From: Eukaryota sp. TZLM1-RC
Taxonomy: Eukaryota > Protista > Metamonada: BaSk clade
Assembly: GCA_040285825.1 (NCBI GenBank)
Contig: JAUPSS010000014.1
Location: forward strand, 190,337 to 254,336
Length of the DNA stretch: 64,000 nt
Direction: 5' to 3'
The stretch's first letter is position 1; every line of letters begins with the position of its first letter. This document shows positions 1 through 64,000 of this stretch, piece after piece. The translations under genes and the position numbers were made by a program. Below the pieces are notes generated by a model that worked only from the letters and a program-made list of their open reading frames with translations, made no database searches and was not told the DNA's origin.

Positions 1-247
1 TGCTCTTGGATGGTATTTTAAAATTTGCAATCAGTTTGTCAATTGTGTAATACAAAATATTACTTATGCCTTGTTTTAATAAAACTTTTGTTTTTAAAAT
101 GTTGGTGATAGAATTCCAACAATGGCGCAGAACGAAGATTTTGTAAAGATTTTGTTTTTGTTCTTGGGCTAAGGGAACTTTCCTCCTCACTTTGAGATGT
201 CACCACAAGAAAAGCGTCACGAAATAATTGCTTTTCAATTTTGGTAA

Positions 248-898
248 CCTTTGAGTCTGATGGTGTAATCAAAGTTGTTGAAGTTGTCACTGTTGATGTT
301 TGTAAGGATTCAGCAATTGATTTTGCCGATAAAGATGAAACTCCGCTCTGCTTTGCTGAAAAGAGCCAAATCAAAAAGTGCAATGAACCCTTATCTCAGC
401 TAGGATGTGTTGAGCATGTCAAGTATCAGCTGGTTCCATTTATTTGCTGTTTCTCTTTTTGGTGACATTGGAATTTCTGGCATTAAATTTCTCAAAGGTT
501 TCAGAAGTTTATTAAAAGAAAGAACGGTAAAAGAATGGAACTTTAATTTCTGGCACAACAGAATTGTTTTCAGTATACTTAAAGCAATTCCCGAAATGAT
601 AACCAAAGCACTGTTACAATTAGGTATAGAATACGAGAATCGCGCATTGAAAAGTTTTGATGATGATGATGCTTGTATTGAGGAAATTGAGTTCTAGTGA
701 TGCTGTTAGGCAAATGAACACACGAAAGAAAGTGAGTAATCAAAGTTTATTAATAAAACTGATTCATAGACGAGTATCACGTCATCAGTCGAAATACAAC
801 GAAACCTACTAAATCAATTTAAGTTCAACATCAACACTAGTATTTTTGTTTAATGTTTTGTTAGCGTTGAAAACAGAAAAGTGCGTAAGTAAAACAAC
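248..898 (+). mobile_element. 5'-truncated RLE-type non-LTR retrotransposon (3' end)
   Basis: Encodes VVTVDVC..FAEKSQIKK..LVPF..FWHNRIVFSI, homologous to 62032-63126. Flanked by 9-bp direct repeat TTTTGGTAA (239-247, 899-907). Confidence 0.8.
698..836. mobile_element. Solo LTR nested in the non-LTR fragment
   Basis: TG...CA termini with imperfect inverted ends (TGATGCTGTT / AACATCAACA) and a 4-bp TSD CTAG (694-697, 837-840), inserted at the host ORF stop codon. Confidence 0.65.
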
Positions 899-1539
899 TT
901 TTGGTAAAATATTATTAGAGTGTAAGTCAAGAAGATGCAAATAATAACCACAAATGAATTCTAAACCAACAATAGAAATTTCCTGACACCTAATTACTGC
1001 CTCATCGATCACTTCAATCATTTTCGGATCTCTGATGACATTTTTTAGACTGTCCCTTTAACCATCATAAAATTTATGTTTAACAGTTTCCATAAATTGG
1101 TCATTGTTGAAGAAAATAAATAATTTCATGGTTAAATCTGTATCCCCCAGACAATAAACTGCTACTGCAGTTCTTCTTTGGGATAAGAAAAATCTGAGAA
1201 GGAATCATCTCCTTGAACCTTCCAATACGTTGCAATATACTGAGGCTCAAGGTCAATTTTATTTTCCATTAATAGAATTTTAGAAACTGTGTTTAGTTTG
1301 CGTGGTTCATAATAATTTCTGTAAATACTAAAAGTATTAACAACAAATCGACCAGCAATAAATAGCTTCAAGTGTTTGTGATTCAATTCTATTAAATTTG
1401 TAGTATAGAATTGAATTCATTCACTAGCATCGATTTCATCTTTAAAAAAGTCCTCATTTTCAGAACGTTTCATAAAATGTGGGGTGCTAAATTGGACAAT
1501 ACTGAAACCACATATTATATGAGATTGTAAGTTTCTAGT

Positions 1540-3164
1540 AATTGTTTAAATGAACTTAGCAACTCATTTTCGGAGGAATGATGATAAATCTTGGTTCTCT
1601 AAGATAAGATCTGAACAACAAATAGCCAAAAATAATAATGACCCTTTATTCGAAAATGCAATTCTAGATGAAAACAGTCAAAATTAAAAAATAATCAGAA
1701 TAAAATTTTAATTTCAATTAGCCTCAGGAAACAGACACTGTTATTAGTACAGGGTTTAGTGTTAATCTGGCCACCCCAACAAGAACGTTTTTAGACAAAC
1801 TGTCCAAAAGTGATTTTTACTGGGTCAAAATGAGAAAGAACCATATAAATCATGTCCAGAGTTGTTCAATTTGTCAAAAAACGGCTCCAGTAAAAAGATC
1901 TAAAACACCTTCCACAGGATCTCTATGGGCAGATCGTCCGTTTGTAAGATTGAAAGTCGATACAATTGGACCCCTGAACACCGACAACGAAGGAAACAAA
2001 TATTCATTAGTATTTGTAGATTCTTTTACTGGATATACAATTTTAGTCCCTCTAAAAGAACTCAATGCTTCAGAAACCGCAGATGCCTTGATTTAGAACG
2101 TTTGGGCCATCTTTGGCATAGCTGTGGTAATTCATAGTGATAATGGACCCGAGTACGCCAATGAGACTTTCAAAATAGTGTGTAATAGATTAGCGATTGA
2201 GATGAGTAACCCAATTCCTTTCTATTCAAAAAGTAATGGACTTGTAGAACGTAAACATAGAGACGTTCTTCAATGCTTAAGAAAACTATTAATAGACTTT
2301 TAAACTTTTAATGATTACGGAAACTGACCTATTTATGTACCTCTATCGCAACTATTAATAAATTCGACTAAAAGCAGAAAAACTGGTTTTACCGCATACG
2401 AACTTATGTTTGGGTCTTCAATTAGTCCAAGAACAGTCCCTGCGAATACATAAGGAAATTTATCCAAATTCGAAACTAATATACATTAATAGATGACATT
2501 AAATTCAAAAATACTCGTGTACAAGAAAAAAGGGAAGAAGCAGAGCATCAACAAACATTTAATACTCCGACTTCAGTAGATAATACTAATTCGCGCTTTT
2601 TTGTATTTAATATTGAAAACTATGTCTTACGTAAAACCAAGCAAAATAATGAACTACATGGATCTTGGAATGAACCATTCTTAGTTATTGACATTCCATC
2701 CAAATCCACTGTATTATCAAAGAATCTTTCCACTGGCACTGAATCTACAATGGCAAAATCTATAACGCTAAAAAACCGAAAGATATTGAATTTCTCAAAA
2801 CAGTCGCAGCAGGCGATGTCAAAGACACGCTATAGAGAAGAGCCTCTCAGAATATAACTCTGACTCAGGTAGTTTCTGTACTGATCAATGATCTGGCAAT
2901 GAAACAACAGAAGAGCCTCTCCATTCGGTTAAAAACTCAGAAGCTTATAAGTTACTTAGTAAGAATAACTAAAAGATTGGTGAGCGTACCAATAGTCAAC
3001 GACAGGGTACTTCCATTGAGTCTGGGTCCTCTAAGCGGTTAGACGCAGCAATAGAATTAGGAAGCGAAGCTAATTCTTAGTATTTGTAGTTATTTATTTA
3101 TTTGATTATAGTTTGTGTTTCATATTTATATAAGCGGATTTATTTTGAAAAAGGGAAGAAGCAG
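1540..3164 (+). mobile_element. Degenerate Ty3/gypsy pol 3' part (integrase plus chromodomain-like tail), polypurine tract, LTR starting at about 3165
   Basis: GHP..YW..CSIC zinc finger; DTIGP, FVDSFT, HSDNGPEY and SNGLVER integrase motifs; chromodomain-like (W)SGNETTEEPLHSVKNSEAY; AAAAGGGAAGAAGCAG followed by TGT at 3165. Confidence 0.85.
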
Positions 3165-3354
3165 TGTCGGCGACCAAAGGCTTATATCATATGATTAAAA
3201 AATATATCAGACTTTTCCTCATTGACTTCTCTCTATTACAATCGACTTAGGGCTACAGCTGACGACCTCGTTCATGTCCACAACAAGATTCGTTTGCTTC
3301 GTAAAATGAAAGTAAATCCTTCTGCCCACATAAACACATGGTAAATGGGGAACA

Positions 3355-3532
3355 AGTGTTACAATATTCAGTATATGTTGTCTTCCAGTTGTTGGTCTGT
3401 TTCTTTCTAGTAGGATTTCAGTCTGAATAAAACCTATTAAGAAATAGTTTATTTCAGCATTGCTGTGAAGTTATCAAATAAGGCGTTAAAAGCGACGCGA
3501 CATGATTTTCAGGTGACATCACGTGTAACACT
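3355..3532. mobile_element. Small element with inverted termini (solo LTR or MITE)
   Basis: AGTGTTACA (3355-3363) ... TGTAACACT (3524-3532), internal AATAAA, preceded by a purine-rich tract. No TSD seen. Confidence 0.4.
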
Positions 3533-4099
3533 ACTTCATATATTATATGATTGTTTTCATTTGACTTAAAGTGCGATCTCTTATACGCCATTAAGGGTAC
3601 TACTATGAATTACAAACTTAATTTATATAGCATCAAGCTGAACGTTACTACCAGATGTAAATAGACGTCAATGATAAAATCAAAAACAACAATTGGTTAC
3701 CACTACTCTTTCGCCTAACCTTTTACCAATGAGACCCACTGAAGGGATATTTATATATCAACTACTTCGTCCTATTTAAAATCCCTACTTTTTAGTAAAG
3801 TCTAGTTAAAGTGTTTTTAAATCCAAATAATTGCGTATTTATAGATCTTTGAAGAATGTCTTTTTCTAATTGGTCTCAATTGTTGTAAACCCTCAGAACC
3901 CAAGTGTATCGTCCTTTTACAATTTTGAAAAGCATTGTTGAACTTGTTGAGAGCAACAATTTGATTGGATTGCCTTGGATTTGTGTTAATCCGTATTTAC
4001 TGTCGTTGGATAAAGAACAATGAAGCTGTTGCTGTAAATGGGATGTAACTAGTACAGTGAGACTACTTTAAAATGAATCCAATAGAGGTCAGAACTTCC

Positions 4100-4325
4100 A
4101 AAAAGTGGTTCAAGAAAAAACAATGAAAAGATTTGATATTTTTTTGGTGCTCTCGGGTTCAATTTGCCAATATTAATAGATTACCTCGGTTTTTCAATCG
4201 AATTAGAGAAGTTTTAGCTAGACAACAAGCAGATCAAGGTTTTGTAAAGGAAATCTTGGTTCAATGCTTTTCGTCCCATTAGGTATGAATTAGTTTTTAT
4301 TAAGTGTGCATGTTCAATAAATATA
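4100..4325 (+). mobile_element. 3' fragment of the 11206-14546 retrotransposon family
   Basis: Near-identical to about 14310-14540 (KTMKRFDIF..ARQQADQ..EILV plus 3' UTR CGTCCCATTAG..AAGTGTGCA..TCAATAAA). Confidence 0.9.
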
Positions 4326-4951
4326 TTACAGAGGTCATCAGGTTTAAAGGAAATAAAAAACATAGAAAAGGTGAAAACGAAATTGGATAAAGTACATGGA
4401 TAGATATAGACAGCTTGCCTATAATACTTGTTTCGAAAAAATTGAAGACTATCAATAAAATTTGCATTGTTTTGAAGACATACCAAAAATGACATTTTTT
4501 CAATTTTACAGAATTTCATATTTCAATTTGCCATTTTCAATTCATTGTTACTGCTTCTCATTCTAATCGAGAACATCATAGTGGAAAATTGAACAGATCA
4601 GATAGTTGTAGTGATTGTATTTATTCCATAAACATCATCCCAATTAGACAAAAATCGTTGCAAGTTGTTAAAGTCCAATAATGTAAATATTATATAATTT
4701 CAATTTTAAAACTGCAAGTTTCGATTGCTCAATCAATTAACTACAAATTCAATTTTACTGTTCGTGACTACTCAATGAAATTATTAATTGAATGACAAAT
4801 CATTTTCTAGAAATTACTTTATTTCATTCAGTATCCCAATGATGAAGCAAACGGTTATAAAACTGCAACAAATGATAACACAGAAGACTTACTCAACTGT
4901 GTGTGCTTCATTAGTTTGAAGCTATTTACAACAAATTTCCAACAAAACCTG

Positions 4952-7289
4952 TTAATCAAGTGTTGAATAACGATGGTTTCGAAACTCATTGTCAATGGCT
5001 GTCATGATTTTCGTTAGTTCATCCAAAGACAGAGGCTTGCGAAGAATAAAAGTAGCCCCAGCCTGTAGAGCATCACTCAAAACCTTTGAAGGTTCAGCTG
5101 AAAGAGCAATGATGGGTACTCTACTGCCTCTTTTAGCTTGGTCTTCCCATTCTCTAATTGATGCTATTGCCTCGCGGCCTCCCATTTTTGGCATACGTAA
5201 ATCAGTGATTAAGGCGAATATATCACTATAGTATTTCTTGGCTATTGAGCAAAGTTCAAAACCATTTTCTACCATAATAACCTAAGCTTAAAGAAGAAGT
5301 AAAAAAACAAACGTTACAACCAAGCCTTTTTTGAAGCAACAACTGTAACAATCGCTGACTGATTTCGTTATCCTCAGCACAAATGACAAGTTTATCATGG
5401 AAAACAGTGGGGGTTATTGGTGGTAGACAAACAACGTCTTTTCGACACGCTAATACCTCCTCCAATGTTTCAATCCATTTATGAGGATGAACTGGCCATG
5501 GTAATACTGGATAGTCTTCAGCCTGAAGAGATGCTATTGACATCTTCTTTCTAAACAGGTCAGCCAAGAAGCAAATGGATACATTGTGAAACATTTTCTC
5601 GGGAGATGCAGTGACCATATGTTCCAAGAACGAGATCTCCTTGTCCAAAACACAGATATCAAAAGAGTGTCGTTTCAGAATGTTTGAAAGTTCGGAGAGA
5701 GACGAACAACTACAGTCATGGTGAACTGTCATATGCCACTCTCTCAATTGTGCTGCTACCGAGTCAAATCGGATTTGCTGGTCAGAGATCAAGAGCACCG
5801 ATTTCCCTTCCAATGGAGACGTCAAGTGTTCCTTGATGGGTAACTTCAAAGTAAAACAGAAACTAGTGCCTTGATCTTCATTAGATTGAAAACTCAATTC
5901 ACTATTTAAGAGGTCACAAGCAAGCTTTGCAATGGTTAGCCCTAATCCTAGTCCAGGAGTTCTATTCACTGTGTCTGGAATTGAAACAAACGGTTCAAAT
6001 ATATAAGGTCGATATTTGCAGGGAATACCAATGCCAGTGTCCTCCACAATAAACTTTATCTCTGTCGTATAACCATCATTGGAAATACATTGTGCTTGTA
6101 GGGACATGTGTCCACTGTAGGTATTCTGAACAGCGTTGGTTAACAAACACACTAGGATCCTTTCAAGATGATAATGATCAACCTCGAGGACAGACTGACA
6201 AATCATTGAAGTAAATGTAAGGATCTCAACAGGACCAGTTTGAATCATGTTAGAAACAAAGTCCAAAGCTTTGTCAATAACACAGTTAATAAAGAAAGCT
6301 TGAGGTTTTGATGTAACTAAAGACGCTTTTAATTGACTTACTTCCAGTACATTGTGAATGTGCATTGATAGAACATCAACACGACCAAGGATCGTTTGAA
6401 AAAACCCAAAGAGTTCAGGATTCATCTTTTCTGGTTCAATTAGTTCTAGGGAGCTGTAAATTCCAAACAATGGAGTTTTAAGGTGATGGAACACACTAGA
6501 AAGAACATGATCCTTGATTTCTTGGGGTGTTTCGGCATCTTTGGTTGCAGTAAATTGTGGAATCGGAAGAGTCGAGCCAGCAGTTGACTCTGTCGGAATC
6601 CGATCAATGAATAGAATCTTGTAAAAATAATCGTAGTGAAATGAACAAAACACTCTAAAGAATAGACAACCACCCTCAAAGTCTAAGGAAAAGGACGTTG
6701 GAGTACATCCCTCCTCTACGAAGTTCTGATCAAGCTTCTCCGGCGTGCAACACTCTTGTTTCAACATATACAACAATGAGGGAAAGTTTTGGTATTGGGA
6801 GACGTGGGTTACGTGTGACAAGAGGTCTGATATTGTTTGCTGAAAAGGTAGTGATATAAAATCCATATTGCCATAATCACCTATGATGCAACATCCTTCT
6901 GCAATAGAGTCCAGTGCCTCCGAGAGCTGTTGAACCTTTTTTTCCAGAGAATGAATGTTCTTTTGATAGGAGGTCACATCATTTGCTAATAGAACAAATC
7001 TTTTTCCGGACAAAACCTCCGCAATCGTGATCTCTGTGTAGACTAAATCTCTCAGCAGTAGAAACTTTGCCTCTTTGTAATCATCCAAATCTTCGGTGCT
7101 GTGTAATCTGTAAAAAACTTCTCCGAGTTCAACCAGTGTTGTTGCTGACAGAGCTGATGGGAAGAGCTGCTTGAGATTTCTTGCTTCTGGTTTACCAACT
7201 CCCAATGTAGAAAGTAATGTCGTGGATACACTTTCTACTTCAAGCTGGCTATTACACACAAGATAAGGGAAGCAATCTGGATAAGACAT
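4952..7289 (-). CDS. Hybrid sensor histidine kinase (HisKA, HATPase, degenerate REC, REC); join(5313-7289, 4952-5281)
   Basis: H-box FHHLKTPL, N-box LLTNAVQNT, G1 VEDTGIGI, F-box IFEPF, G2 GLGLGL. Receiver AEDN..TDLRMPKMGG..ALSA..KP is restored by a 31-nt intron at 5282-5312 (GTTTG..TTAG). Confidence 0.93.
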
Positions 7290-7759
7290 TTGCGATAAAT
7301 TGAAGAAGAAATCTTGATGGTAAGCTGCTCAACTGTAGATGTTGCTTAAATTGTTCATCAAGCAAATCTTGAACAATATCATCATTGACAACTATGTGAG
7401 GGTCTACTTCAGACACCACAATGGAGATACAGTGAATCCATCCTTGGATAACTATATTGCAAAGTACTTTGTGTTAACAAGTGATTCCGATGCGATTACA
7501 GATATTGAGGTTTTGTTATTTACAAGTACGATTCGAACTTGAACAATATTGTTGTTGGAAGTATTGGCAACAGACTCAGCATACCTTAGGATGATGTTAT
7601 ACGTATGTAGATTTTTGTTAGCTATATACAGGCATCTCAACTCACATGACCTTCTTCCACACCCTTCAACATCTTTTACAATTCAAATCAGAGTAACTTC
7701 AACTAGCACTTGTTGCGACCAGAATCTCAAACAATTTAGCCATATTGACAACATAGGTC

Positions 7760-10700
7760 AAGATGAAAACTGCTTGCAAAAACTGTCCTAAAATTTATGA
7801 GTTTTTTGCATGTTATCTTCAAAATTTAATGTGTTTAATTTATGTTCCTCCTCCTGAATTGAGTGCTTCCCGTTTAGGTATTTTAGTCAAACCTGGAAAA
7901 ATAACAAACCAGATGGTGTTACTTTTATTGCTATTGGAGTGTGTTTAACCAGATTGCTTTCTTTTCTTATTTTTAACATAATTTTTACTGAAGCCAACAC
8001 TTTTTTGAAGCCTTTCCAATTTAGTATTAAAACCATTGAAGCTGCTTCTGTTGCTTCAATAACCTCAGTTGTTTTTTTTCAATAAACAGAAACATCAATA
8101 CATCTGTAATTTAGATTTTAAAAATGCTTTCAATTCGGTAAAGGGTAGTTGTAACTATGATGTGCTTCTTCAGGAATTTCCTGAAATTTCAGTTTATCAC
8201 TATTTATTTTATGGTAAAAATTCGGATTTAGTTTTTGACTCCTATACCCTTAATTTTGCTCTGGTGTCAAAAAGGGCGACCCTGTTGGCCCTTTGCTTTT
8301 TTGTTTGGCTATTCATAACATTATTGAATGGCCCAAACAAAATTACCTGAATTGTGTATTGTTGCTTATAACGATATTGCTAATATCGATTTTTTCGAAA
8401 GCATTTGTAGAGTTTCTGAAGGCATATTCAGCAAATACAAAGAAATTGGATTATCTTTGAAACCATATAAACGTTTTTTGATTGGTAGAGAAAAACAATC
8501 TCTGATTCACAGATTGAATTTAATAGTTCTGTCCAACATGCATTGAAGTTTCCTGGGTGTGGGCTTGGTAGTTTGGGTGAAATTTATTACTCAGCTAAAC
8601 AACTTGTTTAGCTGAGAACTAATAAATTATTATTAACACATCAAACATTTTGTTTCAAAAAAATGTTTTTCTGGAAATTTTATTCATATTTTGACGTCAA
8701 CTCCCCCTTCGTATCTCTCAATTTCTGCAGATCTTTTAACAAATTTTGGGTCAAATTCTTTTTTTCTTTATGAGAAGTTAATGAATCTTTAATTCGAAAT
8801 CAGTTATTTTGTCCTGCTGATTTGAATGGAATTGGCTTCACCAAATCTTCTATTTTGTGTAAAGCAACATATTTAGGAAGCGGTGAAATTTTTGTTTTTA
8901 AGGTTTTTCAAAAGTTTCCTCGTGATATTCATCTGATCAATAGTGAATCTAATTTTTACTTAAATAAGCTTCAATTTGAATTAGATAATTTTCCCAGTGA
9001 AATCTGGTTACAGTGTCTTTCTCAAAATGTTCAAGTACTTGCAAACCTATCACTCCCAAATTTACGTTTTTGCCCGAAAAAGCTTCAGCGCCAGCTGGTA
9101 AAATTGAACGAAACCTTGAATTATCGAGGAAAACTTGGTTTGGCCAATTTCGCTTAGCTTTCTTTATGAGAAGTTAATGAATCTTTAATTCGAAATCAGT
9201 TATTTTGTCCTGCTGATTTGAATGGAATTGGCTTCACCAAATCTTCTATTTTGTGTAAAGCAACATATTTAGGAAGCGGTGAAATTTTTGTTTTTAAGGT
9301 TTTTCAAAAGTTTCCTCGTGATATTCATCTGATCAATAGTGAATCTAATTTTTACTTAAATAAGCTTCAATTTGAATTAGATAATTTTCCCAGTGAAATC
9401 TGGTTACAGTGTTTTTCTCAAAATGTTCAAGTACTTGCAAACCTATCACTCCCAAATTTACGTTTTTGCCCGAAAAAGCTTCAGCGCCAGCTGGTAAAAT
9501 TGAACGAAACCTTGAATTATCGAGGAAAACTTGGTTTGGCCAATTTCGCTTAGCTTTCTTTATGAGAAGTTAATGAATCTTCAATTCGAAATCAGTTATT
9601 TTATCCTGCTGATTTGAATGGAATTGGCTTCACCAAATCTTCTATTTTGTGTAAAGCAACATATTTAGGAAGCGGTGAAATTTTTGTTTTTAAGGTTTTT
9701 CAAAAGTTTCCTCGTGATATTCATCTGATCAATAGTGAATCTAATTTTTACTTAAATAAACTTCAATTTGAATTAGATAATTTTCCCAGTGAAATCTGGA
9801 TACAGTGTTTTTCTCAAAATGTTCAAGTACTTGCAAACCTATCACTCCCAAATTTACGTTTTTGCCCGAAAAAGCTTCAGCGCCAGCTGGTAAAATTGAA
9901 CGAAACCTTGAATTATCGAGGAAAACTTGGTTTGGCCAATTTCGCTTAGCTTTCTTTATGAGAAGTTAATGAATCTTCAATTCGAAATCAGTTATTTTAT
10001 CCTGCTGATTTGAATGGAATTGGCTTCACCAAATCTTCTATTTTGTGTAAAGCAACATATTTAGGAAGCGGTGAAATTTTTGTTTTTAAGGTTTTTCAAA
10101 AGTTTCCTCGTGATATTCATCTGATCAATAGTGAATCTAATTTTTACTTAAATAAACTTCAATTTGAATTAGATAATTTTCCCAGTGAAATCTGGATACA
10201 GTGTTTTTCTCAAAATGTTCAAGTACTTGCAAACCTATCACTCCCAAATTTACGTTTTTGCCCGAAAAAGCTTCAGCGCCAGCTGGTAAAATTGAACGAA
10301 ACCTTGAATTATCGAGGAAAACTTGGTTTGGCCAATTTTGCTTTCGGATATTTTTTAAAAGATATTCATAATAGTTCTGCGGCTGCTTTAGTTACTCAAA
10401 TTTCCTCTATTTATGGACTTCTTTTAAAAAACAATGAATAGCTTTTAAAGGTGCGTTTTCGTTGTTTTTTATGGCCAAACAATTTGTCTAATCATTTTAC
10501 ATGTGAATGTGGTACACCTCTTTTGTTTACTCATCTTTTGAACGGTAAGCACTTCATTACATTTAGAAGCAAAGTGCATAATAATGTCAGGGACCAAATT
10601 TATGTAATGTGTAAATCATATCGAGTAGATTCTTTTCAGAGCCTTTGTTTTCAAAATAAATTCTTGATGACCCCAATTTTGATAGAACGCGCTACAATAA

Positions 10701-11194
10701 AGCTTTCATGGGTCTAAGAAGAGGTGATTTGGTTTTCCCCGGCTTAAATGGAAGCTTTACCATTTTAGATGCTATGTCCATCGACCCTTGTAATTTTCCA
10801 ACGAATATTTCTTTAATTCTAATGTCAATAATCCTTTTCCTACTGGGGAAAAATAAAAAATGCTAAATCCGTGAAATCTAGAAAATTCTCATACCCAATA
10901 TAATTTATGTCCCTTTGTAGTTTCATTGCTCAGTTCTTTAGGTAAGGGTGCTTTGGCGTTCCTTGAGGATTTCAATGTAGTTGTAAAGGAAAGGACTGGA
11001 ATAATTTCCAATCGTGTTTACTGGCGAAACAGGACTGTATTTTCTATTTATAAGGGGAAGGTGAAATTAACCTCTGATTCACTTTCTTCTTTCGGTAAAT
11101 TTTCTGAATCTTTAGTACTTAACTGTTGCGATGTAGGAGAGGCAGGTTTTGAGGATGTTAAGCTTTAGTTGTGTATTTGATGATTTTGATTTGG
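7760..11194 (+). mobile_element. Degenerate RT-RLE non-LTR retrotransposon
   Basis: LDFKNAFNS, GVKKGDPVGP, CECG..HLLNG, KVHNNVRD, RGD, D(AM)SIDP and YWRNR motifs spread across frames with many stops. Confidence 0.88.
8762..10340 (+). repeat. Tandem repeat, 4 x 396 bp, inside the degenerate retrotransposon
   Basis: Near-identical ORFs at 8822, 9218, 9614 and 10010, spaced exactly 396 bp apart. Confidence 0.97.
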
Positions 11195-11284
11195 TATCTG
11201 ATAAAGTTTTTTTTTCCTCTACATATAACCGTTTAACTTAAAACCTGGCTGAACCGAGATCATTGCTTCTATTCTTTCTTGTTG

Positions 11285-11608
11285 ATGCCTGAATCAGTTT
11301 CTGATTCTAATGGAGTCAAAAGAAAGAACGATAGTCAACAAGATGCTCAAGACGTCCTTTCCACCTCTCCTCCTCAACCTCTTCTCTCTTCATTTTTGGA
11401 CAAAAAAAATTCTGATCAAGAATTTTTAGACAATCACGATGAAAACAAAGTTTGTTCAAAAACAAAGCCACGCTCCTACAGATGCTCAAAGTGTCGACAA
11501 CAGGGACATAATGCTCGAACATGCCCCAATGTTGGAAAAAATAATGTGGCAAATTCTGAAACAAAATGTAAAAAGAAAAATTTATTAGAAGGAAAGAGTC
11601 TAAGGTAG
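11285..11608 (+). CDS. Retrotransposon ORF1 with CCHC zinc knuckle
   Basis: ATG at 11285; YRCSKCRQQGHNARTCP matches CX2CX4HX4C. Confidence 0.85.
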   Translation: MPESVSDSNGVKRKNDSQQDAQDVLSTSPPQPLLSSFLDKKNSDQEFLDNHDENKVCSKTKPRSYRCSKCRQQGHNARTCPNVGKNNVANSETKCKKKNLLEGKSLR

Positions 11609-14481
11609 AACCCATAAATAATGCTCCACAAATTGTTGCAAAACCAGTTTGCAACCGATTAAAGCACAAAACTTGCAACACTTGTGGTATTTCTTTTAGA
11701 AAAAATGCAAAAGGAAAAACTTCTGACCGCTGCTTGAAATGCCGCATAGTTGATAACTACCATCCTCCTATAAGAATACCTCAAGAAATTCATCCGACCA
11801 AATGCAATGAATTTGCTTTCGTTTTTCAAAGATTTTTGGATCAATTATGTAAAGGAAAGTATGCTATCAATATTATTTGGGAATTTTTTGGTTCTTTTTG
11901 TCCTCCTTTTGAACAAAATTTCGTTAATATTTCCGAAGATTTAACTAATATAGCACCGAGAAATCAGTCATCCGAGAAATTAAGTAAAATTTTTGAAGAC
12001 AAATGCTTTGACAACAAATGGTCCAAGGCTTTGTCAGCTTTAAGTCCCGGAGTTAAAGCACCGAACAATGAAAATACAATAGATAAACTGAAAATTCTTC
12101 ATCCTTATGAAAACCCTATAATGGATCAAAATTTTTACGGCACATACTGGGAAAATTATCCATTGATGCCATCAGAAGTTTTTTCGGTTATCAAAAAGAG
12201 ACCTCGTGGTAAGTCTGCCGGACTTTCTGGTATTACTATTGATCATGTAAAAGCCGCGATTATTTCTTCAGAAGATTGCCTTGGTTTATTGACTAAATTT
12301 TTCAACCAAATATTATCTGGTCAACGCAAATACCCAGAAGAATTAAGAAGTTCTCGTTTGACTGCACTTGTCAAAAATTCAAAAATGGATGTTCGTCCTA
12401 TTGCAGTCTCTGAGAGCTTACACAATATTTTTTCTGCGTGTTGCTTAAGCAGGTTCAATGAAAAAGCTAAAAAGATTTTATTACCCTTTCAATATGGTAT
12501 AAATACTACAGATGGAGTCTCTTCAGCGATTTTTGCTACTGATGTCTTATTTCGTCAAAATGAATTCAATGTTTGCATGTCATTGGATTTTAGTAATGCT
12601 TTTAATTCACTAAGTCGTCGCAGTATCCATGGTGCTCTATTGCAATATATGCCGGAATTAATACCATATTTTCAATCAACTTATTGCACATATTCTAATT
12701 TACATTTTGGTAACAACATTTTGAGTTCATCAAGTGGCGTAAAGCAAGGAGATCCGTTAGGACCTCTTTTGTTTTGTTTGGCCATCCATCCTATTCTACT
12801 GCAAATTCAAGAGATGTTTCCTTCACTAAAAATGATTGCATATATGGATGATGTTGTGCTTATTGGTGATTTAAATATTGTGAAAAAAGCAACTGTATGT
12901 TTTAAAGAATTATTTACCAAAATTGGTCTCCGACTTAATTTACATAAATGTGTTTTGTTATCGAATTCTCCAGTTTCCACAATAATTGATGATATTGAAA
13001 TTCAAGCCAAATTATATTCAATTGATGCTATTCGTCATTTGGGTTCGTTTTTAGGAAATAATGATGAAATTACCAAAAAATTGTTTGAAAAGTTGAACTC
13101 AATTTCTGACAAAATTGACCGAATGATGAATTTAGATATAAAAAAACACATCAAATTTACCATTATAAGACTGTGTTTTAGTTCCAATTTTAATCATATA
13201 TTTCGATCTACAAATCCTCTCGTCACTAGGCTTTTGGCTCAAAAGTTTAATGAGTTACGTGCAAAAGTTCTGTCTCAATTACTGGGATGTAAAATGTTTC
13301 AAATTCCAGATCATGCTTACCTTAGTCCACATTATGGTGGTTTAGGGTGGACGAAGGCTTCTATTCTTACCTCGTGTGCTTTTGTTGGTGGATGCAGAAA
13401 TGCAATCTTTGAGTTTTCCGAAAGATTTGCAGATTGGGAAGATTTATTGATGACAACGCAAAGTTCCACTGTTTTTGCATTAAATGAAGAAATTTCAAGA
13501 ATTGATGTAGAAAAATGGGGTCGATGTTTTCCCCAATCATTCAATGGCAATATTCCAGAAAAAAATGTTTTAAATTTGAAGTACACTCTTCGAACATTAC
13601 AGAAAAGATTACCTGGAATGTATGAAAACGATCTTTATAATAATATTTGCAGCTCGGCTGTTTTAAATCAAGATCTTCACTCATTGTTATTGGAAAAGGG
13701 TGTTTGTGAAAACAAGGTGTCAGATTCTTCACTTTTTGTAACCATTGTACCACGAAGATTTGGATTGTGTGCCACTAATGAAGCATTTGTAACAAAAATG
13801 AGATTATATTTGAACATCCCCATTAACCAATTATTATCAAAAGAAAAATGTATTTGTTCGAATTCACCTCAACTCACTTTGCGCCATGCTCTAAATTGCT
13901 CTAAATTGATAACTTATCGTTCTTCATTACATGATGCTGTTAGAGACACTGTTTTCAATATGGCACAAACTGCAAGGATATCGTGTATCAAAGAGCCCCT
14001 GCTGAAAGAAACACTTTCTCTGAATAATTTTGGTTCTGATGATAGAGGTGATGTATACTGTGATTGGATTGATAATTCTGAAGCTATTGTTGACTTTGTC
14101 TCATGTAATGTTGCAAACGATACTTTGGTTCACAGAAGAAAACTTAATCCTGTGGCTGCTCTGGATTTTAAAGCAAAAGAAAAACATAGAAAATATGATA
14201 AAAAAATTGAAGATGCAAATGTCGATAGAAATACACAGCTGGTTTTTATTGCTTTCCCATTTTCGATAAATGGAAGATTATCAGTGGAAGCAGAAACTTT
14301 TTTGGATGACTTCCAAAAAATGGTGAAAGAAAAAACAATGAAAAGATTTGATATTTTTTTATGGCGTTCACGGATTCAATTTGCCGTTATTAATAGATTA
14401 CCGCGGTTTTTCAATCGAATTAGAGAAGCTTTAGCTAGACAGCAAGCAAATCAAGATTTTGTAGAGGAAATCTTGGTTTAA
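11572..14481 (+). CDS. Retrotransposon ORF2: CxxC-CxxC finger, reverse transcriptase, Cys/His zinc finger, restriction-like endonuclease
   Basis: Frame open from 11572; first ATG at 12121. Motifs KSAGLSG, VRPIAV, QYG, LDFSNAFNS, GVKQGDPLGP, YMDD, GGLG, CIC..HALNC, LHDAVRD, RGD..VD and KEKHRKY. Confidence 0.93.
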   Translation, partial: KEKFIRRKESKVEPINNAPQIVAKPVCNRLKHKTCNTCGISFRKNAKGKTSDRCLKCRIVDNYHPPIRIPQEIHPTKCNEFAFVFQRFLDQLCKGKYAINIIWEFFGSFCPPFEQNFVNISEDLTNIAPRNQSSEKLSKIFEDKCFDNKWSKALSALSPGVKAPNNENTIDKLKILHPYENPIMDQNFYGTYWENYPLMPSEVFSVIKKRPRGKSAGLSGITIDHVKAAIISSEDCLGLLTKFFNQILSGQRKYPEELRSSRLTALVKNSKMDVRPIAVSESLHNIFSACCLSRFNEKAKKILLPFQYGINTTDGVSSAIFATDVLFRQNEFNVCMSLDFSNAFNSLSRRSIHGALLQYMPELIPYFQSTYCTYSNLHFGNNILSSSSGVKQGDPLGPLLFCLAIHPILLQIQEMFPSLKMIAYMDDVVLIGDLNIVKKATVCFKELFTKIGLRLNLHKCVLLSNSPVSTIIDDIEIQAKLYSIDAIRHLGSFLGNNDEITKKLFEKLNSISDKIDRMMNLDIKKHIKFTIIRLCFSSNFNHIFRSTNPLVTRLLAQKFNELRAKVLSQLLGCKMFQIPDHAYLSPHYGGLGWTKASILTSCAFVGGCRNAIFEFSERFADWEDLLMTTQSSTVFALNEEISRIDVEKWGRCFPQSFNGNIPEKNVLNLKYTLRTLQKRLPGMYENDLYNNICSSAVLNQDLHSLLLEKGVCENKVSDSSLFVTIVPRRFGLCATNEAFVTKMRLYLNIPINQLLSKEKCICSNSPQLTLRHALNCSKLITYRSSLHDAVRDTVFNMAQTARISCIKEPLLKETLSLNNFGSDDRGDVYCDWIDNSEAIVDFVSCNVANDTLVHRRKLNPVAALDFKAKEKHRKYDKKIEDANVDRNTQLVFIAFPFSINGRLSVEAETFLDDFQKMVKEKTMKRFDIFLWRSRIQFAVINRLPRFFNRIREALARQQANQDFVEEILV

Positions 14482-14777
14482 TGATAGTCGTCCCATTAGT
14501 TATGATTTAATTTAATCAAGTGTGCAAATTCAATAAATAAAACTTTTATCTGATAAATAAATATAAATAACTCAAAAAAGATGAAGACTTTTCATAAAGG
14601 TTTGTACACATAGATATCAAAAATCTACAGACGCAGTTCCCATACCTAATAATCAGCAACAAATAGTTGCAACATCCAAAATACTAAACGTCCTTCCTGA
14701 TCCTGCTGTCATAACTAAGTATCAAGGAACAAGCGGTTTGTAAGAGATTAATGTGGTGTCGTATAATAAGAGATGCG

Positions 14778-14849
14778 TGGAGATGCAGGGTTTCGATCCC
14801 CGGACTTCGATATTGCGAACATCGCGCTCTACCACTGAGCTACACCCCC
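14778..14849 (-). tRNA. tRNA-Ala(CGC)
   Basis: GGGGGTGTAGCTCAGTGGTAGAGCG CGATG TTCGCAA TATCG AAGTC CGGGG ATCGAAA CCCTG CATCTCC A folds into a cloverleaf with a G3:U70 pair and discriminator A73. Confidence 0.95.
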
Positions 14850-14882
14850 TACCGTATATTGGTTAGAATTGGTTCAAAAAAT

Positions 14883-14934
14883 AGTGGGAATTTTGGGAAT
14901 TTTTTGAAAAATTCCCAATTTAAAAATTCCCACT
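14883..14934. repeat. Nested inverted repeat upstream of the tRNA
   Basis: Outer pair AGTGGGAATTTT / AAAATTCCCACT; inner pair TTGGGAATTTTT / AAAAATTCCCAA. Confidence 0.8.
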
Positions 14935-15030
14935 TATTTTTAAACAGTGTTTACACGTGTGCACTTTTTGGTAACACGTGTCAAATTTTAAAGACAAACA
15001 TTTATAAGCAAAATTTAAACCAAACTACAA

Positions 15031-16405
15031 TCATTCATACTCTGACTCAATATCAGACAAATCTGATCTGATTTCTATGATATCACCTGCTTCATATTCT
15101 AGACAAGTGGAGATGTTTTTAACGACCTTTTCCCATCCTGACGCGATCCATTGAGACGCATTTGTTTCAACGAAACGAAAAGCAGTCATGATCCATCTTC
15201 CCAAATGGTGATTCAAAGCTCCTTTGGTCAACTTCATCTTGATGCATTCTGCAGGTACTCCCTTTGACAATGCATCTTGAACGTGTTCAGCACAATAATC
15301 TGCGAAACTGTCCTTTAAATTGGCCTTAAATTCTTTGTTTATAGAAATGTCAAGGACACAAAAGAGATCGGTTGATCTTTCAGGAATCATAATAGGATCA
15401 ATATTTAGCTCCTGGCAAACTTGGACAGCGTTTTCACATTTATGAGAATGGTGGTGATCCCAAATCATCAAAGCACGTTCGCCCATTGGTACTTCTGCAA
15501 GTTCAAACCCTTCCTAAAGTTCAGCTCTGACTCGTTTCAAATAATTCCCTACTACATATCTCAAATATTCGACAATACTATGTCCATTTTGCCACTTTGT
15601 AACAGCAGCTTTTGATACACCCTCACTTTTTGGTGATAAAGAGTGAATTACTTCACTGGGCCATTCATAATTTGGAACACTGACTTGTGTTTTACCTTCC
15701 CAAATCAATTGTAATGGCAGCAAATCTCCAGCTTTCGAAATTGTAAGTGTTGCTGTGTTGCCTCTTTTATCACCTAATCCTTGAATAGTGATTTTTTTCT
15801 GATTTTTTGGAGCATAAGTTTTTCCCTTTACTGGAATCCAGGGTACCATGGTTTCGTCCATCATCAGTACTAGGCGCGGGTGATAGTCTTCTGCTGCATC
15901 CATAATTGCACTCATTTCTACGGCTGCATGTTTGGCTTCAACAGGAGTCAATTTTCTGGCAGTGGTAGGCTTTCTATTACTCCATTGCATATGATTTTTC
16001 AAAAATGAATACGCCCAGCAGGGGGTAAATTCAATTGATCCGCCATTACATTTCAATAAATTACCATATCCAGAGCTAATCATCAATTTTTTGGCTGTAG
16101 AGGCAACAATCAATGGGGTTATTATTGTACTGGCCTTTTCCATAGCTGTAATTAAATTCACCAACTTTTTCTGCATGTCTGTACCAAAATGGCGTTCCAT
16201 AGGCCAAGGATTATATGAAGACTTGGCCTTGTCAATGTTGGTGAGGTTGCAGGGTGATTGTAGCACGTCTTTCGCCGTTAAACGATCCTCAGGTGGAAGA
16301 CAAAAGACAAAAGAAGCGACCCTCATCAAACATTTTTCAAACACAGAATATAGATAAGCTGAGAAGTAAGAGAACAGAAGTCAAAATACAACAAGATACG
16401 CCCAT
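15031..16405 (-). pseudogene. pogo/Tigger-like DD35D transposase (CENP-B-type HTH plus DDE_1) with one in-frame TAG
   Basis: WAYSFL..RKPT, MDET, WDHHHSH and LDISIN (35 residues between D2 and D3). The two ORFs are in the same frame, separated by TAG at 15514-15516. A predicted 31-nt intron at 16359-16389 links an ATG at 16405. Confidence 0.82.
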
Positions 16406-16566
16406 TTATTCAAATTGAGGTGTAATAATCTTAAACTAACATTTGATTATCAAAACGTTCCCAAAATGACGATGATAATTCCACATGTCAAAACCGTAAA
16501 AAAATATTAACAATCAATTGATTGTTCTTGTACACCTCTATAGAAACAAAAAACAAAAAAATTCAA

Positions 16567-19008
16567 CTAAACACAACAAGGTCCACAAGACCTGCCAAAA
16601 GGACTTCTGCTCCAAGCAAGTCTGTAAGAGTTGATCACAACAACTAGGGTAGCTATCAGGTCAAAAACCATTACACTAACCAAAGTGCCTCCTTTAAGAG
16701 CAACCATCCCAAGCTTGACAATTTTGAAAATAATTGAGCCATAGACGTTGAAGCGCATTATCTAGGATAAACAATGTAAAAGAAAACAAACATTTACAGT
16801 TCTTTTGCATAAATGTAAGAACCAAGGCAAAACTTTCAATTTGTCATAAGTCAAGGTGACATCACCAGCAAACTTTGCAACGTCAGTACCACTATTCATT
16901 GCAACTCCAAGATCACTTTGAACTAGGAGAGCTGAATCAAAGACACAATCACCCAGAGTGGCCACTCGACCTACTTCATTACGGATTTGGTTCATTTTGG
17001 CAAGTTTCTGATCAACAGACAGTTCTCCATACCAAGTTGAAATGTTGAGTGCTTTTGATACCTTTTCCACATCAGAAGAAGTATCAGCAGAGAGAATAAA
17101 AGTCTTGTAATGATTTCTATGCAGTTCTCGGACTGTTGAGAAGGCATCTTCCCTTATAGCATCATACAAACCTATGATTCCTATAGGTTTGTCATCGATT
17201 CCAACAATAACGCAAGAGATCTCATCCCTACCGAAATCTTTGGCTATGGACACCACTTTGGCATGTTCAGTGGGGTAAAGGTTTGTATCTACCATGGAAC
17301 GAGCAATAGGAAGTCCACCACTCCAAAAGTGTTTTCCCTGCAACCCTTCAAATTTAGGATTCGTGCTGACATCAAGCTGTCCTGAGCATCCTATTGAGTC
17401 AATGTCAGCATCAAGAAGTTTGAAGAGATCCAACCCACGGCGCTGAGCTTCTGACACGAGTGAAGTAGCAAACTTATGCTTTGATTGTGATTCAATAGAA
17501 GCACTTAATTGAAGGATGTCGTTTGGAGAGAAATCATCACAAAAGGATGCAACATGTTCAACACGGAGACTATTTTGAGAGGTAAGTGAACCATTCTTGT
17601 CAAATATCACACCCTTGACCAAAGCTCCTGTCTCAAAGGTTCTACCCGAGTTGATGAGCACTCCATTGAGTGAAGCAACAGAAGTAGCAGAATAAACAGC
17701 TAGAGGGACCGAGAGCACTATACTCCAAGGACAAGCTACAATAATGATAAGCAAACCCCTCATGATAGACTCCCTGAAAGAAAGATCCATAAAAGGTATA
17801 TGAAACAGTGCTGGAACAACAGCTACCACAACTCCCAACGCAAACACAAAAGGTGTATATTTCTTGGCAAAGTGGTAAAGCCAAGCGCCCCTTGTCGATC
17901 TCTGTTCACTGTGATCAATGACAAAATGAATTAGCTTACTGAGAGTGGCCTCTGAACTCATTGATGTTACCCGCACTTTGATCTCAGAGTCCACGTTCAG
18001 AGTACCACCAATAACTTCGTCATTAACACTTTTACGATAAAGAGTAGCGTCACCTGATAGAATTGCTTCATTTACTGATGTTTCGCCCTCAATTATGACC
18101 CCATCAACTGGTATAACATCCCCAGGATATACTAACACCACAGCTCCTTTAGAAAGACATCCCACAGGAACCTCGATGGGATCATCATCTGAATAAGAAT
18201 TATTAATCAAAACTTCGACTTCTTCCTCCTTGTCCTCGTCAGATTCCGGCACTTCTGGTATCTTTGTTAGAGAAGAACGTCGATGAAGGGCCCGTAGATC
18301 AGTTGTTGAAGCCCTTCGAAGTTCAAATGATTGATTGGGACGAGAGTTGAATTTCTCAAACTTTATCCTACTTAGACTTTTTGGTAGAGGCACCAACTCA
18401 CCTACTAAATGAGCATTTTTTGGTAATAAATCAAGAAGCTTTGTGACTCTAGATCTAGTACGGTGTATGGAAATTTCTTCCAAAACTAAGGAAAAACTAA
18501 AAACTAGTGCAGTTAATGTGCTATCTAAATACTCTTCAAGGGCAAGGGCTCCAACAACAGCAGCTGTAACTAATGTATTGAGGTCCATCCGCAGGTGCAG
18601 CGCGGAATCAAGTAATTCTTTGCTGAAGGAAATAATGGAAAAAGTAAGTGATATGAGATAACTAACAATGACTAAAAAATGGGCTCCTTTAGAGTGCTCT
18701 AATGCTTCAGCAAACGAGCGAAGTACAAAAGCATCAATAAAGAAAGGAATAATGGCAAACAGTACAGCTGGTGGTCTACTGCGTCTGAATACCTTCTTAC
18801 ATAAGCTGTGAAGTTCTGAAGGGTCGGACACCACAAGTTCAAAGCCAGCACTTTTGACAAGCTCTTGTAGAATGTCTAGTTCTATTTTGACATGTACATC
18901 AAGAGTACTTTTTTCAGTATTTAGAGAAAAGCCTTTCTCCCCAAGTATGGGGGTAAGAACTTGGTTAAGAACAGGAAGGTCAGTGTCACCACATAGTTGG
19001 AAGTGCAT
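16567..19008 (-). CDS. P1B-type (heavy-metal) ATPase-like protein with non-canonical catalytic motifs; join(16792-19008, 16567-16761)
   Basis: GDVIPVDG, GGTLN, IVACPW, FDKNGSLT, GDCVFD, SGTDVA and final TM helices. 30-nt intron at 16762-16791 (GTTTG..CTAG). Confidence 0.9.
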
Positions 19009-19199
19009 TGAAAGTGCAGGATGTTATCAATCCTTCCAGTTGAAAATGGCTTGCAATTGGTAATTTGAATTAACATTTCTATAAACAAATAAAATTAATA
19101 TTTTCTACGTTATTACAAAACAAAACAAAACAAACTAAAACACATAAGAAACCTTTGTATAATATTTATTTGTTAAACAATTTATAAAACAACATCTAA

Positions 19200-20560
19200 A
19201 TAATCCATCCCTCCCAAAACAAAACAACGAGATGCAACTCTCTCATAATGATATCCAAGAAAAACCAAAGCATCAGAAACCATCTTCAACATCACCTTAA
19301 AAATAGAAAACACAATTTTAGTTTGCCAAAACAATCTGTTGAAATTTGTGTGTTCTTTTCTTTACAATCATTTCAAAATCTACCTAAAAACGTATAGCCG
19401 TCGGAGCAAGTGAACCACAATTTGGACAAAGGTTCACTTGATTTTCTGATTTGGAAATTTTCAACGTTTGGAAGAGAATTCTGAAGTTGAGACTTAACTA
19501 ACCTTCCATTTAAAATAATACTTACCTCTATTATTTTTATGTTCATCTTCAGCATCAAACAGATTTGACAACAGAGGTTCCAAAAAGGATTCAATTCTAT
19601 GAGACTTACACATACAATATAACTGGTCTCTTACAGCATCATGAACCTTGCTTCTTAAAGTAATAAAATGTTTACAATTTAACAAATGGGTAATTGTAAT
19701 TTCTCGAAACTTTTACAAATTAAATTATGAGGTAAATTATCAGGCCAGATAAAGGAACGAAATCTCATATTCAGAGTCCAAGCAGAATCGGTTAAGAGAG
19801 TACCATAAACTTGGGGAATTGTTCTTACTAAGGCAGAAGAAGTACTATCACACATATCTTGTAAAAGATTTGCAAAAGGGGGATTCTTTTTCTTGGCCAA
19901 GCCAAGTCTAACATCAAAATCCAAAAATTCAAAAATCTTTGACAATTTTTGTTGAAGCTTTTTACAGCAAAACTGCAAATAATAGAGGGATCGGTTTGAA
20001 ATTTCTTGAATTGATTGAGGAAAACACTTGGTCGAGATTTGTGGTGTCAATCTATCGAACTCGCAAGTTAACTCATTCAAAAATGGACTGCAACTGGGAA
20101 CTCACAAATGAGAATCTTCAGGGAATCTACCAGAAAATTCATAAATAAAATTCTTGCCTCCACCCACAAATGCTAATTGGCACAAAAAATAAGATTTAGT
20201 AAATCAAACACCACCAAATTTTGCTGCAGAAAATAAGAGATTTTTCAACATTCCTGGTTCTGCATCCAATAAATCAGCAAAAAAATCCCTTCTCAATGAA
20301 TTAAAGGAACGACAAAAATCTTATGCGATCTCAGGAGCACAAGATCTCAAAATGTGGGTTATTCTTCCAGTGTAGCAAATTTTAAACATGAAAAATTAAA
20401 AAGTTATTCTAAATCTAAGGACATAATTGAATCAAATTGAATCAAGTTCAATTTTCATTTTTTCCAAAATAGCATGTAATTCATTCTGAATTTGAGGCAC
20501 ATTTCCCAACATGCAACCAAAAAATTTGGAGCTGGTTTTTAAAATGATAACGACCTTCCA
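19200..20560 (-). mobile_element. Degenerate non-LTR retrotransposon, 3' half
   Basis: FGGV, YGTLLTDSAW..MRFR, LNCKHF..SKVHDAVRD and FWQ motifs; homologous to 39157-39747. Confidence 0.85.
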
Positions 20561-21744
20561 ATGAGTATAAGTATTGAAATTAACGAACAATCTTGTTTAA
20601 TGAAGGTGTAAAAGTTCAGGTTTAGAATTTACTAGACAAGTAAACCCACATCCTGAGGTCAGTGTAGTGGTTATAATAATAAGATGTTATTCATGATTTT
20701 TGAGTTTACTAGTCAATGTTATACACTTGATAAATATTGGAAGATAGTCTCTAGAACATATTGCAATGACATTTTTAACTGAATACCCCAAAAAAATTTG
20801 AACCAAAAAAGGAGCGACGAAGTCACACTGTGTCATTTATTTACCTTGTAGATATATACACAAGTTTTGGTATGAAATTAGCTTACTTCAATCCACATTT
20901 GCCATGTAGTTGAAACAAATAAAAATCATTCTCCTGGAACCAGTTCAAACAATTGAACTTTGTTGGAATCTATGGCCTCAACTTGCACATCGTTAGATTT
21001 AGAAGAACAGTTAATTATAAAATGTGTTGAGGAGACCAAGATTATTCTAAAACAAGGTTAGTAAATACGAAATATACATGATTACCTTTTTTTTCATTTC
21101 CGCGTTGAAGCAACAACATTTATCCTTCATCCTTTGAATCTTTTGATAACAGATTGTTTTAAAAGGTCTTGTTCCAACAACGTCTACTTTATTTCCTGCT
21201 TCATCAATCAATCAAAGTATATTCATATCTCCCTTAGTTCATTCATATTCAAACGCTCAGCATTCTGGTGGATGTAAGCTTGGTCTCAATAGAAGAATAT
21301 GGCAATGTTTCGATCAACAATGGATTATTCGGACCAATTACGCTCAGCACTCGAAGATCAAAATTGGTTTTTGGTATTGAAACTTTTAATGTTAATCTAT
21401 ACAATTAAATTTAAATCAACCTAATTCTTTTGAGATTCGATTTTTCATAATAATACTGTGAGGAATAAAATAATTCTGTTTCATTTCTATTCACCCCTTT
21501 GCATTTTTCAAAAAGTGCATCACAGATTTGATGGCGTTTGTCCTTTTCACATATTATCATTGGCTGCTTGTTTATAATTTAAAAACGCTTTCCTATAATT
21601 TCTCTCAACCACCTTGCCATATTGATAAGCAATTGCTAATTGATAGGCAGAATCGCTGGAATTTCAACTTCTTTCCCATGTCGTACACATTTAGTCCAAT
21701 ACTTTACTGCCAGTGTCATATTGTTATTTCTTTTGTAATATTGA

Positions 21745-22783
21745 CCTACTTGGTTTTGTGCACGCAAAGTCCGTCCCTCACTTCTCTCAATCCCACGGTA
21801 TAGTCAAACGCCGTCACCGCGACATTTTGCAAAATTTGAGGAAGCTGCTCGCAGACTTTAACTCCTACAACGCATGGTCAGAGTACATCGCTTATGTACA
21901 ATTGTGAATCAACTCTCATTCAAGAGTTCAATAACAAGTTACTCACCCTACGAGCTTATGTTTGGTTCAGATTTTAGCCCCAGAGCTGACCCCGGCAAAA
22001 TCTTAGAGACCCTTGAAAGCTCAACGTCTGGCTCAACCTACATCAACGACATTCAATCCAAATTCGCTAGATTGAAGAAGAAACAGGAGGAAGCAGAGCT
22101 TCGTCAAGCTTCCAAAACTTCTCCTCGTGAGCCCCCAAATCGAAGCCAACCCCTTTTCCCCTGGCCAATTGGTCACACGAACTTTGTCTTCCACTGCTAA
22201 GCTACATGGTAACTATAAAGGACCATTTTTAGTAGTTAACACTCTTTCTACCAGCACAGCTGACATTAAGACCCCGTGTACTGGTATGGTTGTCAAAGCC
22301 AGTGTGAAGCATCTTCAACCTTGGCATTTCAGTTTACCGGCAGATGATAAATTTCACACCTGCGTTGCTGCTGGTGAAGCAGAAGAGCCCGTGATTCAGA
22401 AAGTCGTCAGTCAGGATGGTGATCACTGCCAAGTCCAATGACCTGGAAATCATATTACCACTGAGCTGGTTTCGACTGTTCAGAACACCTCTGCTTACAA
22501 AGAATTCTCCAAGTCTGTATCTAATACTCGCCTCGCCTTTCTCGCCGTAAATGTCGTTCTGATAATATTAACATTAATCCTACACCTATCATGCCTCGAC
22601 GACGCTCGAAAAAGAGAAAGGGCACTGTAAGCTCTGGATAATATTTGTATTAATAATTTATTTATAGTTTATTGTACAAATGCGCTCATGCGCTTAAGTC
22701 GAGGGAAATCCTGTTCCACTCGTAATAAATCCCATCACATTTCTCATAAATACATGTCCAGTCGTAACCCGCGCAGATCATCA
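21745..22783 (+). mobile_element. Ty3/gypsy 3' relic (integrase C-terminus, chromodomain-like tail, PPT, 3' LTR 22626-22783)
   Basis: Collinear and highly similar to 37800-38995; LTR runs TGTAAG...GCAGATCATCA. Confidence 0.9.
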
Positions 22784-23230
22784 AATATTCAAAGCTTCTT
22801 GATGACGACATTCAGCAGCCTTTTGAGCCCATTGAAAATTCTTGTGTAAATTGCGACGATCTGTTGGTCAACGTGTTTAAGAATTTTTGAGAGTTCTATT
22901 TGTGCAAAAATAATGCCAGAATTAGCTTGTGAAGATACTAGATCATCATCAGATGATGATTTCACTAGCGATGATATTCATTGTGTAGGCATAAAACATG
23001 GAATGTGACAACAAATTAGCATTGGTAGGTTTCTTTTTATTCGAAGTACTTAGATTAAATTTAAAACTAAAAAAAATAATTGTGGCTTTCAATTCTGAAA
23101 GGTCACTGTTTATTTTATATTATTTGGCCTTGTTCTCACTTACAAGGTGTTGAATTTATAAATGAAATGCATCTGAATGGTACCTTCAGAATATATATGA
23201 ACATCTTTTAATACTAAAATGTTTCAGAAG

Positions 23231-23325
23231 CAGTGTTTAAAATCCCAACCACCCGGGTGGCCCCTGGTGTACTGAGTGTTTCACTGAGTGAAAGTGTTGA
23301 AACACCTCATTGATTTTAAACACTG
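23231..23325. mobile_element. 95-bp MITE-like element
   Basis: Perfect 14-bp TIR CAGTGTTTAAAATC / GATTTTAAACACTG. No TSD retained. Confidence 0.7.
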
Positions 23326-23729
23326 ATTGGATGCAAACCTCAAGATACAATCAATTATTCATTTAAATAGTGTTCTTGATTTGAAATTGTTTTTACTATT
23401 TCAACCAAAGACGATACTTTGACATTTGTTATTCGGAAAACCACATTGAAATCTATTGTCAAGAAGTTGGTCCAAAGATTGAGAATGAACACAGTTTTAT
23501 TACCTTGAATTGTTTCCTTTACATTAAGTGAAAAACGTTGAGAAATCCATTCAAATATTTGAGAAGAGGTAGCGCAAATACAAATGTTACTGAGTGAAAT
23601 AATCAAAATAAATAAATAACTCATAGGTAATAATGACCAATGGGCACAAAATTGAACACAATGAGGTTTGTTGAGCTGCTTCAAATAATCAGGATTCAAA
23701 ATAATTGGTTGAAAATAGTTACGACCATT

Positions 23730-24600
23730 GAAGGGTTAACAATATACTAGATTGAGGTCTTTCATTGCAAATGCCATTGAAACAAACTTAGAAGTTAATA
23801 TTCAAATGTTATATCATCAGTACATTGAAAAAAATGTAAATTTGAAATTTGAATAAATCGAAGTTGAAGAAGAAATGACCCAAAAAGAAGTTTGTTTTTC
23901 GTTGGAGTTTACGACAAACAAATTGAAATTTTTACCAATGTCTGCTGATGAAATACTGAATGATTTGGATGCAAAAAGTTTGAACCTATCAAACAAATTT
24001 GTTGTTTCCAATAACACTCATAACTTATTACAATTTGAAGATTGGTTGAACTAATTTTGTCCTAATTAGAACTTTTTAATTATAATCTACTGTTATTAAT
24101 TTTTCAAAATAAGAGGAGCAACCTATTTGAGTCAATTTATTACTGTTTACTTTAAAAAAACATCATTTATGAAAGCTTCGATCAAAATTATTAATTTTAT
24201 AAAAGAAGCTGAATGAATAATGTTGTGTACAATTCCAATTGTCAAACATGAGACGTCTGGATTTTTTTGAAGTTGATAGCCAAAAACACTGGGTTTTTTT
24301 GCCCTTTCCTTAGAGATGATGAAATTAATAAGAATAAAGATTATTTAAGAGTGGAATACAATGACTGACACCCAAGTCTGATGGTTCTGCAGCCTGCATT
24401 GAGCTTGTAAGAGAGAATTGTATTAGCATGTCATTCAAGCCTGATAGTGCAAAGTTTGCATCCACTGAGAACTATTTGGATGATTTGGACGTTGAATTTC
24501 TATCATCAAAACACAAAGTACATATTGACCCTGGTAAAAGTGATTTACTTTATTTTTGTAGTAAAAAAGATTCAAACTTAATGCAAAAGACCAACTAAAA
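23730..24600 (+). pseudogene. Highly decayed Fanzor1-like relic (copy B)
   Basis: Reads NAIETNLEVNIQMLYHQYIEKNVN, then ENYLDDL..KVHIDPGKSDLLYFC (D at 24527), matching the RuvC-I segment DPGKSDLLYF of copy C. Confidence 0.65.
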
Positions 24601-24703
24601 AGAGATAAACTATAATTAACATCCTGATACCTGACAAATTATTCATTTTTGATATCCTGATCTGGGAAACCCTTCGTTAGTAAATTCTTCAACATTGGCT
24701 GTA

Positions 24704-25495
24704 ATGCGTCGCAAAAAGCAACGGAACTTTACTCCTTCTGCTCCTAGCTTAGATGAAATTGCTTCATCTGAACAGGAAGTAGACATTTCTGAGCTTGTGA
24801 ATGAATTCAAAGAAAGTGGAATAGATGAAACATTGATACGGGATTTATATGAAACTCTAGGAACTAACAAGGAGCTTGTACGTGCAGAAATACGAGCAAA
24901 TCTGGAATACCAAAAAGAACAAGAACAAAAAACTGCCGAGATTCCATTTCAAGAAGAAACAATTGAAACAATTGAAACAATTGAAACAACTGAAACAACT
25001 GAAACCAACACGACTCCACCAGAAGACATATTCCTGGAAAAGAGCAAACAAACACAAACCAGAACGATCCAAACTAATGAGCTAAGCACGCAGACAATAG
25101 AACCAATGGATGAGACTGACATCCTCAACAGTGTCAATGACAGCGATATATTAGAAATTGAAGAACCTCTCAAACTTTTAACAGTAAGGACCCAAATAAC
25201 ATCACTACTACATGAACTACCCAGCATGTCCATATGCTCAACTTTGCTACATGATGTTTTAAAGCAAATCAACCAAAAACTTGACAAAATGGTTCGTGCA
25301 ACAGTGAGTCTATGTAGTGATGTAGATGTTAATGAAGTGGTACCATTTCTTCAGCACAAACGTAATCCTCGTGCAGAGTTGTTGGTCTTGGACTATTCTA
25401 AAACAGATTCCAGAAATTCACTGTTGAAAGCTATCAAATCAAGATTCAAGTACCATGAGCATTGTTTATCAAAGAAGATTTACGTGTTGGTTTGA
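24704..25495 (+). CDS. Hypothetical protein, possible CUE-like helical region, E-T-I/T repeat
   Basis: Open 263-codon frame from the ATG at 24704; 9-bp GAAACAATT/ACT repeats at about 24956-25005. Confidence 0.6.
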   Translation: MRRKKQRNFTPSAPSLDEIASSEQEVDISELVNEFKESGIDETLIRDLYETLGTNKELVRAEIRANLEYQKEQEQKTAEIPFQEETIETIETIETTETTETNTTPPEDIFLEKSKQTQTRTIQTNELSTQTIEPMDETDILNSVNDSDILEIEEPLKLLTVRTQITSLLHELPSMSICSTLLHDVLKQINQKLDKMVRATVSLCSDVDVNEVVPFLQHKRNPRAELLVLDYSKTDSRNSLLKAIKSRFKYHEHCLSKKIYVLV

Positions 25496-25699
25496 AGTAT
25501 CGCGTTGAAGCTAGGTCAGATAGCTGCATTGTGATGTTTAATGAGATAGTTTTGGTTGAAATAAATTAAGCACCTTATTCCAGTGTTTGTAATGGACACG
25601 TGTTGACACGGGACACTGCTCCACACGTGTTGAAAAACCGTGTTCCCATCCCAACAAAATATTTTTTGGAATAGGGGTATGAGAATAAGGCTTATTCTC

Positions 25700-25927
25700 A
25701 TGCCTGTATCCCATATATCCTACTATTTTCAACATAGTACAACGTTTACTGAAATGAATCAAAGACTTGTGAATTGCTGTACAGAACAGTAATGGACCAA
25801 GAAAATCATTTTGCTTAACTCCAGTAGATGAAAATAGAGTATAAGGTTCATTTAGTTCACTTGCTTTGCCATAAGATAAATTCAAATGGTTGAATAATTG
25901 TGGAAATTCTTTTTGAATAACCAACAT
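25700..25927 (-). mobile_element. Non-LTR reverse transcriptase fragment
   Basis: STGVKQNDFLGPLLFC..GYMG. Confidence 0.8.
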
Positions 25928-26089
25928 TACATTGTTGTTATTAAAGAAACTTCTGAAATAAACTGTGGTTTATTTAAATCAACATGATTTATCTAAGTGT
26001 AATATTTTGAATTGTTTTGTGAATTTGCATTTTGAAATTGGTAGTAATATTTTTATTTAAATTTTTATTGAAGCAAAAATTAGCTAAAA

Positions 26090-27350
26090 TTCGATATCCT
26101 TCAACCCATCATTACTATTACTGAACCTACTCATAGCATTTCTTTTAAATTCCACTCTAATAGCTACAGTAGCTTTAGAAATCATTGTTGGAATTGCCTT
26201 AAAAATGCAAAAACAATTTTATTAAACCAAAACGAAAAGTTCTTTTTTTCGAGATCTATTTTGCAAAACTGTTGCAAAACATGTTCGACTCTACCTAAGT
26301 TTGCCAATGGTTCTTCATGTTATTTATCTTTTTTTCAGCATAGGATGATCGCGACTCAGCAAAATACACCAAACGACCGGCAGAATATTTCACAGACATC
26401 GACTGAAACTACATCAACGACATTGAGAACACCATCGAGTCCTGGAGCTAGTGAATCTGCTCTTCATTTACTGCATAAGTCATCAGTTTCATCTGCAGAG
26501 AGCTTACGAACTAATGGTTCAAAAAAAGATTCAATGTGGAAGCTTTTACACGTCGCATATAATTGATCACGAACTGAATCATGCACAATTGAGCGACACG
26601 TGATAAAATATTTGCACTTGAAAATATGGGAAAGCATAACCACATTCTTACAGCGACAAATTAAATCATTTGGTAACGAACAAAACCATCAGAAACATTT
26701 CATTCTTCAAGCAATAATCCACTGATGATCAGAGAGTAGCAGACCATAAACACTAGGCGTTTGAAAAATAAGATAACTTGAGCTGCTACTTTTCAGATCA
26801 ATCAAGAATTTTGCAAAACCGATTTTTACCTTAGTCAAGCTAAGACGTACATGATAACCAAAGTTTTCTGAAACATTCAAGATTTCTTCAGGCAATTTGC
26901 AAAATCTCAATGGCAAAGAGATCAAGCATCTTGGAGGTAGTTACATTGTCGGAGGGAAAACATTGGGACCAATTATTTCATGAATGAGATCCGATGCCTG
27001 CTTTAAATCAATAAGATAAGAGCTGCAACAATTCTCAATGAGATCAATTTGGATTTGAAAACGATTCAAAAATTCAAAAATTATTTTTTATCACCTCCAA
27101 TAAAAGCAGCTTTACAAAGGTAGCTTGACTTGTGAAAATCAACACCACTAATAGTGGTACCACAAAAAAATGTAATTTCGTATTTGAGATGGCTCAATTT
27201 CCAATTATTGGGCTAAAAACGGATACGTGTTTGCTATAAATTCAAAATAAATTTAGAAATAATTTATCCAACTTTCAATTCTAAACTTTGTATTAAAAGT
27301 ATTTGAATGGTAATTCAATCAATTGAGCAATCAGTTCCTTGTCATCAAAA
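26090..27350 (-). mobile_element. Degenerate non-LTR retrotransposon, 3' part
   Basis: YGLLLSDHQW, CRC..HIFKC, HDSVRDQ and DGVLNVVDV; same family as 62032-63126. Confidence 0.85.
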
Positions 27351-28145
27351 TATATAAAAGAGAGTTTATCAACCCGCTTAAACCAGGGTGAAAAACAAGC
27401 ACAAACAAAGGGAATTGCACGGGGACTGAACTGATGTTGTTTCCCCTTGCTCTATTAAAACATTGAAAGATCAGTTTTTTGTGTTGCTTGGATTTTTTCC
27501 GTCTTGTAGTAAAAGAACAATCTCAGTATTTAAATTTATTCACAACGGAAACACATTAGTGGAATTGATGATAAGTTCAGTTCCATAATAGCACCAAAAT
27601 AATTGTTCTACATCTTTGTGGCTTAACCTAAACTTTAGTTCATGGAAATGGGGTATACAAGAATTAATAAATACATGATTATGATTTTTATCCAATAAAT
27701 ATACAAACAAAATATTTAATCACTACTGAACTAACTGAATAACTCCAAAATGTGTTGTCAATGACAGTCTTTGACTAGGAGTCAACATATGTTTAGCTTG
27801 ACTAAATACATAGCTTTAGATTGAGGAATTTTAGTTTTTCTATAGTTCCCAGAGTATAACAATGGATGCTAATAAACATTTGAGTTTCAATCACTCACCT
27901 CTGGTGTATTGGTAGAGAGAAGGAATAATTTCATCTGCCATTATGAATTTCGTAGACATTTTATCGCTTTTCTAATTGGGTGGTTTGTATTTGAATCATA
28001 AGTTTGTTATTGGTTTTAATTTGGGGTGTAAATGGTTTTTCGTAATTGAATCAGTTTTGATTTTGATTGGTTTTAAAAAACAGTGGAGATCCAATCATTT
28101 GGTCAACAACGAAATTTTTTGAAGTCAATCTTTGATCTTACAAAA

Positions 28146-29720
28146 ATGCATTTGCTTATATTGGTGGTAAGCATTTCTTGCGTTTACACATTCACTGATG
28201 TTCAAACACATACACATACATATCAAAGAGGCCAGGAGATCCTCAGCAAACTCAAATCTTACTCGTTATCATCACCTTGCTTCCTTGATGTTCTACAAAA
28301 TCAACTACCTTCTGCATGCTCTAATACTGATGAAGACCGTACCCGTCTTGCTATATCTCTTACTCAATGTCACTTGGCTAAATCTGGTATCCCTATGGAT
28401 CCATGCCTACCTGACATTCCCCTTAGTGAATGCACTACTAAGTTGGCCACCTCACAGGTCATTTTCCAAACCTACACATCCTTCTACCTTGAAACCCAAA
28501 CCCTTTGTATATACGTGCAGTCTGATCTTTTACAATCTCAAACCAGAACCACCATTCAATCACTCTTTGATTCTCTTTCCCTCACTTCACATGCTCTAAC
28601 GGAGACCTCCCAACAGTTCTCAGACCTACAATCCACAGTCACTTCAACTCTTGATCTTGCCAGCTCTATCTCAGAAGTTTTGGATCAAGGGTTGGAGGAG
28701 GCAAGGAATGAAAGAGAAGGAATAGTAAATGGATTACGAGATGCAAGGGTTGATTTAGCTGATTTGATGGGGAATCAATCAAATGTGATTAAGGGGTTGA
28801 TTGGTCACGTCATTGACAATACGGTCAAATTACAGCGAGAATATGAAGGACTTTCCTCTGACTTTCAAAGACTCAGAGCTGAACAAGAGTTGGCAACTGA
28901 GTCTTTATCTTTTTTGATTGATAAAACCAATCAGCTCACCACAGGGTTGAGCTCTATTATTGAAAATTTGGGTAAAATCGACAATACCATTTCCTCGCTA
29001 TACAGTTTAACCTCCAATATTTCTAACAAAATAGATGGAATTTCTTCACTAATTTTTTATTGTGGAATTATTTCTCTTTTTTGTTTGATTTTCTCTCTTT
29101 GTTCAAATCATAAAATTCTTAAATTGATTTATATTTCTGTGTTTTGTTTTTCTCTTTTTGAAAGGATTTTGGTATTGTCTTTAGGCTCTGTTTTCCCTAA
29201 TGTTGTGCCTTTAATTAGGAAAATTTGTTTTATTGTAAGTTTTTCCATTTGGATTTTTGGACCCTTTATTCTGAAAATTTTGCAAAAATTTGGGCACGAA
29301 CGGAACTTTTTGTCAGATCAGTTCAATAATAGTATCAACGTTGGACTGTGTTTACGAAGATCAGATCTGAATAGAGCTCAGGACAAGATCAGGCAAAATT
29401 TTCATCAAAAATTTCCAAATATCTGGGTAAATTTTTCTAGCTTTTCTAACTCAAATATTTGCTTTTCTGATCTTTCCAAATCTGATGTTATTGTTGTTGA
29501 TTCAGCACATTTTAATTTTAATTCTTTTGAAACAAAGATTAAATCATTAGGATTTGTAGGGTTAGTTTTTATTAATAATTGTTTTGAATTGAATAATAAT
29601 GATTTAGTTTCAAGGACAGTTTATGATAATTGTAGAATTGTTGAGTTTCCACAATCTCTTAGTGATTGCTGCTTTGCTTTGATTGTTGATAATCTTGTGT
29701 GGGCTTCTGGGAAGATTTAA
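28146..29720 (+). CDS. GEX1: GEX1/KAR5/Brambleberry family nuclear-fusion protein
   Basis: Signal peptide from the ATG at 28146; Cys-rich domain PCF..AC..RTRLAISLTQCHLAKSG..PC..EC..Y..F..LC; coiled coil; three TM helices. Confidence 0.82.
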   Translation: MHLLILVVSISCVYTFTDVQTHTHTYQRGQEILSKLKSYSLSSPCFLDVLQNQLPSACSNTDEDRTRLAISLTQCHLAKSGIPMDPCLPDIPLSECTTKLATSQVIFQTYTSFYLETQTLCIYVQSDLLQSQTRTTIQSLFDSLSLTSHALTETSQQFSDLQSTVTSTLDLASSISEVLDQGLEEARNEREGIVNGLRDARVDLADLMGNQSNVIKGLIGHVIDNTVKLQREYEGLSSDFQRLRAEQELATESLSFLIDKTNQLTTGLSSIIENLGKIDNTISSLYSLTSNISNKIDGISSLIFYCGIISLFCLIFSLCSNHKILKLIYISVFCFSLFERILVLSLGSVFPNVVPLIRKICFIVSFSIWIFGPFILKILQKFGHERNFLSDQFNNSINVGLCLRRSDLNRAQDKIRQNFHQKFPNIWVNFSSFSNSNICFSDLSKSDVIVVDSAHFNFNSFETKIKSLGFVGLVFINNCFELNNNDLVSRTVYDNCRIVEFPQSLSDCCFALIVDNLVWASGKI

Positions 29721-29887
29721 TCAGCAAAGTTTTTGTTTTGTAAAATATTGCTTCATCTTTTTCAGCTTTTCCTGGAAAAAACGATTGTAATCCAATTAGT
29801 TAGTTTTTTCGAACTATTGGAAAAATCAGTAAATCAATTTTAATTAAAAAAACAATAAATAATCTTTACAAAAAAATATAAATGAAA

Positions 29888-31206
29888 CTAAATATAACAC
29901 TTATAGAATTCTACCATAGAAACATGTCTAATTGCACACAAATGTCGAACTAAACACTTTGGAGTTATGTCAAACTCTACGTGAACAGTATTCTGCTTGA
30001 TATAGTTGAGTAACATTGCTTTGTCATTGGCAAGGTTATTATATGCCTTCAACATACTCGATGCAGACAAGTCTTTCACCTTGAAAAACTCAGTCGCTTT
30101 ATAATCCAACTTCCATTCATCTTTCCCTTTAATGTTAGCTTCTGTTATATTAAGATAATACTGGTAATAATCAAGTACTTCACCTGAATCCTGGTCATAT
30201 ACATACTTCCTGAAAGCAGGCAAGTTACCAGGATAACTCAAGGCCTCCGTGGGACCATCACCAACAGGTACCAATGCAGGAGAAATGAACAAAGGAGCTG
30301 AAACTTTATCATTTGAATAGTCCCAAAGTAACCTCAATGCAGAAGAATGTTCATGTCCAGCAAACATTGCAATAATTCGATCATTTTCAAGACCAAAAGC
30401 CAGTGAATCTAAAAATTTGCTATTAAACTGCGGCTGCATGTTAGGTAACGTCGCAGCAAAGGTTTCCAAAGGACCAGGAGGAACATGGACATAAACCAAT
30501 GCTCTTCTCCCAGTATCAACCAGCCTCTGCATTTCACTTCTTATCCACTTGAATGCCTTCCTTGGATCAGGATTGGGGACTGTTTCGGCGTTCATGGTGA
30601 AGTAGAAGTTGGTGTTCAACACAAGAATGGTTAGATGATCATTCAGGTCTTTTCTAAAGAACCCTCCATGTAGATAATTATCATGTTGGTCCTTCGGGAT
30701 CCATTGATGCCACATTTCAAAAGTGTACTCATAAATGTATTGGGTCAGGAAACTGAATTGATGCGATGGTTTTATGTCGTGATTACCTCTGAGGTGAGGA
30801 TTGATGGAATGGTGACATACAAGAGAGGAATGACAGGGGTCGATTTGAAGTTGTCTTGTAAAATAGTGGTGAAATTTCGTAGAATGCTGCGTAAAAGGTT
30901 CTTACTCCAATCGAGATGCTTGAGAGCAGAGGCTTGAGGAGCAACATCACCTAAAAAAGCAACCCAATCAGGATTGGGGGACACTTTTTTCATGTGAGCA
31001 AGAGCTGAATTCAGTAGTGCAGGTGGTGTGCAGCATTCATGAGAGCCATATTTTCCAGCATTTCCACTACCTGATAAGCAGGCTTTGGCCTCGGAAGATC
31101 CGATCTTATATTTCCAAAGATAATGAACGTCATTGAGCACAAGAAACTCCCCAATGTTGGTTGCAAGGACGCTTGTGAGCAACAGTAGTAGAAGAAGGTT
31201 CCTCAT
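29888..31206 (-). CDS. Secreted acid sphingomyelinase-like phosphodiesterase (SMPDL3-like); join(30821-31206, 29888-30788)
   Basis: Signal peptide; DVH, GD, HVPP, GHEH and P..R.Y motifs. GNHD is created by removing a 32-nt intron at 30789-30820. Confidence 0.92.
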
Positions 31207-31239
31207 AGTATTGAATATATAAAATTCGTTTTATTAAGT

Positions 31240-31960
31240 TTGAAATATTTTCTACGCAATTACAAAACAAAACAAAACAAATTAAAAAACATAAGAAACA
31301 AAATTCTCCACATCAACTCTTGGAGAATCCTTGTAAAGCCAAAACATCATTAAATTTGAATACTTGGGAACACTTCTATACAAAGCAAAAATGACACGAT
31401 TCTTCCATAAATACCCAGCAAAATTCTTACCATATGAAACACAAAGAATATCAAAATTATTGAGAAAAATTCAAACCAAACTGACCAATATTACCAAAAA
31501 TCGAGAAGGCAAAGGGAACAAAAAAAACTTCGAGTAAAAATTCTTGTTTAAATCATTCAATAACTCATCATATTTGTCTCGTTTACGAACCTCAGCGTTG
31601 TCCAATTGGCCATTAGAACTAACTAAGACATCATCACGATAAATTGAAGCAAAGGGATCAACAGTAGTAAAATCAATAACAACTTGAGAGGAATCCACAA
31701 AAGGAGTAATTAAATCACCATGACTAGAATCAAACAAATTATTATCGCTATAATGCTTCTACAAGGGTTCTACTTTGCAACTAAAATTGTGACACTTAAA
31801 CATCTCATATGTCACATCACGAACGGCATTACGAAGAACTGAGCGATATTGAAGAAATTTCTTACAAATTACAATATGACGGAAAATGACAGTCGGTTTT
31901 TCGTTGCAAATACAAGTAGAATTTTTCAAAAGTCCACTTGGATACAACAATTAGATACAA
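31240..31960 (-). mobile_element. Non-LTR retrotransposon 3' fragment
   Basis: CIC..HIVIC, RNAVRD, HGD..IDF, AEVRKRDKY and LWKNR motifs; 3' UTR with (TTTTG)n. Confidence 0.85.
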
Positions 31961-32682
31961 TTATGTTTTATTAATAAAACAATTTTTCCTATTAACAATG
32001 AACATGAAATACTGAGCATGCAACATTTTCAAACCAATGCCCATGGTGTGTTTCTATCATTCTACTAAATCAGACAACCATATACGAGCTTCTCTAGCTG
32101 AAAAGTTGCGGCACGAGTAATTGAGAGCCTGGAATGCCAATTCTTTACAGATGGTTTTCATTTTAGACTTTGGAATGAGTAACCTTTTCATGAAATGTAG
32201 CTATTAGCAACTATTCCTCTCGCTGAAACTTCAACAAGAAATCTTTTATTTATTTATATTTAACACCAATCAATTTTTGATTGTGATGACGAAATTTGAT
32301 CTTTAGTGTAGAAATGGGAAGAAACAATCATTTGATTTTGAATCTTCAATCAAATGGACATACACGACGCCTTATTTCATTATTTATCACCATTACGTAT
32401 TAATAATAATAATTCATTTAAACTGTTAGGGACATCATTGTTTTCTAATAATTTGTTATTGATTTAAATTTAGTTATTATATCCATTCAATTCAACGACA
32501 ATTATTCATTTCTCTTAATTTTAATTTGAAGAGTAAAAATTGAGTTGAATAACTAAAAGTAATTGTTCTATATATTGGTGATAAATGCAGTGCACTATAA
32601 ACAAATTTATTAAAATAATAACTTTACTTCAAAAGAAGAAAGAAAGCAACAAAACAGTAAAAAAAGAATAAATCGAATAAAA

Positions 32683-34107
32683 CTACATAATGAACTCCTC
32701 AAAATGAATTTGAGACTTGAACAATCCTTTCTTCTTGGCCACACCAAAAACAGTCTTCATCAATCCTTTAGGACCACACAAATAAATATCATCACTTTTA
32801 TCAATTTTATTACCCAAAACTTCATTGGAAATTCTGCCTATGAAAGACACAGTCCTGACTGCTTCAGGAGCATCAGAAATAGATAGAGTAGGGTCGGAGA
32901 AAAATAAACATAGATCAAAGTGGATTTGGTTGTTTTTGAAGGCTTCAATTGTTTCTCTTATAGTTGTAAAATCGCTGAAATTCCTAAACGAAAAGATTAT
33001 TTTGATATATGGAATTGGAATACCCTTCTGATGACATTCCAACAGAAAAGACAACAAAGACAATTGTGGAGCGAGACCACAGCCACCAGAAATTAATAAA
33101 ACTGATTGGCAAGCTAGAACAGAATGACAAAACTTTCCGTAAAAACCGTCAAGTCTAATTTCATCACCCTCCTTCCAACCTCTTGCACTCCTTCCCAATC
33201 TACTATTACCGCTGATCAGTAGTTCGTGGTTAAACGCACCAGGAGGAGATGCGATGGAGAGGGGGTGGGGAGTTTTGAATCTGGGATGGGTTAGTACAGC
33301 AAATGAAGAAGGAGTTTGATTGATGTTGGTCAAGTCTTGGGGAATCAAAACAACTCTGGTGAATCGATCAGATATGACGTCAACTTTTGATACTTTAAAG
33401 ACTTTTCTTGACTCTTTGAACAGGGAAGAAATCCGTGATAATAAAGGAACAACCAAGATGGAGATTGCTAGAACAAACAACACAAATCTTGAGTTACTTG
33501 ATAGGGCAGATTCCTTAATGTGGGACAAACAGAGCAGGAAGCAAATGTAGAACAAACAGTGAAGCGGTCTCCAAACCCAATAAGGTATTATGGAACACCT
33601 GGCATTGAACGATGGTGGAAGCTTGCGGAGGTAGGTCAGGATAGTGAGGGTAAGCGCGCCATAGAAGGCGACTTTACCGAAAAACACTCGTTGATAAAAC
33701 TCATTTGATCGGTCCAACACAAATATGAAGTGTATAACATCGCTCAAGGACATTGAAAAGGGATAGGCTGCGGTCTTAAGATACCCATGGAGTAGAACTA
33801 GTACGAGTTCTATCAGAGGAAAGTATCTGTGAAGAAGCCACATCTTATCTAAGCCGATAAGCCTGTCAAGAGGTTTCCACCTGATACCCAGGGGTAATTG
33901 GAAGAACATCAAAAAAAGTGCAAGCCAGCCCGAGGTAGCTGCAAGACTACCATAAACACGTGATTCATAGTCATTGTCAAAATTAAAATACTCTAACAAA
34001 AGAATGGATAGAGTGGTGACGAGGAGTGCAAAGACAAGTTGATGACCAAAGGTCAAACGCCGCCTAGATCTACCAGTGTGTTTTGAAAGTAAGTGGCTAT
34101 TCTCCAT
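32683..34107 (-). CDS. Ferric reductase / NADPH-oxidase-like flavocytochrome (short, prokaryote-style)
   Basis: TM heme His pairs LLHRY..LLHG and PLHCL..LSH; FAD motif HPLSI; NAD(P)H motifs SGGCGLAP and LCGP; C-terminal EEF. Confidence 0.88.
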   Translation of the reverse strand: MENSHLLSKHTGRSRRRLTFGHQLVFALLVTTLSILLLEYFNFDNDYESRVYGSLAATSGWLALFLMFFQLPLGIRWKPLDRLIGLDKMWLLHRYFPLIELVLVLLHGYLKTAAYPFSMSLSDVIHFIFVLDRSNEFYQRVFFGKVAFYGALTLTILTYLRKLPPSFNARCSIIPYWVWRPLHCLFYICFLLCLSHIKESALSSNSRFVLFVLAISILVVPLLSRISSLFKESRKVFKVSKVDVISDRFTRVVLIPQDLTNINQTPSSFAVLTHPRFKTPHPLSIASPPGAFNHELLISGNSRLGRSARGWKEGDEIRLDGFYGKFCHSVLACQSVLLISGGCGLAPQLSLLSFLLECHQKGIPIPYIKIIFSFRNFSDFTTIRETIEAFKNNQIHFDLCLFFSDPTLSISDAPEAVRTVSFIGRISNEVLGNKIDKSDDIYLCGPKGLMKTVFGVAKKKGLFKSQIHFEEFIM

Positions 34108-34495
34108 TTATCACAGTAGTGCCAAGACAGGAGAGTAAACCGTGTTGCAAAAAGTATCAACAATAGCGTTAGCAAACGTGATAAGCATTTTCACAACCAA
34201 CATTTTGCCAAAATTGTATTGTCAGAAGCTGCTTCTTCTGTAAAAAAGGGAGAAAAGAGCTGAAATCTATGTTGCTACGAAGATCATCTGAAATCTAGTA
34301 CATTAATGAAGAAAGCACCATTTAAAAATACAACTCTGCCCCTACACCAAGGCCGATTTGGCTTCTACTCGGAATTGATAGTAATTCGATCGAGGAGACT
34401 ACATTGAATTATACTTATGTATTTCAGAAATCATGGCTGGGTATCAACGAAGATATCCACTTTGAATCATCTCATCTTCTCATTTTGTCATCAAA

Positions 34496-34876
34496 ATGCG
34501 TTCCCAATTAATAATATTATCAATATTGCCAATTCTTTGGTTATTTTCGCTTAGTGTAGGAGGATGGGTTGAATGTGATCCTGAAGATGAAGATGTACAA
34601 AATGCTGCACATATTGGGGTATCGCTGATGCCACATAAGGAAAATGAAGAATTGATTATGTCAAAAGTTCTATCTGCTAAATCCCAAGTAGTGGCAGGTA
34701 TCAATTATTTATTAGTTTTAGAAGTTAAATCAAGCTTAGGAGGCCTTGGTCAAAGGGTTATTGAGGTACATCGAACAATTGACAACAACTACCAATTTGT
34801 TGAAGAAAAGGACCTTTATTCCGGTGAATTCAACAACTGTGTTTCAGATGCTTCTATGGAATGTGGGGGGGCATAG
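34496..34876 (+). CDS. Secreted cystatin-like cysteine protease inhibitor
   Basis: Signal peptide, N-terminal GG, QVVAG motif. Confidence 0.85.
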   Translation: MRSQLIILSILPILWLFSLSVGGWVECDPEDEDVQNAAHIGVSLMPHKENEELIMSKVLSAKSQVVAGINYLLVLEVKSSLGGLGQRVIEVHRTIDNNYQFVEEKDLYSGEFNNCVSDASMECGGA

Positions 34877-35094
34877 TAGTACATCATGGTATAAACTTAT
34901 ATAGATGACTGTATAACTAGGGTTGATTTGTGACGATAAATCACAACAATATTCAACATTGTTGTGTATAAAATTGTTGAACATAATGATCATTGATCAG
35001 CTTCTTTGGAAGTAGGATTGGTAAACTCTACAGATGGCAAAACTCAAAGTTTAAGAAAACTCCATTGTAAATCAATATTCCTTATCTCTACTGT

Positions 35095-38000
35095 TGTTAG
35101 CCTTGGATAATATTTATAATAGTTTATTGATAGTTTATTGTACTATTGCGCCCATGCGCTTAAGTTGAGGAAAATCCTCTTTCCCTCGTAATAAATTATT
35201 CTTCAGGTATGCTATGTCTAACCCCCGCAGATCATCAATACGTATTGGATCACCTTTGGGTGGTTTCAATGACACTTCCGAAACTGGTAGGACTGATCCT
35301 CCTACGTCTCACCTTTCGAGTTCTTCCTCCCGAACTCCTCAGTCGGGAACAGAACAACCCTTGACAACTTGGTCCGAAGGAAGCAATGCTTCTCCTCCTG
35401 CTGCGTCGACACCTCCTTTGGAGACACCGTCACGCCTCCCAGTGCAACAGGTTCTTCCTCCCAAACTCCTCAGTTGGGAACAGAACCACCCTCTGTTGGC
35501 GAGAGAAGTGATACTTTCTCCCACCCTCCGTGTCAAGGTTCCACTCCATCTACGGATGTTTTACTAGTCTTCCTGTTCCTCCTTCTAATGTGGAAAACTT
35601 TGTCCCTCTTTCTCCTCCCCCTGGATCTGAAGAAGAGGTCAAAGAATCCCTTTTAGGTTCTGAATAGTTTAGTACTTTAGATGATTAATTTAAATATATT
35701 ATCAACCAGACTGACCCTGACTCGGCCAGCAACAAGATATCTGAGTTGTTGAAGCTCAAGATGGAAAAGTCTCCTTCTTCACCTGTAGTTTGCGCTCCTG
35801 TCGTCCCTTCTATTCCTTCTACAGAAGTCCCTGAATAGGACAACAAGCTCCTTCTACGGAAGTTCCTGAGGAAGGACAACAAGCTCCTTCCACTCCTTCT
35901 ACGGAATTTCCAATGGAAAGCAGCCCATCGCAACAAGCAGCTCTTCCTGTAGTTTTTGCTGGTAACCTCAATTCTTCTACTGAAGCCCAAACTTTAGTTC
36001 TTAATGCTGGCATAGAATTAATGCAAGGAGATCCCACCTGGATTCCTTCTAATAAACTGATTGCTGCTTTACCCACCTTTTGGAGTCCAAAAGTAGTCAA
36101 TGATCACGGTGTTAAAATCTGTAGAAGAATAGACCCCTACTTCCCAAGGAGGAAGTAGACAATCTCACGGTTCGTTGTGACCCTCCTCCAAATTATCCTT
36201 GACGGGATGTTGTTGGAGGGTTCGGAATTCCTCGTGAAGGACTACAGAGGATCTGCACTGGCGATGAGCTGAATCTCTTCCTCAACCGGAGCAATCCATG
36301 TCCATTTCCCAGGTTTAACTTTGAATACAATGCTTCTTTGGATATTTATACCAACAGAGATTTCAGGACTGGATGGTGGTACACCTACACAACAAATTTT
36401 CAGAGATTGTACCTTCAAGATCGTAGACCAGACCATTGTGCGTCGTATTTTGGTCCAGAACATAGAAAGAACAGGCCTCCCAGGGATGCCCTTAAAAATG
36501 TCCAGGAGAACATTGGTGTCACCAGTTCAAGTTCTCTTCTATGGGTTAACATCGATGGTAGTCGTCAAGTCTCGAGCAATCAAGATCAACTTAAGCGATT
36601 AATCGAGCAGTTAGCGGCGTGATTTGAGAACAAATAGAACCCACTAGGGATCCTTGTACTTCTTTACTCAATAGGAAATGTAGACCAATCAGCTTCTTCA
36701 GCAGATTGTTAACTAACTCTCAACAGAACTGACCCACGGTACAGAAAGAGCTTTATGCTATCTTTCTCATGCTTACCGAAAGTGGCTTCAAGAACTACCT
36801 CAAAGAAAGGTGTCTGATTATTTTCACAGATCACCAAAACCTTACATGCTTATTGCTCCGAACAAAAACAGAATGGTCAGAAGGTGGCTTCCCATCTTTT
36901 CTGAGTTCCTATTCGACATCGTTCATATGAAAGAGGAAAAGAACCATTGGGCAGACATGCTATCTAGTATAGTACTACCCCAACACAATCATACCATCAA
37001 TCATCTGGTCCACTCCAACGACCAAGAGTTTCACCCTATCTACTACACAAATACTACATAACATATTTATATTTGTACTATATTTGATCACAAATAGGAT
37101 CGACGAAACTGAGTCAGAGAGATGCTTCGTTGAAGATCTCCACACATTGGAGAAGGTGCTTATCCTTCAAGATAAATGCTTCAGTGACCTTTCACTCTTC
37201 GAGCCATGGCGCTGCAAGATCAGGTCCGAACAAAAGCGAGCCCCCGCTAACCAGGACACTTCGTTAAACAACTGTACTTTGGATAGTCGTCTAGATCTTC
37301 ATCTAACTCCAGAGCACAAGATCGTGATTCCTCAATCACTGGTTAAGGATACGCGTAACCTTCTACATCGACTTCCGCAAGGTGGCCACCCCAGTAAGGC
37401 AGAAAGTCTTCTCAGACTCAAAAACAGCGACTACTGGTGGCCTAACATGCTTTCAGACATGACCAAGCACGTCCAAGATGTCCCTCCTGTCAGAAGACAG
37501 CAGCAGTCCCCAAACTGCATTTTCATCCAACTGGTTCCTTGTGAACTGACAGACCATTTGCAAAAGTTACCGTTGACGTCATTGGTCCTCTTCAAATACA
37601 AATACATTCTTGTATTTGTGGATAGCTTCACGAGGTTCACTATCATAGTCCCTCTCAACGAACTCAACGCCAACCTTACTACGGACGCTCTCGCATGGAA
37701 GGTATGTGCGATAGTTGGGATCCCGTTCATATTCCACAGTGAAAACGTTCCAGAGTTCTCAAAAGCTGTCTTCGACGCTCTATGTGAGTTTTTGGGTATA
37801 GAGGTCTCAAAGTCCGTCCCTCACTTCTCTCAGTCCAACGGTTTAGTCGAACACCGTCACCGTGATATTTTGCAGAATATGAGAAAGCTGCTCGTAGACT
37901 TTAACGCCTACGATGCATGGTCAGAGTACATTTTCTATGTACAATTGTTAATCAACTCATCCAAGAGTTCGATTACAGGTTACTCTCTCCGTACGAGCTC

Positions 38001-38995
38001 ATGTTTGGTTCAGATGTTAGCCCTAGAGCTGACCCCGGCAAAATTATAGAGACCCTCGAAAGCTCAACATCTGAGCCAACGTATATCAACGACATTCAAT
38101 CTAAATTTGATTGAAGAAGGAACAGGAGGAAGCAAAGCTCTGTCAAGCTTCCAAGGCTCCTTCTTGTGATCAGCAAATCGAAGCCAACCCTTTCTCTCCT
38201 GGCCAATTGGTCAAACGAGCTTCGTTTTCCACTGCTAAGTTACATGGATATTACAAAGAACCATTCTAAGTTGTTGACACACCTTCTAACTCCACAGCTG
38301 ATATCAAGAATCTGTGTACTGGTATGGTAGTTAAAGCCAGTGTGCAGCACCTCCAACCTTGGCATTCCAGTTTACCAGCGAATGTTGAATTTTACTCCTG
38401 GGTTGCTGCTGGCGATGCAGAAGATCACGTGATTCAGAAAGTCCTCAGTCAGGATGGTGACCACTGCCAAGTCCAATGACCTGGCAATCATATTACCACT
38501 GAGCTGGTTTCGACTGTTCAGAACACCTCTGCTTTACAAAGAATTCTCCAAGTCTATATCTAATACTCGCTCTCGTCCTTCCCGCCGTAAACGTCGTTCT
38601 GATAATATTAATAATAATGTCAATTCTTCCCCTATCAGGCCTCGACGCTCGAAAAGAAGAAAGGGCGGTGTTAATATTTAAAATAGTTTATTTGTAGTTT
38701 ATTGTACTATTGTGTGGGGTTCGCTAGCATCATTTTCCTTGTACAAACGGATAACAACAGAAACAGGGGTTTATCACAAGGAACGGGAATAATCAGAGAA
38801 AAGAATTTCTTTCTGCAGATAAACTAGTGTGATGACGTGTCATCACGTGATACTGTAAATAACTAATAATCTATAACTACTTGGCTACAAGCCTACAATT
38901 GCGCCCATGCGCTTAAGTTGAGGGAAATCCTCTTTCCCTCGTAATAAATTACTTTACATTTCAGGTATACTGTGTCTAACCCCCGCAGATCATCA
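35095..38995 (+). mobile_element. Internally deleted Ty3/gypsy (chromovirus-like) LTR retrotransposon
   Basis: 5' LTR 35095-35237 and 3' LTR 38669-38995, both TG..CA. TSD CTGT (35091-35094, 38996-38999). PPT at 38651-38668. Gag-like region, RNase H end (KELYAI..WADMLS), integrase and chromodomain-like tail present; protease and RT not seen. Confidence 0.92.
38713..38897. mobile_element. 185-bp solo LTR inserted in the 3' LTR
   Basis: TGTGGG...CCTACA termini; TSD ATTG (38709-38712, 38898-38901); absent from the 5' LTR. Confidence 0.8.
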
Positions 38996-39156
38996 CTGTT
39001 ACAGTTATGTACAACCTTACACTATCAAGTAACAGGAACAGCCACTATCAAAAGAAGAATGTAGTCACCACAGAACAATGTTACAAATCAGAGTGCATCA
39101 GTTACAAAACCAAAATTAATAGTTTAAGTTAAACTAAACTAATCTAAAACTTCAGA

Positions 39157-39747
39157 CCAGTTATATTGTATGTGTAAATCTCATAGAATTGAATCCTTCT
39201 TGGAACCTTTGTTGTCAAATCTGTTTGATGCTGAAAATGATTTTCATAAGAATAATAGAGGTGATGTCATTTTACCTGGATTAGATGGAAGCTTCATTTT
39301 ATTGGATGTAATGTCTGTTGATCCTTGTAATGCCTCAAATGAAAGGCTTGTTAATTCTGAAATTCATAATCCCCTTTCAAATGCTGAAAATTTTAAATTC
39401 AAAAAATACAATGAACCTTTGTCCAAATTGGCCAGTCTACAGCATGCAAAATACAATTTGTATCCATTTGTATTTTCCCTTTTTGGTTCACTTGCACCAA
39501 CTGCTTTACGTTTTTTGGATGATTTTGAAATGATTGTAAAGAGAAGAACTGGCAGAAATTTCAACAGATTGTTTTGGCAAAATAGAATTGTGTTTTTTAT
39601 TTTTAAGGGATGTTGAAGATGGTTTCTGATGCTTTGCTTTCTCTTGGATCTCACTATGAGAGAGTTGCATCTAGTGTTTTTGTTTTGGGAGAGATGGATT
39701 TTTTAGATGTTGATTTATAGGTTTAGAATAAAATTAAATTTTAAAAA
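39157..39747 (+). mobile_element. 5'-truncated non-LTR retrotransposon (RLE domain)
   Basis: RGD..LDVMSVDP..KFKKY; A-rich tail; TSD AAAACTTCAGA (39146-39156, 39748-39758). Confidence 0.88.
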
Positions 39748-39984
39748 AAAACTTCAGAAGTTAATCTTTTCTATCCCATTAAAACTTCAAATTTCAAATT
39801 CATCGAAAAACGATTTCAGACCAACTGGTCGTGAAATTCTCAGGTTTCATTAGAGTGGAGTTTTCAGTAAAACCGATTACCATTGTTGCACAGTTGGTGT
39901 TAACCAAGTGGCTGATAAAAATATATAAAGAGAAACAGTGCCAACAGATGTGGTTCCAGTCTACAATCAACTTGTAATAATTGT

Positions 39985-40255
39985 GATATGTTTTGAAGGT
40001 AATCGATAACAGGTGGAAAACCATATATGGCACTAAAAAGTGATCCACAGAAGTTGAAAACAGAAAAGGATGTTAAACCTAGAATTAATCAATTGAAAGT
40101 GAAAGCATACCAGAAATCGTATAGCACATAGCGGTTGATAGTTCTGCTTTGACATAAATAGAATTATCACCAGTGTGGTCGCCAAATATGAGAGCAAGTC
40201 AGTTCATGCATCCATTGCTGGGTGGAAAAAGATTCCCATTGGCGTAGCGTTGCTA
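39985..40255 (-). pseudogene. Inverted degenerate paralog of the N-terminus of the adjacent permease
   Basis: Reads GIFF..YVKAELSTAM..ISG|LTSFSVF..LSITFK versus YIKAELATAMPISG|LTFFSVF..LSITFK in the intact gene, with a 32-nt intron (40079-40110) at the same position. Confidence 0.75.
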
Positions 40256-40595
40256 CAGATTGAGTAAAAATCAAACAGAGTTAGGAAACTGTCGAATTGA
40301 ATTGAATTAGATTAGATTGATTACATGTACTTTACTCAAATCAATTAAAAGATTCTAAGTAAAATTCCTGTTTGTGAGAGATCATACTACTTGAGTTCAT
40401 CTTCTCTGACTCTCCAAAAAATTCGTCCCGACCTTATTATTGATTATCCTAACTACTACCCACAACAGTATTTCATTAAATCTCTTGCTTGGAAAAGATC
40501 ATGATAGTTGACTTGTCTCAAATTTGATAGAAAATCAATTTGAGTATCATCTTTTCACTCTGATTTTGCCTCTTTCTTCCTTTTTTGTTCATTCC

Positions 40596-42803
40596 ATGAC
40601 ACTAAAGCGGACACTCAATACTGCGGATGTGTTTTCCATATGTGCAGGAGCTATGGTCAGTAGCGGTATCTTCTTACTACCATCCATTGCTTATGGGCTC
40701 ACTGGTCCCTCAATGATTGTTGCTTACATCATTGCTGGTTTTTCCATGGTGCCTGCGGCTTATATAAAGGCTGAATTGGCAACTGCTATGCCTATTTCCG
40801 GTATGAGATCTTTTTCAACTTATTCAAGGACTGACTTTCTTTTCGGTCTTTCGTTCTCTTGGATCCTATTTCGGTACCATTTGTGGATTTGCGAGTTGGT
40901 TGTCAATTACGTTTAAGGTTTGGCTTATCTATCTAACTATGACCTCAGACTGCTTTTGCCTGTGTTGGATTAGCCTCCCTGTACTCTGTTTTCGAGCCAA
41001 ATGCTAAACCGGGGACTTTGTCATTAATTGCCATCGTTATAGCCACAGTTTTTACCGTTATTAACACATTAACTTTGGATGGCACTAAGGTATCTTTCAT
41101 TTTTTGCAAACTCATCGAAAGTCGCTTCAAAAGATCTTAGTTTTTGTTCTGCTATTGATTCTTAGTTTCTTTTCCATTTATGGTTTGAAGGAGGTACCTG
41201 AGAATGGTAAAAATTTTACCCCTTTTATGACTGATGGAATAGGTTCACTCTTTGCCACTGCAGGGACAGTTTATGTCGCTTTTGGTGGGTTGACCAAGAT
41301 CGTTGCAGTCAGGTTTGTCCTGTTCCTTTATTCACCTTAGCGAAGAAATCAAGAGGCCCTCCAAGACTATACCTAGGGGAATGTTTCTTAGTTTTTATGG
41401 TGTTTTGGCCATTTATGTTTTGCTTCTCATTGTCGTTGTTGCTGCATTGAGTCCAGATGCGTTAAGTAATTCTTACACTCCTATAGCGGATGCAGCAGCT
41501 GCTGCAATTGGAGATTGGGCTGGAATTGCCATCAATATTGCATCCTTTTTAGCGTATGCTACAACTGTCAACTCTGGAATTCTCTCTGCTGCGAGATCAC
41601 CTGTTGGTATGGTTCCTTTTGTAATTAATCACAGCAATGTCCCGTGATAAAATCCTTCCCGACTTTTTGTCCAAGTCCTCGCAAAAGTTCAAGACTCCGG
41701 TCAATGGAATCATTGCAACGTATGTCATTTTGGTTGTTTGTTTAGCATTCCTTTCAATTGAAGGTCTTGCTAAAGTTGCTTCTGCCCAGTTCTTGCTCAG
41801 TAATCTGCTTGTGATGAGTGCTGGGTTGGTTTTTGGACTTTCAAGGTTTCCTAGTTACCAGCCTCGATTCAAGACTCTTCTATTTCCATATATGAATGTT
41901 GCTGGTATAATCATCAATATTGTTTTATTGGTGGATATGGGTAGTATTTCTTGGATATCAACTTCGGTAATGCTTGTCGCTGTCGCTGTATGGTACTTTA
42001 TCTATGTATTGCCTCGCAACAAGCAGACTCAATGTGTGCTTAAGTATCTTTTGTCGCACCCTGACGCTGAGTCGCGCTCATCGGTGGAAGACGAACTATT
42101 CAAGATTCGTACTGCTGATATCAAGAAGGATCATTTTGACTATGTTACTGATCGTGCTACAGTAATTGAAACAGACTGTAAGGACTCGCGTGAACTGTTC
42201 CGTACTTGTGCAGATGCAGTAAATGCAAAATTTGGAATTCCACCCAATAATTCCTTTAATATGTTTGTTGATGCTGAATTTAATGGTGGTTTTGATATTG
42301 TTCCCCATGTAGCAGTGTTTAACCTTGCTGTAGTTGATACCAAAGACTTTCTGGAATTGTTTATCGTAAGATCCAAGAAAGGTGTCAAGTTTTATGATGG
42401 GTCGGTTTGTAATATAATGTTTGCACTCGTGTCGTCACGGGAGTTTTCTTCTAATTTTCTACAATGTTATAATTCATTATGCAAGGCTATCGCCTACCCT
42501 ACATATTTGAAACAAGCAATGACTGTTCGTTCACTGCATAACCTAAAAGAATTGTTGTTAGTATCGTACAGGAAACGATATCCCCTCAATGATGAGAGAC
42601 TTAAATATTCAGATGTGTTTGTAGAAGTATCTATTCCACGAGTAGCTTCAACGGGTTCTGTTCGTTCTAGAAAATCGTCTATTGGAAGTAATCCATCAGA
42701 CAGTGATTTACCAGTAGCTACCAAGGTTGCTACAGATAACAGTGCTTTACCTCCTTTGATGGAGCATAGCGAAGGATCTGAGAGTCCTTCTAGTGGCCAG
42801 TAG
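40596..42803 (+). CDS. APC-family amino acid permease with C-terminal PTS EIIA-like domain; 5 introns
   Basis: GAMVSSGIF, AELATAMP, AFGGLTK, EEIKRP and AMSRD motifs. Introns at 40801-40828, 40918-40948, 41090-41121, 41313-41340 and 41607-41634 restore one frame. Confidence 0.9.
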
Positions 42804-43049
42804 TGTTTTTGTGACAATTTTAGAATTTAGACAATTTTTTCTCCTTTTTAAAATAATTGTTTTTTTGTTTTGCCTAATTTTCTCCAAATGTACATTGACT
42901 TGAAAGATGCAAAATTATTTACTTAAAGATGATATCCATGCCAGTTCAAATCTAGTCAGTTCTTAGTATTTCTATCAACCTTTCTGTGACTACGTATATT
43001 ATTTTCTTATGAAATTATTTATTAAACAACAGATAAAAACAATTAAACA

Positions 43050-43330
43050 ATTCATCTCTCATATAACAACAAGAAACAACTCTCTCATAGTTAGAATTTG
43101 AGAGAAAGCAGTAACATCAGAAACCATCTTCAACATCCTCCTAAAATTGTTAATGAAATCAATTTTGCCAAAATAATTTGTTGAATTTCTACTGATACAA
43201 TTTTTAACAATCAGGTCAAATTGTTCGAGAAAATGTAAGTCAGTGAGAGCTAGAGAACCAAATAAGGAAATTCAAATGGAGACAAATTAAATTTTGCGAG
43301 TTATTGGGTACACAATTTGGATAAAGGTCA
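43050..43330 (-). mobile_element. Decayed non-LTR 3' fragment
   Basis: Similar to 39400-39700 (LFGSLA..F..RMLKMVSD). Confidence 0.65.
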
Positions 43331-44279
43331 TTGATTGATTGAATTCGAAAACTTGAGGTTTCAACTTCATAAGGCTTGAAGACAGTGCATTGACCGTGAA
43401 TCAATCACGATATTAATGATTAATGATTTGCACTTTGCACATCATGAATGTATCAATTCTATTCTGAATCTTGTTTGTCTAATCTTGTTTAAATGTGCAA
43501 ATAATTTCATAGGGTCTTAATCATTTATCAATCTATTTCTTCAACCGTTACAGAATACTTTTCCAAAAACTGAAGATATTGAAGCTGTCGACTCTATCAT
43601 CGAAGATGACAGTGAGAAAGCAGTTGAATCAAACTTGTTTGAAGAAGAAATTGTTGAAGCCAGTCATCATTACTTTCTTGCTCGAATAGATCTTGACGAT
43701 TTTTGATATGATCATCAGCTCATTAGTTATTATATTAGTTATATTTACATGTTGTACAATAAAGCTAGTTTAACTCGGCTCCTTGGAAGGTCATTTTGGT
43801 TTGGCAAAAGTGTTTGAAACACCAGAAATGGTCAAAAAGGGAAAACTTCCCTTTCCCGCAGACGGACCCGGACGCAGACGCGTCTTGTAACGTCCGTGCA
43901 ACACTAGTTTCCATATAGATCTTTTTTGTAACATTTCACTTAAACTTGGCAAGCCAAGATCAAAGGAATTTCGAGAAATATTGTATTTCTGAACTCACCA
44001 TTCATTACCCAAATGGCTAAGATCAAAAAACTTGATTACCTTTACATTTGACTAGATATAAATAATCCACAGTAGCATTTTTATTGACTTTTAGCGAAGA
44101 AAGTTACGTTGTGCTCAATGGAGCAGTCGCGTCTATAAAGCTGGTTAATAATTCATGTGTTGGTAATCCATTGTAAAAATGACGAAAACATAATTCAATT
44201 ATTGTGGCCTTCTTTTATATATATGACATTCATTCTATTTTTTCTACGAAAATCAGGTTTTGCTTCAAGCAAATTTGAC

Positions 44280-44900
44280 AATCATGCCAGGGACCAGCTT
44301 TATGTAATGTGCAAATTATATCGAGTATATTCCATTTCAGAACCATTTATAACTTAAATTAATTCTCGAAGACCCCAAAAATGACTGCACGCGTTGACGT
44401 AAAGCTACTGTGGGTCTGAAAAGAAGTGATTTGGTCGATCGTGGCTTAGATGGAAGATTCAACATTTCAGATGTCATGTCCATTGACCCTTGCAATTTTT
44501 CCACCGAACATTTCAGTAATTCTGATGTCAATAACCGTCTTCTTGGTGTAATTATACCAACCTTTACATACGTAAAACCTATTTCTTCTGTCAATGAAAA
44601 TTCTCATGACCATTATAATTTATATCCTTTATTTTCATTGCTCAGCTCTTTAGGTAAGGGTGCCTTGGCTTTCCTTGGAGATTTCTATTTCTTTATTTCT
44701 ATATAGTTGTAAAAAAAGGGCTGAAGATCATTCAATCGTTTTTACTGACAAAACAGGATTGTATTTCCAATTTATATGTGAATGGTGAAATTAATTTCTG
44801 ATTCACTTTCTTCAGTTTGTAAATTTTCTGAATCTTAAATAATTTATTGTTTTGACGTGTAAAAACATGTTTTGAGGATGTGGAGCTTTAGTTGTGTATT
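44280..44900 (+). mobile_element. Non-LTR 3' fragment of the 7760-11194 family
   Basis: RDQLYVMCK, DVMSIDPCN and LSSLGKGALAFL match 10590-11190. Confidence 0.85.
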
Positions 44901-45559
44901 TTATGATTTTATTTCTATTATTTTTTTATGTTTAATCCTATTGTTTTCATTATTTCTATTAACATATTATCTTTCAAGAAGGAATTTGACAATAGAGTTG
45001 CCGATAAAGGTTCAATTCTATGTTACTTGCACCCACAATATAATTGATCTCTTATATCACCATGAACCTTCCTTCCAAAGGTAATAATATGTTTACAATT
45101 GTAATAACTGAGTAATTGTAATCTTTCAGCTACATTTATGAATTCAATTATGAGGTAAATTATCAGGCCAGATCAAGAACTGAAGTCTTATATTTAAAGT
45201 CCAAGAAGAATTATTGGGTAGAATGCCATAACCATGAAGAATGACTAAAGCAGAAAATAAATGGTCAGCAATTATTTGTACTTGTAGAATATGGGTTTGG
45301 GACATGTTTACCCACTTTCCTGAAAAGCATATCACGCCTAACTCATTATATTTGACCAAAGAAAAATTAATACATTGGCAACGTTTTCGTTTGCCTTGTT
45401 TAATAATAACTTTAGTTTGTTTGTTTGTTTTGTGCTGGAATACATTCACTATTCTATCGAATCTTCGTCAATAACACTGATTGTGCTAACTCCGCTTCTT
45501 TGACATCAAATTTCCATTTTGTGTACATTTGATCTGTTAATTTCTACTTTCATTAAACT

Positions 45560-46190
45560 TACACACTTAACAAAATAAACTCATAACTAATGGGACGAAA
45601 TCATTGAACCAAGATTTCCTCCACAAAATTTTGATCTGCTTGCTGTCTAGCTAAAGCTTCTCTTATACGATTGAAAAACCAAGGCAATCTTTTAAAAATG
45701 GCAAAAGAATTCGAGAGCGCCATAGAAAGACATCAAATTTTTTCATTAATTTTTCATGAACCATTTTTTGGACACCATTCAAATAGGTTCCTGCTTCAAC
45801 TGATAGTCTTCCGTTTATCGAAAATGGGAAAGCAATAAACACAAGTAGTCTATTTCTATCAGCATTAGCCTCTTCAATGTCTTTGTCATATTTTCTTTGT
45901 TTTTCCTTGAACTGTAAATTCAAGAGCCCTTAGAGGATTAAGTTTTCTTCTTTGAACCAAAGTGTCATTTGCAACATTACAGGAGACAAAGTCAACAGCA
46001 GCTTCAGAGTTCTCAATCCATTCACAGTATACATCACCTCTGTCATTAGAACCAAAACTATTCAATGACAGTGCCTCTTCAGCAGAGTCTCTTTGATACA
46101 CGAGATCTTGCAGTTCGTGCCATATTGAAAACAGTGTCTCTAACAGCATCATGTAATGAAGAACGTTAAGTTATCAATTTCGAACAATTC
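45560..46190 (-). mobile_element. 3' fragment of the 11206-14546 family
   Basis: NDRGDVYCEW..VDFVSCNVAND..FPFSINGRLS and the matching 3' UTR. Confidence 0.9.
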
Positions 46191-46671
46191 ATGTCATCAT
46201 GTCGCTGATCTGTTCGAAAACAATGAAGTCTTAGGTGGCCAACAGAGCAAAAAAAATAAACAACATAACCAAGCACAATTTGATTTATTTCATCAACGAT
46301 TTCACACAAAAATCATTTTTGTAAGAGAGCCAATATGAGAACAAAATCCATTTGTGTTGAAAGCTGGAAACCAGAAGAAAATAACAAACTACTCCCTTGA
46401 CATGGACTGCTGCACTGTGAAAACAGTGAATGTGGGAATGTGGTGTCTATTAGGGACGTTAGTCTAATCCAAATCTGATAAGAGGTTAAAGCCTGAAGAA
46501 CCTGAATCATTCGAATTGAGAGAACTGAAACAACCACAAAAATAAACTAATGTAGGTACTTCACCAGTGAGTACCTAAGTATATAGAATAACATTAAATA
46601 AAATTATCTTTATCTTAACCCACCTTAAATAACCCATATATACACAGCTAGCATAATGCCTAACGGCAACA

Positions 46672-49600
46672 CTAATCCACAAAGCCTGGTACAGCATAAC
46701 GTGACCCTCGATGTTGTGGCTTAGAGCGAAGAACTAAGGGTGTGGGTAATGAATTACTCAAGGAATAGAATGCCTTTTCAACATGTAAATCTGCTTTAGA
46801 GTTGTGTGAAATTACAGTTTTTAAAGGTGATAATTTGTGAACCTTCTTTAAATGTTGCTTCTGTCTTCTTCGTCCAAGTCCAATTGAAACAAGGAACAAC
46901 AATCGCTTTCTCTCAAGAAATAGTAGGAAAGTTAAAATTAAACTCATCAATATCAATGAAATATACCTCCAATATGAAGGTTGCTCCACAGTGGGGAAAA
47001 CAACAATAGCTAAAACGGACTGGTCTAACGACGCAGAATGTTGATAATACACATCGACCAAATACAAAGAACGAGTGGTGACTTGGGGCAAGGGAAAAGG
47101 TACCATGCACACTACCTCGTTACAGTCCAAATCTTTAGGTTGTATCAAGATTGTATTGGCAAGTAAAGAATTGAGACATGACAGTTGATGTACATCAAAT
47201 ACACCAAATAAGTTTAAAGGACACAAATGCAGTGACTCTACAATTAAATGTCGCATTCCAAAAAAATAAAGATATCCAAATTCCCCTGAATCAAAGCAGC
47301 ATGGTTCGTGGAGTCCTGAAATGCCAGAGAAAGAAGGGAAAAATGTAGTCAAGTCTTGAGAGTTTGTCATTAAATAGCAAGCGGTGGAGTTGTCAAGATT
47401 GAATAGAGATGGAAGTTCAACGAGTTCGACTACAATATTAACCAAAAAACCACCAAAAAAATTTGTTAAAGTGTAGGTTCCAAGAAGATCTTGCAATGAT
47501 TCTGCTTGGTTTGATATCGTGTATTGGGAATCATGGCTCTTGAAATCTACATTACCTTCAGCAAGTACTTTGTCAAACTGAAAATGAGAGGAAAACTGGA
47601 TTGTCATCTCATAGAACAAATCTACGACATTGAATGCTATGAAAAGATATTTGAGGTCTGATTCCATTATATGACTACCAGTAGACGTGATATTAGTAAT
47701 TACTGCTATTGAGTTGATGGAGAATGGCCTTTTGAAACCACCTAGATCAACATGACCTCCACCTAGAGTATCAATAAGGTTCACGCCAAGCAATCCATCA
47801 AACAATATCAGTGGGCTCTGAGAGTAGAGGTAAAACTTGTCATAAAGACATTGTAACAAGTGTTGCAGACTAACAAAATTAGTATAAGAAACGACACCAC
47901 AACTAACTGCTTGTTGTTCCCAGAATAGATCATCAAAATAAGTAGGATAATAGAAATTGTTGATTGATGTAGATAAATTAGCATGGGGTGCTGAGAATGA
48001 CATGATGTATGATGGGAAATCAGGCACTCTTCTTGCACATTGATTACTTGAAACTTCATCTTTGAGAAAAAGAATCTGCCAGAACAGACCATTTCGAACA
48101 TATGGCACAACAACAGAGAAGAAGTGAGTAGATTGATCAGCCTGAAAGCTATCAATTCTGACATGTGGTAAAGGATCATCAATCAGCAAGCAAGTTTCAC
48201 ATGACCCATAGTACCAATTGTGATAGCGACGGAAGGTGGGAAAACCATTATCATTAGCAGCATCACACAGAGATTCATCAAATGCCCATCCACAATTGGG
48301 ATATGAAACGCAAAGAGAACATGAAGGTACCTCAGCACATGTTAGGTGACAAGAATCTCCTTCAAAACAATAACAACCAAATTGGTCGCAGTAACCATTG
48401 TCTAGTAGCAAAATACCCTCACCAACAATAGAACCGTGGTATGTGAAAATGCCAGGGGAAACCATTGGAGTGTTGTTTAAAGCTATGACAAACTGAGATT
48501 CTGATGCTATGTCTGCAGTGGAGATGAGTACATCGTGATGAAGCTCAACTTTTCCACGGGAGAAATCAAGTAGATGTATCATGGACCCATTTTCTAGAAC
48601 AACTGGCGGATCCAAGCAATCCAATGAACAATCTAGATCGATCGTCAAACGGTCAATAGTGGCTGAGGACTTTACCAATAAATAACCATAAAGAATTAGT
48701 AATTCGTTGCGAAGAGGGGTGGTGATGGTCACGGAAGCCCCCTCCACTATTAAAAGTCCAGCATAATGATCGAAATCACCATCAAGAAGTGCATTACCGC
48801 CTTCCAATCTCACTTCACTTTCACCACAACCATGCAAACTCTCAACATAACCAAAGTTCTCAAAATTTGAGGTTATAATAATCGTTTTACAGAGCAAAAT
48901 TCTGCCGTAATTGTGAAGTTTAACATTGAAAGTTACAGTATTAAAACCTGGAAAGACCATGATCCCATGATTAACAACAGAGCCGTTGTTGTTATTGTGA
49001 AGTAACAGATCAGTTTGGTTGGCCACAAGAGTACCCAAGGCTTGAATAACAACAGCAGCACCATATAAAAGCTCTAGTTCATTGGTGTTGAGATGGCAAG
49101 TTCCTGAAATAACCAAATTTCTGTGTGAAATGCTCAAATGTTGAGACAAACTACTGGTAATGAGAGCTCTATGGGTTATAAAAGTTGAAGCAATGTGTGC
49201 AGGAGTAGTAGAACTGAGTTGCCCACCATTCCAAAACAGAGAATTGGTGATAATAACATCGGAAGCCCCAGTACTGTGACCAGAATATTGGTAAAAATCC
49301 GTAACAAAAACATAACCAATGCATGATGAATTGAAAATAGAAGAGTCATTCAAAGTAATTAAATCAAAGGATAGTTCACAAAGACCACTGGTTGCTTCAA
49401 AAACAGATTGATCTACAAGCACAAGAGTCAGATTGGAAGCGAGACACTTATTAGCTTGAGATAAGCTGACAACCGAATCACCCATAATCTCCATAAATGA
49501 ATCGGTAATCAAACCATCAAAATACGAAATATTCAAAATAGATTTGTTATAAAAGTAGAGTTTGCTGTTGTCAACCAGTGGTGAACCATCAACTACCATC

Positions 49601-52600
49601 ATTTCAGAAGAGTTCATAGCGACGGTGGAATTGATAATATTAAAGGAAAACAATCGAATAATCGAATTAATAAAATAAATATTAGAGTTGAAAGAAACCA
49701 AGCCAGATAATTCATTGGTGGTCAACTGATTAAAAGTACTGAAAGTTATTAAAAATTCCGATGTGGTTATTTGGAATAGAGTAGTTTCAAACGATGTAGA
49801 AATTTCAATATCCAAGGCTACCCCAGTAAAAACAGAATTGCTAATGTCAAACAAGTTCTGAGGTGTTGAATGACTTAAATGGAAGTTTTCAAACAAAAGA
49901 ATCGAATCATTAGAAACTAGAAAACTATTGGTGGTAGAAAATCGATCTACATCAACAGAAACTATATTCAATTTTGAACTAATCGCTTTAAAAACGGTAC
50001 CATTCAGTATGGAAAGAGTGCAGTTAAAGAATCCTAGGTGCGAATTGGTTAATGCAACATGTCCAGAAGCTTGTGAATCTAATACATCAACATTAGTAAA
50101 GGTAACATCTGCATTGTTAATACCAACAAGAGTTTGGGACAAATAGCCAATAAGTGAGGAATCAGCCAAAGTAACCTCTGAATTATCAACAGTAAATAGA
50201 GGATCAGTAAAAGAACAAGTTACAGTAGTTGAAGTAGTAGATTCCTTGACAATATTGATGTTATCTAAGGTTAATTCAGAAGCACTGGAAACATCAAATA
50301 AAGATCCACTATAAGTATTGGGATGAGATACCTTGAAGTCATCAATTTTAATAGTAGAATCAATAGATTCAAAAGCTGGTCTTACACAAGAATTAATAAT
50401 TTCAATTTGTTTAAAATCAACAGTGGATGAATCAGTAACCATCATTGGATCATTGTCAGTAGTGGTATCAATAACTTTAACATTTAAACCCTCGACTTTA
50501 GAATCACTCTTTACGTCAAAAACTTTACCTTCCAGACCTTGGAAATTGGCATTATTCATAGTTAAATTAGTATTTGTTAATTCAATTTGACCATCATGAG
50601 CAGTTGAATCACGAACAAGAACAGATTCTAAATCAATAGTAGAATCAGTAGCAACAATAGATTGAGATTGACAACCAGCAACAACTACATTATCAAAATC
50701 AACATTAGATTTAACAAGGGTAATAAGAGGTTCATCATTAGCACATCCACTAATAACTTTACCATCAGAATCAACTGGACCTAAAGTTTTGACATTGGTG
50801 AAATCCAGGGTTGAGTCATCACCATTGATAAATGAACCAGTATTAGATTCATGGTGAACAATATAAAGGTCAGTAATGGTAATTGTGGAAGTTTTGGAAT
50901 CAATAATGTTGCTGAATTTGGTATCGGAAAGGTCAACAGTGGCAAAGGTAAGCTCAGAATTATTAATCAAAATGATTGAATCAGTGGTTGAATCTGAGTC
51001 GGAAATACTAACATTGGTTCCAGTAACTTTAGTATTATCTTTAATATTGAAAACTTTACCTTCCAGACCTTGGAAATTGGCATAATTCATAGTCAAATTA
51101 GTATTTGTTAATTCAATGTGACCATCATGAGCAGCTGAATCACGAACAAGAGCAGATTCTAAATCAATAGTAGAATCAGTAGCAACAATTGATTGAGATT
51201 GACAACCAACAACAACTACATCATCAAAATCAACATTAGATTTAACAAGGGTAATAAGTGGTTCATCATTAGCACATCCACTAATAACTTTACCATCAGA
51301 ATCAACTGGACCTAAAGTTTTGACATTGGTGAAATCCAAGGTTGAGTCATCAGCATTGATAATTGAACCAGTATTAGATTCATGGTGAACAATATCAAAG
51401 TCAGTAATGATAATTGTGGAAGTTTTGGAATCAATAATGTTGCTGAATTTGGTATCAGAAAGGTCAACAGTGGCTAAGGTAAGCTCAGAATTATCAATCA
51501 AAATGATTGAATCAGTAGTTGAATCTGAGTCGGAAATACCAACATTGGTTCCAGTAACTTTAGTATTATCTTTAATATTGAAAACTTTACCTTCAAGACC
51601 TTGAAAATTGGCATTATTCATAGTCAAATTAGTATTAGTTAATTCAAAGTGACCATCATGAGCAGTTGAATCACGAACAAGAACAGTTTCTAAATCAATA
51701 GTAGAATCAGTAGCAACAATAGATTGAGATTGACAACCAACAACAACTACATCATCAAAATCAACATTAGATTCAACAAGGGTAATAAGAGGTTCATCAT
51801 TAGCACATCCACTAATAACTTTACCATCAGAATCAACTGGACCTAAAGTTTTGACATTGGTGAAATCCAAGGTTGAGTCATCAGCATTGATAAATGAACC
51901 AGTATTAGATTCATGGTGAACAATATCAAAGTCAGTAATGGTAATTGTGGAAGTTTTGGAATCAATAATGTTGCTGAATTTGGTATCGGAAAGGTCAACA
52001 GTGGCCAAAGTAAGCTCAGAATTATCAATCAAAATGATTGAATCAGTGGTTGAATCTGAGTCAGAAATACCAACATTGGTTCCAGTAACTTTAGTATTAT
52101 CTTGAATATTGAAAACTTTGCCTTCCAGACCTTGGAAATTGGCACTATTCATAGTCAAATTAGTATTTGTTAATTCAAAGTGACCATCATTAGCAGTTGA
52201 ATCACGAACAAGAACAGTTTCTAAATCAATAGTAGAATCAGTAGCAACAATTGATTGAGATTGACAACCAACAACAACTACATCATCAAAATCAACATTA
52301 GATTTAACAAGGGTAATAAGAGGTTCATCATTAGCACATCCACTAATAACTTTACCATCAGAATCAACTGGACCTAAAGTTTTGACATTGGTGAAATCCA
52401 AGGTTGAGTCATCAGCATTGATAAATGAACCAGTATTAGATTCATGGTGAACAATATCAAAGTCAGTAATGGTAATTGTGGAAGTTTTGGAATCAATAAT
52501 GTTGCTGAATTTGGTATCAGAAAGGTCAACAGTGGCCAAGGTAAGCTCAGAATTATCAATCAAAATGATTGAATCAGTGGTTAAATCTGAGTCAGAAATA

Positions 52601-55600
52601 CCAACATTGGTTCCAGTAACTTTAGTATTATCTTTAATATTGAAAACTTTGCCTTCCAGACCTTGGAAATTGGCACTATTCATAGTCAAATTAGTATTTG
52701 TTAATTCAAAGTGACCATCATTAGCAGTTGAATCACGAACAAGAACAGTTTCTAAATCAATAGTAGAATCAGTAGCAACAATTGATTGAGATTGACAACC
52801 AACAACAACTACATCATCAAAATCAACATTAGATTTAACAAGGGTAATAAGAGGTTCATCATTAGCACATCCACTAATAACTTTACCATCAGAATCAACT
52901 GGACCTAAAGTTTTGACATTGGTGAAATCCAAGGTTGAGTCATCAGCATTGATAAATGAACCAGTATTAGATTCATGGTGAACAATATCAAAGTCAGTAA
53001 TGGTAATTGTGGAAGTTTTGGAATCAATAATGTTGCTGAATTTGGTATCAGAAAGGTCAACAGTGGCCAAAGTAAGCTCAGAATTATCAATCAAAATGAT
53101 TGAATCAGTGGTTGAATCTGAGTCAGAAATACCAACATTGGTTCCAGTAACTTTAGTATTATCTTTAATATTGAAAACTTTGCCTTCCAGACCTTGGAAA
53201 TTGGCACTATTCATAGTCAAATTAGTATTTGTTAATTCAAAGTGACCATCATTAGCAGTTGAATCACGAACAAGAACAGTTTCTAAATCAATAGTAGAAT
53301 CAGTAGCAACAATTGATTGAGATTGACAACCAACAACAACTACATCATCAAAATCAACATTAGATTTAACAAGGGTAATAAGAGGTTCATCATTAGCACA
53401 TCCACTAATAACTTTACCATCAGAATCAACTGGACCTAAAGTTTTGACATTGGTGAAATCCAAGGTTGAGTCATCAGCATTGATAAATGAACCAGTATTA
53501 GATTCATGGTGAACAATATCAAAGTCAGTAATGGTAATTGTGGAAGTTTTGGAATCAATAATGTTGCTGAATTTGGTATCAGAAAGGTCAACAGTGGCCA
53601 AAGTAAGCTCAGAATTATCAATCAAAATGATTGAATCAGTGGTTGAATCTGAGTCAGAAATACCAACATTGGTTCCAGTAACTTTAGTATTATCTTTAAT
53701 ATTGAAAACTTTGCCTTCCAGACCTTGGAAATTGGCACTATTCATAGTCAAATTAGTATTTGTTAATTCAAAGTGACCATCATTAGCAGTTGAATCACGA
53801 ACAAGAACAGTTTCTAAATCAATCGTAGAATCAGTAGCAACAATTGATTGAGATTGACAACCAACAACAACTACATCATCAAAATCAACATTAGATTTAA
53901 CAAGGGTAATAAGAGGTTCATCATTAGCACATCCACTAATAACTTTACCATCAGAATCAACTGGACCTAAAGTTTTGACATTGGTGAAATCCAAGGTTGA
54001 GTCATCAGCATTGATAAATGAACCAGTATTAGATTCATGGTGAACAATATCAAAGTCAGTAATGGTAATTGTGGAAGTTTTGGAATCAATAATGTTGCTG
54101 AATTTGGTATCGGAAAGGTCAACAGTGGCCAAGGTAAGCTCAGAATTATCAATCAATATGATTGAATCAGTGGTTGAATCTGAGTCAGAAATACCAACAT
54201 TGGTTCCAGTAACTTTAGTATTATCTTTAATATTGAAAACTTTGCCTTCCAGACCTTGGAAATTGGCACTATTCATAGTAAAATTAGTATTTGTTAATTC
54301 AAAGTGACCATCATTAGCAGTTGAATCACGAACAAGAACAGTTTCTAAATCAATAGTAGAATCAGTAGCAACAATTGATTGAGATTGACAACCAACAACA
54401 ACTACATCATCAAAATCAACATTAGATTTAACAAGGGTAATAAGAGGTTCATCATTAGCACATCCACTAATAACTTTACCATCAGAATCAACTGGACCTA
54501 AAGTTTTGACATTGGTGAAATCCAAGGTTGAGTCATCAGCATTGATAAATGAACCAGTATTAGATTCATGGTGAACAATATCAAAGTCAGTAATGGTAAT
54601 TGTGGAAGTTTTGGAATCAATAATGTTGCTGAATTTGGTATCAGAAAGGTCAACAGTGGCCAAGGTAAGCTCAGAATTATCAATCAAAATGATTGAATCA
54701 GTGGTTGAATCTGAGTCAGAAATACCAACATTGGTTCCAGTAACTTTAGTATTATCTTTAATATTGAAAACTTTGCCTTCCAGACCTTGGAAATTGGCAC
54801 TATTCATAGTAAAATTAGTATTTGTTAATTCAAAGTGACCATCATTAGCAGTTGAATCACGAACAAGAACAGTTTCTAAATCAATAGTAGAATCAGTAGC
54901 AACAATTGATTGAGATTGACAACCAACAACAACTACATCATCAAAATCAACATTAGATTTAACAAGGGTAATAAGAGGTTCATCATTAGCACATCCACTA
55001 ATAACTTTACCATCAGAATCAACTGGACCTAAAGTTTTGACATTGGTGAAATCCAAGGTTGAGTCATCAGCATTGATAAATGAACCAGTATTAGATTCAT
55101 GGTGAACAATATCAAAGTCAGTAATGGTAATTGTGGAAGTTTTGGAATCAATAATGTTGCTGAATTTGGTATCAGAAAGGTCAACAGTGGCCAAGGTAAG
55201 CTCAGAATTATCAATCAAAATGATTGAATCAGTGGTTGAATCTGAGTCAGAAATACCAACATTGGTTCCAGTAACTTTAGTATTATCTTTAATATTGAAA
55301 ACTTTGCCTTCCAGACCTTGGAAATTGGCACTATTCATAGTCAAATTAGTATTTGTTAATTCAAAGTGACCATCATTAGCAGTTGAATCACGAACAAGAA
55401 CAGTTTCTAAATCAATAGTAGAATCAGTAGCAACAATTGATTGAGATTGACAACCAACAACAACTACATCATCAAAATCAACATTAGATTTAACAAGGGT
55501 AATAAGAGGTTCATCATTAGCACATCCACTAATAACTTTACCATCAGAATCAACTGGACCTAAAGTTTTGACATTGGTGAAATCCAAGGTTGAGTCATCA

Positions 55601-58600
55601 GCATTGATAAATTGAACCAGTATTAGATTCATGGTGAACAATATCAAAGTCAGTAATGGTAATTGTGGAAGTTTTGGAATCAATAATGTTGCTGAATTTG
55701 GTATCAGAAAGGTCAACAGTGGCCAAGGTAAGCTCAGAATTATCAATCAAAATGATTGAATCAGTGGTTGAATCTGAGTCAGAAATACCAACATTGGTTC
55801 CAGTAACTTTAGTATTATCTTTAATATTGAAAACTTTGCCTTCCAGACCTTGGAAATTGGCACTATTCATAGTCAAATTAGTATTTGTTAATTCAAAGTG
55901 ACCATCATTAGCAGTTGAATCACGAACAAGAACAGTTTCTAAATCAATAGTAGAATCAGTAGCAACAATTGATTGAGATTGACAACCAACAACAACTACA
56001 TCATCAAAATCAACATTAGATTTAACAAGGGTAATAAGAGGTTCATCATTAGCACATCCACTAATAACTTTACCATCAGAATCAACTGGACCTAAAGTTT
56101 TGACATTGGTGAAATCCAAGGTTGAGTCATCAGCATTGATAATTGAACCAGTATTAGATTCATGGTGAACAATATCAAAGTCAGTAATGGTAATTGTGGA
56201 AGTTTTGGAATCAATAATGTTGCTGAATTTGGTATCAGAAAGGTCAACAGTGGCCAAGGTAAGCTCAGAATTATCAATCAAAATGATTGAATCAGTGGTT
56301 GAATCTGAGTCAGAAATACCAACATTGGTTCCAGTAACTTTAGTATTATCTTTAATATTGAAAACTTTGCCTTCCAGACCTTGGAAATTGGCACTATTCA
56401 TAGTCAAATTAGTATTTGTTAATTCAAAGTGACCATCATTAGCAGTTGAATCACGAACAAGAACAGTTTCTAAATCAATAGTAGAATCAGTAGCAACAAT
56501 TGATTGAGATTGACAACCAACAACAACTACATCATCAAAATCAACATTAGATTTAACAAGGGTAATAAGAGGTTCATCATTAGCACATCCACTAATAACT
56601 TTACCATCAGAATCAACTGGACCTAAAGTTTTGACATTGGTGAAATCCAAGGTTGAGTCATCAGCATTGATAAATGAACCAGTATTAGATTCATGGTGAA
56701 CAATATCAAAGTCAGTAATGGTAATTGTGGAAGTTTTGGAATCAATAATGTTGCTGAATTTGGTATCAGAAAGGTCAACAGTGGCCAAGGTAAGCTCAGA
56801 ATTATCAATCAAAATGATTGAATCAGTGGTTGAATCTGAGTCAGAAATACCAACATTGGTTCCAGTAACTTTAGTATTATCTTTAATATTGAAAACTTTG
56901 CCTTCCAGACCTTGGAAATTGGCACTATTCATAGTCAAATTAGTATTTGTTAATTCAAAGTGACCATCATTAGCAGTTGAATCACGAACAAGAACAGTTT
57001 CTAAATCAATAGTAGAATCAGTAGCAACAATTGATTGAGATTGACAACCAACAACAACTACATCATCAAAATCAACATTAGATTTAACAAGGGTAATAAG
57101 AGGTTCATCATTAGCACATCCACTAATAACTTTACCATCAGAATCAACTGGACCTAAAGTTTTGACATTGGTGAAATCCAAGGTTGAGTCATCAGCATTG
57201 ATAATTGAACCAGTATTAGATTCATGGTGAACAATATCAAAGTCAGTAATGGTAATTGTGGAAGTTTTGGAATCAATAATGTTGCTGAATTTGGTATCAG
57301 AAAGGTCAACAGTGGCCAAGGTAAGCTCAGAATTATCAATCAAAATGATTGAATCAGTGGTTGAATCTGAGTCAGAAATACCAACATTGGTTCCAGTAAC
57401 TTTAGTATTATCTTTAATATTGAAAACTTTGCCTTCCAGACCTTGGAAATTGGCACTATTCATAGTCAAATTAGTATTTGTTAATTCAAAGTGACCATCA
57501 TTAGCAGTTGAATCACGAACAAGAACAGTTTCTAAATCAATAGTAGAATCAGTAGCAACAATTGATTGAGATTGACAACCAACAACAACTACATCATCAA
57601 AATCAACATTAGATTTAACAAGGGTAATAAGAGGTTCATCATTAGCACATCCACTAATAACTTTACCATCAGAATCAACTGGACCTAAAGTTTTGACATT
57701 GGTGAAATCCAAGGTTGAGTCATCAGCATTGATAAATGAACCAGTATTAGATTCATGGTGAACAATATCAAAGTCAGTAATGGTAATTGTGGAAGTTTTG
57801 GAATCAATAATGTTGCTGAATTTGGTATCAGAAAGGTCAACAGTGGCCAAGGTAAGCTCAGAATTATCAATCAAAATGATTGAATCAGTGGTTGAATCTG
57901 AGTCAGAAATACCAACATTGGTTCCAGTAACTTTAGTATTATCTTTAATATTGAAAACTTTGCCTTCCAGACCTTGGAAATTGGCACTATTCATAGTCAA
58001 ATTAGTATTTGTTAATTCAAAGTGACCATCATTAGCAGTTGAATCACGAACAAGAACAGTTTCTAAATCAATAGTAGAATCAGTAGCAACAATTGATTGA
58101 GATTGACAACCAACAACAACTACATCATCAAAATCAACATTAGATTTAACAAGGGTAATAAGAGGTTCATCATTAGCACATCCACTAATAACTTTACCAT
58201 CAGAATCAACTGGACCTAAAGTTTTGACATTGGTGAAATCCAAGGTTGAGTCATCAGCATTGATAAATGAACCAGTATTAGATTCATGGTGAACAATATC
58301 AAAGTCAGTAATGGTAATTGTGGAAGTTTTGGAATCAATAATGTTGCTGAATTTGGTATCAGAAAGGTCAACAGTGGCCAAGGTAAGCTCAGAATTATCA
58401 ATCAAAATGATTGAATCAGTGGTTGAATCTGAGTCAGAAATACCAACATTGGTTCCAGTAACTTTAGTATTATCTTTAATATTGAAAACTTTGCCTTCCA
58501 GACCTTGGAAATTGGCACTATTCATAGTCAAATTAGTATTTCTTAATTCAAAGTGACCATCATTAGCAGTTGAATCACGAACAAGAACAGTTTCTAAATC

Positions 58601-60571
58601 AATAGTAGAATCAGTAGCAACAATTGATTGAGATTGACAACCAACAACAACTACATCATCAAAATCAACATTAGATTTAACAAGGGTAATAAGAGGTTCA
58701 TCATTAGCACATCCACTAATAACTTTACCATCAGAATCAACTGGACCTAAAGTTTTGACATTGGTGAAATCCAAGGTTGAGTCATCAGCATTGATAATTG
58801 AACCAGTATTAGATTCATGGTGAACAATATCAAAATCAGTAATGGTAATTGTGGAAGTTTTGGAATCAATAATGTTGCTGAATTTGGTATCAGAAAGGTC
58901 AACAGTGGCCAAGGTAAGCTCAGAATTATCAATCAAAATGATTGAATCAGTGGTTGAATCTGAGTCAGAAATACCAACATTGGTTCCAGTAACTTTAGTA
59001 TTATCTTTAATATTGAAAACTTTGCCTTCCAGACCTTGGAAATTGGCACTATTCATAGTCAAATTAGTATTTGTTAATTCAAAGTGACCATCATTAGCAG
59101 TTGAATCACGAGCAAGAACAGTTTCTAAATCAATAGTAGAATCAGTAGCAACAATTGATTGAGATTGACAACCAACAACAACTACATCATCAAAATCAAC
59201 ATTAGATTTAACAAGGGTAATAAGAGGTTCATCATTAGCACATCCACTAATAACTTTACCATCAGAATCAACTGGACCTAAAGTTTTGACATTGGTGAAA
59301 TCCAAGGTTGAGTCATCAGCATTGATAAATGAACCAGTATTAGATTCATGGTGAACAATATCAAAGTCAGTAATGGTAATTGTGGAAGTTTTGGAATCAA
59401 TAATGTTGCTGAATTTAGTATTTGAAATACATGTTTCTTGAATTAAAGCAAAAGAATTAACAAAATCAAAAGCTCCATAATTAGAATAGGAATCCTGTAT
59501 GGAATTATTGGTCAACTTTACAATGGAATTATCCCTTACTTCCAAAATTTTGCCACTTATGTTAGAGAACAGACAGTTGGTTATGAATACCTGGGAAGAA
59601 GTTACTGTTATAGTTGAGTTACTTTCACTAGCTGAAGACAACATTGAATTGGTCACGACAATATTGGAATTATCTGCATAAACAAAGGAATTTGACAATA
59701 GAGACATTGATATTGATGAAATGCTAATAGATGAATTAAAGCTATAAAAAAACTCAAACAAAAAGAAAGTATCAGCAGCAGCCATAATTTTTGCCATGTT
59801 AAAGTTGAAATTAAAAGAAGAAATAAAGTAATTTAAAAATGTTGAATTATGAATTGATAAAAACTCAATTGAGCTATCCAATTGATTAATGATACCACTT
59901 AGAAGATCATTGTTGAAAACAGTACGATTAGAATTTAAAAAAGAAAAGAAAACAGAGTCTTTGATAGAAACATTCGTGATTTCAAAATTGGAATTGATTG
60001 AATTAAAGAAAACAGAATTAGCAAAAATGTTGTGAATATGGAGGGAATTGACAAAACAAGTGGAATTAGAGAAACTAATAAAATTGGAATTAGAATTAAA
60101 AAGTGTAGAATTGGAAAGACTTAATGAAGAGTTGGCTAAATTAATCAGATAAAAAGTATTTACATTGCGAAAGTCTACCAATGAAAGTTCTACACTTGAA
60201 TCACTAGCTTGAACCACAGCATGAGTGCAATTTTCCACAACCATATTACGTAGAATCAAATTACTATGAGTAAGATTAAATAAAGGGCCGTTTAAACAAG
60301 TCAAAATAGTTGGTTCTGCTTCTGTATTCAAGGCAGAAAGTTCAACATCGGTATCAATAAGAGAATCTTCAAATGATGATTCAGTGAATGTTCCAGGAAG
60401 GAGAACTACATGTCCAGAATACAGTGGGGAGGTGATAGCATGAAAAAGAGTGAAACAAGGGTGGGAGAGTGTGCAGTTGTTGATATCATTCCCAATGTTA
60501 GAGAGATAGACATGGGATAATACTGTATTTAATAGAGCAGCAAAGAGCAGTAACTTCAGTAACTGTAGCAT
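46672..60571 (-). CDS. Giant (~4,630 aa) type I membrane protein: signal peptide, beta-helix repeats, PSI-like Cys domain, TM helix; one extra base at about 55611
   Basis: The 1657-aa and 3024-aa ORFs carry the same 177-aa repeat and join if one base in 55609-55613 is removed. N-terminal GND..C..PC.TL..A cap; CAEVPSCSLCVSYPNCGW; TM YISLILMSLILTFLLFL followed by ERKR. Confidence 0.88.
50517..59416 (-). repeat. Coding tandem array, about 16.8 x 531 bp (177 aa)
   Basis: ORF-track features recur every 531 bp (532 across the frameshift); units are nearly identical. Confidence 0.98.
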
Positions 60572-62031
60572 TCATGCCAATATCATTGAAACAGATGATG
60601 TCTATAACAATGAAATAAGTGTCCTTTTTACACCAATTTATAGGGTTTGAGTTTTTGAGAAGAAGACGATATTCTCCTTGATAGCTTTTTTCTTTGAACC
60701 TTTGTTAACCTTGGTTCTCTGCAGGTATTCCGGTCTATCTCCACCATTTACATGTGCTTCCATCACTGCCAACATATTAAGCGAAGCATTTCAATCTCTA
60801 TTCCACAAACTTTCGCATGATTTACACATGGTAAGCCCGTGGCGAATAGACATCTCATGCCTCTTCCATGGCCTAGGATTTCTGCACCATCGGAATGTTT
60901 CAACTGTTTTCCTTTGGTAGGTTCTTTGAATTTCATGTGTTTTCGTTGTTCCCAGTCTCCGATTCCAATAACTACTTGGCTGGGATCACCAATTACTGAT
61001 TTGAATCTCTGGATCATCTTCGCCTCAGGTCTTGTGCGATTAATCTCAGCCCACCATCTTTGTTTCCTAAATATTTTTTGATGATAGACTTCACCAACAA
61101 TACTATTCACATAATTCTTTTGTTTAATATACTCCATAAATCTATCAAACCTGCGGCTTTTGGAATTGAATTGGGATAAAGTTGCTTCCCATTCTGCTAC
61201 AGATTTAGTTTTTGTTCATTATTTCTCAAATTAAATGAGTATTCAACTTCGTGGGGAATATTGATTTCTTGAGGTACTTCACCTCTTAATAAACTAATTG
61301 TTCTTTCGGTCATTTGATTAATTATACTGCTGCTTAAATCCATCCTTTGTTGTTGCTCTTCAGATGGTTCATAATTGGATAGATCAATCACTCTACCAGA
61401 AGAGTTACTTATTGTGATAAGAGTGTCATTACGTATGATGTCTCTTATTCTTTTGAATTTGGAACTTTTCGATTCAAATCTTCATTGATTTTGAGTGAAC
61501 GTAAAATGAACATATTTATCTCTCTCAGGTTTTTTTTGAATAAGTCATTCCAGTAGCTAAATTGGCAGAAAAATAGAGTAGATCAGATTTTCCTGGATCA
61601 GCAGCGGCAGGGTCATATCTTGGTATTCAGAAGGATTGATGCTGGGGTCATCAATATATTTTTCCTTATCTTTTAACTCTTTTGCACTTACTTTGTACTT
61701 TTTCAAGTCCATTCTAGATTGAATGAAACTTACTGCTATTCCATCAATCTCGATACTAGACATGAAGAACTTGGAATTTTCTGAATAAAGTTTAGTGTTT
61801 TTAATCTCGTCCATTTTTAAAATGGTGTCCCATAAAACCAAATCAGGAGCTTGATTATTGCATTGGTAAGACGACCTTGGACCAAGAATATCCTTAAATT
61901 GGACAAAGAACAAGTCCAATAAACTTGTCTTGTCAATTCTGATATACGAGGGAATACAAGAATTCTTCAAAGGCAGAGCATGAAAGAGTTTACTCTCCTC
62001 ATCCTCTAAATAATTATTAATATAAAACATT

Positions 62032-63126
62032 TTGTTTAAAGTTTTTTAATTTATTGAGATAAGAATCACACCCATCTAGAATTCAATATCCTCCAAACAA
62101 GTGTCACTATTACTAAACCTACTCACAGCATTACGTTCATATTCTACACCAATAGCTAAAGGTGCCTTTGAAATCATTGTTGAAATAGACTTGAAAATGT
62201 AAAAAACAATTCTATTTAACTAGAAAGTGGAATTCATTGTTTTACCAGACCTATTCAGTAACACTTTTTTGAAATCTTCAAAAAAGTGCAAGCCTGAAGG
62301 TCCAATATTGCCATAAAGAGAAATCGCAAACGGCACAAACTGATATTTCACATGTTCTACTCTACCTAACTGTGCCAAAGGTTCTTCATATTTTTTTATC
62401 TTCTTTTTTCGGCGTTAGATAACGGCGAATCAGCGGAATACACTAAACGAGCAGCAGAATTTTTGCAAACATCAACTGAGACAACATCTACAACATTGAG
62501 AACACCATCGATCCCTGGAGCTACTAAATCTGCCCTTCTTTTACCAAAGGAATCATCAGTTTGATCTGAAGACAGCTTACGTACTAATGGCTCAATAAAC
62601 GCCTCTATATTGAAACTTTTGCACATAGCATATAATTGATCACGAACTGAGTCATGAACACTTGAGCGATAAGTTATGAAATACTTACAGTTTAAAATAT
62701 GGGAAAGCGTAACAACACTCTTGCAGCGACAAATTACATCATTTGGTAAAGAACAAGGCCATAGAAAACATCTCATTCTCATTGCAGTGGTCCATTGGTG
62801 ATCATTAAATAGAAGGCCATAAATGTTGGGAATTTGGGAGATTAGGCAACTTGAGCAACTGTCTTCAAGATCAATCAAAAAGTTTGCAAAAACGGGATAT
62901 TTTTCTTCAGCCAAGCTAAGACGTACAATATAATCCAAGTTTTCTAAAATTTTCATGATTTTTTTTCTTCAATTTTGCAAAAGTCAGTGGTAAGGAGAGC
63001 AAGCTTCTTGCAGGAAGTTCCACAATATCAGAGGGGAAAAATTTAGACCAAATATTGGGGGAAAGAATTTCAATTTCCTGTTGCAAAAAAATGAGATAAG
63101 AGCTGCCACAATTTTCAATGAGATTA
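62032..63126 (-). mobile_element. 5'-truncated non-LTR retrotransposon inside Fanzor copy C
   Basis: CRC..HILNC, HDSVRD, RADL..VDV and AEKR motifs; 16-bp TSD ATTAATATAAAACATT (62016-62031, 63127-63142). Confidence 0.92.
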
Positions 63127-63176
63127 ATTAATATAAAACATTGCCCTAAAATAGTAATTTGATTTTGATGAAAAAT

Positions 63177-63568
63177 GGATGCTCTGGATTTTAAAGCAAA
63201 AGAGAAACATAGAAAATATGATAAAGATATTGAAGAGGCAAATGTCGATAGAAATACACAGCTGGTTTTTATTGCTTTCCCATTTTCGATAAATGGAAGA
63301 TTATCAATTGAAGCAGAAACTTTTTTGGATAACTTCCAAAAAATAATGCAAGAAAAAACAATGAAAAGATTTGATATTTTTTTATGGCGTTCACGAATTC
63401 AATTTGCCATTATTAGTAGATTACCGCGGTTTTTCAATCGAATTAGAGAAGCTTTAGCTAGACAGCAAGCAAATCAAGATTTTGTAGAGGAAATCTTGGT
63501 TTAATGATAGTCGTCCCATTAGTTATGAGTTAATTTAATTAAGTGTGCAAATTCAATAAATACATTTA
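63177..63568 (+). mobile_element. 5'-truncated copy of the 11206-14546 family inside Fanzor copy C
   Basis: Near-identical to about 14155-14540; 9-bp TSD ATGAAAAAT (63168-63176, 63569-63577). Confidence 0.92.
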
Positions 63569-64000
63569 ATGAAAAATCAAATTTTAAATACTTTTCCCTT
63601 TTAGAATTACTGGGAAGTAAAAGAGGGATCTGGTCATTAATGAAAAGCGAAGTAATTGATGAGACTTTGTTTCTCATTGCAGAAGTTTCGCCATCAATAT
63701 CTCTACATCCTTCTAGAAGGATGGATTTAACTTTGTTGATGAATGATGAGAAGTTTTTCTTATCTTGCTTTTTCAGGACGTTGCTGTTTCTCTTAACATC
63801 ATAATAAAACATCGACAAACCGATCCAAGAAATCACAGTAATGCTTCTGGATGCTATTTTTGAAATTCACAATCAGTTTGTCAATTGTGCAATACAAAAT
63901 ATTACTGATTCCCTTTTTTGATAAAACTTTTGAAACAAGTTTTTCTTTAAAGTGTTGGTGATAGAATTCCAACAACGGGGCACAACGAGAATTTTGCAAA

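Follow-up and report, generated by a model that had tools for sequence, protein, structure and literature searches.

TnpB and Cas12 have eukaryotic counterparts in the Fanzors, among which the Fanzor1 proteins are TnpB-type nucleases that take an omega-RNA as guide and have a single RuvC site plus a zinc ribbon. Fanzors are under engineering as compact genome editors; how they move in eukaryotes, and what they do for their elements there, is to our knowledge poorly understood. The published definition calls for a RuvC-I aspartate within a DPG motif and for an alternative catalytic glutamate that precedes the first CxxC by six residues (PMC10711439), and in Fanzor1 the canonical RuvC-II glutamate is swapped for an inert Gly or Pro (PMC10530073).

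We describe here a decayed Fanzor1 gene on the minus strand of positions 60583-64000 in a window from Skoliomonas litria, the window being the whole 64,000-nt stretch of DNA that was analyzed. We put the probability at about 0.93 that a pseudogene stands at this locus: a repeated S. litria element whose ancestor carried an exonuclease-Fanzor1 has left here a 5'-truncated copy, which later took damage and decayed. The gene extends ~780 bp beyond the end of the window, and the same locus was fetched separately as L009. The copy is dead and no nuclease can be made from it; it is of value as an example that is dated, firmly anchored, and controlled by empty sites, not as a working enzyme. The locus extends the range of Fanzors to a metamonad lineage. 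A literature search found no paper linking Fanzor to metamonads, in agreement with an earlier note on this DNA, which had suggested that the family may be undescribed in this protist lineage.

We searched the pieces of the copy one by one, and joins were made in scripts only, for frame checks and for DNA alignment with paralogs. Pieces A, B, D, E, G, and H are collinear with a Fanzor1 family profile (hhalign), which they match in the order 133-192, 213-268, 280-411, 418-435, the ~480-590 region, and 605-641. None of the separate pieces rises above a Pfam or NCBIfam threshold. Piece A (63802-64000, minus strand, as are all pieces that follow) is the N-terminal helical segment (profile 133-192, E = 3.5e-9), and its open frame does not stop at the window end but reads on, across the N-terminus of Fanzor1 and into a fragment of a PolB-type exonuclease, as far as window-equivalent ~64781. 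Piece B (63569-63866), which leads up to the first of two inserts, is 90% identical to paralogs L001 and L004 and falls collinearly at profile 213-268 with a weak E value of 0.033. Between the inserts lies a 50-bp Fanzor segment (63127-63176, ..SKSNYYFRAMFYIN) with 92-96% identity to L001 5700-5749 and L004 5546-5595. The middle segment, piece D (61560-62030), reads ..FHALPL..IPSYIRIDKT.. and ..IEIDGIAVS.. and matches profile 280-411 at E = 2.7e-13, in a part of the profile built mostly from non-Skoliomonas sequences.

The RuvC-I DPG lies at 61599-61591 in AADPGKSDLLYF (DPGKSDLLYF), and the piece that carries it (61528-61626) matches profile 418-435 at E = 1.2e-5; FTQNQ follows and runs into a TGA at 61484-61482. 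Piece G (60904-61215), the RuvC core segment, carries FRKQRW (61071-61054) and then IGDWEQ..EPTKGK across 60969-60907 (EPTKGK at 60924-60907), where in VVIGIGDWEQ (IGIGDWEQ at 60969-60946) the place of the canonical RuvC-II Glu is taken by a Gly that never varies in the family alignment. This piece has 941 relatives, 292 of them at ≤1e-10, in a phmmer search of 1.84 billion proteins; its best direct PDB match is PpFz1, a weak one at 0.0015, and pieces D and H matched nothing relevant among solved structures. Piece H (60794-60910) comprises the second half of the zinc ribbon and RuvC-III (CKSC at 60826-60815, WNRD at 60805-60794), with the Asp of CKSCESLWNRD, invariant in the alignment, standing shortly after the second CxxC. 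Its E value of 4e-18 against profile 605-641 is inflated because the profile includes close paralogs there. A C-terminal tail (60628-60790, ..NASLNMLAVMEAHVNGGDRPEYL..) closes with the ancestral stop TAA at 60630-60628. The motifs that the earlier note had quoted are thus all present on the minus strand, each where it had been placed, and the RuvC/Fanzor match that it proposed to check against profiles was recovered, with both D motifs aligning with invariant Asp residues of the family.

An exonuclease segment ahead of Fanzor1

Positions 7201-8229 of L009 form one open frame of 343 codons that joins the exonuclease fragment to the Fanzor1 N-terminus. Pfam DNA_pol_B_exo1 covers residues 17-116 of this frame at 3.7e-11 (43.3 bits, where the cutoff is 23), the match to yeast Pol delta spans residues 16-174 (1.4e-9), and residues 191-343 match Fanzor1 profile positions 46-192 at 6e-15. 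Searched alone, the PolB-like part of the corresponding L004 frame gave no PDB or Pfam match, and the longer L001 and L009 frames did match. Immediately past the window end the frame includes an Exo II region (..NILKFDIP..) and an Exo III region (..YCLRD..); the 5' truncation of the copy at window-equivalent ~64781 accounts for the lack of Exo I. We propose from these frames that the ancestral gene product was probably a Fanzor1 fused in frame behind a family-B polymerase 3'-5' exonuclease. As no intact family member was found among the seven Skoliomonas copies read, an activity for such a fusion is suggested by open frames only.

The junction might instead be an accident, in which one insertion into or beside a polymerase pseudogene was followed by segmental duplication and no fusion was ever designed. 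We consider this unlikely. The copy studied here has the same 5' truncation point as the copy at window 1-1586, and it has in common with L004 a 188-bp left flank of non-element sequence (98% identity), which points to DNA-level duplication or template switching; an accidental junction would also fit the presence here of only the Exo II and Exo III regions. However, the junction is open in frame for 343 codons here and for 265 codons in L004, though both copies are otherwise decayed, L001 carries exonuclease sequence further upstream, and the element has copies at numerous loci unrelated to one another, with a different host gene by the right end of each. An ancestral in-frame fusion thus remains our preferred account of the junction.

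Such a protein would resemble the engineered fusions of TREX1, TREX2, or T5 exonuclease to Cas or Fanzor editors in uniting an exonuclease and an RNA-guided nuclease in one polypeptide. Those fusions are man-made and draw on other exonuclease families, whereas the Skoliomonas partner is a natural polymerase proofreading domain of putative activity. Engineers have tried exonuclease fusions on Fanzor2 (PMC12923547), and the Skoliomonas frame is a natural open frame of a similar kind, with a polymerase proofreading exonuclease segment ahead of a Fanzor1.

Placement of the family among Fanzor proteins

Assignment of the family to Fanzor1, as the earlier note had it, is supported by profile, predicted fold, and motifs, with closeness in sequence and fold measured on the paralogs and the family, not on the broken copy. 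The family profile matches the three solved Fanzor1 proteins, PpFz1 (9CF0) at 2e-92, SpuFz1 of Spizellomyces punctatus (8GKH) at 3.5e-88, and GtFz1 (9CER) at 2.4e-51, and nothing else at ≤1e-3. A full-length relative matches SpuFz1 at 1.5e-41 and a Skoliomonas paralog matches PpFz1 at 3e-21, while in Foldseek the AlphaFold model of paralog P0152 (pLDDT 79.5) is nearest to SpuFz1 and PpFz1 (E ~3e-14), against 8e-3 for Fanzor2 and 6e-3 for TnpB. The family has DPG, a Gly at the canonical Glu position, and NRD, and in the paralogs an alternative Glu stands six residues before the first CxxC, a motif set that matches the published Fanzor definition (PMC10711439, PMC10530073) and so supports Fanzor1.

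With the solved Fanzor1 proteins the family has in common full-length collinear similarity, the predicted fold, and the series DPG, Gly for the canonical Glu, alternative Glu, CxxC..CxxC, and NRD. It differs from them in the in-frame PolB-type exonuclease segment in front, in a ~13-aa insertion just after DPG, and in a further insertion of ~66-68 aa after RuvC-I, and no transposase or terminal inverted repeats were seen in the Skoliomonas element; the present copy differs again in being dead, without the alternative Glu and first CxxC. The larger insertion lies between RuvC-I and a helical region at ~61213-61409 on the minus strand. The earlier note had reported an extra ~65-aa insert at 61197-61391 of this copy; the insert is real, but it is not special to the copy. 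It occurs in all Skoliomonas copies examined, which makes it a family trait, and it is absent from non-Skoliomonas relatives; in the paralog model it is of low confidence (pLDDT 38-62).

The nearest relatives outside Skoliomonas are ~650-aa proteins with DUF8286 and Cas12f1-like_TNB from metagenomes and Coccomyxa green algae (P0004 and P0289 among them), and the best 120 matches listed in a protein search with P0004 were all of this ~650-aa kind. They have the same motifs and 45-55% identity over the RuvC half, and they differ in being single-exon and intact, without the exonuclease extension and the 66-68-aa insertion. Several of them lie on gene-dense, virus-like contigs.

A relic of a TnpB, Fanzor2, or Cas12-like gene, for instance from a bacterium or giant virus, is highly improbable. 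Pfam does see only the shared Cas12f1-like TNB zinc-ribbon domain in the relatives (full-length ones exceed its threshold), and the closest non-Skoliomonas relatives come from Coccomyxa algae and from densely packed, virus-like metagenomic contigs. However, in both the profile and the fold search Fanzor2, TnpB, and Cas12 rank far below the three solved Fanzor1 proteins, the protein is of Fanzor1 size with a long N-terminal region that aligns end to end with SpuFz1, and the locus sits in a eukaryotic chromosome contig among intron-bearing genes.

Retrotransposon inserts and other lesions

Two insertions, five 1-nt frameshifts, one 100-nt deletion, and two CGA-to-TGA stops make up the damage, mapped by multiple alignment against five paralogs (L001-L005). 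The first insert (63177-63568, 392 bp, plus strand and thus antisense to the Fanzor gene) is the 5'-truncated 3' tail of an R2-like non-LTR retrotransposon, flanked by a perfect 9-bp target duplication, ATTTTTCAT on the minus strand, at 63168-63176 and 63569-63577. It is 96% identical to the last 387 bp (window 14153-14539) of an element at 11734-14539 that encodes a reverse transcriptase in a 915-aa open reading frame, with RVT_1 at 8e-19 and matches to R2 proteins at 4e-10. The second insert (62032-63126, 1095 bp, minus strand, sense orientation) is the 5'-truncated tail of a related non-LTR retrotransposon, with a perfect 16-bp target duplication, AATGTTTTATATTAAT, at 63127-63142 and 62016-62031; its identity is 77% with window 26279-27049 and 95% with a copy just upstream in the same contig (L009 5604-6476). 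Both sites are empty in L001, L003, and L004, which have one copy of each duplicated sequence.

With both inserts and one copy of each target duplication removed, the frame joins exactly as the earlier note had written it (..KYLKFDFSSKSNYYFRAMFYINNYLEDEESKLFHALPL..), and the empty sites in paralogs together with the identity of the inserts to retroelements indicate that this is not a chance result. What is restored is an open segment of 265 codons, from 63866 to 61560, and not the whole gene. Nor are the two retrotransposons nested, as the note had described them: they stand side by side, 50 bp apart, with neither inside the other. They resemble R2-type (restriction-like endonuclease) non-LTR elements in the reverse transcriptase domain of the source frame, whose best matches are R2 proteins, and in their truncated 5' ends, intact 3' ends, and target duplications of variable length; they differ from these elements in lying outside rDNA and in having no poly(A) or simple-repeat tail. 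As for the endonuclease type of the source element, a CCHC-like motif was read by eye only.

The frameshifts noted earlier are real. One extra base relative to L001 and L004 lies at 63804-63806; the RuvC-I DPG has one nucleotide lost on one side of it, near 61612, and one gained on the other, near 61537, a 1-nt deletion at ~61213 closes the family-specific insertion in this copy, and a 1-nt insertion near 60684 falls in the C-terminal tail. One or two of the 1-nt indels, which are sited in A-runs, could be long-read assembly errors. Both nonsense codons are on the minus strand: a TGA at 61482-61484 stands where all five paralogs have CGA (Arg), and the TGA that had been read directly after NRD (60791-60793) replaces a CGA of the paralogs.

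The deletion, whose junction at 60911-60912 (minus strand) is bounded by a short GAAAA repeat, was placed by alignment with the five paralogs. It removed the stretch that reads ..LIDEFRTSCCCFNC.. in the paralogs, and the earlier note was right in calling RuvC-II deleted; lost with that stretch were the first CxxC and, in ..LIDEFRTS.., the alternative RuvC-II Glu, and the frame was shifted. This Glu, which L001-L005 carry in ..DEFRTSCCCFNC.., does not vary within the family, and of the zinc ribbon only the second CxxC pair (CKSC) survives in this copy. Short contigs from four sequencing runs (none recorded as RNA), which are mostly paralog-derived, have CGA at both TGA sites, and loose ends of the paralog-derived contigs carry the missing 100 nt.

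That the gene is alive, with its inserts and frame changes read as spliceosomal introns of a functional Fanzor1 mRNA, has next to no probability and was rejected: Skoliomonas genes do have introns, and public annotation bridges some paralog frameshifts by intron-like gaps (the P0169 gene model does not translate straight from DNA), but the inserts are retroelement tails with target duplications that are missing from the paralogs, the 100-nt deletion costs residues that never vary in the family, one of them catalytic and two of them zinc ligands, and two in-frame TGA codons replace conserved CGA.

The right end and host start codons

The conserved right end of the element (60583-60627, minus strand) is sharply defined; its last ~52 nt are highly conserved, and the last 38 nt are identical in three copies. 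It closes with a predicted hairpin, CATTG..CAATG (60612-60584), followed by an A. Position 60583 lies 11 nt before the ATG (60571-60569) of a giant surface-protein gene (ORF 55598-60571, spacer plus ATG at 60569-60582, minus strand). Right ends lie beside host ATGs in seven of eight ends, at six loci, and in six of the seven paralogous cases the end and the host start codon overlap or adjoin without a gap. The right end here probably supplies the leader or core promoter of the giant surface-protein gene, and the only plausible present role of the relic is this passive one, as sequence directly upstream of a host start codon.

In a search for an omega-RNA, Rfam gave no match on 60300-61300, and folding of the 218-nt 3' region indicated no unusual stability (z = 0.23). 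The ends were also checked for likeness to Helitrons: the right end does not terminate in CTRR, and transposase and inverted repeats were not found in the element.

We propose the following history. The ancestor would have been a single long gene in which a family-B DNA-polymerase 3'-5' exonuclease domain led in frame into a Fanzor1, and by analogy with Fanzor1 proteins already studied it may have been guided by a candidate omega-RNA drawn from the element's right end along with the 3' end of the gene, flanking host sequence serving as the guide. The element would have inserted a short way ahead of the giant surface-protein gene and decayed afterwards: target-primed reverse transcription presumably brought in two R2-like non-LTR retrotransposons, of which 5'-truncated tails remain between duplications of 9 bp and 16 bp, the 100-nt deletion would have cost the gene its alternative catalytic Glu along with one half of its zinc ribbon, and two CGA-to-TGA changes and five 1-nt indels would have built up.

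More tentatively, as a possibility that we rate below even odds, the relic may be a footprint, among many others, of an element that was once active, encoded an exonuclease-Fanzor1 product, spread by its right end only, and docked that end on host start codons, where the ends are now host leaders or promoters. Docking would perhaps be precise to the base, through the terminal CATTG..CAATG hairpin or a guide RNA. The position of right ends against host start codons suggests a targeting rule and a route from mobile-element ends to host gene leaders; if this picture is true, leftover right ends serve as leaders or promoters of host genes, the giant surface-protein gene included. The copies share the exact right end and vary in their 5' truncations, and truncated copies would themselves have been copied again.

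Fanzor1 identity of the decayed gene

Skoliomonas litria, whose type strain is TZLM1-RC, is a free-living metamonad from soda lakes (PMC11603281). The minus strand at 60583-64000 holds a decayed gene. An earlier note, made from sequence alone, had assigned it to Fanzor1 (at 60638-64000), quoting motifs that three-frame translation of that strand recovers in every case where it placed them. None of the gene's separate open-frame pieces matched a Pfam or NCBIfam family at threshold. A 104-aa piece (60904-61215) found 941 relatives among 1.84 billion representative proteins, 292 of them at ≤1e-10, and many relatives are 600 to 800 aa long with the matching region near the C-terminal third. Its top two matches (94% and 90% identity) come from the same organism and, like ∼16 further matching fragments from it, are named "hypothetical proteins."

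The full-length relative P0004 (655 aa, from outside Skoliomonas) matched SpuFz1 (1.5e-41), PpFz1 (4e-41), and GtFz1 (3e-28), and the Skoliomonas paralog protein P0152 matched PpFz1 (3e-21). At ≤1e-3, the hits of a profile built from 80 family members were confined to the three Fanzor1 proteins of solved structure (2e-92, 3.5e-88, and 2.4e-51). SpuFz1 and PpFz1 were also nearest to the AlphaFold model of P0152 (pLDDT 79.5; E ∼3e-14), with Cas12j, Cas12f, TnpB, and Fanzor2 all ranked far below. The pieces of the decayed copy are collinear with the profile: A at profile positions 133-192 (E 3.5e-9), B at 213-268 (weak, E 0.033), D at 280-411 (E 2.7e-13), E at 418-435 (E 1.2e-5), and H at 605-641 (E 4e-18, a value inflated because the profile includes close paralogs). 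As published (PMC10711439, PMC10530073), the Fanzor signature combines a RuvC-I DPG, a RuvC-II site that has lost its canonical glutamate, and an alternative glutamate placed six residues ahead of the zinc finger; the family has all three features. The relatives, the family profile, and the P0152 fold comparison thus uphold the Fanzor1 identification. A literature search returned no paper linking Fanzor with Metamonada, Skoliomonas, barthelonids, or Giardia, and its sole co-mention with Trichomonas was unrelated.

An extra insert of ∼65 aa had also been proposed for this copy. The insertion is real (about 61213-61409; 66 to 68 aa relative to P0004-like proteins), but every Skoliomonas copy examined has it and no other relative does, which makes it a family trait rather than extra to this copy. 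In the P0152 model it forms a hairpin, a helix, and a disordered loop, at low confidence.

Two side observations concern relatives. P0004, the closest full-length non-Skoliomonas relative, lies on a metagenomic contig whose two strands both carry short, closely spaced genes that lack introns, UDG and a carbonic anhydrase among them. The contig resembles the genome of a giant virus or something similar, not a protist chromosome. A third, short and more divergent Fanzor1 relic lies in the window at 24377-24562 (plus strand); it reads ..IDPGKSDLLYF.. (RuvC-I), has 43% identity to P0004 residues 346-405, and has no recognizable downstream continuation.

Retroelement insertions and decay

As the earlier note had proposed, removal of two retroelement inserts restores an open frame: without insert 1 (63177-63568) and insert 2 (62032-63126), each taken out with one duplication copy, 265 codons are open from 63866 to 61560, and both joints read identically to the proposed reconstruction. 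The flanking duplications, ATTTTTCAT (9 bp) and AATGTTTTATATTAAT (16 bp), are perfect. The strongest control is the paralog comparison: paralogous loci L001, L003, and L004 are uninterrupted at both insert sites with a single copy of each duplicated sequence and so serve as empty sites. Insert 1 matches, at 96% identity, the final 387 bp of an element at 11734-14539 that carries a 915-aa ORF with a reverse-transcriptase domain (8e-19), for which R2 retrotransposon proteins are the best match (4e-10). Insert 2 is the tail of a related family, with 77% identity to window positions 26279-27049 and 95% to positions 5604-6476 of L009, the locus retrieved for this copy (window position = 72031 minus L009 position; the two are identical over the compared overlap). 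Contrary to the earlier description, the inserts are not nested; they are separated by 50 bp in opposite orientations, neither inside the other. A 157-aa ORF at 61560-62030 is annotated in GenBank on contig JAUPSS010000014.1 of assembly GCA_040285825.1.

Alignment with five paralogs (91 to 94% identity) revealed, besides the two insertions, five single-base indels (near 63805, 61612, 61537, 61213, and 60684), two CGA>TGA changes on the minus strand (61484-61482 and 60793-60791), and a 100-nt deletion at 60911/60912 with a short GAAAA repeat at its borders. The missing segment reads ..GKGLRILFKKAGYKVFLIDEFRTSCCCFNCKKAE.. in the paralogs and carries the alternative catalytic glutamate and the first CxxC. 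Because of what this deletion takes out and of the TGA at 60793-60791, the earlier descriptions of a deleted RuvC-II and a stop after NRD are both right; the indels account for the reported frameshifts, and the lesions together bear out a dead copy. Observation and interpretation held overall. One or two indels, in A-runs of a long-read assembly, might be errors; the remaining lesions are not of that kind. Contigs from public DNA runs were short and mostly paralog derived. Both premature stops are C>T changes at CpG, which would fit deamination of methylated cytosine, with n = 2 events precluding a conclusion. In its state this is an ordinary dead transposon copy, and it is a member of an unusual Fanzor1 variant.

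The region upstream is a graveyard of mobile elements. It holds a small inverted Fanzor RuvC fragment at L009 4338-4517 (window-equivalent ∼67514-67693; 75 to 89% identity to window 60922-61212) and, between that fragment and the decayed copy, a further pair of retroelement tails (L009 5052-5422 and 5604-6476).

An in-frame exonuclease segment and the 5′ end

In L009 the gene continues beyond the window as one 343-codon open frame (L009 7201-8229; window-equivalent 64830-63802). Its first part is an exonuclease segment of the family-B polymerase type, in which the Exo II and Exo III regions are present (Pfam DNA_pol_B_exo1, 3.7e-11, above cutoff; yeast Pol delta, 1.4e-9, residues 16-174), and the Fanzor1 N-terminus follows ∼16 residues later (profile positions 46-192, E 6e-15). 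Among the matches listed from the Fanzor/exonuclease literature, none suggested a natural exonuclease-Fanzor fusion; one paper (PMC12923547) reports artificial exonuclease fusions to a Fanzor2.

Homology to the paralogs starts at about window-equivalent 64781, while the exonuclease of paralog L001 reaches further upstream, so the decayed copy is 5′-truncated, without Exo I. A second partial copy of the family lies at 1-1586 (minus strand) and continues off the window start, with a PolB-exonuclease-like segment (about 1586-1061) followed by the Fanzor1 N-terminus (1057-812 and 247-1). This second copy has the same 5′ truncation point as the decayed copy, and a plus-oriented retroelement tail (259-697) interrupts it at ∼248-894. 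The decayed copy and paralog L004 also have in common 188 bp of non-element left flank at 98% identity, pointing either to DNA-level copying or to template switching. This flank (L009 7062-7249, window-equivalent 64969-64782; L004 4253-4440) duplicates, in part and with a ∼285-bp internal gap, the 5′ portion of an RRM-protein gene neighboring the L004 paralog; segmental duplication or a template switch while the element was copied may have produced it.

Right ends at host start codons

Homology between copies breaks off sharply at a conserved ..ACTTATTTCATTGTTATAGACA..ATCTGTTTCAATGA, at 60583 in the window. No transposase, inverted repeats, or Helitron-type end was found in the element; because the right end is common and the 5′ truncation variable, a one-ended copying process is suggested. 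An annotated same-strand host gene comes next at 6 of the 7 right ends in other loci. At five ends (L001, L002, L003, L004 at 7134, and L005 at 8907) an open frame runs from the ATG within the terminal CAATG(A/G); at L004 1760 the annotated host ATG is 4 nt upstream in a different frame, and in the window the ATG of a giant surface-protein ORF (60571) is 11 nt downstream. The host genes include an ApbA reductase (Rossmann motif from residue 10), an acyltransferase, a signal-peptide protein, and a UCH protease.

Beyond what is observed here (homology, lesions, insert identity, in-frame junction, and right-end positions), known Fanzor1 biology suggests an ancestral RuvC nuclease guided by an omega-RNA that arose from the 3′ end plus right end and used the flank as its guide. 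Judging from its position, the right end may now serve the surface-protein gene as leader or promoter.

Solo 5′-truncated right ends also occur, at L004 1545-1773 (229 bp), L005 8800-8909 (110 bp), and L005 5659-5707 (49 bp). The first two, which are among the seven ends above, directly adjoin the start codons of the UCH protease and acyltransferase genes, respectively. Sequences upstream of the ordinary genes in these loci are unrelated, except for two genes with a common, different repeated leader. Two unrelated host genes, for Vps35 and eIF3g, have homologous stretches of ∼70 nt upstream (L001 10722-10791 and L003 2864-2933), ..ATCTCAAC..TATTTGACATT..TGTGCTATTAGCT, ending at the ATG; the stretch differs from the Fanzor right end and resembles a docked end from a further repeat family.
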